64,000 nt of DNA from an uncultured Actinomycetota bacterium. Its GTDB lineage: Bacteria > Actinomycetota > UBA4738. The stretch's first letter is position 1. Every line of letters begins with the position of its first letter. The DNA lies in the NCBI GenBank assembly GCA_963781595.1, contig CAWAGG010000001.1, positions 22,775-86,774 on the forward strand. Reading direction: 5' to 3'. The notes under the pieces are model-generated. The model saw nothing but the letters and a program-made list of their open reading frames with translations. It had not been told where the DNA came from and searched no databases. Shown piece by piece: positions 1 to 64,000 of the stretch. The position numbers and the translations under genes are program-made.

Positions 1-1
1 C

Positions 2-586
2 GGGACGGTCGGGGGGAACCTCGGCACCGCGTCGCCGGCGGGCGACACCCTGCCGGTGCTCGCGTGCTACCGAGCCGACGTGACCGCGGCGAGCGCCGCC
101 CGCGGCACGCGCCGCATCCCGATCCAGGACTTCCTGGTCGGGCCGAAGCGATCGGCGCTCGCGCCCGACGAGCTGATCCTCGGCGCCGAGTGGCGCGCCG
201 AACGCGGGACGGGTTCGTTCTCGAAGATCGGCACGCGCAACGCCATGGTGATCGCGGTTGCGAGCCTCTGCCTGCTGCTCGACGAGGACGAACGCACCGT
301 CCGCGTGGCGCTCGGCTCGGTCGGCCCTACCGTCCTGCGCGCGCCGGAGGCGGAGGACTTCGCGGCCGACGCGATCGCCGCGGCGGGCGGGTGGGACGAC
401 CCGGCCGCGACGCTCGACGAGGCGACGGTCGAGGCGTTCACGGAGCGCGTCGCGGCGGCCGCCCGGCCGATCGACGACGTGCGCGGGTCGGCCGCATACC
501 GGCGGCACGGATGCCGAGTGCTCGCCGCGCGCGCGCTCAGGTGGGCGCTCGACGACCGGCGGTGGGCGGTGGTGATGGCGGGATGA
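2..586 (+). CDS. Xanthine/CO dehydrogenase family FAD-binding (medium) subunit, 5' end outside window
   Basis: Frame from nt 2 reads GTVGGNLGTASPAGD (FAD-binding motif); C-terminal PIDDVRGSAAYR; followed by Fe-S and Mo subunits. Confidence 0.9.
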   Translation, partial: GTVGGNLGTASPAGDTLPVLACYRADVTAASAARGTRRIPIQDFLVGPKRSALAPDELILGAEWRAERGTGSFSKIGTRNAMVIAVASLCLLLDEDERTVRVALGSVGPTVLRAPEAEDFAADAIAAAGGWDDPAATLDEATVEAFTERVAAAARPIDDVRGSAAYRRHGCRVLAARALRWALDDRRWAVVMAG

Positions 587-644
587 CCCAGGGACAGCTC
601 TCGCGGATGGTCAAGCTGGCTGACGACCGGGCGGGTGCGTTCGG

Positions 645-1118
645 ATGCTGATCCGCGCCCGCGTCAACGGCGAGTGGCGCGAAGCCGACGTCTGGGAGGG
701 TTCGAGCCTGCTCGCCTACCTGCGGGACGGCCTCGGGCTCCGCGGCTCGAAGAACGCATGCGAGCAGGGCGAGTGTGGTTCCTGCTCGGCCTGGCTCGAT
801 GGCGAGGTCGTGTGTTCGTGCCTGGTCCTCGCGGCGCAGGCCGAGGGCCGCGAGGTTCGAACGATCGAGGCGCTCGCGCCCGAGGGCGCCCTGCACCCGG
901 TCCAGCAGGCGTTCGTCGACGCGGGTGCCGTGCAATGCGGCTTCTGCACGCCGGGGCTCGTGGTCGCCGTCACCGACCTGCTCGACCGCACCCCGAACCC
1001 CAGCGAGGAGCGCGTCCGCGAGGCGCTGTCGGGGAACCTGTGCCGCTGCACCGGCTACCAGAAGATCTTCGACGCCGTCGCGCTGGCGGCGGCGAACCGG
1101 ACCGGCGACGCCACGTGA
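645..1118 (+). CDS. Xanthine dehydrogenase family (2Fe-2S) small subunit
   Basis: GSKNACEQGECGSC, QCGFCTPG, GNLCRCTGY motifs. Confidence 0.95.
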   Translation: MLIRARVNGEWREADVWEGSSLLAYLRDGLGLRGSKNACEQGECGSCSAWLDGEVVCSCLVLAAQAEGREVRTIEALAPEGALHPVQQAFVDAGAVQCGFCTPGLVVAVTDLLDRTPNPSEERVREALSGNLCRCTGYQKIFDAVALAAANRTGDAT

Positions 1119-2509
1119 CTCCGGCCATCCTGATCGAGGGGTGCGAGGTCGTCGCCACGATCGACGACGACGGCACCGAGATCGCGGGCGGTTCGATCCT
1201 GATCGAGGACGGCGTGATCGCCTGGGTCGGGTCCGGCGCACCCCCCGGCGCGCCGCCCGAGGGGATCGAGCGCGTCGACGGGCGCGGGACGGTGGCGGTC
1301 CCGGGGTTCGTGAACACCCACCACCACCTGTATCAGACGATGACTCGGGTCCGGGCGCGCGGGTCCGGGCTGTTCGGCTGGCTCACGGAGCTGTACCCGG
1401 TCTGGGCCGGCCTCGACGTCGAGTGGTCCCGCGCGGCGACGATGGTCGGGCTGGCCGAGCTGGCGCTCTCCGGGTGCTCGACGTCCACGGACCATCCCTA
1501 CCTGTACCCGTCGGGCTCCGGCGACCTGCTGGGAGCCCAGGTCGACGCGGCAGGCGAGATCGGGGTGCGGTTCCATCCGTGCCGCGGATCGATGGACCTC
1601 GGCGCGTCCGACGGCGGCCTCCCGCCGGACGAGGTGGTCGAACGCGCCGACGACGTCCTGGCCGCGACCGAGGACGCGGTTCGGCGTCACCACGATCCGG
1701 CGCCCGGTTCGATGCTGAGGATCGGCGTCGGGCCGTGCTCGCCGTTCTCCGTGACGCCCGAACTGATGCGCGGCTCCGCCGCGCTGGCGCGCACCCTCGG
1801 GGTCCGGCTGCACACGCATATCGCCGAGACGCTCGACGAGGAGCGGTTCTGCATCGAACGCTTCGGCGTCCGCCCATTGGACCTGCTGGACGACCTCGGG
1901 TTCCTCGGCGACGACGTCTGGCTCGCGCACTGCGTGCACCTGTCCGACGACGACGTCACGACGCTCGCGCGGACCGGGACCGGGGTCGCGCACTGCCCGA
2001 CGTCGAACCTCCGGCTCGGCTCCGGCATCGCCCGGGTCCGCGACCTGCTGGACGCCGGCGCGGCCGTCGGGCTCGGCGTCGACGGTTCGGCGTCGAACGA
2101 CTCCGGCGACCTGCTCGCCGAGGCGCGCCAGGCGATGCTGGTGGCGCGGGCGGGCGGCGATCCGTCAGCGCTCTCCGACCGCGACGCGCTCCGGCTGGCG
2201 ACCCGCGGCGGCGCGGCTTGCCTGGGCCGCGACGACCTTGGTTCGATCGAACGGGGGAAGCGCGGCGACGTCGCGCTGTTCGACGTGCAGGGCCTGGGGT
2301 TCGCCGGCGCCGAGGTCGACCCGGTCGCGGCGCTGCTGCATTGCCGGCCCGAGCGCGTCCGCGATCTGTTCGTCGAAGGGGAACGCGTCGTGGCCGGGGG
2401 CCGCTTGGCGAAGGCCGACGAGGACGGGATCGCAGTGGAGGGCCACCGCGTCGCGGAGCGGATCGCGGCACGTTCGCCGGCCGTCACGGGGTCGGGCGGG
2501 CCGTCATGA
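1115..2509 (+). CDS. 8-oxoguanine deaminase / SsnA-like purine amidohydrolase
   Basis: PGFVNTHHHLYQ, HTHIAET, AHCVH, HCPTSN, GLGVDGSASND; GTG start overlaps upstream TGA (GTGA). Confidence 0.85.
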   Translation: MTPAILIEGCEVVATIDDDGTEIAGGSILIEDGVIAWVGSGAPPGAPPEGIERVDGRGTVAVPGFVNTHHHLYQTMTRVRARGSGLFGWLTELYPVWAGLDVEWSRAATMVGLAELALSGCSTSTDHPYLYPSGSGDLLGAQVDAAGEIGVRFHPCRGSMDLGASDGGLPPDEVVERADDVLAATEDAVRRHHDPAPGSMLRIGVGPCSPFSVTPELMRGSAALARTLGVRLHTHIAETLDEERFCIERFGVRPLDLLDDLGFLGDDVWLAHCVHLSDDDVTTLARTGTGVAHCPTSNLRLGSGIARVRDLLDAGAAVGLGVDGSASNDSGDLLAEARQAMLVARAGGDPSALSDRDALRLATRGGAACLGRDDLGSIERGKRGDVALFDVQGLGFAGAEVDPVAALLHCRPERVRDLFVEGERVVAGGRLAKADEDGIAVEGHRVAERIAARSPAVTGSGGPS

Positions 2510-4941
2510 GCACGGCCGAGGCCGGCACGTTGGTCGAACCCCCGCGGACGGTCGTGGGCGCCGGCGTCGGAGTCTCCGTCCAGCGGGTCGACGCGCCGCC
2601 CAAGGTCCAGGGCGCCTTCGAGTACGCCAGCGACCTGCACGCCGACGGGATGCTGTTCGGCGCGACGGTGCGCTCGCCGAGGCCCAACGCGCGGATCGCC
2701 GCGATCGACCCTTCCGCTGCCCTCGCGTCGCCCGGCGTTCGGGCCGTCCTCACGGTCGAGGACGTGCCAGGCGTGCGGACGTTCGGCCTGGAGTTCGCCG
2801 ACCAACCGGCGCTCGCCGACGGCGTCGTCCGCCACGTCGGCGAGCCCGTCGCGATCCTCGCCGCCGAGACGCAGGAGCAGGCCCGGCGCGCCGCCGAGCT
2901 CGTGGCCGTCACGTACGAGGACCTCCCGGCGGTCACGGACATGGAACGAGCGCTCGATGAGGACGCGCCGAAGGTCCATCCGTTCGGCAACGTGCTGCGG
3001 CACGTGCACATCGAGCACGGCGACCCGGACGCGGCCGGTGACGTCGCCGTCGACGGGTACTACGAGACCGCGATGCAGGACAACGCGCCGCTCGGCCCGG
3101 AGGGAGCGCTGGCGATCCCCGCCCCCGACGGCGGCGTGGACCTGTTCGTCAACACGCAGTGGCTCCACGTCGACCGCCAGCAGATCGCGCCGTGCCTCGG
3201 GCTCCCGGAGTCGAAGGTCCGGATCACGCTCGCCGGGATGGGCGGCGCGTTCGGGGCGCGCGAGGACATCCACCTCCAGCTGCACGCGTGCATGATCGCG
3301 CTGCGGACCGGGCGGCCGGTGAAGATGGAGTTCGGACGGCGCGAGTCGTTCTTCGCGCACAAGAAGCGGCACCCGGCGCGCATGTGGATGCGACACACGG
3401 CCACGCGCGACGGCCGGCTCGTGAGCGTCACCGCGCGGATGCTGATCGACGGCGGCGCGTACGCGTCGTCGTCCCCGGCGGTGATCGCGAACGCGACCAC
3501 CTTCCTCACAGGCCCGTACCAGGTGCCGAACGCACGCCTGGACGGGACCGCGGTCTACACGAACAACCCGCCGTGCGGGGCGATGCGCGGGTTCGGCGCG
3601 CCGCAGACGACGTTCGCGGGCGAAGCCCAGATGGACCGGCTCGCCGCCGCGCTCGGGATCGACCCGGTCGAGCTGCGCCTGCGCAACGCGCTCGAGACCG
3701 GTTCCGTGCTCCCGACGGGTCAGGTGATCCGTGGGTCCGCGCCCGCGCGCGAGGTGATCGAACGCTGCGCCGCGATCCCACTCCCGTCTCCCGCCGATCC
3801 GTCCGCCGACCCCGTGACGCTGCCGGGCGGCGCCGGCAACGTCGGCCGCGGCGAGGGCGTGCGCCGCGGGGTCGGATTCGCCGTCGGCTACAAGAACCTC
3901 GCGTACAGCGAGGGGTTCGACGATGCGTCGGAGGTCCGTGTGACGCTCCGCGCGGGATCCGACGGGCCGGTCGCCTCGATCCACACCGCGGCTGCCGAGT
4001 GCGGCCAGGGGCTCGAGACCGTCCTGATCCAGATCGCCCGGACCGAGCTGGGCGTCGAGGACGTCACGGTCGAGACCGTCGACACGGAGCTCGGGTCCTC
4101 AGGCTCCTCCTCCGCGTCACGCCAGACGATGATGACGGGCGGCGCGACGCAGCTCGCGTCACGGAGCGTTCGTGATGCGCTGCTCGAACGCGTCCGCAGC
4201 CGCGGCGACGCAGCGGCGGCCGGCGAGCTCTCGGTCGCCGGCGGGTGGGTGCTCTCGGACGGGGTCCCGGTGGACCGCATCGACGCGTTCGTCCGGGAGC
4301 CGATCGCGCGGACCGAGACCTACCACCACCGGAGGACGACGGGCTTCGACGAACTGGGCCAGGGCGACATCCACGTGGCGTTCGCCTTCGCCGCGGAGCG
4401 CGCGGTCGTCGACGTCGACACCGAGCTGGGGCTCGTGAAGGTCGTGCAGATCGCCGCAGCCCAGGACGTCGGGCGCGCGCTGAACCCGGCCCAGGTGCAC
4501 GGCCAGATCGAAGGCGGGACGGCGATGGGCATGGGGCTCGCGCTCACCGAGGAGGTCCTGCTCGACGAGGGGCGGATCACGAACGCGTCGTTCACCGACT
4601 ACCTGATCCCCACGGCGCTCGACGCGACGCCCGTCGTGTCCGAGCTGGTCGAGGACCCCGAGCCGGGCGTCCCGTTCGGCGCGAAGGGCGTCGGCGAACC
4701 GGCCACGATCGTGGCCACGGCCGCGATCGTCGCGGCGCTCCGGGACGCGACCGGGTTGGACCTGAACCGGGCGCCGGTTCGTCCCGACGACCTCGTTGGC
4801 ATCCGACCACCGGCGCGCTCGGACGGGCCGGCCCCCATGCCGCCGCCCCCCTGGCAGAGGTCGGTCCCCGAGCTGCACGGGCTCGGCCTCGGACAACAGG
4901 AGCTGATGAAGGACCGCGAGACGGGAACGGAGGACACGTGA
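2506..4941 (+). CDS. Xanthine dehydrogenase molybdopterin-binding subunit (PucD-like)
   Basis: GGAFGARED, GAMRGFGAPQ, GQIEGG, GAKGVGE motifs; ATGA overlap with the deaminase. Confidence 0.93.
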   Translation: MSTAEAGTLVEPPRTVVGAGVGVSVQRVDAPPKVQGAFEYASDLHADGMLFGATVRSPRPNARIAAIDPSAALASPGVRAVLTVEDVPGVRTFGLEFADQPALADGVVRHVGEPVAILAAETQEQARRAAELVAVTYEDLPAVTDMERALDEDAPKVHPFGNVLRHVHIEHGDPDAAGDVAVDGYYETAMQDNAPLGPEGALAIPAPDGGVDLFVNTQWLHVDRQQIAPCLGLPESKVRITLAGMGGAFGAREDIHLQLHACMIALRTGRPVKMEFGRRESFFAHKKRHPARMWMRHTATRDGRLVSVTARMLIDGGAYASSSPAVIANATTFLTGPYQVPNARLDGTAVYTNNPPCGAMRGFGAPQTTFAGEAQMDRLAAALGIDPVELRLRNALETGSVLPTGQVIRGSAPAREVIERCAAIPLPSPADPSADPVTLPGGAGNVGRGEGVRRGVGFAVGYKNLAYSEGFDDASEVRVTLRAGSDGPVASIHTAAAECGQGLETVLIQIARTELGVEDVTVETVDTELGSSGSSSASRQTMMTGGATQLASRSVRDALLERVRSRGDAAAAGELSVAGGWVLSDGVPVDRIDAFVREPIARTETYHHRRTTGFDELGQGDIHVAFAFAAERAVVDVDTELGLVKVVQIAAAQDVGRALNPAQVHGQIEGGTAMGMGLALTEEVLLDEGRITNASFTDYLIPTALDATPVVSELVEDPEPGVPFGAKGVGEPATIVATAAIVAALRDATGLDLNRAPVRPDDLVGIRPPARSDGPAPMPPPPWQRSVPELHGLGLGQQELMKDRETGTEDT

Positions 4942-5930
4942 TGGACAGGGCTGCCCTGACCGGGCGCGACTACATCGAGACGATCGACTGGACCACCGAC
5001 GAGCTGGACGAGGTGATCGAAGTCTCCCGCGAACTGAAGGCGAGGTTCAAGGCGGGCGAGCCGCACCGGCTGCTCCCCGATAAGACGATCTACCTGCTGT
5101 TCCTGGACAAGTCGACCCGCACGCGGAACGCGTTCGAGACCGGGATCACCCAGCTCGGCGGCCACGGCATCTTCCTGGACGCGGACAAGACCCAGATCGC
5201 CCACGGCGAGAGCCCGAAGGACATGGGGATCATCCTGTCGCGGTACGGGCACGGGCTGGCGATCCGCCACGACCTGGTGCCGTACGAGGGGAACGCGTGG
5301 ATGCGCGAGGTCGCGCGCTGGGCCGACATCCCCGTGATCAACATGCAGTGCGACATCGACCACCCGACGCAGACGATCGCGGACCTGATGACGCTGCGCG
5401 AACACCGCGGCGAGGACCTCCGCGGCCTGAAGGTCGCGGTCTCATGGGCGTTCGCGCCGTCGTACGCGCGGCCGCTCTCGGTCCCGCAGGGCTTGGTGAC
5501 CCTGCTGCCGCGGTACGGCATCGACGTGACGCTCGCGCACCCGCCGGGGTGGGAGCTGATGCCGGAATCCCTGGAGAAGGCGGCCAAGGCGAGCGAGGAG
5601 GGTGGCGGGTCGCTGTCGTTCACGAACTCGATGGAGGACGCGTTCTCCGGCGCCGACGTCGTGTACCCGAAGTCCTGGGGCCGCCTCGACGCGTTCAGCG
5701 ACGAGGCCGCCGCGGGCGCGATCGAGTACGTGGACTGGATCTGCGACGCGCCGAAGATGGAGCTGACGAAGCCGGATTCGCTGTACATGCACTGCCTGCC
5801 CGCCGACCGTGGCAAGGAGGTCACCGACGAGGTGATCGACGGCCCGCACTCGGTGGTCTACGACGAGGCCGAGAACCGGATGCACACGGCGAAGGCGCTC
5901 ATGGCGCTGACCATGGGCGGGTACGCCTGA
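4941..5930 (+). CDS. Carbamoyltransferase, YgeW-like (OTCase superfamily)
   Basis: STRT, HPTQ, HCLP motifs; SWAFAPSYARPLSVPQG loop resembles YgeW rather than ArgF; TGATG overlap. Confidence 0.8.
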   Translation: MDRAALTGRDYIETIDWTTDELDEVIEVSRELKARFKAGEPHRLLPDKTIYLLFLDKSTRTRNAFETGITQLGGHGIFLDADKTQIAHGESPKDMGIILSRYGHGLAIRHDLVPYEGNAWMREVARWADIPVINMQCDIDHPTQTIADLMTLREHRGEDLRGLKVAVSWAFAPSYARPLSVPQGLVTLLPRYGIDVTLAHPPGWELMPESLEKAAKASEEGGGSLSFTNSMEDAFSGADVVYPKSWGRLDAFSDEAAAGAIEYVDWICDAPKMELTKPDSLYMHCLPADRGKEVTDEVIDGPHSVVYDEAENRMHTAKALMALTMGGYA

Positions 5931-5940
5931 GTCGCGCGGC

Positions 5941-7341
5941 GTGGTCGAGCGGACGCTGATCCGCGGCGGGACGCTGATCGACGGCGACGGTGTCCGCCGC
6001 GGCGACGTGCTCATCGAGGGCGAACGGATCGCGGCCACCGGCGACGGCCTGACCGCGAGCGACGCAGAGGTCGTCGACGCGTCCGGCGCGTACGTGATTC
6101 CCGGCGCGGTCGACGTGCATACGCACTTCGACCTGCCGGTCGGGGCCGTTCGCTCCGCCGACGACTTCGGGAGCGGCACCCTGGCCGCCGCGTGCGGGGG
6201 AACGACGTGCGTGATCGACTTCGCGGGCGCCGGGCGGGAGTCGCCGGCGGAGGCCCTGGAGGTCTGGCACGCGAAGGCCGACGGCCGGGCCGTGGCCGAC
6301 TACGGGTTCCACCTCACGGTGACGTCGGTGCCCGATGACCCGACCGAGGCGCGGGCGCTGTTCGCGTGGTTCGTCTCCGAGGGTGTCACGAGCGTGAAGC
6401 TCTACATGGCGTATCCCGAGCGGCTCATGGTCGACGACGCCACCCTGGCGCGAGCGCTCGCAGCCGGCCGCGACACGGGCGTCCGCGTGTGCGTCCACGC
6501 GGAGGACGGCTCCCAGATCGAGCACCTGACCGCCGACGCGCTCAGCGAGGGACCGGGCGGCCCGTGGACGAATCCGCTGGTTCGACCGCCGAGCGCGGAG
6601 GCCGAAGCGATCGGGCGAGCGGCGCGACTCGCCGCCGACGCAGGCACCTCCGTCTACGTCGTGCACCTGTCGAGCGCCGACGGCCTCGACGCGATCCGAG
6701 CCGCACGGGCGGCGGGCGCGGATGTCCTGGCGGAGACGTGTCCCCACTACGTGTTCCTGACCGACGCGAAGCTTCACGGATCTTCGGAGGAGTCGGTCGA
6801 CTTCGTCTGCCAGCCGCCGATCCGGACCGACGCCGATCGAGACGCGCTCTGGGCGGCGCTCGCCGACGGAGCGATCCAGGTCGTCTCCACCGACCACTGC
6901 CCGTTCACGAAGGCGGACCGGCGACGCGGTGTCGGTGGCGCGGGATGGCAGCGGTTCACCGAGATACCCGGTGGGCTCCCCGGCGTGGAGACGCGGCTGT
7001 CCCTGATCCACACGGGCGTGGTCGAAGGCCGCCTGACCCTCGACCGATGGATCGACGCCTGCGCCGTCGCGCCCGCCCGCCTGTTCGGCCTGGGCGACCG
7101 GAAGGGATCGCTGGCGCCGGGATCCGATGCGGACGTCGTCGTCTTCGACCCGTCAGCGACGAGGCGGTTGGACGCGGCGAGCCTGCACTCCAGATCGGAC
7201 CACAGTCCCTACGAGGGGATGGAGGTCACGGGCTGGGCGGCGTGGACCTTCTCGCGCGGTCGCGCGGTCGCGAAGGACGGCGAACCGTTCGACGCCGAAC
7301 CCGGCTGGGGACGGTTCGTCAGCCGGCGCCCCGTGTCGTGA
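5941..7341 (+). CDS. Dihydropyrimidinase / D-hydantoinase (HyuA/HydA-like)
   Basis: DVHTH, KLYMAY, VHAED, ETCPHY, STDHCPF, GLPGVETR. Confidence 0.9.
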   Translation: MVERTLIRGGTLIDGDGVRRGDVLIEGERIAATGDGLTASDAEVVDASGAYVIPGAVDVHTHFDLPVGAVRSADDFGSGTLAAACGGTTCVIDFAGAGRESPAEALEVWHAKADGRAVADYGFHLTVTSVPDDPTEARALFAWFVSEGVTSVKLYMAYPERLMVDDATLARALAAGRDTGVRVCVHAEDGSQIEHLTADALSEGPGGPWTNPLVRPPSAEAEAIGRAARLAADAGTSVYVVHLSSADGLDAIRAARAAGADVLAETCPHYVFLTDAKLHGSSEESVDFVCQPPIRTDADRDALWAALADGAIQVVSTDHCPFTKADRRRGVGGAGWQRFTEIPGGLPGVETRLSLIHTGVVEGRLTLDRWIDACAVAPARLFGLGDRKGSLAPGSDADVVVFDPSATRRLDAASLHSRSDHSPYEGMEVTGWAAWTFSRGRAVAKDGEPFDAEPGWGRFVSRRPVS

Positions 7342-8230
7342 CCTCGGCCTCGCGCCGGAGCACCTCGTTGAACGACGCGATCGCGACCTCGATCTGATCC
7401 GTCGCCGGGGGCTTCGTCGTGATCTTCTGCAGCCAGAGCCCCGGGGCCATCAGCGCCCGCATCACCCAGGACCGCTCGTACTTCGCGCCGAGGCGCAGCA
7501 TCTCGTAGGACACGCCAGCGATGATCGGGATCGTCACGACGCGCACCGTGATCCCCCACAGCAGGCCGCGGGCGGGGAACAGCGCGTAGATCAGCACGGT
7601 CAGGATCATCACGATCAGCAGGAAGTTCGTCCCGCAACGGACGTGCAGCGTCGAGAACCGGTCGACGGACGCGGGCTCGAGCGGGGCGTCGTGCTCGTAG
7701 GCCGCGATCGTCTTGTGCTCCGCGCCGTGGTACTCGAAGACGCGCCTGACTTCCTTGAGCCGCCCGATCAGCGCGAGGTACCCGACGAACAGCGCGATCC
7801 GCCCGATCCCCTCCAGCAGGTTGAGCGCGACGCTGGACGTCACCTGATGCTTCAGGAACCGGAACCCGACGAACGGCCCGACGACGAAGATCGCGATGAA
7901 CACGACGAACGCGATCGACATCGTGAAGGCCATCTGCCCGGTCGAGAGGCGCTGGTCATCCTCCATCGATTCGTTCGTCGCGATCACCAGCGCGCGCGTG
8001 CCGATCGACAGTGCCTGTCCCAGCGCGATCACGCCACGCAGGCCGGGCTTGGCGAAGATCGGGTGCCGCTTCGCGACCGAATGTATCTCGTGCGACTCGA
8101 CGTGGACACCCTGGTCGGGACGACGGACCGCGATGGCCCAGACGTCGCGCCCGCGCATCATCACGCCCTCGGGGACCGCCTGCCCGCCGTAGTAGTGCTG
8201 CTTCAGCGGAGGCGTCGGATGGTCAGCCAA
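7319..8230 (-). CDS. DUF1385 (YqhQ-like) membrane protein
   Basis: GGQAVPEGVMMR, FEYHGAEHK, HVRCGTNF, GLWLQKITT; follows rpmE; TTG start inferred. Confidence 0.9.
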   Translation of the reverse strand: MADHPTPPLKQHYYGGQAVPEGVMMRGRDVWAIAVRRPDQGVHVESHEIHSVAKRHPIFAKPGLRGVIALGQALSIGTRALVIATNESMEDDQRLSTGQMAFTMSIAFVVFIAIFVVGPFVGFRFLKHQVTSSVALNLLEGIGRIALFVGYLALIGRLKEVRRVFEYHGAEHKTIAAYEHDAPLEPASVDRFSTLHVRCGTNFLLIVMILTVLIYALFPARGLLWGITVRVVTIPIIAGVSYEMLRLGAKYERSWVMRALMAPGLWLQKITTKPPATDQIEVAIASFNEVLRREAEVTTRGAG

Positions 8231-8241
8231 ACCGTCGAGCC

Positions 8242-8454
8242 CTACGCCTGCTCGGTGGTCTTCCCGTACCGGCGCTGGAAGCGCTCGACGCGGCCGCCCG
8301 TGTCCACCAGCTTCTGCCTGCCCGTGTAGAACGGGTGGCACGCCGAACACAGCTCGAGCCGGATCTCAGAGACGGTCGAGCGCGTCTGGAACGTGTTGCC
8401 GCACGAACACGTGACGGTCGCCGTCGCATAGTCGGGGTGGATGCTCTGCTTCAT
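8242..8454 (-). CDS. rpmE: 50S ribosomal protein L31 (zinc-binding type)
   Basis: MKQSIHPDY...CSCG...[10 protein letters not shown]...DTGGRVERF. Confidence 0.97.
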
Positions 8455-8504
8455 GTGATCTCTTCCCTTCGGGTCTTCGTTCGGATCCAACGATCGATGA
8501 CGGA

Positions 8505-8771
8505 TCAAGCGTACGAGAGGCCGTAGTCGTCCATCAGCCCCTCGACGAACCGGTGGAACGCGAGATGGTCGCTCCGGAATTCCCGTTCCTCGCCGTCCCT
8601 GGCCGCCGTCACGACGTCGAACGACGTTCCGGTCGCGTCGCGCTCTTCGCGGATCGCCGTCGGCGTCCAACCGCCATCGATCGCTTCCTGCAGCTCAGCC
8701 ATCACGGGATCGTCGCCCCATCCGGCCACTCGTCGCCCCTCCTCGTTCGCTTCCCCGTCTCTCGCGTCCAC
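8505..8771 (-). CDS. Small hypothetical protein between rho and rpmE
   Basis: Co-oriented ORF filling the gap, starting 10 nt after the rho stop; protein-like composition. Confidence 0.6.
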
Positions 8772-8781
8772 CGCCGCGGGA

Positions 8782-10590
8782 TCAGTCGCCCGCGGGCGCC
8801 TTCGAGATCTCCTTCAGGAACTGCTCGTTCGACTTCGTCTGGCGGATCTTGTCGACCAGCAGCTCGAGCGCGGCGCCAGAGTCGAGCGCGTGCAGGACGC
8901 GGCGCAGCCGCCAGACCAGCACGAGCTCATCGTTCGACATCAGGCGCTCCTCCTTGCGGGTGCCGGAGGCCTCGATGTTGATCGCCGGGAAGATCCGCTT
9001 CTCGGACAGCTGCCGGTCGAGCCGGATCTCCCAGTTCCCGGTGCCCTTGAACTCCTCGAAGATCACCTCGTCCATGCGTGAGCCGGTCTCGACCAGCGCG
9101 CTCGCGATGATCGTGAGCGAGCCGCCCTCCTCGAGGTTCCGCGCTGCGCCGAAGAATCGCTTCGGCGGGTAGAGCGCGGTCGAGTCGACACCGCCTGACA
9201 GGATCCGCCCGGATGCCGGCGCGGACAGGTTGTACGCGCGGGCGAGTCGGGTGACCGAGTCCAGCAGGATCACGACGTCGCGGCCCTGTTCGACCAGGCG
9301 CTTCGCCCGGTCCAGGACCAGCTCGGTGACCTGCGTGTGCTGGTCGGCCGGCTTGTCGAACGTCGAGTACACGACCTCGCTCGCCGGGACCGTCCGCTGC
9401 CAGTCCGTGACCTCCTCCGGCCGCTCGTCGACCAGGAGGATGATCACATGGGTGGACGGATCGGCCTCGAGGATCCCGCCGGCGATCTGCTTCAGCACGG
9501 TCGTCTTGCCCGCCTTCGGCGGCGAGACGACCATCCCGCGCTGGCCCTTCCCGACGGGCGCCACGAGGTCGATGATCCGCTCCGCGATCCCTGTCGGCGA
9601 GTGCTCGAGCCGGAACCGCTCCTCGGGGAACAGCGGCGTCAGCTTGTCGAACTCCGGCCGCAGCCGCGCCGTGTCTGCGTCGACGCCGTTCACGGCGTCG
9701 ATCCGGAGCAGCGCGTAGTACTTCTCGCTGTCGCGCGGCTGGCGTATCGGTCCTTCGACCTGGTCGCCCCTGCGCAGGGCGAACCGCCGGATCTGGCTGA
9801 GCGAGACGTACACGTCGTCCGGACCGGGCAGGTAGCCGTTCGTCCGGAGGAACCCGTAGCCCTCGGGCAGCGTGTCCAGGATGCCGGTGCGGACCGGCGC
9901 GGTCGCGATCTCTTCCTCACGGGCCTCCTGCTCGCGGACGCGGCGCTCCTCGCGCATCCGGCGCCGCTCCTCGCGGGTGGGACGACGGTCCCGGGAGCGA
10001 TCGCCCGGCTGGCCGCCGCCCTGGCCCTGCGGCCCGCGGTCGCCACGGTCACCCCGATCGCTCCGGTCGCCGGCCCGCTGGTCGGTCCGCTGGTCACCGC
10101 GGCCGCGGTCGGCCCGCTGTCCGTCATCCTGTTCGGCGCGACGACCACCCTCGGCCTGGTCGCCCTCCTCGGGGCGCCCGGCGTCGGCGCGGCCGTCATC
10201 GGGAGCCGCATCGGTCGTGGCGACCTCGGCCTCCGCGGCCGGACCCGCGTCCGTTCCCGCGCTGGTCTCCTGCGGTTCCGCATCCGTACCCGCAGCCGCT
10301 TCGGTCGTGTCCACGCGGCCGTTGCCGGAGGTCTCGGTCGCCACCCCCGCGGCCGGTTGGGTCCACGTGCCCGCGTCGGCAGCCTCGCCGGCGTCGGTCG
10401 CGACCGTCCCTCCGGCCCCGTGATCCGCGGCGTCGTCGCCCGATGACTTCGCGACGATGGCCGCGATCAGGTCGCCCTTCCGCAGCCGCTGGGAGCCCGA
10501 GACCCCCATGGACTGCGCGAGCCTCTGGAGCTCGGGCAACAGCTTGCCCTCCAGCTCCGAGCGGTCGATGGTCGGGGATTCCAAGGTCAT
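8782..10590 (-). CDS. rho: Transcription termination factor Rho with long acidic/Arg-rich N-terminal insertion
   Basis: [42 protein letters not shown]. Confidence 0.98.
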
Positions 10591-11258
10591 GCTCCTTCCT
10601 GCTTCTTCAGTTCCTCCTGCAGCGCCTTCCAGTCGCTCAGGAACCTCTCCAGTCCGATGTCCGTCAGCGGGTGCTTGACCAGCTGGGCGAACACCGCGTA
10701 CGGCATCGTCGCCACGTCGGCGCCCACCTGCGCCGCCTGCACCACGTGCATCGGGTGGCGCAGCGACGCCGCGAGCACGTTCGTCTCGTAGCCCTGCGCC
10801 GCGTAGATCTCGCACATCTCCGCCAGGAGGCCCATCCCGTCCGACCCGACGTCGTCCAGGCGGCCGAGGAACGGCGAGACGTAGGTCGCACCGATCTCTG
10901 CCGCGAGGATCGCCTGTGCGGACGAGAACACGAGCGTCACGTTCACGGGGATGCCGCGGTCGACGAGGCGCTTACCGGCCGCGAGGCCGTCGGGCGTCAT
11001 CGCGACCTTCACGACGACGTTGTCCGCGATCGCGGCGAGCTTCAGGCCCTGCTCGAAGATCCCATCGGCATCTTCGAGCGTCGTCTCAAGCGAAACCGGG
11101 CCCGGTGCGACCTCGTTCACGACCTCCTTCATCTGGAGCTCGACGTCGTTGTGCTCCTTCGCCAGCAGCGTCGGGTTCGTCGTCAGGCCGCCGAGCACCC
11201 CCCACGTCTTGATCGCGCGGATCTCGGCCAGGTTCGCGGTGTCGAGGAACAACTTCAT
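10587..11258 (-). CDS. tal: Transaldolase (small TalC/Fsa type)
   Basis: [45 protein letters not shown]. Confidence 0.92.
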
Positions 11259-12247
11259 CGGCGGGCCTCCTCAAGCTCGTTCGTCCCGGGCGTCGGCGCC
11301 GGGTCGTGGTCCCCGCCCGCGACCGCGCCGCCGCGTCGCTCGCGGAGGTGGCCGGTCGCCCGGTCGAGGACCAGGTCGATCAGGTCGGAGAGCATCTGGT
11401 CCAGGCTGTAGTTCGCGATCACGGGAACGCCGTGCGTGAGCGCCTGACTCTTGATGTAGCGCTGGACGCGGCGGATGTTGTCGAACCCGCGGACGTAGCG
11501 CACGGATGGCCGGCTGGACCGGTCGTCCTGCGCACGCGCCGCGAAGTGCCCGCGGTGGAGCTCCTCGTCCTCCACCGTGACGATGACCGGGATCGCGAGG
11601 ATCCGTTCGTCGAACGTGCCTGCGTCGATGAACCCGGGCACCACGTGCACGCCCTCGATGATCGCGCTCGTGCCCTCGGTCGCCGCTCGCTCGAGGAGCG
11701 CGTTCACGCCGACCGAGACGGCGGCGGTCTGCTCGCGGAACCCGACGATCACGGTGTCCTGGGACCGGCCCGGCGGCTCGCGAAGTGCCGCGTCGGCCTG
11801 GAACGACGAGGTGTACAGCGTCGGCATCAGCTCCTGCGTCAGCGTCGCGCGCATCACCTCGCGGATCGCGTCGGTCGCGACGACGCGCACGATGTTCAGC
11901 CGAACCGCCAGCCGCGTCGCGATCGTGGACTTCCCGACGCCGGTCGCCCCGCCGATCAGCAGCACGATCGGGACGTCCAGTCCCCTGACCTCTTCCCACC
12001 GGCGGAAGTTCTTCGCGTAGCGGTCGCCGGCGAGGTCGAGCAGTACCTGCTCGGTCAGGTCGTTCAGCCCCTCGCGCGAGATCGCGTCGACGCTCATGGC
12101 GACGAGCCGCTCCTCGACCTCCTCGGCGATCTGGTAGGCGCGCAGCGGCGAGAGCCCGGTCACCATCAGATCGGACGCGCGCAGCCCCTTCGAGTACGGG
12201 AGCCCTGGCTCCCGGTCGGATGCCACGATCACCTTGTGGTCCTTCAC
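11255..12247 (-). CDS. 2-phosphoglycerate kinase (ATP-cone + P-loop)
   Basis: N-terminal LPYSKG ATP-cone, IGGATGVGKST, TDAIREVMR, IIEGVHVVPG; GTG overlaps the cpgS stop. Confidence 0.85.
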   Translation of the reverse strand: MKDHKVIVASDREPGLPYSKGLRASDLMVTGLSPLRAYQIAEEVEERLVAMSVDAISREGLNDLTEQVLLDLAGDRYAKNFRRWEEVRGLDVPIVLLIGGATGVGKSTIATRLAVRLNIVRVVATDAIREVMRATLTQELMPTLYTSSFQADAALREPPGRSQDTVIVGFREQTAAVSVGVNALLERAATEGTSAIIEGVHVVPGFIDAGTFDERILAIPVIVTVEDEELHRGHFAARAQDDRSSRPSVRYVRGFDNIRRVQRYIKSQALTHGVPVIANYSLDQMLSDLIDLVLDRATGHLRERRGGAVAGGDHDPAPTPGTNELEEARR

Positions 12248-13626
12248 GTTCGTCGTTCCCCTCGGTCGCCCACGCGCGCCACCTCGGCGCCGCGGGCCAC
12301 GGCCCGTTCGACCCCCTGCCGGACGATCCCGCTCAACAGCTCCTCCAGGTCGCCGTCCCCACCGACCCCGTTCGGCCGGTTGTCGACGAACATCACCTCG
12401 GCGCCGCGCTCGAGCGCGCGCCTGGCGCCCACGTCCACCGCGGCCGCCTTGAGCTCGGTCGCCAGGACGTCGAACCCGGGAGCCCCGCTCAGGTCCTCTT
12501 CGAGCCCCGCCCGGTCGGCGAGTCGCGATGAGGTCCGAACGATCCGGCACCCCGCGGTACGTTCGATGTGCTCGGCGAGCCGGACGGCCACTTCCCCTCG
12601 CGCCGTGGTAGCGAAGAACACGTCCTTGTCCTTCACGTCGCCCAGTACGACCGGCAGGAGCTCCGCGACCGCTACCGGCGCATCCGGCGCAAGCCGACGT
12701 ACGTGGGAGGTGAGGGTGGAAAGATCGTCCGGCCCGGCGTCCGGGCCACTTCCAAGGATAAAGACCACGAGGTCCGATAGCAACATCCTGAGCGGACCGC
12801 CGTAGCCGACCAGATGCGCGGGGTCGATCGACGCCGGCGCCACGAGCACGCCCGCATCCCAGGGCACCGTGGGCAACGACGCGCCGCTCCCCTCGAGGAT
12901 CACGAGCCCGGCGCCGATCACGTCCGTCGCGATCGCCGCGGCGTCCGCCACGTTCGTCGCGAAGGGCCGGCCGCCGATGCCGCCGCCGACCCGGCGCGCG
13001 CCGACCGTGGGCACCTGGGCCACGAGCGCGTCCTCGAGGTAGTCCGACGCGGCATGCTCCCCGCCGGCGGCGCGCGCCACGAGCGCCCCGACCGTGACGT
13101 CACCTGAGTCCGTGGCCGCCGGCGCGCCCGGTCCCCCGCGGCCCATCGCCACGATGGCCGGCCGTTCGCCCGCCGAGGCGGCCAGCCGGCCGACGTGTGC
13201 GGACACGGCGGTCTTCCCGACGCGCTTGCCGGTCCCGATCACGGCGAGCGTCGCAACCGCGAGCGGATCCTCCGTGATCGGCGGCTCGAACCGGAAGTCG
13301 GGCCCCACGTATGGCAGGCCCCGCGAGAGCGCCACCGCGGCCAGCTGCATCCGTCGTTCGTCGTGGACGACCGGCTCGTCGGAGAGATCCAGCACCGCGT
13401 CGGGCGCGAGCTCCGCGATCGCGGCGGCGAGCGCGCGCATCGGGTCGGCCTCGGCGCGGCGGACCGGGACGTCGCCGAGGTCCAACCCGTGGTCGCGGTC
13501 GAGCTTCTCCGCCCCGCCGACCATCAGCGCAGCGAGGATCTCGTAGCCCGCGTCGCGCGCCACCTCGAGCCCCCAGCGCGTGACCGGTGGATAGTGCTCG
13601 CCGTCGACGAGCGCGATGACCTTCAT
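12244..13626 (-). CDS. cpgS: Cyclic 2,3-diphosphoglycerate synthetase
   Basis: Family signatures ALVDGEHYPPV, DLSDEP, GTGKRVGKTAVS, AMGRGGP, HAASDYLEDA, LEGSGA, TELKAAAVD; RBS GGAAGGA. Confidence 0.9.
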   Translation of the reverse strand: MKVIALVDGEHYPPVTRWGLEVARDAGYEILAALMVGGAEKLDRDHGLDLGDVPVRRAEADPMRALAAAIAELAPDAVLDLSDEPVVHDERRMQLAAVALSRGLPYVGPDFRFEPPITEDPLAVATLAVIGTGKRVGKTAVSAHVGRLAASAGERPAIVAMGRGGPGAPAATDSGDVTVGALVARAAGGEHAASDYLEDALVAQVPTVGARRVGGGIGGRPFATNVADAAAIATDVIGAGLVILEGSGASLPTVPWDAGVLVAPASIDPAHLVGYGGPLRMLLSDLVVFILGSGPDAGPDDLSTLTSHVRRLAPDAPVAVAELLPVVLGDVKDKDVFFATTARGEVAVRLAEHIERTAGCRIVRTSSRLADRAGLEEDLSGAPGFDVLATELKAAAVDVGARRALERGAEVMFVDNRPNGVGGDGDLEELLSGIVRQGVERAVARGAEVARVGDRGERRT

Positions 13627-13639
13627 CGGTTCCTTCCGA

Positions 13640-13792
13640 GCTCCGTCCGGCAGCCCGGCGTCGGCGATCCTGACGGAGCACTCGTGACGCTGCCTGCCAG
13701 GGATCGAGACGCGGGACCGGGGATCTTCGGGACGTTGAGCGGAACCCCTGAGGGGTTCGGGATCGATCCCTTCCTGCCTCCATAACGTTCTA
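13640..13792 (-). promoter_or_regulatory. Promoter and structured 5' leader of the cpgS operon
   Basis: TGnTAGAAC -10-like (13787-13792); palindromes GGGATCGATCCC and GAACCCCTGAGGGGTTC; GCTCCGTC/GACGGAGC stem abutting the RBS. Confidence 0.4.
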
Positions 13793-13870
13793 CCACGGCC
13801 GGTTATGTCCGCGGCGGCGCGTCGGGTTCTGCAACGATGTCTGCGTGACCGTCGCGACCCCCTCCGGCGC

Positions 13871-15040
13871 ATGGATCTCCTCGACGTCCTGATCCTGGTC
13901 TGGGTTGCGCTCGCCGCCGTAGCAGGCTACCGGCGCGGCGCCGCCCTCCAGCTGACCGAGTACGCCGGCCTCCTGGTCGGACTGCTCGTCGGAGCCGTCG
14001 TCGCGCCCCTGATCGCGGGGTTCGCCTCGTCGCCGATCGTCCAGGCCGTGATCGCGTTGGTCGTGCTCCTGAGCCTGGCCGCGGCCGGCGAGGGCGTGGG
14101 CTGGATGGTCGGCCGGCGCGCCTGGAGGTTCACGCGGACAGGCATGCTTCGCGGGGTCGACGCGATCGGCGGCTCGTTCGTCAGCATCGTCGCGGTCCTG
14201 CTGGTCACGTGGTTCATCGCGTACAGCATGGCGGGCGGACCGTTCCCGGCGCTCTCCCGCCAGATCCGATCCTCGGCGGTCGTCGGCACGATGAACGACG
14301 TCATGCCGCGGCCGCCCTCGCTGCTGTCGGACGTGCGGCAGTTCCTCGATCGGTTCGGGTTTCCGGAGGTCTTCGCCGACCTGCCGCCGGTCCCAGCCGG
14401 TCCCGTCCAGGTGCCGTCGGACGCGACCGTTCGCGCGATCGCGTCGGCCGCGTCCCCGTCCGTGGTCAAGGTGGTGGGTGAGGCGTGCGGCGAGATCCTC
14501 TCCGGCACCGGGTTCGTGGCGGCGCCGCACTACGTCGTCACGAACGCACACGTGGTCGCCGGCGAGGCGTCACCGCGCGTCGACCTGGGGGTGCTCCGAT
14601 ACGCGGCCGACCCAGTGCTGTTCGATCCGAAGCTCGACGTCGCCGTGCTCTTCGTGCCGGCGCTCGAGGCACCGATGCTCCGGTTCGATCCGCAGGAGGT
14701 CGATCGCGGGGCGCGCGGCGCGGCGCTCGGGCACCCCGGGGGCGGCCCGCTGGCCGCGATCCCCGCCGGCGTGCGGCGGGCGATGGTCGCGCTGGGCCGC
14801 GACATCTACGGGCGGTCGGTCGTCGATCGGCAGATCTACGAGCTGCAGGCCGGCGTCCAGCCCGGCGACTCCGGGGGCCCGTTCGTGCTGCGGGACGGCC
14901 GGGTCGGCGGCGTCGTGTTCGCGGCGTCCACCACCGATCCGAACGTCGGCTACGCGCTCACGTCCCGGGCCGTGCTCCCGTTGCTGGCGCAGGCCGTTGG
15001 GCGAACCGCCCGCGTCGGGACGGGTCCCTGCGCCCGGTGA
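13871..15040 (+). CDS. MarP family membrane serine protease (CvpA + trypsin domain)
   Basis: Several N-terminal TM segments; TNAHVV, DVAVL, PGDSGGP triad motifs. Confidence 0.92.
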   Translation: MDLLDVLILVWVALAAVAGYRRGAALQLTEYAGLLVGLLVGAVVAPLIAGFASSPIVQAVIALVVLLSLAAAGEGVGWMVGRRAWRFTRTGMLRGVDAIGGSFVSIVAVLLVTWFIAYSMAGGPFPALSRQIRSSAVVGTMNDVMPRPPSLLSDVRQFLDRFGFPEVFADLPPVPAGPVQVPSDATVRAIASAASPSVVKVVGEACGEILSGTGFVAAPHYVVTNAHVVAGEASPRVDLGVLRYAADPVLFDPKLDVAVLFVPALEAPMLRFDPQEVDRGARGAALGHPGGGPLAAIPAGVRRAMVALGRDIYGRSVVDRQIYELQAGVQPGDSGGPFVLRDGRVGGVVFAASTTDPNVGYALTSRAVLPLLAQAVGRTARVGTGPCAR

Positions 15041-15080
15041 CCGAGGCCAGCGGCAGGCCCCGGGCGATGGTAAGGCTGCT

Positions 15081-15626
15081 TTACCGACCGTTGCCGGTGG
15101 GCTTCGGGATCAGCCACAGCCCCATCAGGACCTCGTCCCGATAGCCGGTCGCCTTCTTCGAGTGGCCGGTGAGACGGCCCTCCTCGACGAAGCCGAACCG
15201 ACGGTAGAGCGCGAGCGCGGCCGCGTTGTCGGGGAAGACCGACAGCGCGAGCTTCTCCACCTCCATCGCGCGCGCCCATCTGATCGCCTCGGTCATCAGC
15301 GCCGATCCGACGCCGCGGCCGCGCACGTCGGCCGCGACCGCGATCCCGACGGTCGCCACGTGGCGCGAGACCGAGCCCTCCTCGCGCACGACCGTGAGGT
15401 GGCCGAGGACGCGGCTTCCCGAGACGGCGACGACGTCGGCGCGGTCGTTCGTCCAGGATCGGCGGAACGCGCGCCGGTAGAAGGCGACGGGGCGCCGCGT
15501 GTGGTCCGGGCGCACGTAGCGGCCCTCACCCACCACGCCGTTCCACATCTCGAAGAACGACCCCGCGTCGCGCGGCATCGCCGGCCGGACGACGAACCCA
15601 TTCGACTCAGGCCTCGGGGTCGCCAT
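15081..15626 (-). CDS. GNAT acetyltransferase
   Basis: RGRGVGSALM, VFPDNAAALALYRRFGF. Confidence 0.88.
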   Translation of the reverse strand: MATPRPESNGFVVRPAMPRDAGSFFEMWNGVVGEGRYVRPDHTRRPVAFYRRAFRRSWTNDRADVVAVSGSRVLGHLTVVREEGSVSRHVATVGIAVAADVRGRGVGSALMTEAIRWARAMEVEKLALSVFPDNAAALALYRRFGFVEEGRLTGHSKKATGYRDEVLMGLWLIPKPTGNGR

Positions 15627-17331
15627 CGCCTTCGCTCTTGCCGTCGCCCTCGTCGCCGATGCGCTCCATCGCCTCGGGCGCGCTGACGCCCAGCAGCCGG
15701 AGCGCGGTCGCGATCACCCGCTTCGCCGCGACGCACAACCACAGGCGCGCCTGGGTGAGCGCCTCGTCGTCGGAGACCACGCGGCAGTCCGTGTAGAACC
15801 GGTGGAACGCGTGCGCGACGGCCTCCGCGTAATGCGTGAGCCGGTGCGGCGCGCGCCCCGCGGCAGCCGCCTCGACCGTGTCCGGCAGCTCGGACAGGAT
15901 CCGGATCAGGTCGAGCTCGGCGTCGTCCTGCAGGACGTCGAAGGTCTCCTGGGACCACGGAAGTACCTGCACCCCACGCTCTTCCGCCTTCCGCAGGATG
16001 CTCGCGATCCGCGCGTGGCCGTACTGCACGTAATAGACGGGATTCTCGAGCGTCTGTTGCCTGACGACCTCGATGTCGAAGTTCATCGGCGAGTCGTTCG
16101 AGAAGGACAGCAGGGTGAATCGCGCCGCGTCGGTGCCGACCTCGTCGATCAGCTCGTCCAGGGAGACGAACGTGCCCGCGCGCTTGCTCATCTTGAGCGG
16201 CTCGCCCCCGCGTAGGAACGCGACGAACTGGTAGATCAGGATCTCGACGGCTTCCGGGTCGTACCCGAGCGCCTGGGCAGCTCCCTTCACACGGACGACG
16301 TCCCCGTGGTGATCGGCCCCCCAGACGTAGATCAGGAGGTCGAACCCCCGTGAGAACTTGTCGATCACATAGGCGCAGTCCGCCGCGAAGTACGTGTGCG
16401 CGCCGGTGCCGCGGACCAGGACACGGTCCTTGTCGTCGCCGAACGCGGTCGAACGGAACCAGACGGCGCCCTCCTGCTCGTAGGCGTATCCGCCGTCCCG
16501 GAGGCGTTCGACGGCATCCGCGATCTCGCCCTTTCGCGCGAGGTCGGCTTCGCTGAAGTACGTGTCGAACACGACGCCGAACCGCGCGAGGGTCGCCTTG
16601 ATGCCGTCGAGGGCTCGCTGCGCGCCCTCGTGGAGGAGCCGTTCGAACCGCTCGTCGTCCGGCAGGTCGGCGAGTCGAGGGCCCTCGGCTTCCAGGATGT
16701 CCCGCGCTATGTCCGTGACGTAGTCGCCGTGATAGCCGTCCTCCGGGACCCGGGCGTCGCGGCCGAGGAGTTGGAGGTACCGAGCCTCGACGGACGCGCC
16801 GAACCGGTCCATCTGGCCGCCCGCGTCGTTGAAGTAGTACTCGCGTTCGACCTCGTCGCCGGCCGCGGCCAGAACGTTCGCCAACGCGTCGCCGAGCACG
16901 GCGTTGCGGGCGTGGCCGACGTGCAGCGGCCCGGTCGGGTTCGCCGAGACGAACTCGACCTGGACCCGCCGGCCCGTCGCTTCGTCACTCAGGCCGAACC
17001 GCTCGCCCCGCTCGAGGATCTGCGCCAGGACGTCGCGCAGCCAGTCCGTCGCGAGGTAGAGGTTGACGAACCCCGGCCCGGCGACCTCGACGCGCTCGAG
17101 GGAGGGCGGCGAACCGAGCTGTTCGACGAGCATCTGCGCGACCTCGCGGGGCGGTCGCTTCGCCTTCGCCGCGAGCACCAGGGCGACGTTCGTGGACCAG
17201 TCCCCGTGTTCCTTGAGGCGGGGCTTCGTCAGCTCGGGGTCAGTCGGCGCGTCCGTTGGGTCGAGGCCGAGCACGTCGGCGGTGCCGGCAGCAGCGCCCT
17301 GGAGGGCATCAAGCAGGGTCTTCGGTATCAC
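15607..17331 (-). CDS. argS: Arginine--tRNA ligase
   Basis: GPGFVN, EFVSANPTGPLHVGH, GADHHG, KMSKRAG, YYVQYGHARI; GTG start inferred. Confidence 0.97.
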   Translation of the reverse strand: MIPKTLLDALQGAAAGTADVLGLDPTDAPTDPELTKPRLKEHGDWSTNVALVLAAKAKRPPREVAQMLVEQLGSPPSLERVEVAGPGFVNLYLATDWLRDVLAQILERGERFGLSDEATGRRVQVEFVSANPTGPLHVGHARNAVLGDALANVLAAAGDEVEREYYFNDAGGQMDRFGASVEARYLQLLGRDARVPEDGYHGDYVTDIARDILEAEGPRLADLPDDERFERLLHEGAQRALDGIKATLARFGVVFDTYFSEADLARKGEIADAVERLRDGGYAYEQEGAVWFRSTAFGDDKDRVLVRGTGAHTYFAADCAYVIDKFSRGFDLLIYVWGADHHGDVVRVKGAAQALGYDPEAVEILIYQFVAFLRGGEPLKMSKRAGTFVSLDELIDEVGTDAARFTLLSFSNDSPMNFDIEVVRQQTLENPVYYVQYGHARIASILRKAEERGVQVLPWSQETFDVLQDDAELDLIRILSELPDTVEAAAAGRAPHRLTHYAEAVAHAFHRFYTDCRVVSDDEALTQARLWLCVAAKRVIATALRLLGVSAPEAMERIGDEGDGKSEGDGDPEA

Positions 17332-17416
17332 GGTCGGTGAAGTGTACGGGCGGGGGCGGTCCCAGGGGTTGTTACCATGCATGCGCGGCCACGCGCGATC
17401 GCGGCTAGCGTCACGG

Positions 17417-17488
17417 GCCCCCGTAGCTCAGCGGATAGAGCGCCGGCCTCCGGAGCCGGAAGCGCAGGTTCGAGTCCTGCCGGGGGCA
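17417..17488 (+). tRNA. tRNA-Arg(CCG), CCA not encoded
   Basis: Acceptor GCCCCCG/CGGGGGC, D-arm GCTC/GAGC, anticodon arm CCGGC-CTCCGGA-GCCGG, T-arm GCAGG-TTCGAGT-CCTGC. Confidence 0.97.
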
Positions 17489-17709
17489 CACGCGCTCCTT
17501 GACGGATCCGCCGACATAGGGCCCGGTCGAGGCATGGATCAGACCTGCTCATCTGGAGCCGTACGGATCTGGCAAGAGCGCCGCTCTCGCCGCGTAGCTG
17601 GGTCACGTTGCCACGGAAACGCACCTGCGCGTCCTCTGGCGCATCGGCAGGATCCGACGTACCGTCCACAGCCTGATCTGACGGAGCGTGCGGTTCGAAA
17701 GGAGACGCC

Positions 17710-18669
17710 ATGCCGCCAACCGCGCCCCGGACGGCATCCCTCGGGACCACAGGACTGGAGATCTCCCGCGTCGGCGTCGGCGCATGGGCGATCGGAGGCG
17801 GCGGCTACGACTGGGGCTGGGGATCGCAGGACGACGACGCTTCGATCGCGGCGATCCACCACTCCGTCGAACTCGGCGTGAACTGGATCGACACGGCCGC
17901 TCAGTACGGCTTCGGACACTCCGAACAGGTGGTCGGGCGCGCCCTCGCCGGCCTCGAACCGCGCCCGTACGTCTTCACCAAGGGCGGGCAGCCCGAGGGC
18001 CCCGGGCGAACGACGATCCAAAGCCTGCGGCGGGACTCGCTCCTTCGGGAGGTGGAGGGGAGCCTCGAGCGCCTCGGCGTCGAGGCCATCGACCTGTACC
18101 AGATCCACTGGCCGATCCCCGACGAGGAGATCGAAGAGGGCTGGTCCACCCTCGTGGAGATGAAGGAGCAAGGCCTGGTGCGCCACATCGGCGTGTCGAA
18201 CTTCGACGTCGAACAGCTTCGGCGCGCCCACGCCGTCGCGCCGGTGGAGACGCTGCAGCCCCCCTACTCACTGGTCGACCGTGAGGCCGAGGACGAGATC
18301 CTGCCCTTCGCCGAGCACGAGGGGATCGGCGTGATCGTGTACTCGCCGATGGCCTCCGGACTGCTCTCGGGGGCCATGACGCGTGAGCGGATCGACGCGC
18401 TCCCGGTCGACGACTGGCGCCGGCGGAGCGAGCGGTTCCAGGAGCCCGAACTACCCCGGAACCTCGAGCTGGTGGAGCGGCTCAGACTGGTCGCCGCACG
18501 CCATGACGCCGTCCCGGGGGCGGTCGCGATCGCATGGACCCTCCGCAACCCGGCCGTCGATGGGGCGATCGTCGGCTTCCGCCGCCCCGATCAGGTGGAT
18601 CCGATGGTCGCGGCGGCGAACATCGACCTGAGCGACGACGACATCGCCACGATCGAAGGGAGCCGCTGA
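17710..18669 (+). CDS. Aldo/keto reductase
   Basis: GVNWIDTA, IDLYQIHWP, IGVSNF, LQPPYSL, YSPMASG. Confidence 0.93.
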   Translation: MPPTAPRTASLGTTGLEISRVGVGAWAIGGGGYDWGWGSQDDDASIAAIHHSVELGVNWIDTAAQYGFGHSEQVVGRALAGLEPRPYVFTKGGQPEGPGRTTIQSLRRDSLLREVEGSLERLGVEAIDLYQIHWPIPDEEIEEGWSTLVEMKEQGLVRHIGVSNFDVEQLRRAHAVAPVETLQPPYSLVDREAEDEILPFAEHEGIGVIVYSPMASGLLSGAMTRERIDALPVDDWRRRSERFQEPELPRNLELVERLRLVAARHDAVPGAVAIAWTLRNPAVDGAIVGFRRPDQVDPMVAAANIDLSDDDIATIEGSR

Positions 18670-18671
18670 CC

Positions 18672-19574
18672 ATGGCGGAACCGGCGTCGATGAGGATCGG
18701 GTTCGTCGGTCTCGGCCACATGGGAGGGAACATGGCCGCCAGGTTCCTGGCGGCCGGGTACGAGGTCTACGGCGAGGAGCGGATCCGGCAGCATGCCCAG
18801 CACCTCGAGCATGAGGGCCTGCGTTGGCGCAGCACACCGCGCGAGGTCGCCGTGGCCGCGGACATCGTCTTCACGTCGATCCCCGACGACGGCGCGCTCG
18901 AGGCGATCGGCTCCGGCCCCGACGGCTTACTCGAAGGCCTCCGTCCGGCGAAGATCTGGGTGGACGCGAGCACGGTGAGTCCGCGCGCGAGCCGGGAGAT
19001 GGCCGGGCGCGTGCGCGAGCGTGGAGCCGCGATGCTCGACGCGCCGGTGTCGGGGAGCGTGCCCCAGGTGCGGTCGGGGACGCTCACCATCATGGTCGGG
19101 GGCGACGAGGAGCCGTACGGGCGCGTGGAGCCGGTGCTTCGGGTGCTCGGGACGCCGACCCGGATCGGCGAGAACGGGCAGGGCCTGGCGCTGAAGCTGG
19201 CGATCAACATCAGCCTGGCCGTCCAGATGCTCGCTTTCTCCGAGGGCCTGCTCCTCGCCGCGAATGACGGCGTCGACCGGACACTGGCGAGTGCGGTGAT
19301 GACCGAGAGCCCGATCGGCTCACCGATGCTGAAGCTCCGTGCGCCGCTCGTCCTCGACCTTCCCGAGGATGCATGGTTCGACGTCGGCCTGATGCGCAAG
19401 GACATCCGTCTCGCCCTTGCGATGGCCGATGAGCAGGGGATCCGGCTGCCATCCGCGGAAGCCGCAGCGGATATGCTCGACCGCGCCGTGGACCTGGGCT
19501 ACGAGCACCGGGACATCGCGGCGCTCTTCGACGTGCTCGGACCGACGGGCGATGCCGCGCCCGAAGGAACATGA
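18672..19574 (+). CDS. 3-hydroxyisobutyrate/6PGD-family NAD(P)-dependent dehydrogenase
   Basis: IGFVGLGHMG, LDAPVSGS, GTLTIMVGG, KDIRLAL. Confidence 0.9.
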   Translation: MAEPASMRIGFVGLGHMGGNMAARFLAAGYEVYGEERIRQHAQHLEHEGLRWRSTPREVAVAADIVFTSIPDDGALEAIGSGPDGLLEGLRPAKIWVDASTVSPRASREMAGRVRERGAAMLDAPVSGSVPQVRSGTLTIMVGGDEEPYGRVEPVLRVLGTPTRIGENGQGLALKLAINISLAVQMLAFSEGLLLAANDGVDRTLASAVMTESPIGSPMLKLRAPLVLDLPEDAWFDVGLMRKDIRLALAMADEQGIRLPSAEAAADMLDRAVDLGYEHRDIAALFDVLGPTGDAAPEGT

Positions 19575-19617
19575 ACCGGCGTCTTCGGATCGGCGCGCGC
19601 GGGCAGCGACCGGCGTC

Positions 19618-21222
19618 GTGAGCGAACCAGCCGAGATCGCGAAGCACGCGCCCGCTCACGACTGGGCGCCGCTGCGCCTGCGCGTCTTCCGCATGCTCTG
19701 GCTCGGGGTCCTTGCGAGCAACATCGGCCTGTGGATGCAGACGGTGGGCGCGCAGTGGCTCATGGTGAGCCTCCCTCACGCCGCGATCCTCGTCTCCCTC
19801 GTCCAGACGGCCGACATGCTGCCCGACATCCTGTTCGGAGCGGTTGGCGGGGTCCTCGCCGACATCTTCGACCGGCGGAGGCTGCTCATCGTCGTCCAGG
19901 CCTACATGGTCGTGAACGGGATCGCGCTCACGGTCCTGACGATCGCCGGGCATATGCCGCCGGCCTTGCTGCTCACGTTCACCTTCCTCCTCGGCGCGGG
20001 GTCCGTACTCACGAACCCCGCGTACCAGTCGCTGATCCCCGACATCGTCCCGCGAGATCAGCTGATCCAGGCCGCCACCCTCAGTTCCGTCGGGGTGAAC
20101 CTTTCGCGCGCGGTGGGTCCCGCGCTGGCAGGGATCCTCATCGCCCGAGCCGGTGTGCCGACCGTCTTCGCGCTGAGCGCGGCGATGTACCTCTTCTTCG
20201 GGATCGCGGTCGCCGTATGGCATCCGCCCGCACGGCAGGAGCTGTACAAGCCGGAGCCGTTCATCTCGGCACTGCGCGCCGGCGCCCGTTACGTTCGGTA
20301 TTCGCCCGTCACCCGCAGGATCCTGCTGCGCGCCGCCCTGTTCCTGGTGCCCGCGAGCGCCCTGTGGGCGCTGCTCCCCCTGATCGCGACGGAGCGCCTC
20401 GGCCTCGGCGCGGGAGGATACGGCGTCCTGCTGGCAGCCCTGGGCGTCGGGGCGGTGCTCGGGTCGTTCGTCCTGGGCAGCGTCAGGGACCGGATGTCGA
20501 ACAACCAGCTGATCGCGGTGGCCAGCGTCGTCTACGCCGGCGTCATGGCGGTCGTCGCACTGGTGCCGAACGCCGCGCTGGCGCTCGTGGTCCTGCTCGT
20601 CGCGGGCCTCGCGTGGATCGCGGTGATCTCCAGCGTGAACGCCACGCTCCAGCTGTTCCTGCCGCGGTGGGTGCGCGCGCGGGGGCTCTCGATCTACCTC
20701 ACCGTGCTCTTCGGAAGCCAAGCCATCGGCGCGGTCGTGTGGGGCGTCCTCGCAGACACCGCGCAGCTCGTCCCGACGCTCCTGATCGCCGCGGGGGCGT
20801 TGGTCGTGGCCGCGGCGACGATCCGGGCCTGGCCCCTCCATGAGACGACGGGGTGGGATCGCTCCATCGCCGCAGCCTGGCCGCAGCCGCAGCTCGTCGT
20901 CGATACCGATCCTCAGGGCGGGCCGGTGGTGGTTCGCGTCATCTACACCGTGGCCCCCGAGCACGAAGAGGCGTTCCTCCGCGCGATGGCGGGACTCCGG
21001 CTGTCGCGGCTGCGGACCGGCGCCACGCAATGGGGGCTGTTCCGCGACGGGGAGGTGGCCCGTCGATTCGTGGAGCTCTTCGTCACTTCCTCCTGGGACG
21101 AGCACCTGCGCCAGCACCAGGGTCGGCTGACCGGGACCGACCGCGAGATCGACGCAGCGGCGAAGGTGCTCTCCGACCCACCCGCGGAGACGTCGCACTG
21201 GATCGCGACTGAGGTCGAGTGA
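19618..21222 (+). CDS. MFS transporter with soluble C-terminal domain
   Basis: ~12 hydrophobic segments, GGVLADIFDRRRLL motif A, C-terminal SWDEHLRQHQGR. Confidence 0.9.
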   Translation: MSEPAEIAKHAPAHDWAPLRLRVFRMLWLGVLASNIGLWMQTVGAQWLMVSLPHAAILVSLVQTADMLPDILFGAVGGVLADIFDRRRLLIVVQAYMVVNGIALTVLTIAGHMPPALLLTFTFLLGAGSVLTNPAYQSLIPDIVPRDQLIQAATLSSVGVNLSRAVGPALAGILIARAGVPTVFALSAAMYLFFGIAVAVWHPPARQELYKPEPFISALRAGARYVRYSPVTRRILLRAALFLVPASALWALLPLIATERLGLGAGGYGVLLAALGVGAVLGSFVLGSVRDRMSNNQLIAVASVVYAGVMAVVALVPNAALALVVLLVAGLAWIAVISSVNATLQLFLPRWVRARGLSIYLTVLFGSQAIGAVVWGVLADTAQLVPTLLIAAGALVVAAATIRAWPLHETTGWDRSIAAAWPQPQLVVDTDPQGGPVVVRVIYTVAPEHEEAFLRAMAGLRLSRLRTGATQWGLFRDGEVARRFVELFVTSSWDEHLRQHQGRLTGTDREIDAAAKVLSDPPAETSHWIATEVE

Positions 21223-21370
21223 AGGAGCGATCCGGCGTTCGGAGAACGCGCATCGGCGGGCAGAGATCACCCGGCGGGTCGCACAGGGAGATCCCAAGAC
21301 GCGAGCGATCCCTGGGCTGGGTTCCCCTTGTCCTTCCGGGCTGACGGGTCGCCCTGTGCTCACCGGCGCG

Positions 21371-21400
21371 TTGACAGGCAAGTCGTCACTTGCTTATGAT
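21371..21400 (+). promoter_or_regulatory. Sigma70-type promoter with internal operator for the ArsR-VOC pair
   Basis: TTGACA-N18-TATGAT with inverted repeat GCAAGT-cgtc-ACTTGC (21378-21393) in the spacer; GTG 7 nt downstream. Confidence 0.75.
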
Positions 21401-21407
21401 CCGCGCT

Positions 21408-21695
21408 GTGGGTGACCTGTTCAAGGCGCTCGCCGATCCGACGAGGAGGGCGATCCTGGACGAGCTCATCGAACGCAACGGCCAGACGCTCTTCGAGATC
21501 TGCACCCGCCTTGCGATGAAGCACGGCCTCACCTCCTCCCGGCAGGCGATCTCGCAGCACCTCGAGGTGCTCGAGGAGGCGGGGCTCGTCACCACCCAGC
21601 GACAAGGCCGGTACAAGTTCCACCACCTCGACACCTCGCCGCTGCGCGAGATCGTCGAGCGGTGGCCGACCGAGAGGAAGGGGACACGGCCGTGA
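21408..21695 (+). CDS. ArsR/SmtB family regulator
   Basis: FKALADPTRRAIL...SRQAISQHLEVLEEAGLV. Confidence 0.92.
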   Translation: MGDLFKALADPTRRAILDELIERNGQTLFEICTRLAMKHGLTSSRQAISQHLEVLEEAGLVTTQRQGRYKFHHLDTSPLREIVERWPTERKGTRP

Positions 21696-22078
21696 GGATC
21701 AACCTGGCAAGCGTGTTCGTGGACGACCAGGACAAGGCCCTCCGGTTCTATACCGAGGTGCTCGGATTCCAGAAGAAGACCGAGATCCCCATGGGCGAGC
21801 ACCGATGGCTCACCGTCGTCTCGCCGGACGCCCCCGAGGGACCGGAGCTCGTCCTCGAGCCGGACGACCACCCGGCGGTGGGCCCTTTCAAGGAGGCGCT
21901 CGCCCGAGACGGGATCCCGTTCACCTCGTTCGCGGTGGCCGACGTTCAGGCCGAGTACGAGCGCCTGCTAGCGCTCGGCGTCCGGTTCACGCAGGAGCCA
22001 GCACAGATGGGTCCGGTGATGACCGCGGTCATCGACGACACCTGCGGAAACCTCATCCAGCTCGCCTCCCACGAGTGA
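21692..22078 (+). CDS. VOC/glyoxalase family protein
   Basis: VFVDDQDKALRFYTEVLGF...DDTCGNLIQL; GTGA overlap. Confidence 0.92.
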   Translation: MRINLASVFVDDQDKALRFYTEVLGFQKKTEIPMGEHRWLTVVSPDAPEGPELVLEPDDHPAVGPFKEALARDGIPFTSFAVADVQAEYERLLALGVRFTQEPAQMGPVMTAVIDDTCGNLIQLASHE

Positions 22079-22179
22079 GCCCGACCATCCGGACTCGGGG
22101 TCAGGCGCTCTCGACACGTCCGTTCGAAGCAGCGTGTGCTGCTTCGAAGGATCGTCGTGCTCGGACCTGGGCACACGCT

Positions 22180-23301
22180 TCAGGGAGCGAGCTCGCACTC
22201 CAGGAATCGCGCGAGTCGCCGCGACTCGGCCGCAAGCTGCCGGCCCGCCCAGGCGGGTAACGGATCGAACGGTTCGAGCTCGACCGTCAGGCGCCGGCCG
22301 CCGACCGTGTGGCGCCAGACGCCGACGACGCGGCCGTTCACCAGGATCACCGGCGAGACTCAGCCCTGCTGGCGGAAGACTCGCCCGACGCGCTGCGGAT
22401 CGATCATCGGCTCGCGGCGAGCCATGGCGATGACCCAGGGGTCGAACGCCGGGAGCAGCCGCGCCACGTTGCGCGGTCTCGCGGCGGCCAGCCCGGGCAG
22501 GTCCGCGGCGAGAGCCAACGTGGGCTGACCGTCACGGCCGCCGTCGACGTCGATCTGGACGACCTCGTCGCCCAACGCCTCCAGCATCGGGGCGATCCGC
22601 CGGCCCGACTTCGATTCCACCCACCAGTGCCCCAGGTCTCCCGGAGTGGCCGGGCCGTAGGCGTGGAGGAACCGACGGCCGACCTCGGCCTGGGCGTCCG
22701 CGGTCGCGGGCCGGTCGAGCGGGTGCCCGACCCAGCTCGCCGGAGAGGTGAACCGCACCTGCGTCCCCTCGCTCGGCGCGAAGCAGACGAGCCCCTCGAA
22801 GGTCGCGGCCTTCAGCGCCCACCCCCAGCTCGAGCGCAGCCACTCCGCGTGCTCCGGCGAACCTGTCAGCCGCCCGACCTCGTCGGCGAGCTCCTGCCGG
22901 GTCAGCTCCCGGCCGTCGAGCGCGCGGGCGACCGCTCCGGTGATCGCGTCGATGTCGGCGCGGTCGGCCGTTCCCCAGCCCCTCGGGAGCGTGCCGAAGG
23001 CGGCCAGCCACATGCCCAGCTCCGCGGCGGGGAGCAGGTGCAACGTGCCGCGCATCGCCCACATCTTGACCAGCGAACGGTGCGTCCACAGCGCCTCGCG
23101 AACGGCATCGCGCGGCAGGCCGTCGATGCGCGCCCACAGGCTCAGTTCGGCCGACGAGAGCACCTGCGCGTGGAGGCCGCCGATCTCCCCGGTGACCCGG
23201 ACCAAGTCGGCCGGCGCGGCGCGTTCGACCAGGTGATGGCGTTCCATCCGCCACGCCAGCGCCCCTCGCCAGGAGACGCGGACCCCGTCGCGCACCGGCA
23301 T
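22180..23301 (-). pseudogene. AlkZ-like (HTH_42) DNA glycosylase with in-frame TGA
   Basis: GLHAQ, WAMRGTLH, FLHAYGPAT, LLPAFD; TGA at 22360-22362 where the paralogue has Trp; frame continues VSPVILVNGRVVGVW to a stop at 22180. Confidence 0.8.
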
Positions 23302-23366
23302 CCCGTGCCTCCGAGCGCGCGGCGATGCGCGGCCTCGAGCCCCGCCTGGGGGAACGCGGCCCCGCA

Positions 23367-24398
23367 TCAACCCGCGAGGAACGCTTCCAGGCGTTCCGCT
23401 TCGTCCTGGAGCTCACCTCGGACCGAGCGCGGCAGCGGCGAGAACGGGTCGAGCACGACGCGGCGGTCCTCCGCGCGCCATGTGCCCGCCACCAGCCCGT
23501 CGACCAGGAACGTCTGCGCCACGTCGCCGTTCGTGCCGATGACTCGCTTCCGGTACTCCTCCGGGAGCACGCGTGTCCGGTCGGCGAACGCGAGCAGCAC
23601 GTTGTCCCACTTCGGCAGGAACCGGACCGGCACGGGCGTCTCGGCGTCCGGCCGCGGCGAGCCCGGGACGTCGAGCAGCTCGCGTCCCTGTTCGTCGCGG
23701 AACCGGATCAGCGGCTCGAGCCGATCGAGGGCCCGGCGGATCTCCGGCACGTGCATCATGCTCCATGCGACGATGTCGCGGCGTGACGCCGGTCCGAAGG
23801 CGGCCAGGTATCGACGCAGGATCTGCGCTCGCGCGTCCGTCGGGTCGTGTGCGTCCGGCTCCGGGATGGCGACGAATCGGCCCTCGGGACGCGCGCGCCA
23901 GAGCGCCGACTCGTGGTGGTGCAGGACGTGCGCGCGCACCCGCGCGCCGCGCCAGGCGAGGCGTGCCTCCCGACCCGTGAGCCCGTGCTCCCGCTCCAGA
24001 TAGGCGAGCGCTTCCTCGTGGGTGACGGGACCGGTCGCGGCGAAGGCTCGCACCGACGACGCGAGGCGCCGCGCGACGGCCGACTGGTCCGGGTAGTTCG
24101 TCTCGCTCAGCGCGGCCCTGAGCAGCGCGTAGTCGCGCCGCGTGACGAGGTGCAACGTCATCCGCATCACGGTCGCCTTCACGACGGAGGCCCCGGCGAG
24201 CTCGCGCTCGAGCGCCTCGCGCCGGAAGCTCGTCGTGCGCGTCCAGATGCCGACGTAGGGGGCCGGCGGCCACTGCGCCTGCATGCCGACGAGACGCTCG
24301 ATCACGGACGTCGGCGAGCGCCGCTTGCGTTCGAGCAGGAGCTGACGGGTCAGCGTCGCGCGGTTCAGCTCGCGCAGCGTGAGAACGCGCTCGGTCAC
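23367..24398 (-). CDS. AlkZ-like (HTH_42) DNA glycosylase
   Basis: LNRATLTRQLLL, GMQAQ, MRMTLH, YLAAFGPAS, FLPKWDN, LVDGLVAGTW. Confidence 0.88.
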   Translation of the reverse strand: MTERVLTLRELNRATLTRQLLLERKRRSPTSVIERLVGMQAQWPPAPYVGIWTRTTSFRREALERELAGASVVKATVMRMTLHLVTRRDYALLRAALSETNYPDQSAVARRLASSVRAFAATGPVTHEEALAYLEREHGLTGREARLAWRGARVRAHVLHHHESALWRARPEGRFVAIPEPDAHDPTDARAQILRRYLAAFGPASRRDIVAWSMMHVPEIRRALDRLEPLIRFRDEQGRELLDVPGSPRPDAETPVPVRFLPKWDNVLLAFADRTRVLPEEYRKRVIGTNGDVAQTFLVDGLVAGTWRAEDRRVVLDPFSPLPRSVRGELQDEAERLEAFLAG

Positions 24399-24469
24399 GC
24401 GCCTACGCTATACAACTGACCGTGCGACGTTCGGAAGGGTCGATGCCGCTGACCGGACCAACGGTCCCG

Positions 24470-24946
24470 TCAGCGGAACCTCGCGGGCGGCGGATCGCCG
24501 ATCGCCGGGGGATGCCGGACCATCTCGTTGATGCAGACGTAGGCGTGCACCCACCACTCGTCGGACTCCTCGTCGATCTCGCCCTCGCCAACGACGAAGC
24601 TCGTGTTCAGCCAGCGGTAGTTCTCATGGGCGCTCAGCAGCTCCACCCGCGCGAGGATGGCTCGGCGCGCGCCGACCGCGACGTCCTCCTCCACGCTCTG
24701 CCCGTGGATGGAGATGAGGATCTCGCCGCCGTCCTCGGCCCTGATCACGCCCCGGAGGTTGGGCGTCCACACGCCGTCCTCTCGCCTGCGGGGATAGTTC
24801 GCCCAACGGAGGCTCCCTCTGAGCAGCTCTCCCGAAACCGTCCCTTCGCCCGAGCCGAAGCCGGCGGCCTCCGCCGATCCGAAGGGACGGACCCACACTC
24901 CCTCGGCGTATCGCATCGACAGATGGCACAGCGGCTCGAGTCGCAT
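24470..24946 (-). CDS. DUF3237-like beta-barrel protein
   Basis: GEGTVSG..LRG, N.PRRREDG, YRWLNT. Confidence 0.6.
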   Translation of the reverse strand: MRLEPLCHLSMRYAEGVWVRPFGSAEAAGFGSGEGTVSGELLRGSLRWANYPRRREDGVWTPNLRGVIRAEDGGEILISIHGQSVEEDVAVGARRAILARVELLSAHENYRWLNTSFVVGEGEIDEESDEWWVHAYVCINEMVRHPPAIGDPPPARFR

Positions 24947-25132
24947 CGTTCCTTCCGCAGGCGGTCAACCGGCGCGCGAGCGTCCGTACCCGCAGTCTAA
25001 GCTCGCCTCCCGGTCCTCAGCGGATCAGGTCGGCTCCCGACCGCCGTCGGCATCGTTCCGATCGCTTGCTCCCGTCGAGGTCTAGAGTCGGTCGCGGCTC
25101 GAACGGTCTGCAGTACGGACCTCGGAGGACTC

Positions 25133-25912
25133 ATGGATCTGGGTCTGCGCGGCAAGGTCGCGCTCGTCGCCGCGTCGAGCAAGGGCCTCGGCAAGGCGGC
25201 GGCGCTCGCCCTCGCGCAGGAGGGTGCGCCGGTCACGATCTGTGCGCGGACCGAAGCGGACCTCGCGGCGGCGGCCGACGAGATCCGCGGCACGACGCAC
25301 GCCGATGTCCTCGCCGTCCCCGCCGACCTCACGACCGCAGAGGGCATCCAGGGAGTCGTTACCGCCACCGTCGAGCATTTCGGCGGCGTCGACATCCTCG
25401 TCGACAGCTCCGGCGGCCCGCCGCCGGGTCGGTTCGACGACCTCACGGACGACGATTGGCGCCATGCGTTCGAGATCGTCACGATGAACTTCGTCCGCTT
25501 CGTCCGCGAGGTCGTCCCGCACATGCGTGAGAAGCGATGGGGCCGCATCATCGGGATCCAGTCGAGCTCCGTGAAGGAGCCGGTCGCGAACCTCGACCTG
25601 TCGAACGGGGTCCGACCGGGCGTCGCCGGGCTGATGAAGGCGATCATGCCCGACCTGGCGAAGGACGGCATCACGATCAACCTCGTGCTGCCGGGCATCT
25701 TCCTCACCGACCGGATCCGGCACGGTTTCGGCCCGAACGCACCGGACGACGAGACGATCGAGAGGTTCGTCGGCGCGACGGTACCGATCGGCCGCCTCGG
25801 CGAGCCAGAGGAGCTCGGCCACCTCGTGGCCTTCCTGGCGTCGGCTCAGGCCGCCTACATCACCGGCGCCGTGTACCAGATCGACGGCGGTCTCATCAGA
25901 TCCAACATCTAG
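25133..25912 (+). CDS. SDR family oxidoreductase
   Basis: ALVAASSKGLG, SGGPPPG, SNGVR, AYITG..QIDGG; RBS GGAGG. Confidence 0.92.
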   Translation: MDLGLRGKVALVAASSKGLGKAAALALAQEGAPVTICARTEADLAAAADEIRGTTHADVLAVPADLTTAEGIQGVVTATVEHFGGVDILVDSSGGPPPGRFDDLTDDDWRHAFEIVTMNFVRFVREVVPHMREKRWGRIIGIQSSSVKEPVANLDLSNGVRPGVAGLMKAIMPDLAKDGITINLVLPGIFLTDRIRHGFGPNAPDDETIERFVGATVPIGRLGEPEELGHLVAFLASAQAAYITGAVYQIDGGLIRSNI

Positions 25913-25929
25913 GCGATCCCGAACGGAGG

Positions 25930-27051
25930 CTACGCGGAGCTGATCTCGACGGTCAGTTCGCGGTCGAGGATCGCCGAGAGGCGGGCCATCTCATCGTTCA
26001 GCGCTCTCTTCGGTACGGTGCCCGTCTCCGGGAACCACCCCACCCGGACGCGGTCGCCGTCCAGGTCCCAGGTGCCGCGGACGACACCGCCCGCCACCAC
26101 GACGGGCGAGATCCATCCGCTCTGCTTGCTCACCGTGGCCCGCCTCCCGGACGGCACGACGTTGCCGTCCCCCGTTCCGGGCCCCATGACGTACTGGTCG
26201 AAGCCGGGGAGCAGCCGCACCGCCCGCGTCGGGCGCGTCGAGGCCAACCCGTCCAGGTCCTCCGCGCGCACGAACGCGGGCTCACCGCCGACCTCCACCT
26301 CCGCCATCCGGTCGCCGAGAGCGTCGAACCAGGTTCGGAGCTGCCGCTTGCCGAACCACCCGCCCGCCAGCCACGTCCCGAACGCCTCGATCGTCGCCGG
26401 GCCGTACGCGCCGAAGTACGCGGCGATCGCCCTGGGCGCCGCCTCGTCGGGGTCCGGGACGCCGGCCCAGCGCGAGCTGGCTGCCTCCGGTCGCATGAAC
26501 GTGGCTCGCGACCCGCGGCTCGGTCCGAAGCAGATGTCCCCCTGCCACGCGAGCGGCTTCAGCAGCGTTCCCCAGCCCGACCGGAGGGCGTCGCCGACGT
26601 GTCCCAGCCCGCGACGTGCGGTCACGGCGGTCACGAGTTCGTCCCGGGTGAGGACCGTGCCGTCGAGCGCTTCGCGCGCCGCCTCGCGCAAGAGCCCGAT
26701 CTGCGACGGGCTCACGCCGAAGTACCGCTGCCAGCTTGGCCGTTCCCACGAACGTCCCGAGGCCATCAGCGAGAGGAAGTCCCCACCCTCCTCGGGCGTG
26801 AGCAGATGCAGCGTGCCCCGCATCGCCCAGGTCTTGACGAGGCGGCCCTGCGAGAGCGCTCGGCCCATATCGCCGGGCCGCGACGCCGCGCGGCGGACGC
26901 GGATCGCGAGTTCGGCGGACGATGCGACCTGCGCCTGCACGCCGCAGAGGCGTCTGACGACGCCGACCACGGGCTGCGTCCGGATCGGGTCGAGCAGGTG
27001 GCGCTGCATCCGCCACGCGAGCGCCTGCTCCCAGCTGATCTTCGCGACCAC
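25930..27051 (-). CDS. AlkZ-like (HTH_42) DNA glycosylase
   Basis: GVQAQ, TWAMRGTLH, YFGAYGPAT, LLPGFDQY, GWISPVVV. Confidence 0.88.
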   Translation of the reverse strand: MVAKISWEQALAWRMQRHLLDPIRTQPVVGVVRRLCGVQAQVASSAELAIRVRRAASRPGDMGRALSQGRLVKTWAMRGTLHLLTPEEGGDFLSLMASGRSWERPSWQRYFGVSPSQIGLLREAAREALDGTVLTRDELVTAVTARRGLGHVGDALRSGWGTLLKPLAWQGDICFGPSRGSRATFMRPEAASSRWAGVPDPDEAAPRAIAAYFGAYGPATIEAFGTWLAGGWFGKRQLRTWFDALGDRMAEVEVGGEPAFVRAEDLDGLASTRPTRAVRLLPGFDQYVMGPGTGDGNVVPSGRRATVSKQSGWISPVVVAGGVVRGTWDLDGDRVRVGWFPETGTVPKRALNDEMARLSAILDRELTVEISSA

Positions 27052-27125
27052 GGGCGGCCAGCGTATCGCCCGGTCAGATGGTTCGGCAGCCCGTCCTCAC
27101 CCCTGTTGGGCGGCCGGCCCCCCTG

Positions 27126-27512
27126 TCACGACTCGAACAGCGTGAGCTGCAGACCGTCCTTCGCTCGAAACCGCTGGTTGCGGTCTCCCCAGGGCGTCAC
27201 GACGGGAGCGGCGAGCGGCACGGCGCCCGCCACGGTCACGGCCTCGGCCGCGTCCTGCAGCCGATCGACCCTCACCGCGATGCGCACGCGATCGTCGAGC
27301 CCACGACCGACCTCGATCTCGTCGACGATCCGTCCATGCTCCACGTCGGTCAGCTCGAGCGTGGCGACCGGAGCCTTCAGGATGACGCCCCTCCCACCGT
27401 CACCTTCGAGGTCCATCAGCACCTCGAGCCCGAACGTGTCTCGGAACAATCGAGCGACCGCCTCGTACTCGTCGGACACGAGGACGAAGCGGATCTCGTG
27501 GACCGGGATCAT
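27126..27512 (-). CDS. VOC family protein
   Basis: LFRDTFGL...PVVTPWGDRNQRF..DGLQLTLF; RBS GAGGAGG. Confidence 0.85.
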   Translation of the reverse strand: MIPVHEIRFVLVSDEYEAVARLFRDTFGLEVLMDLEGDGGRGVILKAPVATLELTDVEHGRIVDEIEVGRGLDDRVRIAVRVDRLQDAAEAVTVAGAVPLAAPVVTPWGDRNQRFRAKDGLQLTLFES

Positions 27513-27683
27513 CGATCACCTCCTCGGGCCTCCTCCGCGCCATGCGCGTTCGGTTGATAGCGAAGCACGACGACGCTCGACAGGAGCGACCGGGTCGTCG
27601 ACCGGCGACACCGTCGAGGCGTCGCTCGCCGGAACAGCTGGTCGCTCGGATCACCGGCCGAGCATCGACGCCGGTCTGTTACG

Positions 27684-28202
27684 GTGGCCGGCGTGGACGG
27701 GTCCGTGCTGGGGGATGCGTTCGGACATCATGTGTGGGCGACGCTCCGGTTGATCGACACGTGCCGGACCCTGAGCCCAGGACAGCTGGAGACCGCCGTC
27801 CTCGGGACCTACGGCTCGATCATCGCCACGATGCGCCACATCGTCGGCGCCGACTCCTGGTACCTGTTCGTCCTGAGCGGCGAGCGCACCCCGATGATCG
27901 AAGAGGAGGGGATGGACCTCGCGGAGCTCGCTCCGGCGATGGAGAGCAACGGCATCGCCTGGTCGCAGCTGCTCGCGCAGGACCTCAACCCGGACGCAGT
28001 CATCGTCGTCCGCAGGGATGACGGGTCCGAATACCAGGCGCCGATCGGCATCCGGCTCGCGCAGGCGCTGCACCATGGAACCGATCACCGGAGCCAGATC
28101 TGCACGGTCCTGACGACGCTCGGCGTCGAACCGCCTGCGATCGACGTCTGGGACTTCGCCGAAGGGAACGGCCGCGTGGGCGACGTTCAGCCCACGGCCT
28201 GA
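27684..28202 (+). CDS. DinB family protein
   Basis: HHVWAT, GSI..TMRHI, QALHHGTDHRSQI. Confidence 0.85.
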   Translation: MAGVDGSVLGDAFGHHVWATLRLIDTCRTLSPGQLETAVLGTYGSIIATMRHIVGADSWYLFVLSGERTPMIEEEGMDLAELAPAMESNGIAWSQLLAQDLNPDAVIVVRRDDGSEYQAPIGIRLAQALHHGTDHRSQICTVLTTLGVEPPAIDVWDFAEGNGRVGDVQPTA

Positions 28203-28236
28203 CGCGGTTCGGCCGCGCCGCGCTACCCCGCGACCT

Positions 28237-28737
28237 TCACTCCCACCGGTGATCGCCGGTCGCGCCGTCGATCAGCTCGCGCAGGATGTCCATATGCCCG
28301 GCGTGCCGTGCGGTCTCCTCGATCATGTGGATCAGCACCCAACGCATCGAGACCGGGTCGCCGAACCACGCGGTCCCGACGTCGTCGACGTCCAGTTCGT
28401 CGATCACCCGGTCGGCCGCGGCCCGGGCGCGGCCGTAGAACGCAACGATGTCCGCGGTGCTCTCGCTCGGCTCGACGCGGAGGTCGGCGTCAGGGTCGTC
28501 GACGTCGAACGGGAGCGGTTCGAACTCACGCCCGAACGTCTCGCAGAACCAACCGTATTCCACGGCTGCCAGGTGTTTGACCATGCCCAGCAGGCTCGTA
28601 CCCGAGGGCGTCATCGGCCGTCGCACCTGCTCATCGTCGAGACCCCCGAGCTTCCAGAGCACGACGTCACGGTGGCGGTCGAGGCTGACGTACAGGCTCT
28701 CCTTCTCGCCGCCGCGGAACGGAACGCGCTGTGGCAT
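28237..28737 (-). CDS. DinB family (DUF664) protein
   Basis: TPSGTSLLGMVKHL, HMIEETARHAGHMDILRELIDG. Confidence 0.9.
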   Translation of the reverse strand: MPQRVPFRGGEKESLYVSLDRHRDVVLWKLGGLDDEQVRRPMTPSGTSLLGMVKHLAAVEYGWFCETFGREFEPLPFDVDDPDADLRVEPSESTADIVAFYGRARAAADRVIDELDVDDVGTAWFGDPVSMRWVLIHMIEETARHAGHMDILRELIDGATGDHRWE

Positions 28738-28864
28738 CCGCGGACCGTAGCACTCGGCCCCGTACCCTGCCGCGACCCCGTTCATCGGGCTTGGGCCGAA
28801 GCGTCTCGACGCGAGGCGACGACTAAGCTCGAACCAGCCGAACGACCGATGCTGGGAGGTCGCG

Positions 28865-29506
28865 ATGGGTACGTTCCGGTTCCAGATGGCCATCTCGCTG
28901 GACGGGTACGTCGCCGGCCCCGACCAGAGCGAGGAGGACCCGCTCGGTGTCGGCGGTATGGACCTCCATCGGTGGGTCTTCGACCTCGCGGCGTGGCGCA
29001 GGCAGCAGGGCATGGAGGGTGGCGAGATCAACGCCAGCACGCCAGTGATCGAGGAGGCGCTGGCGAACGTCGGCGCGACCGTGATGGGACGGAACATGTT
29101 CGGTGGCGGGCCTGGCCCATGGCGCGAGGACCCCCCGTGGAACGGTTGGTGGGGCGACGATCCTCCCTACCACGTCCCGGTCTTCGTGCTCACCCATCAC
29201 CCCCGCGCGCCGCTGGAGATGAAGGGCGGCACGACGTTCGTCTTCGTGACCGACGGGATCCGGTCCGCGCTCGAGCAGGCGAAGCACGCCGCGGGCGACA
29301 GGGACGTGTCCCTCGGCGGCGGCGCGAACGCCGTCCAGCAGTACCTCGCGGCTGGGCTGATCGACGGGTTCGAACTCCACGTCGTCCCGATCGTGCTGGG
29401 TCGCGGCGAGCGGCCGCTCGAGAACGTGGGCGACCTCAGGGTCGAACAGGTCCGAGCGATCGAGGCGCCCGGCGTCACCCACATCAAGTACAGGGTCGTC
29501 AGGTAG
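28865..29506 (+). CDS. Dihydrofolate reductase / RibD C-terminal family protein
   Basis: ISLDGYVAG, VMGRNMF, PVFVLTH, GGANAVQQYLAAGLID. Confidence 0.9.
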   Translation: MGTFRFQMAISLDGYVAGPDQSEEDPLGVGGMDLHRWVFDLAAWRRQQGMEGGEINASTPVIEEALANVGATVMGRNMFGGGPGPWREDPPWNGWWGDDPPYHVPVFVLTHHPRAPLEMKGGTTFVFVTDGIRSALEQAKHAAGDRDVSLGGGANAVQQYLAAGLIDGFELHVVPIVLGRGERPLENVGDLRVEQVRAIEAPGVTHIKYRVVR

Positions 29507-30260
29507 AGCGCTCACCGACCAGCAGCGCGATCTCCGCGGCGACGTACTCGGCGTAGGCGTTGACCTGCGGCCGGAGGTCGTCCCAGCGTTCTTCCTCATC
29601 TCCGAGGTAGATCGCGCGTGCGCGCGCCAGGACCGGGCGGTGCTGCTCGAGGAGCCGCGGCAGCGCCCAGTCCGCCGCGGCGTCCTTCGACAGCACCTGA
29701 TCCGTCACGATGCCGCTCCAGATCCGCGCTAACGTCAGGACGACGTTGCGTGTATCCGTCTCGAGTTCCTCCAGCAGCCCGTCGACGCCGTGCGCGAGCG
29801 CAGCGACGAAGTCGGACCGGGGAACGGGGTCGAAGACCTCCGCCGGCGGTGGCCCGAACAACGGCGCTTCGCAGAGCAGCACCATCCGGATCAGCGACGC
29901 GAGGTCCGGGTTCGTCACCGACGGCCACGGCTCGACGTCGCCGCGTTCGAACTCGGTCCGCCACCAGTCGCCGTACTGGAGGTCCATCCGCGGCGGGTAG
30001 CGCCACGGCCGGATCTGGCCCTCGACGACGAGCGTGACCTCGATCGGACGGGGATGGCCCGACAGCGTGAGCAGGCGGGAGACGAGCCGCCGCTTCTCCT
30101 GAAGCGTCGTGGGCCTCGCCGAGACGATCATCACATCGAGGTCGCTGCGCGGCCGCAGCCCGCCGAGGACGGCCGAGCCGAACAGGTAGGCGCCCACGAG
30201 CGCGTCACCGAGCACGTCGTGCACGGCCGACACCGTCAGCTGGACCTGATGGTCGTTCAC
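29499..30260 (-). CDS. Aminoglycoside nucleotidyltransferase homologue (ANT(3'')/ANT(9)-like, DUF4111)
   Basis: YLFGSAVLGGLRPRSDLD, RPIEVT, PWRYPP, QYGDW, DTRNVVLTLARIW, SKDAAADW. Confidence 0.85.
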   Translation of the reverse strand: MNDHQVQLTVSAVHDVLGDALVGAYLFGSAVLGGLRPRSDLDVMIVSARPTTLQEKRRLVSRLLTLSGHPRPIEVTLVVEGQIRPWRYPPRMDLQYGDWWRTEFERGDVEPWPSVTNPDLASLIRMVLLCEAPLFGPPPAEVFDPVPRSDFVAALAHGVDGLLEELETDTRNVVLTLARIWSGIVTDQVLSKDAAADWALPRLLEQHRPVLARARAIYLGDEEERWDDLRPQVNAYAEYVAAEIALLVGERST

Positions 30261-30345
30261 CCCGGCGATGCCCTCACGAGCTCCGAATCATAGGATGCGT
30301 GTAGGGGGCATCCGCCCCCGACCCCGTGAGGCGAGAGGAGGAGCG

Positions 30346-30714
30346 ATGACCGGTCAGCCGGTGCACATCGAGATCCCCGCGGACGACACGGCGAAGGGAC
30401 GCGAGTTCTGGGGAACGCTCTTCGGGTGGCAGTTCGAGAACTCCCCCGGCGTGGACGAGTACCACATGGCCCGGATCAGCGACCAGGCCGGCGTGGCGGT
30501 CACGAACATGGAGCCCGGTAAGCGCGGGATCCGGACCTACTTCGACGTCGACGACATCACCGCCGCCGTCGCAAGCGTGCGGGAGCTCGGCGGAGAGTCA
30601 GGCGACGCGTCCCCGGTGCCGAGCATGGGGTGGTTCGCCGTTTGCACCGATCCCAACGGGAACGAGTTCGGCCTCTGGCAGAACGACACGTCGGCTCCGC
30701 CGCCGAACGCGTAG
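30346..30714 (+). CDS. VOC family protein
   Basis: PVHIEIPADD..FWGTLFGW...DPNGNEFGLWQ; RBS AGGAGG. Confidence 0.9.
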   Translation: MTGQPVHIEIPADDTAKGREFWGTLFGWQFENSPGVDEYHMARISDQAGVAVTNMEPGKRGIRTYFDVDDITAAVASVRELGGESGDASPVPSMGWFAVCTDPNGNEFGLWQNDTSAPPPNA

Positions 30715-30784
30715 CCCTCGGTCACCAGGTCGCCCGGTCGGCGTCGGCGCCGCGGAGACATGCGCCGCGCTAGGGTCTGTCGTC

Positions 30785-31789
30785 ATGCCGCAGCCGATGG
30801 ACGCCGTCGACCGGGTCGCCACGGAGACGGGGTTCTCCGGCGTCGTGCGGGTCGACGGGCCCGATGGCGTCGCGTTCGCGAGGGCGTACGGGCTCGCGGA
30901 TCGCGGGCACGCGATCCCCAACACGACCGCCACGCGGTTCGCGATCGCCAGCGGCTCGAAGGGCATGACGGCCCTGGCGGTCGTGAGCCTGATCGACGAC
31001 GGCGCGCTCGGGCTCACGACCACGGCGCGCTCGGTGCTGGGCGACGACCTGCCGCTGATCCGCGACGACGTCACTGTCGAACATCTGCTGGCGCACCGAT
31101 CGGGCATCGGCGACTACCTCGACGAGGACGCCGGCCACGCGATCACCGACTACGTGATGCCGGTCCCCGTACACGAGCTCGCGACGACCGAGCAGTTCCT
31201 CGCGGTGCTCGACGGCCATCCCACGGCGTTCCCACCGGGCGAGCGATTCTCCTACTGCAACGGCGGCTTCGTCGTGCTCGCCCTGATCGCCGAACGCGCG
31301 AGCGGCGTCCCTTTCCACGACCTGGTGCACCAACGGGTGTGCGAGCCAGCGGGCATGGGCGACACCGAGTTCCTGCGGTCCGACGAGCTCCCCGGGAGCG
31401 CCGCCATCGGCTACTTGTCGGTCGACGGCCCCAGGACGAACGTGTTCCATCTCCCGGTGCGCGGAACCGGGGACGGCGGGATCTACTCCACGGCCGCCGA
31501 CATCGGTTCGCTGTGGAACGCGTTCTTCGCCGGCAGGATCGTGTCGGAGGACTGGGTCTCCGAGATGGTGCGGCCCCGCAGCGACTGGCCGGAGGAGTCG
31601 AGGCGGTACGGCCTCGGCGTCCACCTCCACGCGTCGAGCGACGTCGTGATGCTCGAGGGATACGACGCCGGGGTCTCGTTCCGAACGACCCACGACCCGG
31701 CCGCGGCCGCGACCTACACCGTGATATCGAACACCTCCGACGGCGCGTGGCCGATCGTGAGGCTCCTCGACGAACGCACCGCGATCTGA
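30785..31789 (+). CDS. Serine hydrolase, beta-lactamase class C-like family
   Basis: FAIASGSK (SxxK), LLAHRSG, PGERFSYCN. Confidence 0.88.
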   Translation: MPQPMDAVDRVATETGFSGVVRVDGPDGVAFARAYGLADRGHAIPNTTATRFAIASGSKGMTALAVVSLIDDGALGLTTTARSVLGDDLPLIRDDVTVEHLLAHRSGIGDYLDEDAGHAITDYVMPVPVHELATTEQFLAVLDGHPTAFPPGERFSYCNGGFVVLALIAERASGVPFHDLVHQRVCEPAGMGDTEFLRSDELPGSAAIGYLSVDGPRTNVFHLPVRGTGDGGIYSTAADIGSLWNAFFAGRIVSEDWVSEMVRPRSDWPEESRRYGLGVHLHASSDVVMLEGYDAGVSFRTTHDPAAAATYTVISNTSDGAWPIVRLLDERTAI

Positions 31790-31905
31790 TCGGAGCGCGC
31801 GGCCGGAAGGGTAGCCGCGTCCCCTTCGTGCGACGTGGCCCTGACGCGATGAGGGACCCGGGTCGTCGACGCCGGGTCCCTCGACCGCATCCACCCGGTC
31901 CGTCG

Positions 31906-32367
31906 TTAGGCTCCGCTACCGGATCCGTCCCGCGGGCCGCCGCCGAAGCCGTTGACGGTGCTCGTCACCTTGAAGTTGCTGTCCAGCTTCACGGTGACGA
32001 AGCTGCCGTCGGCCTTCTGCATGTGCGCCTCGTAGGCGGCGCCGCCCGAGTCGGTCTCAACCCGGATGACCGTCGCCCCGGGAACGGCCGCCTTCGCCGC
32101 GGCCGTGACCTTCGAAGCCGCCCCGTCGGTGAGCAGCGTCTCCCCGGGCCCGTGCGCGACGGTGGCGGGATCCATCCACGCGCCGGACCCGTTCGAGCCC
32201 GGGGCCGTTGCGGTCGCGGTGTTCGAGCTCGACGTCGACGTGCTCGAGCTGGCTGCGCCCGCGATCTGCGACCCGGCCAGGATCCCGCCGGCGAGCAACC
32301 CCGCCCCCAGCAGACCCGCGGCGCCGAACCACCGTCGTACGGTCGCCTTCCTTCCGTTCGTCTCCAC
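31906..32367 (-). CDS. Secreted PepSY-like protein
   Basis: Signal peptide, Ser/Thr linker, AVPGATVIRVETD..AYEAH. Confidence 0.7.
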   Translation of the reverse strand: METNGRKATVRRWFGAAGLLGAGLLAGGILAGSQIAGAASSSTSTSSSNTATATAPGSNGSGAWMDPATVAHGPGETLLTDGAASKVTAAAKAAVPGATVIRVETDSGGAAYEAHMQKADGSFVTVKLDSNFKVTSTVNGFGGGPRDGSGSGA

Positions 32368-32463
32368 CTCGATCCTCCTTCCGGCGACGCCCGGTGCGCC
32401 GCCTTCGGGACGACACGTTCGGCCCCCGAGCTGTGACCGCGGTCCGACGAACCTGTGAACGGC

Positions 32464-33849
32464 CTAAGGATCGCCGACGGCCGTCGCCGGGGGCGCGGCG
32501 GGCGCTCGCCGCGCCTCGAGCAGGGCGATCACGATGTACGCGACGGCCACGCCGACGATGACCAGCGGCGCCTCGGCCGCACCTGCCTGCGAGACGATCA
32601 GGGCCAGCACGACGGCCGACAGCGGAAGCTTGAGCACCGACACGACCGCGACCCCGATCAGCACACCCACGGCGGGGGTCTCGCTGAACCCGGGGAGATG
32701 CCCGGCGAGGAGGCCGCCCGCGATCCCGAGGAAGATCGCCGGGAACGTCGGGCCGCCCCGTGCGCTGCCCAGGGAGATGCCCCAGGCGGCCCCCTTGAAC
32801 AGGACCAGCAGCGCGATCGTGCCCAGCGAGATCGCCGCCGCGTCGTTCACGATCGGGTTCATCTCGTCCTGCCCGGAGAAGAGCACGGCGGTCGCGGGCT
32901 GCCCGGTGACCTGCGCGAACGTGATCGCCAGGCCGGCGATCACGAGGGCCGCGACCGGCACGAGCACCAGCGGGCGTTTCGCGACGTACCGTCGCGTCGC
33001 GCGGCCGAGCTCGACGATGGCGAACACGACGATCGCGGCCACGATCGCGAGCGCGATCGACCAGAGGAAGTCGACGTAGGTGGGGTGTGGGTAGGCCGGC
33101 AGGGATAGTGGGCTGATCGCGTATGCGCTCGAGCTGAGCCCGGTGCCGGACCCCATGCCGATGAACACGAGCGACCCGATCCCGGCCGCGATCAGACCGG
33201 GCAGCAGGACCAGCGGGAGGGTCGGCCCGCCCAGGCCCGCGGCTTCGATGATGATCACCGCACCGATGATCGGTGACCCGAAGATCGTCGAGAGGGCGGC
33301 GAAGCTCCCGGCGGCGGCCAGGACCAACTTCCCCTGATCGGGAACGTCCCTCTTCGTGAGTTGCACCGCGAGGAGCGCGAGCCCCGTGCCGAGCGCGATC
33401 AGCGGCGCCTCCGGGCCCAGCACGAGCCCGAGGCCGATCGAGGCGAGCGCCGCCAGCAGGACGCCGGGGAGCTGGACCGGCTTCGTCGCGGGCCCGGACT
33501 TGAGGCCCTCGGACGGCTCATGGCCCCCGCCCCCGGGCAGGCGCTCGATCGCGAGCGCGACGATCACGCCGGCGATACCGAGCACCGGGAGCGGCCACCA
33601 CCACGGGAGGGCGTCGAAGCCCAGCGCGTTCGGCAGGTCCGTGTACACCCACTGCTGGATCCCGTGGATCAGCTCGAGGAAGGCCCAACACGCCACCGAG
33701 ACCAGCACGCCGATCAGCGCCGCGAACACGAGCAGCGCCCGGTAGCTCGTGCTCCGGATCAACGCTCCCGGATCTACCGGCGGGGTAGCCACGCCGCCCG
33801 CGGCCCCTCCCCCTCCCGTTCGCCCGGCAGATCCCTCGGCGTCCGTCAC
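32464..33849 (-). CDS. CLC-family chloride channel/antiporter protein
   Basis: Polytopic; GGGHEP, LGPEAP, GGPTFP motifs. Confidence 0.85.
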   Translation of the reverse strand: MTDAEGSAGRTGGGGAAGGVATPPVDPGALIRSTSYRALLVFAALIGVLVSVACWAFLELIHGIQQWVYTDLPNALGFDALPWWWPLPVLGIAGVIVALAIERLPGGGGHEPSEGLKSGPATKPVQLPGVLLAALASIGLGLVLGPEAPLIALGTGLALLAVQLTKRDVPDQGKLVLAAAGSFAALSTIFGSPIIGAVIIIEAAGLGGPTLPLVLLPGLIAAGIGSLVFIGMGSGTGLSSSAYAISPLSLPAYPHPTYVDFLWSIALAIVAAIVVFAIVELGRATRRYVAKRPLVLVPVAALVIAGLAITFAQVTGQPATAVLFSGQDEMNPIVNDAAAISLGTIALLVLFKGAAWGISLGSARGGPTFPAIFLGIAGGLLAGHLPGFSETPAVGVLIGVAVVSVLKLPLSAVVLALIVSQAGAAEAPLVIVGVAVAYIVIALLEARRAPAAPPATAVGDP

Positions 33850-33954
33850 GCTCGGATCCCCCTCCGCTCGAATGGCCTCGCTGCCTGACCCGATCCGGGC
33901 AACCGTACCCCGTGTTCCTCGCAGAGGCGCGGTACCCGGTCGAAGTGGCCCGGC

Positions 33955-33998
33955 GTCAATCAGGGTTGACATCCACGGAGACGTCAACTACGGTTGCT
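33955..33998 (+). promoter_or_regulatory. Tandem GTCAA-N6-TTGAC operators over the promoter of the HTH-ClpN pair
   Basis: GTCAATCAGGGTTGAC (33955-33970) and GTCAACTACGGTTGCT (33983-33998); contain TTGACA and TACGGT. Confidence 0.65.
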
Positions 33999-34000
33999 CC

Positions 34001-34240
34001 ATGACGACGAACGAGGAGCCACAGGCTCGCGACCCGAGGGACGGCCTGGCCTCGGTGGTCGCGTTGCGTCAGCTCGCCGACCGCCTCGAGGCCACCGAGG
34101 TCGAGCGCGCGATCCGCGCGGGCTGGACGTGGAGCCGTGTCGCCGAGGCGCTCGGGGTGACCCGCCAGGCCGTCCACAAGAAGTACGCGAAACGCATCTC
34201 GGCGGCGGGGGTCGCGACGGGAAGGAGACGCGATGTTTGA
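34001..34240 (+). CDS. Small HTH regulator
   Basis: GLASVVALRQL...GWTWSRVAEALGVTRQAVHKKY. Confidence 0.85.
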   Translation: MTTNEEPQARDPRDGLASVVALRQLADRLEATEVERAIRAGWTWSRVAEALGVTRQAVHKKYAKRISAAGVATGRRRDV

Positions 34241-34727
34241 ACGGTTCGACGATCGCTCGGCGGCGGTGGTGACACAGGCGCGGGAAGAAGCGCGCCTCCT
34301 CGGGGCGAACCGGCTCGAGGCCGAACACCTCCTCCTGGCGCTCGCACGGCAGGCGACGTCCGACGCGGGGCGCGTTCTGGCCGAGGCGGGCCTTGACCAC
34401 GCCGGCGTGCGGCGCGCCCTCGACACCGAACTCGAGCGGAGCCTCGAAGCGGCCGGGATCGCGGGCCCCACGATCGCATCGGCCGTCGCGGAGCTCCCGC
34501 TGCCGGCGACGGCACAACCTCGCTGGGGCGCGTCGGCGAAGGAGGCGATGAAGCGCGGGCTGACCGTCGCTCAGACCCGTCGGGATCGCTCGATCCTGCC
34601 GATCCACCTGCTGCTCGGCGTCCTCGCATCCAGCGAGGGGACCGTGCCGCGCGCGCTCGACGCGGCCGGGGTCGATGGGTCGGCACTCGCAGCACGCGCG
34701 GAGGCTTCGCTGAACCGATCGGGATAG
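34233..34727 (+). CDS. Stand-alone Clp N-terminal repeat protein
   Basis: MFERF..AREEAR..EHLLLAL and second repeat HLLLGVL; no AAA domain. Confidence 0.88.
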   Translation: MFERFDDRSAAVVTQAREEARLLGANRLEAEHLLLALARQATSDAGRVLAEAGLDHAGVRRALDTELERSLEAAGIAGPTIASAVAELPLPATAQPRWGASAKEAMKRGLTVAQTRRDRSILPIHLLLGVLASSEGTVPRALDAAGVDGSALAARAEASLNRSG

Positions 34728-34763
34728 CGAAGGGCGCCGAGGCCGCCGGCCGGTCGACGCCGG

Positions 34764-35486
34764 TCAGGTCTCGGGCTGGTCGCGCCACCACATCCTCAGC
34801 TCTCCGACTGGGCGGAAGCCGAGCCGGAGGTACAGGCTCTCCCCCTCGGGGCTGGGGGCGAGGACGGACGGCAGGCCCGAGTCGGCCAGCAGCGCCGCGC
34901 GCGTGATCGCTGTCGCGTAGCCGCGCCGCCGGGCCGACGCGATGCTCGTGACGCCGAACACCCCGATGGCCGCGTCCGTCTCGTAGCTCGCCGCGGCCGC
35001 GACCGGCCGCCCGCCGACGCGGCCGATCCAGTTCGTCATCCGCGGTTCGGCGAGGATCGTCGCGGGATGGGCGGCGCCGACGTCGACCGCCGTGTCCTCC
35101 GCCTCGAACCCCCGCACGCTGACGGCCTCGAACTCCTCGACCTCAGGGGGCGTGCGGGCGCGGACGATCTCCAGCTCCGGCGGCACCCGCTCCGGCCCGA
35201 GCGGGCCGACGGGTCGGAGGAACCAGGGTTCGGCGTCGCGGCGTTCGAACCCGAACCGTTCCAGATCGAGGCTGGACCACGCGTCGCACACCGTTCCCGA
35301 CGTCCCTGCGAGCGCCTCCGGCCGCGCGTCGCGCCGCCGCGAGATCGCGGTGAAGTACCAGGGCTGCGGTGGCTGGCCGAGCAGCCGCCACGCGTTCTCG
35401 TCCGTCGCCGTCCGAAGGCCGAACGCGCGCATCCACGCGTCGTGCCAGCCGATGCACGCATCGACGCACAGGGTCACCTCGTCCAT
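34764..35486 (-). CDS. GNAT-like acetyltransferase
   Basis: GVTSIASARRRGYA...LYLRLGF. Confidence 0.75.
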   Translation of the reverse strand: MDEVTLCVDACIGWHDAWMRAFGLRTATDENAWRLLGQPPQPWYFTAISRRRDARPEALAGTSGTVCDAWSSLDLERFGFERRDAEPWFLRPVGPLGPERVPPELEIVRARTPPEVEEFEAVSVRGFEAEDTAVDVGAAHPATILAEPRMTNWIGRVGGRPVAAAASYETDAAIGVFGVTSIASARRRGYATAITRAALLADSGLPSVLAPSPEGESLYLRLGFRPVGELRMWWRDQPET

Positions 35487-35544
35487 CGCGCACATGAGCG
35501 TAGGCGAGCCGTCGCCGCGCCGGCGGAACCCGATCGAGCCCCCG

Positions 35545-36615
35545 TCAGCCGGCCGGGTCGGGCGCTGGTGCTTGCCCTGCGGGCTCGTTCGCCCGCCGGA
35601 GCCAGATCTCCCGCCAGTACGGATAGATGCTTCGCGGGCAGAACTGGTGGTAGTCGGCCGTGCAGATGACGCCCTCCAGGATGATGCAGTCACCGGGGAG
35701 CTCGAGCATCCTGCCCGTCTTCTCGTCGACGAGCCGATCGACGCGCCGGAGGACGCGGGCGCGCGTCCCGCAGTAGCGGAGCATCTCGACGTCGAACCGG
35801 AGCCCGCGGTTGTGCCCCCCTTGGTCAAGGGTCGCGAAGATCTCTTCCTTCGACTTCACCTCGACCAGCTCTCCCGGCTGGAGGTCGAGCAGCTCCTTCG
35901 GGGTCTTGCCATGGAGCGCGCCGTCGATGAACGGGTAGTTCTTGCCCCCGTGGATCCGCAGCCGCATCGGGAGGAACCGCCGGCTGGCGTCCTGGAACTT
36001 GTTGAACACCAGGATGACAAGGCCCCGGACCATCTGGAGGAGTCCGGCGTTCCCCGAGCGAACGTCCTCCGCGTACTGTCGGGCGTCCCAGCCGGCGATG
36101 TGGACCGACGCCGCTTTCGGAAGGTCCGTCGCCTGGCACGAGTAGATCGGTTCGCCGCTCGCGTCAGCGCCGGCGCGCGTCGCGAGCTGCAGCATGGTCA
36201 CCGTCCGCGCGGGATCGGTGGAGTCGGTCATGGCATCGGCCGGCGCCTCCGCGTCCGGCCTGGGCTCCACGCGCTTGAGCCAGGCCTCCTTCCAATAGAT
36301 CATGCACGCGGCCTGGCACCCGTCGTGGGCCCCTCCGTCGCACCGCAGGCCCTCCAGGTGCACCGCGCGCTCCATCCGGTACATCCCCGTGTTGCCGATC
36401 GTGTCGCAGGCCTTGATCGCTCGCCGGTAGACACGGAAGCGCCCGCCACAGTACTGGAGCATCTCGGGCATGAACGGAAGACCGTCAAGCCGTCCGCGCT
36501 CGTCCAGGGTCGCGAGGATCTCGCCCTGGCTCCGCACCTCGACCAGTTCGCCGATGCGCAGATCGAGCCGGTCGGAGCTCGAGGGCCGTCCGGTCCGCCC
36601 GTCGTGTATCTGCAT
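35545..36615 (-). CDS. Hypothetical protein with two Cys/His-containing internal repeats
   Basis: Two copies of GELVEV.S..EI.ATLD...EML.YCG...LEG..C...H..C...YW.E.WL. Confidence 0.8.
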   Translation of the reverse strand: MQIHDGRTGRPSSSDRLDLRIGELVEVRSQGEILATLDERGRLDGLPFMPEMLQYCGGRFRVYRRAIKACDTIGNTGMYRMERAVHLEGLRCDGGAHDGCQAACMIYWKEAWLKRVEPRPDAEAPADAMTDSTDPARTVTMLQLATRAGADASGEPIYSCQATDLPKAASVHIAGWDARQYAEDVRSGNAGLLQMVRGLVILVFNKFQDASRRFLPMRLRIHGGKNYPFIDGALHGKTPKELLDLQPGELVEVKSKEEIFATLDQGGHNRGLRFDVEMLRYCGTRARVLRRVDRLVDEKTGRMLELPGDCIILEGVICTADYHQFCPRSIYPYWREIWLRRANEPAGQAPAPDPAG

Positions 36616-36775
36616 CTCGTCAGACTAATCGGTCGGACCGACGACCATCTGGACGCCCCGGGCGCGATCGGCTGGTCGACGGGCTCCCCGGCCGCCACTC
36701 CGGGGGCCGTCCGACCCCTAAGCATGTCTCCGCGCCGCGGCACCATGGGATCAGCGGTCGACGAAGGAGGGTTCG

Positions 36776-37321
36776 ATGAAAGCCCTTGTGGTGTACGAGT
36801 CGATGTACGGCAACACGGCGGCGATCGGGGGTGCCATCGGCGCGGCGCTCCACACGGGTGCGCTGGACGTCGATGTCCACCCGATCTCGCAGATCGCCCC
36901 GGAGGACACCGGCGGGTTCGACCTGATCGTCGTCGGAGGTCCGACCCACGCCCACGGGATGAGCCACGCATCGACCCGGAAAGCCGGCGCCTCTGACGAG
37001 AAGAACACCTTCCCCGAACCGACCCTCGTGCCGGGGATCCGCGAGTGGCTGAGCGCTCTGCCCGAGGGCGAAGGGCGGTTCGCAGCGGCGTTCGACACGC
37101 GGTTCGACAAGCCCGCAGCCCTGACGGGGTCCGCCGCGAGGGGGATCGCGAGGCGGCTGCGCCACCGCGGCTACCACCTCATCGCCCCACCCGAGAGCTT
37201 CTTCGTGACCACGGAGAACACCCTCGAGGACGGGCAGATGACCCACGCGGCGACCTGGGGCGGCGCGCTCGCTGAACGCACAAGGTCGGGCCTGTCGTAC
37301 GCCTCGCGCCGCACGGCCTGA
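36776..37321 (+). CDS. Flavodoxin-domain protein
   Basis: VVYESMYGNT, VVGGPTH, AAFDTR; RBS AAGGAGG. Confidence 0.88.
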   Translation: MKALVVYESMYGNTAAIGGAIGAALHTGALDVDVHPISQIAPEDTGGFDLIVVGGPTHAHGMSHASTRKAGASDEKNTFPEPTLVPGIREWLSALPEGEGRFAAAFDTRFDKPAALTGSAARGIARRLRHRGYHLIAPPESFFVTTENTLEDGQMTHAATWGGALAERTRSGLSYASRRTA

Positions 37322-37380
37322 CGGACGCGGGAACGGCCACGGACTCTGGCGCCGGTGCCCCAGCCCGCTCGCGGTGCTGG

Positions 37381-38547
37381 TTACGCGGGCTGGGTCCGCA
37401 GTGGAGGGAAGTCTGCGCGCAGGCCGTCGGCCTCCACCTGGAACAGCGCCTCGGCGCGCGGGAGCCCAGCCAGGCGGCGCCGGCCCAGGCTGCGGAGGCG
37501 CATGCCCGGCGGGAGCGATCCCTCGATCGCGGCCTTCGTCTCGCCCGACATCACGATCTGACCACCGTGTGCCGCGGAACAGACCCGCGCCGCCGTGTGC
37601 ACGGACAGGCCGATGTAGCCGGTCTCGGTGAGCGTGGGTCGCCCCGAGTGGATGCCGGCTCGGACGCGAACGTCGGCCTCCTCCGGCCACCTCCGTTCCC
37701 CGAGCTCGTGCTGGATCGCCACCGCGGCTTCCACGGCGGCGGCGACGCGCTCGAAGACCGCGAAGAACTCGTCGGCGCGCGCGTCGATCTCTCGGCCGCC
37801 GCCCCGGAGCACGGCGCCGCGGATGATCGCCCGGACGTCGCTCAGCAGGTCGGCGTAACGGTCCCCCAACCGACGCAGGAGCGCGGTCGAACCCTCGATG
37901 TCGGTCAGCAGGAACGTGACGAACCCCGTCGGGAGCGTCGCGGCGTCGGTCGATCTGGCTTCGACCTCGCCCTGCACGCTCTCCCGTTCGATCACGAAGC
38001 GAACAGCCGCCAGGACCGTCTGGGACAGGTCCGGATCGTCCAGGACCGCCGGGTCGTGCACCAGCGCCGTCATCGGCCGGCCCTGACGTTCGAGGTACGT
38101 GACCGCCCGGCCAGCATCGTCGGCGGGGAGCGGAGCGGGCTTGCCCGCGCCGTCCAGGTACGACCCCGCGGCCTCGGACCAGTGCAGGACCTCGAGGCTC
38201 GGGTCGTGCAGGGCGCTACGCAGCTGCTGCTGCAGCTCGCCGGCCGCCTCGATCCTGCCCAGCTCGATCACGACGCGGCCCGCCGCCGCGTGCGCGCCCT
38301 GCATCCGCAGCTGGCCCGTGATGAACCCCACCGGCACGATCCCGTACTTCTTCGCGGCGTTCAGCAGTCGTGTCCGCGCCCGCTCGCGGGCCGCTTCGTC
38401 CTCGAACGAGACCCGGTCGAACCGGGCGAGGGCGTTGCGCACGTGGGCCTCGTCGTGGATCGGCAGGCGCCTCCGCCCGCGGGAGTCGACGTAGGCGAAC
38501 GCGCTGTCGGGGAGCTTCGCGCGCTCGCTCGTGCTGAGCTTCGCCAT
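37381..38547 (-). CDS. DUF6582-like domain fused to class III adenylate/guanylate cyclase
   Basis: N-terminal LPDSAFAY..RRLPIHDEAHVRNALARF; C-terminal FLLTDIEGST, ADEFF, GIHSG, VHTAARV, GGQIVMS. Confidence 0.82.
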   Translation of the reverse strand: MAKLSTSERAKLPDSAFAYVDSRGRRRLPIHDEAHVRNALARFDRVSFEDEAARERARTRLLNAAKKYGIVPVGFITGQLRMQGAHAAAGRVVIELGRIEAAGELQQQLRSALHDPSLEVLHWSEAAGSYLDGAGKPAPLPADDAGRAVTYLERQGRPMTALVHDPAVLDDPDLSQTVLAAVRFVIERESVQGEVEARSTDAATLPTGFVTFLLTDIEGSTALLRRLGDRYADLLSDVRAIIRGAVLRGGGREIDARADEFFAVFERVAAAVEAAVAIQHELGERRWPEEADVRVRAGIHSGRPTLTETGYIGLSVHTAARVCSAAHGGQIVMSGETKAAIEGSLPPGMRLRSLGRRRLAGLPRAEALFQVEADGLRADFPPLRTQPA

Positions 38548-38640
38548 GTAGGGACCATAACCCCGGCGGACGACACAGGATTTCCCATGGCCGGGGAGTA
38601 CATCCGCCCTCGTCTCGGTGCCGTACCTCGGGGGGTCGCA

Positions 38641-38765
38641 TCGTCCGAGGTCGTCCACACGCGCAACGGTCGGATCCTCTCGATCGAACGCGGGCCCACG
38701 GGGCGCTCTATCTCAGCCATGTCGACGGTGGGATCGGCGGGATCTACCGGCTCGCCGACGCCCAG
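38641..38765 (+). pseudogene. Remnant of the C-terminus of a PQQ-dependent sugar dehydrogenase paralogue
   Basis: SSEVVHTRNGRILSIERGP[1-nt deletion]GALYLSHVDGGIGGIYRL matches 39926-40051 STQVVYTNMGRILSMERGPDGALYFSDLRDGVGGIYRL. Confidence 0.75.
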
Positions 38766-38884
38766 GAGCTTCGAGGCGCCGCGTTCCACGGGCGACCGCG
38801 AACGGTAGAAGGCCGATTTCGAAAACGAAAGACCTACGCCGGAGGGCTCAACTCACTCGATGAAGCGCCGATATCTCCCCCGTC

Positions 38885-40051
38885 ATGTTCGCGTCGACCG
38901 GTTGGAGATCCAGGCGCGCCACCGGATCCCGAGGATCCGCCCACGTTCGGCTCGCCGCGGCGGCGAGCCTCCTGATGACCCTGGCGCTGAGCGCCACGGC
39001 CCCCGCGGGGACGGCGGTCGCACGACACGAGAGAGCGATCGGCGCCAAGGCGATCGCGAAGGGCCTGAACTTCCCCGCGGCGTTCACGTTCGCGCCGGAC
39101 GGCCGGATCTTCTACGGCGAACGGCTCACCGGCCAGATCAGGATCTACGACCCAAAGGATCGTTCGAACACCCTGTTCTACAAGGTCGGCCGTCTGCGCG
39201 CCGACCACGATCGCGGCCTGCTCGGGCTGGCGCTCGACCCTGGATATCCGAAGGTTCCGTACCTCTACGCGTACGTGACCAGAAGGACGTATCACGACGG
39301 CCTGCGCAACCAGATCCTGCGGATCGTGGACGTGCACGGCAGCGGCGCGAAGCCGCGGGCTATCTGGATGAGCAACACGCCATCCGGCGGGATCCACAAC
39401 GGTGGCCGGATCCTGTTCGGGCCCGACGGGAAGCTCTACGCGTTCGAGGGAGCGCCGCACGAATACATGGCGCAAGATCTCACGATGGAGGCCGGCAAGG
39501 TTCTCCGGATGAACAGCGACGGCACGATCCCTTCGGACAACCCGTTCCCAGGCACGAGGATCTGGTCCTACGGCAACCGGAATTCCTACGGTTTCGCGTT
39601 CGACCCGATGACGGGACGCCTCTGGCAGACGGAGAACGGTCCGGAATGCAACGACGAGATCAACCTGATCGTCGGCGGTTCGAACTACGGCTGGGGGCCG
39701 ACCGAGTCTTGCGACACGCCTCCCGCGCTCCCGCTGAACACGAACCAGGACGGACCGGACCCCGTCGCGCCGATCGAGTTCTTCCCGCATCCGCTCGCGG
39801 TGACGGGCATCGCGTTCTGCTCGGAGTGCCGGATCGCCCACAGCGAGGGCGACATGTTCTGGGGCGATTTCAAGAACGGGAACATCCACCGTGACATCCT
39901 GACGGCGGACCGAACCGACGTGGTTTCGACCCAGGTCGTGTACACGAACATGGGGCGGATCCTCTCGATGGAACGCGGCCCCGACGGCGCCTTGTACTTC
40001 AGCGACCTGCGGGACGGGGTCGGCGGGATCTACCGGCTCGTCAACACGTAG
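38885..40051 (+). CDS. Secreted PQQ-dependent sugar (glucose/sorbosone) dehydrogenase
   Basis: Signal peptide; GLLGLALDP, HNGGRILFGPDGKLY, GKVLR, YGNRN, NYGWG. Confidence 0.9.
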   Translation: MFASTGWRSRRATGSRGSAHVRLAAAASLLMTLALSATAPAGTAVARHERAIGAKAIAKGLNFPAAFTFAPDGRIFYGERLTGQIRIYDPKDRSNTLFYKVGRLRADHDRGLLGLALDPGYPKVPYLYAYVTRRTYHDGLRNQILRIVDVHGSGAKPRAIWMSNTPSGGIHNGGRILFGPDGKLYAFEGAPHEYMAQDLTMEAGKVLRMNSDGTIPSDNPFPGTRIWSYGNRNSYGFAFDPMTGRLWQTENGPECNDEINLIVGGSNYGWGPTESCDTPPALPLNTNQDGPDPVAPIEFFPHPLAVTGIAFCSECRIAHSEGDMFWGDFKNGNIHRDILTADRTDVVSTQVVYTNMGRILSMERGPDGALYFSDLRDGVGGIYRLVNT

Positions 40052-40076
40052 GGACCGCTGCCGCTACCTGCGGGTT

Positions 40077-40907
40077 TCAGTTCACGACGAACCACCCGAC
40101 CGGCGTGTCCGACTTCACCGCCTTGTTCAGGGTGATCGTGAACCGGTCGTTCGCGACGTCAGGGACAGCGGACAGGACGTAACGCTTGCTGGAGTTGCCC
40201 TGCAGCACCGCCAGCACGAGGCTCTTCGGAGAGAGGGCGACGCTGGTCACGAGGATGGACTTCCGGCCGGCCAGGATCGTGACGATCCCGCATCGGCTGA
40301 ACGCCCCGGGGCCCGATACCAGCAGCGCATCGCCCGAGAGCGACTCCGCGAACACCCCGGTCCCCTGGTCGGATCGACCACGAACGCCGGTCCCGACCCC
40401 GGACTCGCCCAGGACTCCGATCGCCGACGTGTCCTGCGACGCGTACCCGAAGACTCCGGTCTTCGCGGCGGGTGCGGGAGCGGTCGGCCCGCTCACCCCT
40501 TGCACGCCGGTGCTGGGCCCGTTGGCCTGACCCAGGACCCCTCTGCTCTGGTTCGACCACCCGTACGCGCCGACGCCCGCATCGGCGTAGCCAGCGGTGC
40601 CCGCGCCACCGGCCGAGGCGACACCCTGCACCGCGTCGCTCGTGCCCGTGTTCTGCACGCGGAAGGCCGCCGGCGCTCCGCCGACGCTGGCGAAGGCGAC
40701 CGTCTCCGTTGAGGCGCTGTTCGGCTTGCCCAGGTACAGAGGATCGCCGTCGGCGGCAGACGCCGCTGGGGCGTTCGCGATGCTCTCGGCCGCCACGAGC
40801 CCGAGGAGGGCAGCCGCGCCGGCGAGGAACGAGCGCCGGGATCGCTGGGGGCCCTCCAGGGAGCTCTCCGCCGTCTCGGTCGTCGGAGCCACGGTGTGCG
40901 CGTCCAT
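40077..40907 (-). CDS. Putative Tat-exported protein with GVxG repeats
   Basis: SRRSFLAG twin-arginine signal; repeated GVxG/GVxA units; RBS GAGGAG. Confidence 0.72.
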   Translation of the reverse strand: MDAHTVAPTTETAESSLEGPQRSRRSFLAGAAALLGLVAAESIANAPAASAADGDPLYLGKPNSASTETVAFASVGGAPAAFRVQNTGTSDAVQGVASAGGAGTAGYADAGVGAYGWSNQSRGVLGQANGPSTGVQGVSGPTAPAPAAKTGVFGYASQDTSAIGVLGESGVGTGVRGRSDQGTGVFAESLSGDALLVSGPGAFSRCGIVTILAGRKSILVTSVALSPKSLVLAVLQGNSSKRYVLSAVPDVANDRFTITLNKAVKSDTPVGWFVVN

Positions 40908-40989
40908 GAGCACTCCTCTCCGCCGGGCCGTCGGTGAGGGATGTCCGATCCCGGCGTTGCGAAGCACGCGCAGACGCGTTGGGGTTGCC

Positions 40990-42816
40990 TTAACGCGGAG
41001 GACACGAGGGGCCGCGTCCCCCGGCGCCCACATCCTCGCCCCGCAACTGGGCGAGCGCCTCGCCCGGCAGCGGGAACCACCGGATCCGCTCGAACTCCGC
41101 CGACCACACCGTGGCGTGGGGCGGCTCGGGTGGAGGCGCGGACTCCGCGTCACGGATGATGCGCCGCGCCTCGTCGAGGTACGGGCCGAGCGAGCGCTCG
41201 GGCTCCGTGGCCACCGGCTCCGGGAACCCGAGCGACGGCGACATGAACGAGACGTCGAGCAGGGATGTCCGCGGCCGCGTCGGACCCTCGTGGTGATGCC
41301 AGAGCCCCGAGCGCGGATCGAAGCGGTACAGAGGGAGGAGCTTCCAGCCCTCGTCCGCCAGCAGATGGACCGCCCGGATGATGTAGTCGAAGACCGTCTC
41401 GCTGGTGAAGTAGTTGAATCCGATCCGGACGAACGCGAGCTTCGCGCCGACGTGGCCACGCGAGACTTCCGCGTCCATGCGCTTCGACCAGTCGTCGTCG
41501 ATCGGGACCATCCGGTGCATGTACGGACCCGCGCAGAAGCACCCGCTGCGCGACTGGATCCCGAACAGGTCGTTCAGCAGCGCGGTCACGAAGTTCGAGT
41601 GGAGCATGCCGCGCCCGTGCCGCAGGCCGAACGAGACGATCGCCAAGCGCTCCGCCTCCGTGTTGCCGAGGAGCTGGATCCGCGGGTTCGCGCCCCAGGA
41701 CGCGAGCGCACGCCGCGCGAACCCCTCCTCGCGCCGCCGGATCTCATCGGTGCCGACCGCGTCCTTGAGCGCGAACACGAGCCCCGCGCGGATCGATCCG
41801 ACGATCGCGGGCGTTCCCCCCTCCTCGCGGATCTCCGGGTCGGGGTGGTACGACTGCCGCGTCGGGCTGACGAACAGGATCGTGCCTCCGCTGGGCACGG
41901 TCGGCACGCGGCTGCGGAACAGCGCCCGCTTCGCGACGAGGACGCCCGGCGTCTCGGGCCCCCCGACGAACTTGTGGGGCGAGATGAAGACCGCGTCCTT
42001 GTACGCGAGGCGCGCGTCGGGATCGTCGGGCCGCGGGTTCATGTCGATCGCCAGGTACGGGCCGGCCGCGGCGTAGTCCCAGCACGAAAGGGCGCCGCGG
42101 CGGTGCAACACGACGCTGACCCGGTCGGCGTCGGTCACGATCCCGGTCACGTTCGACGCCGCGGAGAAGCTCCCGATCTTCAGGGGCCGATCCGCGTACC
42201 GCTCGAGCTGCGCTTCGAGGTCGTCGACGTCGACCCCCCCGTCCGGGTGCTCGCGGATCGGGACCACGTCCGCGATCGACTCCCGCCAGGGAAGCTCGTT
42301 CGAATGGTGCTCGTAGGGTCCGACGAACACCACCGGGCGTTCGTGCGCGGGAGGCAGATCACCGCCGTCCGGCGCCTGCGAGAGGCCGAGCACGAGGCGG
42401 AGCTTGTCGATCGCGCCGGTCACGCCCGACCCGCAGAAGAGGACCACGTCCTCGGCGCTCCCGTTCACGGCGCGATGGATGATCCCCCTGGCCTCCTCCC
42501 GCAGCGCTGTGGTCTGGAGCCCGGTCGCCGACGCCTCCGTGTGCGTGTTCGCGTACATGGGCAGGACCCGTTCCCGGATGAAGTCCTCGATGAACGACAG
42601 CGCCCGCCCGGATGCCGTGAAGTCCGCGTAGACGACGCGGCGGGGCCCGAACGGCCCGTCCAGGACGGCATCCTCGCCGATCACGGACGCGCGCACGCGT
42701 TCGATCAGCGCTTCGGTCGAGGTGCGTCCAGCTTGGGGATCCCAGGGACGCGCCCGACCGAAGGGCCTGAAGGGGAGGACCTCGAGGGGCGACCGCATGC
42801 GGGCAGGGCTCGTCAC
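40990..42816 (-). CDS. Aminotransferase class V (cysteine desulfurase-like) PLP enzyme
   Basis: YADFTASGR, YANTHT, EHHSNELPW, SNVTG, SPHKF, EGGTP, RSGCFCAGPY. Confidence 0.9.
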   Translation of the reverse strand: MTSPARMRSPLEVLPFRPFGRARPWDPQAGRTSTEALIERVRASVIGEDAVLDGPFGPRRVVYADFTASGRALSFIEDFIRERVLPMYANTHTEASATGLQTTALREEARGIIHRAVNGSAEDVVLFCGSGVTGAIDKLRLVLGLSQAPDGGDLPPAHERPVVFVGPYEHHSNELPWRESIADVVPIREHPDGGVDVDDLEAQLERYADRPLKIGSFSAASNVTGIVTDADRVSVVLHRRGALSCWDYAAAGPYLAIDMNPRPDDPDARLAYKDAVFISPHKFVGGPETPGVLVAKRALFRSRVPTVPSGGTILFVSPTRQSYHPDPEIREEGGTPAIVGSIRAGLVFALKDAVGTDEIRRREEGFARRALASWGANPRIQLLGNTEAERLAIVSFGLRHGRGMLHSNFVTALLNDLFGIQSRSGCFCAGPYMHRMVPIDDDWSKRMDAEVSRGHVGAKLAFVRIGFNYFTSETVFDYIIRAVHLLADEGWKLLPLYRFDPRSGLWHHHEGPTRPRTSLLDVSFMSPSLGFPEPVATEPERSLGPYLDEARRIIRDAESAPPPEPPHATVWSAEFERIRWFPLPGEALAQLRGEDVGAGGRGPSCPPR

Positions 42817-43184
42817 GGCGCCTCACCGTTCGGCATCAGCACCAGGTACGCCTGGAGCGTGAGGATGGCCACGATCGCGGTCCACTTGCCCGCCGGCAGC
42901 GTCACGCCGTAGCGGATCCGCTCGAACACGAGCAAGCCCACCTGCAGGCAGACGATCCATCCGAAGGTCACGGTGGAGAGATCCGCGACGCGAAGGCTGA
43001 GGGCGTAGACGGCGAACAGAAGGGCGAACGTGAGTAGCCCCGCCGCGAACACCCATCGGCTGCGGCCGAGGGCCCACTCCTTCGCGAACACGGCCCCGAC
43101 GAAGTCGAGGGTCGCGAGGCCCATCATGGCCGCGAACAGCTCCACGGGGGAACCGGCCGATCGCACGGTCGCCACGCCGCTCAT
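42813..43184 (-). CDS. Small 4-TM SMR/DMT-like membrane protein
   Basis: Four hydrophobic segments, 123 aa; stop overlaps the next gene's GTG. Confidence 0.6.
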   Translation of the reverse strand: MSGVATVRSAGSPVELFAAMMGLATLDFVGAVFAKEWALGRSRWVFAAGLLTFALLFAVYALSLRVADLSTVTFGWIVCLQVGLLVFERIRYGVTLPAGKWTAIVAILTLQAYLVLMPNGEAP

Positions 43185-43299
43185 CGCACTCGCCGCCTGC
43201 CGACCAGGTGGAACTCGCGGCGGAGGTTCGCCTTCTCGATCGTCGCGGCAACCGGTATCGACTGCATCACGTCCCGAGCGTAGGAACGATCGACGGCGC

Positions 43300-43645
43300 T
43301 CACGAGCGGGTTTCCCCTACACGTCGATGGAGGCAAGCCCTGGTCTCGCGGTGGAAGCCGTGCTGGCTCGCCGTCGAGATCCGATCGACCGGCATGCCGG
43401 CCAGTGCGTTGACCTGACGGACGTCCGGCTCGGAGGACGCCCTGATCAGGGTGAACACGACCTCATCCACAGGCGATCAGCAGCGACCCGACGTGCCTGA
43501 CCGACCGCCCGGCGGCTGACATCTCCAGGGCCGCCTCATCCAGACGCGGGACGGGATCGCGGAGTGTCCCGTCGTCGACGCCCGGCCGGTAGCGCTCGAC
43601 CGGATACGTCGTCGCGTTCGAGCCGATCCGCCGTCCGGTTCCCAT
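43300..43645 (-). pseudogene. Frameshifted small DUF4242-like protein
   Basis: TYPVERYRPG...RHVGSLL then one extra nt near 43473-43475; shifted frame PVDEVVFTLIRASSEPDVRQVNALAGMPVDRI. Confidence 0.6.
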
Positions 43646-43695
43646 CGGCGACGACGCCACGGCCACGGCCGTGGACCGGAAAGAGGCGACCTCCC

Positions 43696-46464
43696 CTATG
43701 CGCGGTCGGCGCCGGTCACTGCCACGCTGCCGTCGGCGACGAGGCGCGTGAGCTCGCTGCGCGATCCGATCTCGAGCTTCCGGTAGATCCTGGTCAGGTG
43801 CGCCTCGACGGTCGCGACGCTCATGAACAGCGCCTGTGCGATCTCCTTGTTCCGCTTGCCCTGCGCGACGAGCGCCGCGACCCGACGTTCGGTGGGCGTC
43901 AACGCGCCGGTGGCCCGGCCGGGTGCCGCGCGCTCGAGATCCTCCGCCGCCCGCGCCTCCCACAGGACGGCCCCCATGTCGGCGAACCGGCGGCGCGCAT
44001 CCTCGAGCGCGTCGGCCGCCAGCGTGCGATGACCGCCCCTCAGCAACGCGCGCCCACGGGCGAGCACGGAGCGAGCCGCATCGACGCGGAACCCGAGCCG
44101 GTCGAAGGCAGCCGCCGCATCGTCGAGCGGGACCATGGCAGCGTCGGCCTCGCCCCGGGCGGCGAGCACGATCCCTCGGGCGCGGTCGTGCATCGCCTTG
44201 ACCAGCGGGTTGCCCATGGCGTCCGCCTGGCGTGTCAGCCGCTCCAGCAGGTCCTCCGCCGCAGCCGTGTCGCCCGAGATCGCGAGCGCCTCCACCGCAT
44301 CCGGCAGAGCGCCGATCACGGCCGGATTGCCGATCCCCATCTCCTCGATCTCCTGCGCGGCCGTGGCGAGCTCGCGCGCCGCGACGGTCGCGTCGCCCTC
44401 CGAGAGCGCGAGGAGCCCGAGCAGCGTGCGGGCGCGCGCCACGGCGGGCCGCTCGCCCCGCTTCGCGGCCCACGCCAGGATGCGGTCGGTCAACGAACGC
44501 GCCTCGTCCGCCCGGCCGACCCACGCCGCGACGAGCGCCTGCGGGTAGAGGATCCACGCCTCGACGTGCGCGTCCTCGGTGTCCCGCGCGGCCTGCAGCG
44601 CCTGGTGGACGAGGTCGTCGGCCAGAGCGAGGTTCCCCTCGTAGCACGCCGTGCTCGCGAGCGCGTAGAGGCTGTACGGGCGCCAGCGTTCGTTGCCGGC
44701 CTCGACGGTCCCCGCGTACGCCTCCTCGTACATCCCGCGAGACCCGGCGAGGTCGCCGGACATCCGAAGCTGGCTCGCGAGGAACATCCGCGGGCCTCCC
44801 CAGAGCCGGGGCTTCCCGATCTCCTCCTCGAGCGCGATGGCCCGGTCGAGCAGGTCCCGGCGCGACGTGCCCGCGATCGTCTCCAGCTGCGCGAGGCCGG
44901 ACGCCGCGGACATCTCGAGCTCGTGATCGCCCAACCGCTCAGCGATCTCGAGGGCCCGGCGCGAGAGCTCGATCCCGCCTGGGAAGTCACCGAGGAACTG
45001 TCCGCGCATCCACCCCAGCAGGTCCAGGACACGCCCTCGGAGCAGCTCGTCGTCGCCGGCGTCGTCCAGGGCGCGGAGCAAGAACGCCTCACCGGTCGCG
45101 AGGTCGTCATCCTCGAGCTCGGCCCGGCGGATGCATGCCTCCGCACGCGCGGCGCCGGGGGGGGATGTGGCGATGAGCCGATCGGACAGCTCGAGCGCGC
45201 GGCTCACCTCGCCAGCCGAGGCCAGGTAGCCGATCTCGGCCATCGCGCGGCGGCGGAGCGCATCGCCGTCGGCGGACGGCGTGAGCCGCACCCCGTGGCC
45301 CGCGAACTCCGCGGCGACGTCGGAAGCGCCACGGCGACTCGCGCGTTCGGCTGCCTCCTCGAGCAGGGTCGCGACGTCCGCATCCGGTGCGTCGGTCGAC
45401 AGAGCCAGGTGCCGCGCGCGCACGTCCGGAGCCTCCGAGAGCCCGGCGAGCCGCGCGTGCAACGCGCGGCGCGCCATCGGGCCCATCCGTGCGTACACCG
45501 CCGACGCCAGGAGCGGGTGCGGGAACCGGACCACGAGATCGTCCTCGACGGTCAGCAACCCCTGCCCCTGCGCCACGAGCAGCAGGCCGTCCACGTCGGA
45601 GTCCGGCATGGCGTCGCGAAGGTCGACGACGTTCGTGCGGCCGAGCCCGGAGACGACCTCGAGCAGCGGGGAGAGCTCGGACGGGGCGGCCTCGAGCCGC
45701 CCGGCGACCGCCCGCTGCAGCGAGTCGGGGAGCCGGACGCGCCCCGGTGAACCGCGGGAGAGCTCGGCCGCCGACAGGACTCGGGCCAACTCGATCGCGT
45801 ACAGCGGGTTGCCGCCGGAGATCTCGTGGATCCGTCGGAGCATCGGTCGCGAGATCGCGCTCACGGTCTGCGCGAGGACCTGCCGCAGCTCCTCCAGGCT
45901 CAGAGCCGCCAGGTCGAGCGTGTCACAGCGAGCGCCGAACAGCGTGCCCTCGACGTCGAGGGGTTCCGTGCGGTCGGCGCCCGAGCGAACCGCCGCGATC
46001 AGCCCGACCGGCCGGGCGTCGGACCTGCGGAAGGCGAACCGAAGGGCTCGCGCGGTGGCCGGGTCCAGCCACTGGAGGTCGTCGATCGCCACCACCACGG
46101 TGCGGTCTTCACTGAGGCGACGGAGCGCTTCGGACGCGGTCCGTCCCGCGGCGAATGGATCGTCGCCGGCCCGGACCGACGCGCCGTCCACGTCGGTCTC
46201 GCGGAGGATGTCGAGCAGCGCGATGAGCGGGACCGGCATCTCCTCCTCGGCCGGCCTGGCCGTGAGGACGATGTGGTCCGCCAGCCGGCACCGTTGGACA
46301 GCGAGCCGCCACAGCGTCGACTTGCCGATCCCGGGCTCACCCCGGATGAGGAGCGCGCGGGCCCCCGCGGGCACGCCTTCGACGAAGGAGTCGATCCGAG
46401 ACAACTCCCCCCCGCGTCCCACGACGACCGGAACGTCCGCGGCCGGCGGCGCGGCATGGCGCAT
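43696..46464 (-). CDS. LAL-type regulator (AAA ATPase + TPR-like + LuxR HTH)
   Basis: GEPGIGKS, IDDLQWLD, SGGNPLYA, HPLL, LTPTERRVA..NKEIA..TVEAHL. Confidence 0.93.
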   Translation of the reverse strand: MRHAAPPAADVPVVVGRGGELSRIDSFVEGVPAGARALLIRGEPGIGKSTLWRLAVQRCRLADHIVLTARPAEEEMPVPLIALLDILRETDVDGASVRAGDDPFAAGRTASEALRRLSEDRTVVVAIDDLQWLDPATARALRFAFRRSDARPVGLIAAVRSGADRTEPLDVEGTLFGARCDTLDLAALSLEELRQVLAQTVSAISRPMLRRIHEISGGNPLYAIELARVLSAAELSRGSPGRVRLPDSLQRAVAGRLEAAPSELSPLLEVVSGLGRTNVVDLRDAMPDSDVDGLLLVAQGQGLLTVEDDLVVRFPHPLLASAVYARMGPMARRALHARLAGLSEAPDVRARHLALSTDAPDADVATLLEEAAERASRRGASDVAAEFAGHGVRLTPSADGDALRRRAMAEIGYLASAGEVSRALELSDRLIATSPPGAARAEACIRRAELEDDDLATGEAFLLRALDDAGDDELLRGRVLDLLGWMRGQFLGDFPGGIELSRRALEIAERLGDHELEMSAASGLAQLETIAGTSRRDLLDRAIALEEEIGKPRLWGGPRMFLASQLRMSGDLAGSRGMYEEAYAGTVEAGNERWRPYSLYALASTACYEGNLALADDLVHQALQAARDTEDAHVEAWILYPQALVAAWVGRADEARSLTDRILAWAAKRGERPAVARARTLLGLLALSEGDATVAARELATAAQEIEEMGIGNPAVIGALPDAVEALAISGDTAAAEDLLERLTRQADAMGNPLVKAMHDRARGIVLAARGEADAAMVPLDDAAAAFDRLGFRVDAARSVLARGRALLRGGHRTLAADALEDARRRFADMGAVLWEARAAEDLERAAPGRATGALTPTERRVAALVAQGKRNKEIAQALFMSVATVEAHLTRIYRKLEIGSRSELTRLVADGSVAVTGADRA

Positions 46465-46470
46465 GCTGGA

Positions 46471-49263
46471 TTATATGGAGCCTCCGGCGACCGGCGGGGC
46501 GGCCGGTTCGGCCTCGCTTGTCGGAGCGACCGACACACGCCCGTCGGCGACGAGGCGCGTGAGCTCGCTGCGCGAACCGATCCCGAGCTTCCGGTAGATC
46601 CGCGTCAGGTGCGCCTCCACGGTGGCGATGCTCATGAACAGCGTCTGACCGATCTGCCGGTTCTTCATCCCCTGCGCGACGAGGCCGGCGACCCGGCGCT
46701 CGGCGGGCGTGAGCTCTCCGGCGGCCCGACCGGCGGCCGCGCGCTCGAGCTCGGCGGTCGCGAGGCGCTCCCACCGAGCGGCGCCCATCGCGGCGAAGCG
46801 ACCGCGGGCCTCCGCCAGCGCGTCCGCGGCGAGGTTCCGATGGCCGCCTCGCAGGAGCGCGCGACCCCGGCCGAGAAGCGCCCGAGCCGCGTCGGGCCGA
46901 TGTCCGAGCCGGTCGAAGCCATCCGTCGCGGCGGCCAGCAGGTCGGCGGCTCCATCCGCGTCGCCCCGGGCGAGCAGCACCATGCCCTCGCTGCGATCGG
47001 CCACGGCCGCCGCCAAGGGCGTTCGAACCGATGCCGCCTGCCGCCGGAGCCGCTCGAGCAGGGCCCGAGCGCCGTCGTCGTCACCGAGGCGGGCCAGCGC
47101 CTCGATCGCGTCGGGGAGCACGGGGAATACGCCGGGATGTTCGATCCCGAGCTCGTCGAGGACGTCGGCGACCTCCGTCAGCTCGCGGGCCGCGACCCCG
47201 AACTCGCCTTCGCTCAGTGCCAGCAGGCCGAGCACGGCATTCGCCCGGACGATCCCGAGCCGCTCGCCGCGCTGCTTCGCGCCCTTCGCCAGCCGGCCGG
47301 CCGTCGCCCTGGCTGCCGCGGCGCGGCCGAACCAGGCGTCGACCAGGGCCTTCGGATAGAGCAGCCACCGTTCGGCCTCCGTGTTCTCGGCGTCGAGCGC
47401 GGCCTCCGTGCCCTGGGCGACGAGTTCCTCGGCTCGCGCGAAGTCCCCGGCCGCGCAGTGGACCAGTGCGAGGTCACACAGGCGGTAGGGCCGCTGGAAC
47501 TCGGTTCCGGAGCGCACGAACTCGTCGAAAGCTCGTTCGAACAACGCTTGCGCCTCGGCCAGGTCGCCCGCCCAGAGCGACAGCCTGGCCAGGAAGATCC
47601 TGGGCCGCCTGGCGAGCGGGGGGCCTCCGATCCCCTCGGCGAGCTCGAGCGCACGAGCCATGCGCTCGGGACGAGGATCACCCGCCATCGCCTCGATCAC
47701 CGCGATGGAGGACTCCGCGAGCATCTCCAGCTCGGCGTCGCCGGTCCGCTCGGCGATGGTGGCCGCCTCGCGCGCACAGGCCATCCCGCCGCGGAGGTCG
47801 CCGCGGATGATGCCGCGCATCCACCCGAGCAGGTCGAGGAGCCGGCCCCGGAGCAGATCGTCCCGTGTCACATCGAGTGCCTGCAGGAGCACGGACTCCC
47901 CCGCGCCCAGGTCCAGGTAGACGCGCTCGACGATCGCCTGGGTCCGTGCCGGCCCGGGGGGAAGCGCCCCGATCATCTCGTCGGCGAGCGCCAGCGCGCG
48001 CTTCGGTTCGCCCGCAGCCGCCAGGTGGACGATCTCAGCCACGGCGCGCCGCTGGCCGGCCTCGGCGTCTGCGGCGGGCGTGAGCCTGATGCTGTGCCGG
48101 TCGAACTCGGCGGCGACGTCGAACGCCCCGCGGGCCCCCGCACGCGCGCTCGCGTCCTCCAGCAACCCCGCGACGGCCGCGTCCGGCTCCTCCGCGGACA
48201 GCGCGAGGTGGCGCGCTCGATCGTCCGGCTCGCTCGCCCGATCGGCGAGCCGAGCGTGTAACGATCGCCTCGCGAGCGTGCTCATGCGCGCGTGGACCGC
48301 CGACGCCAGGAGGGGGTGCGAGAAACGCACCTCGAGATCGGGCTCCACCACGAGCAGGCTTTGCTGCTCCGCCGCGTCCAGCAGCGCGTCGAACTGCGTG
48401 GCGTCGACGGCTCCGCGCAGCGCCGTCACGCTCGTCGGTCCCATCGCGGAGACGGTCTGGAGGACCGGGATCAGCTCGGGGGGCACGGTGTCAAGCCGGT
48501 CCGCGATCGCTCCATGGATGCTGTCCGGCAGCGAGGGATCCTCCGTCGATCGCGGGGAGCCGCTCGCCCGCACACCGCGGGCGATCTGGATCGCGTAGAA
48601 GGGGTTGCCCCCCGAGATCTCGTGGATCCGCCGCAGCATGGGGCGCGAGATCGACGAAACGACGCCGGCGAGGACCTTCCGAAGGTCCTCCACGCCGAGC
48701 GGCTCGAGCTCGATCGTCTCGACCCGGTCCGCCGCGAGCGTCCGGGCGGAGTCGAGCGGGTCACGCGCCTGCCGGTCCGGCCTGGCCGCGGCCAGCACGG
48801 CGACCGGCTCTCGATCCAGCCGCCGAAGCGCGAACCGGAGCGCCCGTGCGGAAACCGAATCGAGCCATTGCAGGTCGTCGATCGCGATCACGACCGGACC
48901 GCTCTCCGCGAGGACCCGGAGCGCATCGAGCGTCGCGCGCCCGGGGAGGTAGGGATCACCCTCCCGCAACGACGACGGGTCGACCTCGAGGACGACGCCC
49001 TCGAAGAGGTCGGAGAGGCCGAGGAACGCCACCGGCATCTCCTCTTCCGCCGGCCGGGTCACGAGCGCACGGTAGCTTTCGGCCCGGCACCGATCGACCG
49101 CGTGGCGCCACAGGGTGGTCTTGCCGATCCCGGGTTCGCCGCGCAGCACGAGCGCGCGCGCTCCTTCTGGGACGGCGGCGACGAACGCCTCGATGCGGGA
49201 CCGCTCGGCCTCCCGCCCAACGAGGAGTTGGTCGCCGGCGACCGGAGGCGATATGCCACCCAT
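46471..49263 (-). CDS. LAL-type regulator, tandem paralogue
   Basis: GEPGIGKT, IDDLQWLD, SGGNPFYA, LTPAERRVA..TVEAHL. Confidence 0.93.
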   Translation of the reverse strand: MGGISPPVAGDQLLVGREAERSRIEAFVAAVPEGARALVLRGEPGIGKTTLWRHAVDRCRAESYRALVTRPAEEEMPVAFLGLSDLFEGVVLEVDPSSLREGDPYLPGRATLDALRVLAESGPVVIAIDDLQWLDSVSARALRFALRRLDREPVAVLAAARPDRQARDPLDSARTLAADRVETIELEPLGVEDLRKVLAGVVSSISRPMLRRIHEISGGNPFYAIQIARGVRASGSPRSTEDPSLPDSIHGAIADRLDTVPPELIPVLQTVSAMGPTSVTALRGAVDATQFDALLDAAEQQSLLVVEPDLEVRFSHPLLASAVHARMSTLARRSLHARLADRASEPDDRARHLALSAEEPDAAVAGLLEDASARAGARGAFDVAAEFDRHSIRLTPAADAEAGQRRAVAEIVHLAAAGEPKRALALADEMIGALPPGPARTQAIVERVYLDLGAGESVLLQALDVTRDDLLRGRLLDLLGWMRGIIRGDLRGGMACAREAATIAERTGDAELEMLAESSIAVIEAMAGDPRPERMARALELAEGIGGPPLARRPRIFLARLSLWAGDLAEAQALFERAFDEFVRSGTEFQRPYRLCDLALVHCAAGDFARAEELVAQGTEAALDAENTEAERWLLYPKALVDAWFGRAAAARATAGRLAKGAKQRGERLGIVRANAVLGLLALSEGEFGVAARELTEVADVLDELGIEHPGVFPVLPDAIEALARLGDDDGARALLERLRRQAASVRTPLAAAVADRSEGMVLLARGDADGAADLLAAATDGFDRLGHRPDAARALLGRGRALLRGGHRNLAADALAEARGRFAAMGAARWERLATAELERAAAGRAAGELTPAERRVAGLVAQGMKNRQIGQTLFMSIATVEAHLTRIYRKLGIGSRSELTRLVADGRVSVAPTSEAEPAAPPVAGGSI

Positions 49264-49337
49264 GTCCGATTATAGGAAGGGGCCCCGAGCGCGATGACGC
49301 GTCCCCGGGCGCCAGGGGCTAAAGTACGGACCCGACC

Positions 49338-50225
49338 ATGCCTGACGATGAGCGTTCGACGACCGGCGGCGACGCGAGCTTCGCGGACCGGCTCTGGTCC
49401 CTGCTGCGGCACGGCACGACCGCACATGTCGCCGTGTACCGCGCCACCGACGGACGCGTCGGCGGACGATTCCCCGGAGCCCCGCCGATGCTGCTGCTCC
49501 ACCACGTCGGGGCGAAGACCGGAACGAGCCGAACGACGCCGCTCGCTTACATCACGGACGGCGACGCCATCGTCATCGTCGCCTCCAAGGGCGGCCATCC
49601 CAACAACCCGGCGTGGTTCCACAACCTGGTCGCGAACCCGGACACGGTGATCCAGATCGGGTCCGAGACGCGCGCCGTCCGTGCGAGGACGGCCGACCCC
49701 AAGGAGCGGGCCCGCCTGTGGCCGGAGGTCGTCGCGGCGTACAAGGGGTACGGCGATTACCAGCGCAAGACGGACCGCGAGATCCCGCTCGTGATCCTGG
49801 AGCCGCGCACCCCCGTGCCGCGCGACCAGCTGCGAGACGAACAGCGGGTCGGTCCTGCGTCGGATCTCCCGCCGGGCACCGTGACCGGCGCCGGGCGGTG
49901 GGCGGTCGGGAACGCGGACGGGCGGTACTTCGCCGTCAGCCGGCGGTGCCGGCACCTCTACGCGGACCTGGCGAGCGGCCGCATCGACAAGCGCGACGGT
50001 TGCCTGGTCTGCCCGTGGCACGGGGCGAAGTACGACGTCACCACCGGCCGGATGGTGCGCGGCCCACAGGCCGGCTTCGAGAAGGTCCCAGGCCTCGACG
50101 CCGCGTACGAGGCGCTCACCCGGGTCGTGCCCCTCGCCCGCGGTCGAGTCGTCGAACGGGACGGGATCCTGTTCGTCCGGGAACGCCGATCGGAGGATGG
50201 GACGGATGAGCACGCAGGCGGGTGA
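49338..50225 (+). CDS. Deazaflavin (F420)-dependent Ddn-family oxidoreductase fused to a Rieske (2Fe-2S) domain
   Basis: N-terminal GAKTG.SRTTPL, VASKGG.NNPAWFHNL, YQRKTDREIP; C-terminal CRH...CPWHG. Confidence 0.85.
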   Translation: MPDDERSTTGGDASFADRLWSLLRHGTTAHVAVYRATDGRVGGRFPGAPPMLLLHHVGAKTGTSRTTPLAYITDGDAIVIVASKGGHPNNPAWFHNLVANPDTVIQIGSETRAVRARTADPKERARLWPEVVAAYKGYGDYQRKTDREIPLVILEPRTPVPRDQLRDEQRVGPASDLPPGTVTGAGRWAVGNADGRYFAVSRRCRHLYADLASGRIDKRDGCLVCPWHGAKYDVTTGRMVRGPQAGFEKVPGLDAAYEALTRVVPLARGRVVERDGILFVRERRSEDGTDEHAGG

Positions 50226-51576
50226 AGCGGTCGACGTGATCGGCGAGGTCACCGAGCTCCTGCAGCACCTGATCCGCAACGGATGCGTGAACGACGGCAC
50301 CGCAGCATCCGGCCAGGAGGTGCGCAACGCCGAGCTCCTCGCCACGTACCTCGGCGGCACGGGCCTCGACCTCGAGCGGTACGAGCCCGCTCCGGGGCGA
50401 GGGAACGTCGTGGCCAGGATCGAGGGGAGCGACCCGGCCGCCCCGACCCTGCTCCTGATGGGCCACATGGACGTCGTGCCCGTCAACCCAGACGGGTGGC
50501 GGAACGACCCCTTCGGTGGCGAGCTGATCGACGGGGAAGTCTGGGGCCGGGGCGCGGTCGACATGCTGAACGAGACCGCCTCGATGGCCGTGGCGTTCAA
50601 GCGCCTGGCACAGAGCGGGTTCCGTCCGAGGGGAACCCTCGTGTACCTCGGCGTCGCCGACGAGGAGGCACTCGGAACGTACGGCGCCGCGTGGCTCCTC
50701 GAGCACGAGCCCGACGCGGTCCGAGCCGACTACGTGATCACCGAGTCGGGCGGCTTCGCGATGCCCCTGCCGTCGAGGTCCGGCGGCGTGAAGCTCCCGG
50801 TGATGGTCGGCGAGAAGGGCGCGTTCTGGGCGCACATCCGCGTGAAGGGAACCCCGGGCCACGGTTCGATGCCGCTGCGAACCGACAACGCGCTGGTGAA
50901 GGCGGCGCGGGTGGTCGGACGGCTCGCGGAGTTCCACCCGCAGACCCAGATCGGTGAGATCTGGCAGGGCTTCGTGGAGGCCGCCGACCTCCCGGACGAC
51001 CTCTCGGAGATGCTCATGGACCCTGCGTCGCTCGATGCGTTCGTCGCCTCCGAGGAGACCGACATCGGCCTCGCGCGCATGATCCACGCGTGCACGCACA
51101 CGACGATCGCGCCCACGATCGCGCACGGAGGCGTGAAGACGAACGTTATCCCCGACCGTGTCGACCTGCAGGTGGACATCCGAACGCTCCCCGGCGAGAC
51201 GGACGACGACGTCCGCGCGATGCTGTTCGAGGCGATCGGCCCCGAGCTGGCGCACGACGTGGAGATCGTCGCCGACGCCTCGAACCCGGCGAGCGCCTCC
51301 CCGATCGAGACGCCGTTGTGGGATTCGCTCGCGAAGGTGAGCGGCGCGCTCGTGCCCCTCGCGTCGACGGTCCCGTTCATGCTGGTCGGCGCGACGGACG
51401 CCCGCTTCTTCCGGTGGGCCGGCGTGCCCTCGTACGGCTACGGGCTGTTCAGCGACCGGATCTCGTTCGCTGACTTCGGCTCGATGTTCCACGGTGACGA
51501 CGAACGGATCGACCAGGAGTCGCTCGGCCTGTCCGAGGCGCTCTGGGAGGGGGTCGCGCGCGACTTCCTCGGGTGA
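50206..51576 (+). CDS. M20 family metallopeptidase/deacylase
   Basis: GHMDVVP, GRGAVDML, ADEE, GHGSMP, GATDAR, HGDDERI. Confidence 0.92.
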   Translation: MSTQAGEAVDVIGEVTELLQHLIRNGCVNDGTAASGQEVRNAELLATYLGGTGLDLERYEPAPGRGNVVARIEGSDPAAPTLLLMGHMDVVPVNPDGWRNDPFGGELIDGEVWGRGAVDMLNETASMAVAFKRLAQSGFRPRGTLVYLGVADEEALGTYGAAWLLEHEPDAVRADYVITESGGFAMPLPSRSGGVKLPVMVGEKGAFWAHIRVKGTPGHGSMPLRTDNALVKAARVVGRLAEFHPQTQIGEIWQGFVEAADLPDDLSEMLMDPASLDAFVASEETDIGLARMIHACTHTTIAPTIAHGGVKTNVIPDRVDLQVDIRTLPGETDDDVRAMLFEAIGPELAHDVEIVADASNPASASPIETPLWDSLAKVSGALVPLASTVPFMLVGATDARFFRWAGVPSYGYGLFSDRISFADFGSMFHGDDERIDQESLGLSEALWEGVARDFLG

Positions 51577-51745
51577 GGTGAGCGGACGAGGACACGCGTG
51601 CCGGAGCCAGCCCGAGAAGGGAACCGGGGTCACGCTCGAGCTGCCCGCGCCACGGTAGGCCGTTCCGACGAGCCGGAACGGCGGTGCGGGTTGCGTCGAA
51701 GGGCTACAGTCCGGACCGCCTTCCGGCCGATGCTCTTCCCGGAGC

Positions 51746-52900
51746 GTGGACTCGCGAAGAGATCATCGGCCGGGGAGGTCGCCTGACGGCGACGGGTTCC
51801 GCATCCTCACGGCGACGTTGGCCGGATCGCCCGATGCCGTGTCGTGCTGGGAGCGCCAGGACGCACGCGACCTGCGGCTCATCCGCGCGAACGACCGGTT
51901 CCTGAGCCTGATCGCCATCGAGGGCTCTCCTCCCGCGGCGGCTCCGCCCATCGACGCCGTCCCACCCCTGCCGCCGCACGGCGTCGTGCTCCTGCATCGC
52001 GCGTTGGACTCGGGCGAACCGGTCACCCTGGACGGGTGCGCGGTTCAGATGCCCGGCGGCGGGATCCGCCGCTTGGACATCACGCTGACGCCCGCCGAGG
52101 GCACCGCGCACCCGACCGTCGTCATGACCATGCGCGACGTGACGCGCATGCATCAGCTCGAGGCCATGAACCGGATCAAGGACGAGTTCGTCGCGAACGC
52201 GTCGCACGAGCTCCGCACGCCGCTGACCGCGGTCCTCGGGAGCCTCGCCACGATCGCTCGCGGCGCGGATCTGCCCGACGAGGTCCGTCGGGAGCTGCTG
52301 GACGCGGCCGAACGACAGGCCCGGCGGCTGGGAGAGCTCCTGGAGAACCTGCTCGCGGCCTCGCGGCTGGCCGGCGCCGAGCCCGCCGTCGCGACCGAGG
52401 AGGTCGACGTTCGGAGCTTCGTCCACGAGATCGCCGGCACGCTCCGCTCCCGGGCTCCCCACCGGACCATCCGGGTCCGGGTGACCGGCACGCCGGTCGT
52501 CACCAGCGACCCGACGCTGCTGTACCGGGTCCTGTACAACCTCGGCGACAACGCGCTGAAGTACTCGGACGGCCCCGTCGCGCTCGGAGCGCGCGTCGCC
52601 CGAGGCGCGGTCCGGATCGACGTCGCGGACCGCGGCATCGGGATCGGCGACCAGGATCTGACGAGGATCTTCGAGCGCTTCCAGCAGCTGGGCGGGTCGG
52701 GCGCGCGGCGGGTGGGCGGGGTCGGCCTGGGCCTGTACCTGTCCAGCCGGCTGGCGAGCGTCCTGGGTGGGCGGATCGACGTTCGGAGCGAACCCGGCGT
52801 CGGATCCACGTTCACCCTGATCCTGCCGGTCCAACCTCAGATGAGCTTGCTGGATCTGAGCGGCGACGACGAACTGCAGGAGGTAGCGACCTCGACGTAG
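51746..52900 (+). CDS. Cytoplasmic sensor histidine kinase (PAS-like + HisKA + HATPase)
   Basis: SHELRTPL, NLGDNALKYS, DRGIG, GVGLGL, GSTF. Confidence 0.9.
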   Translation: MDSRRDHRPGRSPDGDGFRILTATLAGSPDAVSCWERQDARDLRLIRANDRFLSLIAIEGSPPAAAPPIDAVPPLPPHGVVLLHRALDSGEPVTLDGCAVQMPGGGIRRLDITLTPAEGTAHPTVVMTMRDVTRMHQLEAMNRIKDEFVANASHELRTPLTAVLGSLATIARGADLPDEVRRELLDAAERQARRLGELLENLLAASRLAGAEPAVATEEVDVRSFVHEIAGTLRSRAPHRTIRVRVTGTPVVTSDPTLLYRVLYNLGDNALKYSDGPVALGARVARGAVRIDVADRGIGIGDQDLTRIFERFQQLGGSGARRVGGVGLGLYLSSRLASVLGGRIDVRSEPGVGSTFTLILPVQPQMSLLDLSGDDELQEVATST

Positions 52901-52933
52901 GGCTCCGGTGCCGACGTGGACTTCGGCGTCGAA

Positions 52934-53920
52934 CTAGACGGCGAAGCGAACGTGCATCACGTCGCCCTCTCGAACCATGTAGTCCTTGCCCTCCACGCGC
53001 AGCAGGCCCTTCCCCTTTGCTTGGTCCCAGCCACCGGCGCCCACCAGGTCGTCGTAGCCGACGACCTCCGCGCGGATGAACCCCCGCTGGAGGTCCGAGT
53101 GGATCACGCCCGCCGCCTCCGGCGCGGTCGCTCCCGAGCGCACCTCCCACGCGCGGGTCTCGTCCTCCCCGGTGGTCAGGAACGTGATCAGGTCCAAGGC
53201 CCGGTAGGACGCGGCCACGACGGATCCGAGGCCGGGCTCGTGCACGCCGAACTCCTCGAGCAACGCCCGCGCGTCGTCCTCGGGCATGCCGGCGGTCTCC
53301 GCTTCGATCTCCGCCCACACCCCGACCGCGCCGTCGGGCAGGCCGTCCGGGATCGCTTCGCCCTCCTCCAGGTTCGCCACGACCACCACCGGCTTCTGCG
53401 TCAGCGGTGCGATCCCGCGCAACGATCGCAGGGCCTCCTCGTCGAAGGCGCCGTCGCGGATCGGACGCTCCTCCGACAGTGTCGCCAGCGCGCGCTCGAG
53501 CGTCTCCACCTCGAAGGCCGCCTCCTTCGCGGTGGGGCCCTTCATCCGCTTCCGCGCGCCCTCCAGCGCCGACTCGACGACCGCCAGGTCCGCCAGGATC
53601 AGCTCCGCGCCGACCTCCGCGAGGTCCGCCGCCGGGTGCCGATCCGCCCCGAACGCCCGGACCACGATGCACAGCGCGTCCGACTCCCGAAGCGCCGCCA
53701 CGGCCTGCGCGCTGGTCCCGCCCGGCACGTCGGTGAAGCGCACCTGTGCGTGCACGCGCTTGCGGGATCGCTCCATCCCCGAGAGCACGTCGATCCGCGG
53801 GTCCGGGACCGGGACGACGGCCTGATTCGCGCGACCGCCCGCCGCGCCGGCGTGCGTCAGTGCCGTGAACAGCGTGGACTTCCCCGAGTACGGGAGCCCG
53901 ACCAGGCCGACGTCCTTCAC
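52934..53920 (-). CDS. ychF: YchF-family P-loop NTPase (DUF933), atypical
   Basis: GLVGLPYSGKST, VPVPDPR, LITFLTTG, APEAAGVIHSD, GFIRAEV, EGKDY..EGD. Confidence 0.85.
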   Translation of the reverse strand: MKDVGLVGLPYSGKSTLFTALTHAGAAGGRANQAVVPVPDPRIDVLSGMERSRKRVHAQVRFTDVPGGTSAQAVAALRESDALCIVVRAFGADRHPAADLAEVGAELILADLAVVESALEGARKRMKGPTAKEAAFEVETLERALATLSEERPIRDGAFDEEALRSLRGIAPLTQKPVVVVANLEEGEAIPDGLPDGAVGVWAEIEAETAGMPEDDARALLEEFGVHEPGLGSVVAASYRALDLITFLTTGEDETRAWEVRSGATAPEAAGVIHSDLQRGFIRAEVVGYDDLVGAGGWDQAKGKGLLRVEGKDYMVREGDVMHVRFAV

Positions 53921-54027
53921 GTTCGATCTCCTCTCCGTGTTCCCTTGGACGAACCGGGCCGGCCCTCGCGGCGATCGCACGGATCTACGCGCCGCGGGAA
54001 CGCCGACCTCGGCTACGATGATGGCCG

Positions 54028-54594
54028 ATGAGCACCCGACCGTGCGCGCGCTGCGGCACCCGCATCGCCACCGACCAGTACCTGTGCGCCGACTGCCGCG
54101 AGGAGCGGCCGCTCGTGAGCACGCCGGCAGCGGGCGCTTCGGCGGAGGGCGCCTCGACCACGGATCCACCGACGATCCGGCCCGTCGCGCCGGCCGGCCG
54201 CACCCTGTGGCGGGGCCGGCCGATCGCCCGCGGGATGGTGCTGCCCAGCCGCACCCAGTACCACGGCACGATGTTCGGCTTCATCGCGATCGCGGTCGCG
54301 ATCACGATGGCGGCGGCGGTCCTGGTGAACAAGGGCGTCGGGCCGTTCATCGTGACGCAGGTACATCCGAGCGGGTCGAACGGCGTCGTGGCCGTCGCGG
54401 GCCTGGTCCGCAACGGCGGGAACCACGCCGGCCGCGCGCGATGCGTGGCGACGTGGACGAACACGCAGGGCGGCCGCCAGCAGAGCGGCGTCGTGCAGAC
54501 CGGGCCGATCGAGCCGCAGCGGTCCGTCCAGGTGTCGATCCCCCTCACGAACCTCGTCCAGGCGCCGGACGACGTCGGCATCGACTGCAAGTAG
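54028..54594 (+). CDS. Zinc-ribbon single-pass membrane protein
   Basis: CARC...CADC, one TM, Cys-containing beta-rich C-terminal domain. Confidence 0.65.
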   Translation: MSTRPCARCGTRIATDQYLCADCREERPLVSTPAAGASAEGASTTDPPTIRPVAPAGRTLWRGRPIARGMVLPSRTQYHGTMFGFIAIAVAITMAAAVLVNKGVGPFIVTQVHPSGSNGVVAVAGLVRNGGNHAGRARCVATWTNTQGGRQQSGVVQTGPIEPQRSVQVSIPLTNLVQAPDDVGIDCK

Positions 54595-54601
54595 GCAGCC
54601 C

Positions 54602-54625
54602 CGGAAGCCCCCCGGGGAGCTTCCG
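54602..54625. terminator. Hairpin between convergent genes
   Basis: CGGAAGC...GCTTCCG stem with inner CCC/GGG pairs; no U-tract. Confidence 0.4.
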
Positions 54626-54630
54626 CCCCA

Positions 54631-57439
54631 TCAGTGACGGTGGAAGTCGATCCGCTCCTCGCGGTGGAGCCTGACGAACGCCTCGACCACGCGCGGATCG
54701 AACTGCGTCCCCGAGGACAGCTTCATCCTGCGGATCGCCTCCGACTCGGCCAGCGCGTCCCGGTAGGGACGGTCCGTCGTCATCGCGTGGAAGGCGTCGC
54801 ACACGAACACGATCCTCGCCTCGAGCGGGATCTCCTCGCCGGCCAGGCCATCCGGGTATCCCTTCCCGTCCCAGCGCTCGTGGCACGCCCGGATGATCGG
54901 GCGGATCGGCTGGAGGAACGGGACCGGCGCCAGGATCTGTTCGCCGATCTCGGGGTGCAGGTTCATGATCCGGCGCTCCTCGGCCGTGAGCGGTGACGGC
55001 TTGCGGATGATCTCGCTGGGGACGCCGATCTTGCCGATGTCGTGGAACAGCGCCGAGATCTCGAGCCGCTTCAGCTCGTCGCCCCCCAGCCCGAGCTCGG
55101 CGCCGACGGTCAGCGACATCTCCGCCAGCGCGCGCGCGTGGTCGCTCGTGTACTCGTCCTTCGCCTCGAGGGCGTTCGCCAGCGCCTCGATCGTCGAGAC
55201 GTAGGTCCGTTCCAGCTCGGCGTACCGCATCGCGTTGCCCATCGCGAGCGACGCGATGTCCGCGATGCCGCGCGCGAGCCGGATCTCGCGTTCGCTGAAT
55301 CGATGTCCCGGCGCGAGCCCGACGACCGCGATCAGGCCGACGCCGTCCGGGTCCCAGCGCATCGGCGCCGCCAGCGTCGGCCTCGGCGGGTGGAACGTCC
55401 GGTACTGGCGAGGCACCTTGCGCAGTGCCGACGCCGGGATGACGAACGGCTCGGTCATCGATCGCATGATCGACTCGGCCACCTCCGCGGGCGCGCTCAT
55501 GTCGGTCAGCGAGTCCGCCATGTCCTCCCCGTAGCCCAGGTGCGCCACCATGCGGTACCGGCGATCCACGTCGAGGACCCATGCCTCGGCGACGGCGCAC
55601 CGGATGAGCCCCGGGATCGCCGCCAGCGCCTGCTCCCAGATCGATGTGGCATCCCGCGCCTGGGTCAGCGCCTCCGACAGCTCGAGCAGGGCGCCGGAGA
55701 CCTCGGCGGACTCGCGTTCGTTCTGGAAGAGGCGCGCGTTCTCGATCGCCACCGCCGCGTGCGAGGCGAGGACCTCGAGGAGCCGGAGGTCGCTCAAGTC
55801 GAACTGGTCGATGCCCAGCTTCGACAGCGTGACCGTGCCGGTGACACGGTCTCCGAACGCCATCGGCACGCACAGGATCGATTCGTCGATGTCGATCGTG
55901 CCGGGGAGCAGCACCGAGAACTCGCAGGTCGTCGCGTTCGGCGCGTAGAACGGTTGCCCGGTCTCGGCCACCCGACCGGTGATCCCCTCGCCCATCTTCG
56001 TCACCAGCGCGTCGAAGGTCTCGCCCCGGTACTCGAGCGAGCTCCCCGCGGAACGAAACCGGGAGCAGGGTCTCGCCGTCGGGCTGGAGGAGGTGGACAC
56101 GGCAGTTGTGGTAGTCGATCAGGCTGCGCAGCTCAGCGGTGATCGTCTCGCTGATCCGCTGGACGTCGTTCAGCCGGTTCAGCTTCTGCGACAGGCTCTG
56201 GAGCATCTTCAGGTGCGCGACCGACCGCAGTTCGTCGCCCAGAGCCAGGTCCGCGGGCCGCGGTCGCGCGGATCCGTCGGGCGGCGCGGACCGGGCGCTC
56301 CCCGAACGGCGCTGCGTGGCCTTGGGCGCTACCTGGTCGTGGCCCCACACGGTGATCCGGTCCTTGCCCGCCGCCTTCGCCTCGCGGAGCGCTGCATCGG
56401 CGCATGCGACCAGGTCTCGCGCCGCCGAGGCCTGGGCCGGACCCTCGGCGATCCCCACGCTGATCGTCACGCTGCCCGCGTCGGTGACCGTGACCGCGCC
56501 GACGACGCAGCGGAGGCGCTCGCCGAACGCGGCGGCCCCGACCCCGTCCACCCCGGGCAGGATGATGGCGAACTCCTCGCCCCCCACGCGGCACGCGATG
56601 TCCCCCGGCCGGCAGATCTCGCGCGACGCGGCAGCGACCCCCTGCAGGACCTGGTCGCCGACGAGGTGCCCATAGGACCCGTTGACCCGGCTGAAGTCAT
56701 CGATGTCGTAGAGCAGGAGGCTGACCGGCGCCTTGCGCAGCGACGCCCTGCGGAGCTCCTCCGCGAGTCGTTCGTGGAAGAACCGGTGGTTGTACAGGGC
56801 CGTGAGGTGGTCGGTGACCAGCTCGCGTTCGAGGCGCTCCCGGATCTCCGCGTTGTCGATCGCGAGGGCCGCGAGCCCGCCGAAGCGGATCGCGCGGGCG
56901 AACTCGTCCTCGTCGAAGACGTTCCCCTCGCCGAGCCGGTACAGGCAGAGCACGCCCTTCAGCTCGTCGCGCGCGACCAGCGGGATCGTGATCAGCGACT
57001 CCGGTTCGTCCGGCGTCCCGTCGATCTGGACCGCCCTGGGGTCGATCATGACCTCGCGGATCAGCTGCGGTTCGCCGGTCTCCGCGGTCCACCCCGTCAG
57101 CCCCTGGCCGAAGGCCATCGGACCCATCGCCAGGATCTCCTCGGCCCACTTGTCACGGACGAGGACCGGCCGCAGGACCCGCAGGGGGAGGTCAGCCCGG
57201 TAAACGGTCAGCGTGTCGTGGGGGACGATCTCCCGAAGGCCGTCCGCGACGGCCTCGAGCACGCGATCCAGCGAGCCCTCGGACACGAGCAGCTGCGTGA
57301 TGTCCCCGAGCAGCCGGTCCGTCGATCCGTCGGGGTCACGGGGTGTGGGTGCGGGGACGCCCTGGACCTGCACGCTGCGGAGCGGGCGATCCGCGCCGCT
57401 CTGCGTGGCTCCGGCTCCGATCGAACGACGCTGTCCCAT
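54631..57439 (-). pseudogene. GAF-GGDEF-GAF-HD-GYP c-di-GMP enzyme, frameshifted near 56040
   Basis: Frame 1: DHLTALYN, DIDDF, GGEEF; frame 2: FHDIGKIG, HERWDGKGYPDGL; switch at a GAGC duplication (56035-56042). Confidence 0.85.
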
Positions 57440-57674
57440 CCGGTCGTCTCCCTCTCGGGCATCCGCCCCGCCCCGCGGGGCCGTACCTGTCGATTCACAG
57501 GCTCCCGTATTACATCGGTCGTCCTCCCCCGCATCAACAACGGAAGGGACCGAAAGGCGGATGCCATATACGGACGAAACAGGATATCTCCGGCTGCGGT
57601 TCGTGGCTTGCAACCGTGGCGAGGTCGTTCGCCGTCGCGACGGGAGGGTCGTGATGCTGCGATAGGCTTCAGGC

Positions 57675-58607
57675 GTGATGGACCCTCACGTCCGGTTCGA
57701 CGGCCACCCCGCGCTCGAGCACCCCGCGCTCGTGTGCGCGTTCCACGGCTGGAACGACGGCGGCGAGTCGGCCTCGGTCGCTGCCCGCTACCTCGGTGAG
57801 CGCTGGGGAGCCACGCGGTTCGGGTCGATCGACCCCGAGGAGTTCTACGACTTCCAGGTGAACCGACCCACGGTACGGCTGGAGGACGGCGTGACCCGCG
57901 TGATCGAGTGGCCGGACGCCGCGTTCGCCGCCGCCTCGCCGCCGGGGCGCGACGTGATCTTCCTCACCGCGCCGGAGCCGAGCGTTCGGTGGCGATCGTT
58001 CACCGAGGCCGTCCTCGACGTCTGCCGCGAGTTCCGGGCGGACCTGCTCGTGACGCTCGGGGGATTCCTGGCCGACGTGCCGCACGACCGGCCGGTGCCG
58101 GTGGTCGGTTCCGCGCGCGACGGGCCCGAGGCCGAGCGGCTGGGGCTCACCGACTCGCGCTACGAGGGGCCGACCGGGATCCTCGGCGTGCTCCACGACG
58201 CGGCGAACCGCGGCGGCCTGCGTTCCGTCAGCCTGTGGGCCGCGGTTCCCCACCACCTCCCGGCTGGTCCGAACCCCAAGGCCGCGCTGGCGCTCGTCGA
58301 GCGGGCGTGCGCCGTGCTGGGGACCCAGGTGGACACCGACGACCTCGAGCTCGCCGTCGGTCGCTGGGAGCGAGGCGTTGCCCGGCTGCTCGAGGAGAAC
58401 GACGACCTGCGCGAATACGCCTCCGGGCTGGGGCGCGAGGCCGACGATGGGGACGATGAACGCACCCTCGACCCGTCGGGGCAGTCGTCCTTCGGATCGC
58501 TCGCCGACCTCGGGATCGAGCAGATCCCCTCCGGCGACGCGCTCGCCGCCGAGGTCGAACGCTTCCTGAGGGATCAGCCACCGCGCGACCCCGGCGACGA
58601 CGGCTGA
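57675..58607 (+). CDS. PAC2 family (proteasome assembly chaperone-like) protein
   Basis: AFHGWNDGG, FYDFQVNRP, LADVPH, YEGPTGI, WAAVPH. Confidence 0.9.
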   Translation: MMDPHVRFDGHPALEHPALVCAFHGWNDGGESASVAARYLGERWGATRFGSIDPEEFYDFQVNRPTVRLEDGVTRVIEWPDAAFAAASPPGRDVIFLTAPEPSVRWRSFTEAVLDVCREFRADLLVTLGGFLADVPHDRPVPVVGSARDGPEAERLGLTDSRYEGPTGILGVLHDAANRGGLRSVSLWAAVPHHLPAGPNPKAALALVERACAVLGTQVDTDDLELAVGRWERGVARLLEENDDLREYASGLGREADDGDDERTLDPSGQSSFGSLADLGIEQIPSGDALAAEVERFLRDQPPRDPGDDG

Positions 58608-58637
58608 CGGTCGACGGGCGGGACGCGGGAAGGACCC

Positions 58638-59423
58638 ATGGGCGAGCGAGCCACCGAGCGGCACCTGGTCGCGAGGCTCTCCGGGCGCAAGGCCCCGTTG
58701 CGGCCGCACGAGGGCCCGCTCGCGGACGCGGACACGAAGCGCCCGAGCGCGAAGAGCGGGGCGCTGCGCGCCGGGGTGTTCGGCGTCAACGACGGACTCG
58801 TGTCGAACCTCTCTCTGATCATGGGGTTCACCGGCGCCGCCGCTGACAATCAGGTGGTGCTGCTGGCCGGCATCGCCGGCCTGCTGGCCGGGGCGTTCTC
58901 GATGGGCGCGGGCGAGTACGTCTCGATGAAGGTGCAGCGGGAGCTGTTCGAGCGCCTCCTGCACATCGAGGCCCACGAGCTCGCGACGATCCCCGAGGAG
59001 GAGATGCGCGAGCTCGCCGAGATCTACGAGCGGAAGGGGTTCCCGAAGGAGCTGGCCGAACAGGCCGCGCGCGTCGTGATGGAGGATCCGGAGGTCGCGC
59101 TCGAGACCCACGCCAGGGAGGAGCTCGGGCTCGATCCCGATGACCTGGGGTCACCATGGGGGGCGGCGATCTCGTCGTTCCTCACCTTCACGCTGGGCGC
59201 CGCCATCCCGCTCCTGCCCTTCGTGGTCGGCTCCGGGACGGCGGCGGTGATCGCCGCGATCGCCATGAGCGGCGTGGCGCTCTTCGCGGTCGGCGCGGCG
59301 ATGTCGCGGTTCACCGGCCGTTCGCCGATCCTCTCCGGCCTGCGGATGCTCGTGGTCGGCGCGCTCGCCGCCGGAATCACCTACGCCGTCGGGCATCTGC
59401 TGAACGCCAGCGTCGGCGTCTGA
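58638..59423 (+). CDS. VIT1/CCC1 Fe/Mn transporter
   Basis: LRAGVFGVNDGLVSN, SMGAGEYVS, HAREELG. Confidence 0.93.
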   Translation: MGERATERHLVARLSGRKAPLRPHEGPLADADTKRPSAKSGALRAGVFGVNDGLVSNLSLIMGFTGAAADNQVVLLAGIAGLLAGAFSMGAGEYVSMKVQRELFERLLHIEAHELATIPEEEMRELAEIYERKGFPKELAEQAARVVMEDPEVALETHAREELGLDPDDLGSPWGAAISSFLTFTLGAAIPLLPFVVGSGTAAVIAAIAMSGVALFAVGAAMSRFTGRSPILSGLRMLVVGALAAGITYAVGHLLNASVGV

Positions 59424-59432
59424 ACCCCGTAC

Positions 59433-60089
59433 TCATCCAGCGCCGGCCGCGGCGGCGTCGGCCACGATCACCAACCGGCCGGGGGCGATCCGTGCCGCGG
59501 GCACGTCCCGTCCGGCCAGCAGCCACGAGAGGGGCTCCCGCTTGCCGCTCCCGGAGACGAGGAACGCCCCGAGCGCCGCCGACGACAGCGCCGGCACGGT
59601 CATCGAGACGCGCGGGACGAACGGCTCGAACCCGGCCTCCGGGACGCGCACGACCCATCGCTGCGTCTCCTCCACCTCGGGCCTGCCCGGGTACAGCGAC
59701 GCGGTGTGCCCGTCGGGCCCGAGCCCGTAGACGGCCAGATCGAACCCGAGCTGTGCGCCGAACCGTTCGTGGAGCACGCGCTCGTACCCCTCGGCATCGC
59801 ACGTCGCGCCGTCGATCGGGTACGCGCGTGCCGGAACGTGATCCAGCAGGGCGCGCGCCGCCATGCGCGCGTTCGACCGCTCGTCGGATGCCGGCACGCA
59901 GCGCTCGTCGCCGAAGAAGCATTCGAGTTCCCGCCACGGGTAGTCGACCTGCGCGAGGGCCCGGTAGAAGGCCTCGGGCGTCGAACCGCCGGACAGGACG
60001 ACCGTGCGGGGACCCACCTCGAGGAACAGCTCGACGGCCGCGGCGGCGACGTCGTCGACGACGAGGAGCTCCGGTTCGATCCGATCCAT
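59433..60089 (-). CDS. pgl: 6-phosphogluconolactonase
   Basis: LSGGSTP, FFGDERCV, GLGPDGHTASL. Confidence 0.92.
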   Translation of the reverse strand: MDRIEPELLVVDDVAAAAVELFLEVGPRTVVLSGGSTPEAFYRALAQVDYPWRELECFFGDERCVPASDERSNARMAARALLDHVPARAYPIDGATCDAEGYERVLHERFGAQLGFDLAVYGLGPDGHTASLYPGRPEVEETQRWVVRVPEAGFEPFVPRVSMTVPALSSAALGAFLVSGSGKREPLSWLLAGRDVPAARIAPGRLVIVADAAAAGAG

Positions 60090-60129
60090 CGCCCGCCGCC
60101 GGTCGGAGCGCGAACCCAGCCGCCGCTCG

Positions 60130-60555
60130 CTACCCGACGATGGACGCGAGGGTGCCCCTCAGCGCGTCGTACTTCGCCGGACCGAGCTTGCGACGGATCC
60201 TCGCCTCGGCGGCCGTGACCGCCTTGCCGGCCTCGGCGCGCTCCCTCTGGCCCTTCGGCGTCAGGGACACGATCTTCGCCCGCGCGTCCTGGGGGTCGGG
60301 TGCGCGCTTGACCAAACCCATCCCGTCGAGGTCGTTCACGACCTGCATCATGGCCTGCTTCGTGATGCCGGCCCGCGCGGCGAGATCGGTCAGCCGAACG
60401 CCCTTCTTGTCGATCAGCAGGATCGCGGTGGCGTGCCGTGGGCTGAGGTCAGACGCGCCCCGTGCCTCGAGGGCGTCGTCCACCTGGGCGTCCAGGACGC
60501 GGAACGCCTCGAGCAACATCCGGTTCAGGTACTGCGTGTCTGCCATGCCCGCCAT
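60130..60555 (-). CDS. MarR family regulator
   Basis: RLTDLAARAGITKQAM, PDPQDARAK..LTPKG. Confidence 0.9.
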   Translation of the reverse strand: MAGMADTQYLNRMLLEAFRVLDAQVDDALEARGASDLSPRHATAILLIDKKGVRLTDLAARAGITKQAMMQVVNDLDGMGLVKRAPDPQDARAKIVSLTPKGQRERAEAGKAVTAAEARIRRKLGPAKYDALRGTLASIVG

Positions 60556-60635
60556 CCTGTCCGCAGGCCGCCGATCCGTCAACCCTCTTTACCGAATCGC
60601 AGCGAGGGACAGACGCCCGCTAGGCTGTGCGCTCG

Positions 60636-61157
60636 TTGAGCCAGGTGCCCGCGTTCGACATCCGACCCGTTCGGCCCGAGGAGTACGACGAGGCCGGCCG
60701 GATCGTCGCGCTCGCCTACCGGGAGTTCGTCCCGCCGGGCGAGGAGCGGCCCGACTGGCTCGAGTACCTCGACGCGCTCGCCGACGTCGCGGGACGCGTG
60801 GACCGAACGACCGTGCTGGTCGCCGTCGACCGGGCAGACACCGTCCTCGGGTGCCTCACGATCGAGGAGGACGACGTGATCGGGGACGACGACGAGTGGG
60901 TCGAAGCGGGCGCGAGCCACGTCCGGATGCTCGGCGTCGACCCGCAGGCTCGCGGTCGCGGCGTCGGACGTGCGCTGATGGATGCCGCGATCGAACGCGC
61001 GCGCACACTGGAGAAGCGGTTCGTGACGCTCCGGACCACGTCGCTCATGACCGCGGCACAGGGCCTGTACCGGTCGATGGGGTTCGAACCCGACCCGTCA
61101 CACGACATCGTCCTGGACGACGGCTTCCGGCTGATCGCGTACCGCTTGGCCCTTTAG
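60636..61157 (+). CDS. GNAT acetyltransferase
   Basis: VRMLGVDPQARGRGVG, AQGLYRSMGF; start uncertain. Confidence 0.88.
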   Translation: MSQVPAFDIRPVRPEEYDEAGRIVALAYREFVPPGEERPDWLEYLDALADVAGRVDRTTVLVAVDRADTVLGCLTIEEDDVIGDDDEWVEAGASHVRMLGVDPQARGRGVGRALMDAAIERARTLEKRFVTLRTTSLMTAAQGLYRSMGFEPDPSHDIVLDDGFRLIAYRLAL

Positions 61158-61174
61158 CCGCGGGCTGCGGGCCC

Positions 61175-63217
61175 TCAGCCCGACCGCACGACCTGGCCGG
61201 TCGCGAGCACTACGCCGTCCTCGCATTCGGCTTCGACCTCGCCGCCTTGGAACTGCTGCTGGTACAGCTGCGCGTAGAGCCCGCCGCGTGCGAGCAGCTC
61301 GGGATGGGTCCCGCGCTCGACGATCCGGCCGCGGTCCACGACGAAGATCACGTCCGCCTCCAGGATCGTGGACAACCGGTGCGCGATCGCGATCGTCGTT
61401 CGGCCCTTCATCAGTGGGTCGAGCGCGGCCTGGACGAGACGCTCGGACGTCGTGTCGAGCGACGACGTCGCCTCGTCGAGGATCAGGATCCGTGGATCCT
61501 TCAGGACCACGCGGGCGATCGCCAGACGCTGTTTCTCCCCGCCCGACAGGCGGTACCCGCGCTCCCCGACGACCGTGTCGTACCCGTCCGGCATCTCGAC
61601 GATCCGGTCGTGGATGAACGCCGCGCGGGCCGCGCGCTCGATCTCCTCCTGCGTCGCCGCCGGCCTGCCGTAGAGGAGGTTCTCCCGCACGGTCGTGTGG
61701 AACAGGTACGTCTCCTGGGTCACGACGCCGATGATCTCGCCGAGCGATTCGAGCTTGATGTCGTGGACGTCGATGTCGTCGATCTCGACGGCACCGTCGG
61801 TCGCGTCGTAGAGGCGTGGGACGAGGTACGTGATCGTGGTCTTCCCCGCCCCGCTGGGGCCGACCAGGGCGGCCAGCTGGCCGGGTTCGATCTCGAAGTC
61901 GACATCCTCGAGGTTCCACTCGCGCGAGCGCTCGTTCTCCAGGACCAGCTCGACCGCCGACGCCTCGACGTCTGGCGCGAGCGGTGCGCCCGACGCGACC
62001 ATCGCCTCCGCGACCGGCTCCTGGTCAGCCTGGTCGGGCGCGTCCCTCGGCGTGTCGTAGCGGAAGAAGACGTGCCGGAGCCGCACCTTCCCACCGACCT
62101 CGGCGGGTGCGAGCGCGCGCGCGTCCGGCGCGTCCGTGATCTCGTGCTCCATGTCCAGGTAGTCGAAGATCCGCGAGAACAGCGCGAGCGAGGACTGCAC
62201 CTCGACGCTCACCTGCAGCATCGAACCGATCGGGAAGAACAGCCGGCTCTGGAGCGTCGTGAACGCGACGATCGTCGGCAGCGTGATCCCCGCGGCCGGG
62301 TTGCCGTTCATCACGATGCCCGCGACCAGGTAGACGAGCGCCGGCATGATCGAGAAGAACACGCCGACGATCGCGAAGAACGACCGGCCGATCATCTGCT
62401 GGCGGATCTGGAGGTTCGCCAGGCGTTCGTTCTCGGCCCGGTAGCGCTCGATCTCGCGCGACTGACGGCCGAACGCCTTCGACAGCAGGATCCCGGAAAC
62501 GCTGAGCGTCTCCTCCGCGATCGACGTGAGGTCGGCGAGCGACTCCTGCGTCTTGACCGCGACGACCTGCCGAGCGCGTCCGACCTTCCGCTGGAGGACC
62601 AGGAAGACCGGCAGCAGCGCCAGAGATAGGAGCGTCAGCTGCCAGGACAGGTAGAACATCGCGATCAGCGTGCTCGCGATCGTGACGACGTTCGACAGGA
62701 TGCCGCTGGCGGTGTCGGTCACGACCGACTGCACGCCGCCGACGTCGTTCTGCAACCGGGACTGGATCTCGCCCGTCCGCGTGGCGGTGAAGAATCGCAG
62801 CGGCATGTGCTGCAGGTGCGCGTACAGCGAGTTCCGGAAGTCCTGCATCACGCGCTGGCCGACCACGTTCGCCATGTAGGTCTGGCCGATCCCGATCGCC
62901 GCGGTCACGATCGGGATCAGGATCATGAGCCCGACCAGCTCGAACAGTCGCTGCATGTCGATCGGCGTCGACTGGAGCGTCTCGAAGACCGGCTTGATCA
63001 GCAGGGGGTTCACCACGCCGAGCGCGGAGGTGATGATGATCAGGACCGCGACGATCGTGACCTTGCCCCGGTACGGCCGGAACGATCCGACGACGCGCTT
63101 GACGGTCCCGGGCGCGACCGGTGGCGCCTCCGGGTCGGGCAGGGTCGGGAACCAGTTCCCGTGCGGGCCGGCGCGGTCCCCCGCCGCACGCCGCATGCCC
63201 CGTCGCCCCGTCGCCAT
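61175..63217 (-). CDS. ABC exporter, fused permease/ATPase
   Basis: 6 TM, GPSGAGKT, LSGGEKQR, ILDEATSSLD, IAHRLST. Confidence 0.95.
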   Translation of the reverse strand: MATGRRGMRRAAGDRAGPHGNWFPTLPDPEAPPVAPGTVKRVVGSFRPYRGKVTIVAVLIIITSALGVVNPLLIKPVFETLQSTPIDMQRLFELVGLMILIPIVTAAIGIGQTYMANVVGQRVMQDFRNSLYAHLQHMPLRFFTATRTGEIQSRLQNDVGGVQSVVTDTASGILSNVVTIASTLIAMFYLSWQLTLLSLALLPVFLVLQRKVGRARQVVAVKTQESLADLTSIAEETLSVSGILLSKAFGRQSREIERYRAENERLANLQIRQQMIGRSFFAIVGVFFSIMPALVYLVAGIVMNGNPAAGITLPTIVAFTTLQSRLFFPIGSMLQVSVEVQSSLALFSRIFDYLDMEHEITDAPDARALAPAEVGGKVRLRHVFFRYDTPRDAPDQADQEPVAEAMVASGAPLAPDVEASAVELVLENERSREWNLEDVDFEIEPGQLAALVGPSGAGKTTITYLVPRLYDATDGAVEIDDIDVHDIKLESLGEIIGVVTQETYLFHTTVRENLLYGRPAATQEEIERAARAAFIHDRIVEMPDGYDTVVGERGYRLSGGEKQRLAIARVVLKDPRILILDEATSSLDTTSERLVQAALDPLMKGRTTIAIAHRLSTILEADVIFVVDRGRIVERGTHPELLARGGLYAQLYQQQFQGGEVEAECEDGVVLATGQVVRSG

Positions 63218-63275
63218 GGCTCCCAGCATAGCCACGCTTGCAGATGCGAAGTGACCCTCGCGGGCCGGCCGTCGC

Positions 63276-63986
63276 TCAGCGCGCGAGCGCGATGGCCCTG
63301 CCGAGCACGTCGTCCAGCATCGCGGGCGTGAGCTTGCCCGTGAACGTGTTCTGCTGGCTCGGGTGGAAGCACCCCAGCAACACCCGGTCGCCGATGGTCG
63401 CCTCCAAGCCATGGCCGAACCGCGGGCGAGGCCGCGGCACCGGCCGGCCGGCTGCGTCGAGCGCCCGGATCGCGCCGTCCCACGCGAACCCCCCGAGCGC
63501 CAGCACCACGCGGAGGGCCGGCAGGGCGCCGATCTCCCGGGCGAGGTACGGCAGGCACGCGTCCCGCTCCGCGGGAGTCGGACGGTTCCCCGGGGGCGCG
63601 CACCGGACCACGGCCGCGACGTACGCGCCGTCGAGCCGCAGGCCATCGCCCCGGCGCACCGAGGTCGGCTGGTTCGCCAGGCCCGCGCGATGGAGCCCGG
63701 CGAACAGGAAGTCGCCCGACCGGTCACCGGTGAAGATCCGGCCGGTGCGGTTGCCTCCGTGTGCGGCTGGCGCCAGCCCAACGAGGAGGACCCGCGCGGA
63801 CGGATCCCCGAACCCGGGGACCGGCTTGCCCCAGTAGTCCTCGCCGGCGAACGCGGCCCGCTTTTCGCGCGCGACCCGTTCGCGCCAGCTCACGAGCCGC
63901 GGGCACCGGCGACAGGACTCCACTTCCCAGCGCACGCGCTCCAGCGGACCGACGGTCTCCGGACCGGCGCCATCGTCCTTCGCCAT
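63276..63986 (-). CDS. udgB: Uracil-DNA glycosylase family 5 (UdgB)
   Basis: [33 protein letters not shown]. Confidence 0.92.
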
Positions 63987-64000
63987 GGTCGTTCGGATGC

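Follow-up and report, generated by a model that had tools for sequence, protein, structure and literature searches.

Bacterial homologues of the archaeal cyclic 2,3-diphosphoglycerate enzymes encoded upstream of tal and rho in an uncultured Actinomycetota bacterium

Cyclic 2,3-diphosphoglycerate (cDPG) is treated as an extremolyte and is stated to occur only in hyperthermophilic methanogens (PMC10690619, PMC12136491). Its biosynthesis in Methanothermus fervidus (PDB 8ORK, 8ORU; PMC10690619) involves the same two enzyme families that are encoded in the DNA analyzed here, namely a 2-phosphoglycerate kinase (2PGK) and a cDPG synthetase (cDPGS). According to PMC10690619, cDPGS is active as a dimer and carries out the ATP-dependent cyclization of 2,3-diphosphoglycerate (2,3-DPG) to cDPG, with an N-terminal domain responsible for dimer formation and for the substrate site. 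In that account, E45 and K46 of the partner subunit contact 2,3-DPG, the Walker A residues K145, R146, K149, and T150 bind substrate, ATP phosphates, and Mg, D208 coordinates Mg, and T353, E404, and K406 contact ATP. A remote relative within this P-loop superfamily branch, ArcE (TK2200 of Thermococcus kodakarensis), is described in PMC11032458 as interconverting arginine and citrulline with ADP/ATP and as traveling with arcB/arcC in some genomes; cDPGS homologues served as the outgroup in that study. A literature search returned no report of cDPG in a bacterium, in agreement with an earlier reading of this DNA from its sequence only, which held bacterial cDPG to be uncharacterized. Bacterial cpgS and 2PGK genes are already automatically annotated in public databases.

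A second point of comparison is the rho–rpmE neighborhood of Gram-positive bacteria, in which the gene order is fbaA-ywjH(tal)-murAB-glpX-rho-rpmE in Bacillus subtilis and thrB-rho-rpmE-prfA in Mycobacterium. In this neighborhood, rpmE comes after rho, and central-carbon genes, including a short-type transaldolase, come before it, as is also the case in the 64,000-nucleotide stretch of DNA analyzed here (the window). The window differs from this neighborhood in having cpgS and 2PGK upstream of, and coupled to, tal and rho.

Gene order and probable operon structure

Gene calls and family searches place the order cpgS-2PGK-tal-rho-orf-rpmE-DUF1385 on the minus strand of a contig from an uncultured Actinomycetota bacterium (Table 1). 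The sequence-only reading had described the first four genes as joined by three consecutive 4-nt start/stop overlaps, followed by an orf, rpmE, and DUF1385, and every part of this arrangement was recovered. The overlaps are GTGA at 12247-12244, where the GTG start of 2PGK lies over the TGA stop of cpgS, ATGA at 11258-11255, where tal starts over the 2PGK stop, and ATGA at 10590-10587, where rho starts over the tal stop. Overlaps of 4 nt are often seen within operons of high-GC bacteria, so those between cpgS and rho are statistically unremarkable. A purine-rich, Shine–Dalgarno-like stretch is located 6-12 nt 5' of each start (2PGK, tal, rho, and cpgS), and GGAAGGA stands just 5' of the cpgS start, which is the ATG at 13626. 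No terminator-like site was found between the genes in a scan of positions 7000-14200; the single such site in this range lies inside cpgS, and shuffles expect 1.6. A promoter scan over the same positions, including the intergenic region upstream of cpgS, found no sigma-70-like site.

Table 1. Features of the cpgS–DUF1385 block and its upstream intergenic region, in window coordinates
Feature	Coordinates	Strand	Basis or remark
cpgS, cyclic 2,3-diphosphoglycerate synthetase homologue, 460 aa	12244-13626	-	phmmer vs PDB, ligand residues
2-phosphoglycerate kinase homologue (2PGK), 330 aa, GTG start	11255-12247	-	NCBIfam NF003259
tal, short-type transaldolase / fructose-6-phosphate aldolase family, 223 aa	10587-11258	-	PF00923 + TIGR00875
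rho, transcription termination factor, 602 aa	8782-10590	-	TIGR00767 + Rho domains
Small conserved ORF between rho and rpmE, ~74 aa	8505 to ~8729	-	tblastn in relatives
rpmE, ribosomal protein L31, 70 aa	8242-8454	-	PF01197 + NF000612
DUF1385 membrane protein	7319 to ~8230	-	PF07136; start uncertain: TTG 8230 or ATG 8161
Intergenic region, cpgS to divergent MarP-family protease gene	13627-13870	.	presumed promoter region

The tal product matches PF00923 at 185.4 bits and TIGR00875 at 262.4 bits (cut-off 245.95), while that of rho matches TIGR00767 at 613.1 bits (cut-off 509.45) together with the Rho_N, Rho_RNA_bind, and ATPase domains, and carries a long low-complexity insert behind its N-terminal domain. 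Matches were also obtained for rpmE (PF01197, 114.6 bits; NF000612, 114.1 bits), the DUF1385 gene (PF07136, 255.7 bits), and the gene divergent to cpgS (MarP family, NF033740, 360.8 bits). The small ORF, with an uncertain start for which GTG 8729, ATG 8702, and GTG 8771 are candidates, had no match in the family search; tblastn placed a match to it in the rho–rpmE interval of 13 of the 50 loci having hits to both genes, and all 13 belong to the order-like set of the window itself. Downstream of rpmE, the DUF1385 gene follows in 31 of the 45 loci with at least 1000 nt of sequence beyond rpmE.

The synthetase and kinase homologues

The cpgS product, encoded by a single-copy gene in its own genome, is ~40% identical to the characterized cDPGS of M. 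fervidus. A phmmer search against the PDB matched it to 8ORU/8ORK at E 4.2e-80, with residues 2-437 aligned to residues 5-450 of the 8ORU chain, that is, over the full length and including the unique N-terminal domain of ~127 residues. The second match was 9SXB (E 6.3e-73), and these three cDPGS entries were the sole PDB hits. The local Pfam and NCBIfam model sets, which do not include PF27272, gave no match, so the identification rests on the PDB sequence search together with the precomputed assignment of the protein to Pfam family PF27272.

Ten of the 11 mapped ligand residues, a set that leaves out P335 of PMC10690619, are kept in the window protein as E40, K41, K134, R135, K138, T139, D195, T341, E391, and K393, the respective counterparts of E45, K46, K145, R146, K149, T150, D208, T353, E404, and K406. 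These ten positions are invariant across 85 aligned homologues (76 bacterial and nine archaeal), with one bacterial row gapped at E40/K41. K134, R135, K138, and T139 form part of the Walker A sequence GTGKRVGKT, identical to that of M. fervidus cDPGS as GTGKRxGKT. The remaining mapped residue, E305 of the M. fervidus enzyme, is Ser in the window protein; this column is variable family-wide and, among the archaeal sequences, holds D in three and E in six. The synthetase assignment made in the sequence-only reading is borne out by this full-length homology and the kept ligand residues.

The kinase assignment also stood, at family level. The 2PGK product matches model NF003259 from end to end (E 7e-88, model positions 4-297 of 306) at 294.9 bits, below the curated cut-off of 343, and NF008994 at 287.3 bits, below the curated cut-off of 603; therefore, it is filed as a 2PGK-family homologue (COG2074) and its function is taken from context. 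Its translation contains the Walker A sequence GGATGVGKST, and it matches AAA_33 at 29.2 bits (cut-off 27) and, weakly and below the cut-off, an ATP-cone at the N-terminus (residues 32-88, 19.4 bits). The mevalonate-3-phosphate 5-kinase model is a weaker match than the 2PGK models, and no PDB relative was found at E up to 0.01.

From these assignments, the products of cpgS and 2PGK would convert 2-phosphoglycerate to cDPG in this bacterium. The genome encodes an enolase and a cofactor-independent, apgM-type phosphoglycerate mutase (363 bits, cut-off 320), and these enzymes would provide 2-phosphoglycerate. Then, 2PGK would phosphorylate it to 2,3-DPG, and cDPGS, at the expense of ATP, would form the intramolecular pyrophosphate that closes the ring of cDPG.

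Distribution, neighbors, and inheritance

Both genes are widespread in the phylum. Of 41 genomes from the order of the window organism, 39 carry a cpgS gene; in a sample of 401 Actinomycetota genomes, cpgS occurs in 227 and 2PGK in 228. In the families listed, the two genes are all-or-none, both being carried, for example, by families f9 (26/26) and f19 (31/31) and neither by f14 (0/21), f15 (0/19), and f27 (0/10). Outside Actinomycetota they are patchy, with single Anaerolineae, Cloacimonadota, and Streptomyces examples. Pasture, soil, groundwater, and palsa appear in the record titles of relatives. In contrast to the M. fervidus system, the host is a bacterium, and the habitats named for its relatives are non-thermal.

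The gene order is likewise kept. In the loci of relatives, retrieved with 14 closer cpgS sequences and mostly kin, hence not independent, the gene immediately after cpgS is 2PGK in 76 of 77 eligible non-archaeal cases, rho lies downstream of the pair in 49 of 53, and rpmE in 44 of 47. In the phylum sample, cpgS and 2PGK are adjacent in 120 of the 122 genomes with both places listed, and rho was found downstream in five of five further families. The linkage of the pair to tal and rho proposed by the sequence-only reading thus extends, as the order cpgS-2PGK-tal-rho-rpmE, to relatives and to distant Actinomycetota classes. Whereas the window genes are adjacent and overlapping, and stand upstream of tal and rho, their archaeal counterparts lack this placement and are unlinked in all nine loci inspected, with 2PGK located elsewhere in four genomes; in these four cpgS-bearing methanogen genomes, the 2PGK copy is 38-39% identical to that of the window. 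The conserved place of the pair upstream of tal and rho suggests that it is probably co-transcribed and translationally coupled with these housekeeping genes and made constitutively.

The position upstream of cpgS is occupied by different genes in different groups. A metallophosphoesterase gene heads the operon in 60 of 75 related loci, including 49 of 53 order-like loci. In the four Acidimicrobiia-type loci (three titled Acidimicrobiia and one Actinomycetota bacterium), the gene directly upstream is for an apgM-type phosphoglycerate mutase, the enzyme that supplies 2-phosphoglycerate. The conserved neighbors of cpgS in relatives are 2PGK, tal, rho, and either the phosphoesterase or apgM. The window and its genus have no operon-heading metallophosphoesterase, and the 13627-13870 region takes its place. 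A search of the window organism's own 85%-complete genome with the protein of related locus L022 (E up to 0.001) found no phosphoesterase of the operon type; five other Metallophos-family matches are located elsewhere in this genome. The pathway may, thus, run differently in the window organism.

In an unrooted tree, the nine named archaeal cpgS sequences group as one clade (SH-aLRT 97) that is separate from the bacterial groups, and a Rho tree largely recovers the cpgS clades. The proposal in the sequence-only reading that the genes are not a recent accessory import is upheld by this phylogeny and by the distribution and shared gene order described above. Since the tree is unrooted, it is compatible with an ancient transfer between domains in either direction.

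Possible functions and their significance

The homology, ligand residues, gene order, and distribution described here are observations. The locus adds an ordinary case to a known enzyme pair; what is unexpected is the range of hosts and the operon in which it occurs. Taken jointly, the explanation that we regard as probable is that cpgS-2PGK-tal-rho-orf-rpmE-DUF1385 is a single operon, led by an old gene pair that was inherited vertically in Actinomycetota and is truly orthologous to the archaeal cDPG pathway genes. Co-transcription of cpgS-2PGK with tal-rho is predicted from the gene arrangement. That cDPG is made here and, as the sequence-only reading put it, "growth-coupled" is likewise an inference.

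An alternative, to which we give a rather low probability, is that the pair handles 2,3-DPG without cDPG being an accumulated end product, either because 2,3-DPG itself is functional as a regulator or phosphate donor or because the synthetase works mainly in the ATP-yielding reverse direction, in which case the genes would serve a small side-cycle of phosphoglycerates in lower glycolysis and not the making of a solute. The operon partners are indeed central-carbon genes (tal here and apgM in Acidimicrobiia-type loci), the habitats named by the record titles give little reason for a heat protectant, and the M. fervidus enzyme is reported as reversible, with a storage role discussed, in PMC1224877. 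However, the residues used for ring closure are all invariant, which argues that the cyclization step is under selection, and the phosphoesterase partner of most relatives is in keeping with a stable end product that is turned over.

It is improbable that the synthetase homologue acts on another substrate, as an ArcE-like arginine synthetase or another ADP-forming ligase, and that the presumed kinase is another COG2074-type kinase. ArcE is distantly related to cDPGS and widespread in bacteria, including Actinomycetota, according to PMC11032458. Moreover, the 2PGK family, whose curated cut-offs the window protein does not reach, holds other kinases, and a carbamoyltransferase-family gene is encoded on the opposite strand (4245-5930) at a distance of ~6 kb. 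This gene, nevertheless, is followed by an amidohydrolase-family gene, and the two may be a pyrB-pyrC pair. The window protein is also close to cDPGS (E 4e-80, with cDPGS entries as its only PDB hits), it retains the 2,3-DPG-binding residues equivalent to E45/K46/K145/R146, and its gene is linked to 2PGK and, in Acidimicrobiia-type loci, to phosphoglycerate mutase.

We see very little room for a role of 2PGK in supplying the 2,3-bisphosphoglycerate that primes a cofactor-dependent phosphoglycerate mutase, a thought prompted by 2PGK homologues of mesophilic methanogens without cDPGS, for which another function has been suggested (PMC2686161). The window organism's own genome (85% complete) reaches only 23.6 bits against the dPGM model TIGR01258 (cut-off 81.7), has no match to the bacterial iPGM model, and fully matches the cofactor-independent apgM model; this role was ruled out on finding apgM alone, and it would leave the strictly linked cpgS unexplained. 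Finally, a recent accessory import from methanogenic archaea, where the pathway was first described, has hardly any likelihood despite the patchy occurrence outside Actinomycetota, and is ruled out for this lineage by distribution (39/41; 227/401) and synteny, with a block GC (0.67-0.73) similar to the flanks and the separate clade and unlinked genes of the archaea also against it.

Returning to the preferred reading of a bacterial cDPG pathway, a role of cDPG as a phosphate, carbon, and energy store or as an anionic solute appears more likely than heat protection. A broader version, which we put forward tentatively and at somewhat less than an even chance, is that cDPG is an ancestral metabolite, made constitutively by much of the Actinomycetota, with non-hot soil, groundwater, and anaerobic lineages among them, in which it would buffer phosphate, carbon, and energy or act as an anionic counter-ion. 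Under this version, the genes would have reached their place upstream of rho before the classes diverged, so that cDPG synthesis would rise and fall with the housekeeping machinery of transcription and translation; the operon-heading phosphoesterase would be the long-sought cDPG hydrolase, and lineages that lost it would handle the pool differently.

An orthologous gene pair is operon-linked in more than half of the sampled Actinomycetota genomes, and cDPG, supposedly restricted to archaea of hot environments, may be an old bacterial metabolite. If bacteria do make cDPG, its role would have to be rethought towards storage and buffering and away from heat protection, and the conserved phosphoesterase would offer a concrete candidate for the enzyme that degrades it. 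Moreover, mesophilic and possibly culturable producers, along with their enzymes, would become available for the biotechnological production of cDPG.

The cpgS–2PGK pair and its apparent operon

The product of cpgS, the gene for a homologue of cyclic 2,3-diphosphoglycerate (cDPG) synthetase (cDPGS), met no family model in the Pfam and NCBIfam copies searched. A search of PDB sequences, however, returned three matches only, every one named cyclic 2,3-diphosphoglycerate synthetase: 8ORU and 8ORK from Methanothermus fervidus (E 4.2e-80, residues 2-437 of 460 aligned) and 9SXB, a third solved structure of that name with 436 residues (E 6.3e-73). According to part of the structural report on the archaeal enzyme (PMC10690619), the ligands 2,3-DPG, Mg and nucleotide are bound by E45 and K46, both of the partner subunit, together with K145, R146, K149, T150, D208, T353, E404 and K406. 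These ten residues are all present in the aligned window protein and are invariant among the 76 bacterial and 9 archaeal homologues from related loci, while the position of E305 is occupied by Ser, in a column that varies even within archaea. The synthetase identity proposed in the sequence-only reading is therefore borne out by the full-span match and the ten conserved ligand residues. Its assignment of the neighbouring gene to 2-phosphoglycerate kinase (2PGK) stands in part: the protein matches NCBIfam NF003259 (2-phosphoglycerate kinase) nearly end to end (positions 4-297 of 306, E 7e-88), but its score of 294.9 bits lies below the curated cut-off of 343. This protein contains a Walker A motif and a weak ATP-cone signal, and the PDB sequence search found no solved relative of it.

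Both genes belong to a run of seven successive minus-strand genes across 7319-13626, in a window of high-GC DNA (0.67-0.75). The three start/stop overlaps described from the sequence are exact (GTGA at 12247-12244, ATGA at 11258-11255 and ATGA at 10590-10587), each junction has a purine-rich stretch 5' of the start, and a site scan found no terminator-like site between the operon genes. Overlaps of this 4-nt type are ordinary in operons of high-GC bacteria, and the junctions are real, yet statistically unremarkable on their own.

Several features were observed alongside. Between its N-terminal and RNA-binding domains, at about residues 50-230, Rho has a long low-complexity insert rich in Asp, Gly, Arg and Ala. 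Thirteen of 50 related loci, every one in the order-like group (loci related to the window at about order level), retain the small ORF behind rho, with 61-80% identity. A carbamoyltransferase gene, whose ORF as listed includes about 240 surplus N-terminal residues, and an amidohydrolase gene approach the end of the rho operon from the other strand and are probably pyrB-pyrC. Elsewhere, one strand carries a close group of three paralogous AlkZ-like DNA glycosylase genes.

Features of the operon and of neighbouring genes in the window
Feature	Position	Strand	Remark
Carbamoyltransferase gene	4245-5930	+	probably pyrB
Amidohydrolase gene	5941-7341	+	probably pyrC
DUF1385 gene	7319 to about 8230	-	curated threshold passed
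rpmE	8242-8454	-	curated threshold passed
Small ORF, about 74 aa	8505 to about 8729	-	without family; between rho and rpmE
rho	8782-10590	-	curated threshold passed
tal, short-type transaldolase	10587-11258	-	curated threshold passed
2PGK homologue	11255-12247	-	NCBIfam NF003259 match
cpgS	12244-13626	-	start at 13626, GGAAGGA just before
Spacer, about 245 nt	13627-13870		between cpgS and a divergent MarP-family protease gene
AlkZ-like paralogue	22360-23370	-	
AlkZ-like paralogue	23367-24398	-	
AlkZ-like paralogue	25930-27051	-	

Gene order and distribution among relatives

The linkage expected by the sequence-only reading recurs in relatives. Among 91 loci besides the window's own, searched with the window's proteins (82 non-archaeal and 9 archaeal), the gene immediately downstream of cpgS is 2PGK in 76 of the 77 non-archaeal loci with sufficient sequence, followed by tal (54/62), rho (49/53) and rpmE (44/47), and DUF1385 follows rpmE in 31 of 45, although about 53 of the 82 non-archaeal loci come from the window's own order-like group and so do not count as independent. 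The same order is kept in Aquicultor-like, Coriobacteriia-like and Acidimicrobiia-like groups. The sole exception to the cpgS–2PGK adjacency is an Anaerolineae locus, in whose genome no 2PGK was found, and the loci lacking tal include those of Acidimicrobiia type, where rho directly follows 2PGK. A coordinate check of five further families placed rho just downstream in all five and tal in four. Moreover, in the phylum sample the two genes adjoin in 120 of the 122 genomes with both places among the 150 matches listed, both exceptions having the genes at contig ends. In archaea, 2PGK was linked to cpgS at none of the nine loci, and in four methanogen genomes a 2PGK 38-39% identical lies far from cpgS.

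Of 75 eligible non-archaeal loci, 60 have a calcineurin-like metallophosphoesterase gene (PF00149) immediately upstream of cpgS and in the same orientation, as do 49 of 53 within the order-like set (e.g., 5156-5941 of the related locus L022). This gene is missing from the window, where only the spacer is found, from a same-genus relative (L003/L014) and from loci L010 and L025. The window's genome, 85% complete, gave no match to this operon-type homologue and holds five other Metallophos-family genes; the loss makes the window's genus a derived operon variant. No curated equivalog matched the operon-type protein, which gave weak matches to cyclic-nucleotide phosphodiesterases and similar enzymes, and it is a candidate hydrolase of cDPG or 2,3-DPG.

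A single copy of cpgS is present in the window's genome, and the gene occurs in 39 of 41 sampled genomes of the same order (the window's included), the two without a match being 73% and 61% complete. In the Actinomycetota sample, cpgS was found in 227 and 2PGK in 228 of 401 genomes (E up to 1e-20), counts that apply to the genomes searched and are not shares of the phylum. Both genes are all-or-none by family, being present throughout f9 (26/26), f19 (31/31), f31 (16/16) and f16 (10/10) and absent from f14 (0/21), f15 (0/19), f20 (0/13) and f27 (0/10); family f21 has cpgS in 28/28 and 2PGK in 27/28. The order and phylum tallies take in unpublished genomes (G017, G018, G030, G037, G041, G057, G085, G117, G153, G180, G206, G258, G270, G299, G349 and G421), and no conclusion depends solely on them.

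In a wider protein collection, at least 7983 of 8000 candidates scored are relatives of the cpgS product, many labelled by JGI and NCBI as cyclic 2,3-diphosphoglycerate synthetase or 2,3-diphosphoglycerate synthetase of an Actinomycetota bacterium. Clustering at 50% gave 180 clusters (threshold E 1e-30), and the ten representatives examined included one cluster with Cloacimonadota MAGs and one (P0129) with a homologue, 48% identical, from four cultured Streptomyces strains, which NCBI lists as a 2,3-diphosphoglycerate synthetase for part of these strains and as a hypothetical protein for the rest. At L084, the locus nearest to this Streptomyces cluster in the tree, 2PGK adjoins cpgS without tal or rho. 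A scan for the sequence pattern, with each species represented by a single genome, yielded at least 600 stretches, at least 516 of them confirmed. The titles of the best 80 include bacterial MAGs of Actinomycetota, Acidimicrobiia, Coriobacteriia, Candidatus Aquicultor, Anaerolineae and Eubacteriales, and archaea of Methanobacteriaceae, Methanosphaera stadtmanae and Methanopyri. Methanosphaera stadtmanae is a mesophilic gut methanogen; since its MAGs (L080 and L086) carry cpgS, and the genome of L080 also holds an unlinked 2PGK, these genes are not restricted to thermophiles even within archaea.

Inheritance of the pair

A quick maximum-likelihood tree built from 55 cpgS sequences groups the nine named archaeal rows in a single clade (SH-aLRT 97); the window's order-like group (100) and the Acidimicrobiia-like rows (100) likewise each make up one clade, and the bacterial rows are not nested within methanogens. 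Since this tree has no root and several of its representatives have long branches, an ancient inter-domain transfer may have run either way. For the four groups defined by cpgS, a FastTree built on the C-terminal domain of Rho at these loci requires 4 label changes, against a minimum of 3 and a mean of 12.6 after shuffling, so that cpgS grouping is broadly congruent with this housekeeping gene. The GC of the operon block is like that of its flanks. A recent import of the cpgS–2PGK pair is thus contradicted by distribution, synteny and the cpgS tree, together with the Rho congruence and the flank-like GC, in agreement with the original suggestion that the pair is no recent accessory acquisition.

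A probable bacterial route to cDPG

From the observed homology, ligand residues, gene order and distribution we infer product, co-transcription and role: it is likely that 2PGK and cDPGS make cDPG and share one transcript with tal, rho and rpmE. In this scheme, both enzymes would be translated from the single transcript, 2PGK would phosphorylate 2PG, and cDPGS would then close the pyrophosphate ring by the two-step SN2 mechanism that part of PMC10690619 proposes for the archaeal enzyme. The window's genome encodes an apgM-type cofactor-independent phosphoglycerate mutase (363 bits, cut-off 320) and enolase, and neither a cofactor-dependent mutase (dPGM) above threshold nor a bacterial-type iPGM was found in it. 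Therefore, the cell has a source of 2PG and needs no 2,3-BPG as a mutase cofactor. Independent support for a 3PG–2PG–2,3DPG–cDPG route is provided by four of four Acidimicrobiia-type loci (L069, L072, L074 and L077, all without tal), where an apgM-type gene lies directly upstream of cpgS.

Among the rival explanations, all less probable, the module may process 2,3-DPG without cDPG being the end product that accumulates, or, less probably still, it may act on a different substrate, like the arginine synthetase ArcE, a distant branch described in part of PMC11032458. A role of 2PGK as supplier of the dPGM cofactor is contradicted by the mutase complement of the 85%-complete genome, apgM being present instead.

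The nearest known system to this likely cDPG route is the cDPG pathway of M. fervidus. In contrast to it, the host here is a bacterium, the relatives come from habitats that are non-thermal by record titles (pasture, soil, groundwater, palsa), cpgS and 2PGK are tightly linked and placed upstream of tal-rho-rpmE, and most relatives add a phosphoesterase partner. The bacterial genes have already been auto-annotated in public databases; they represent a known enzyme pair in an unexpected host range. In line with the sequence-only reading that cDPG synthesis is not characterised in bacteria, a full-text literature search gave no report of cDPG or its enzymes in any bacterium. Passages of a review attribute storage and osmotic roles to cDPG in methanogens (PMC1224877), and part of a genome paper takes 2PGK in mesophilic methanogens as a hint of another function (PMC2686161). 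As stated in portions of PMC10690619 and PMC12136491, cDPG is exclusive to hyperthermophilic methanogens, and this widely repeated claim is now directly testable.
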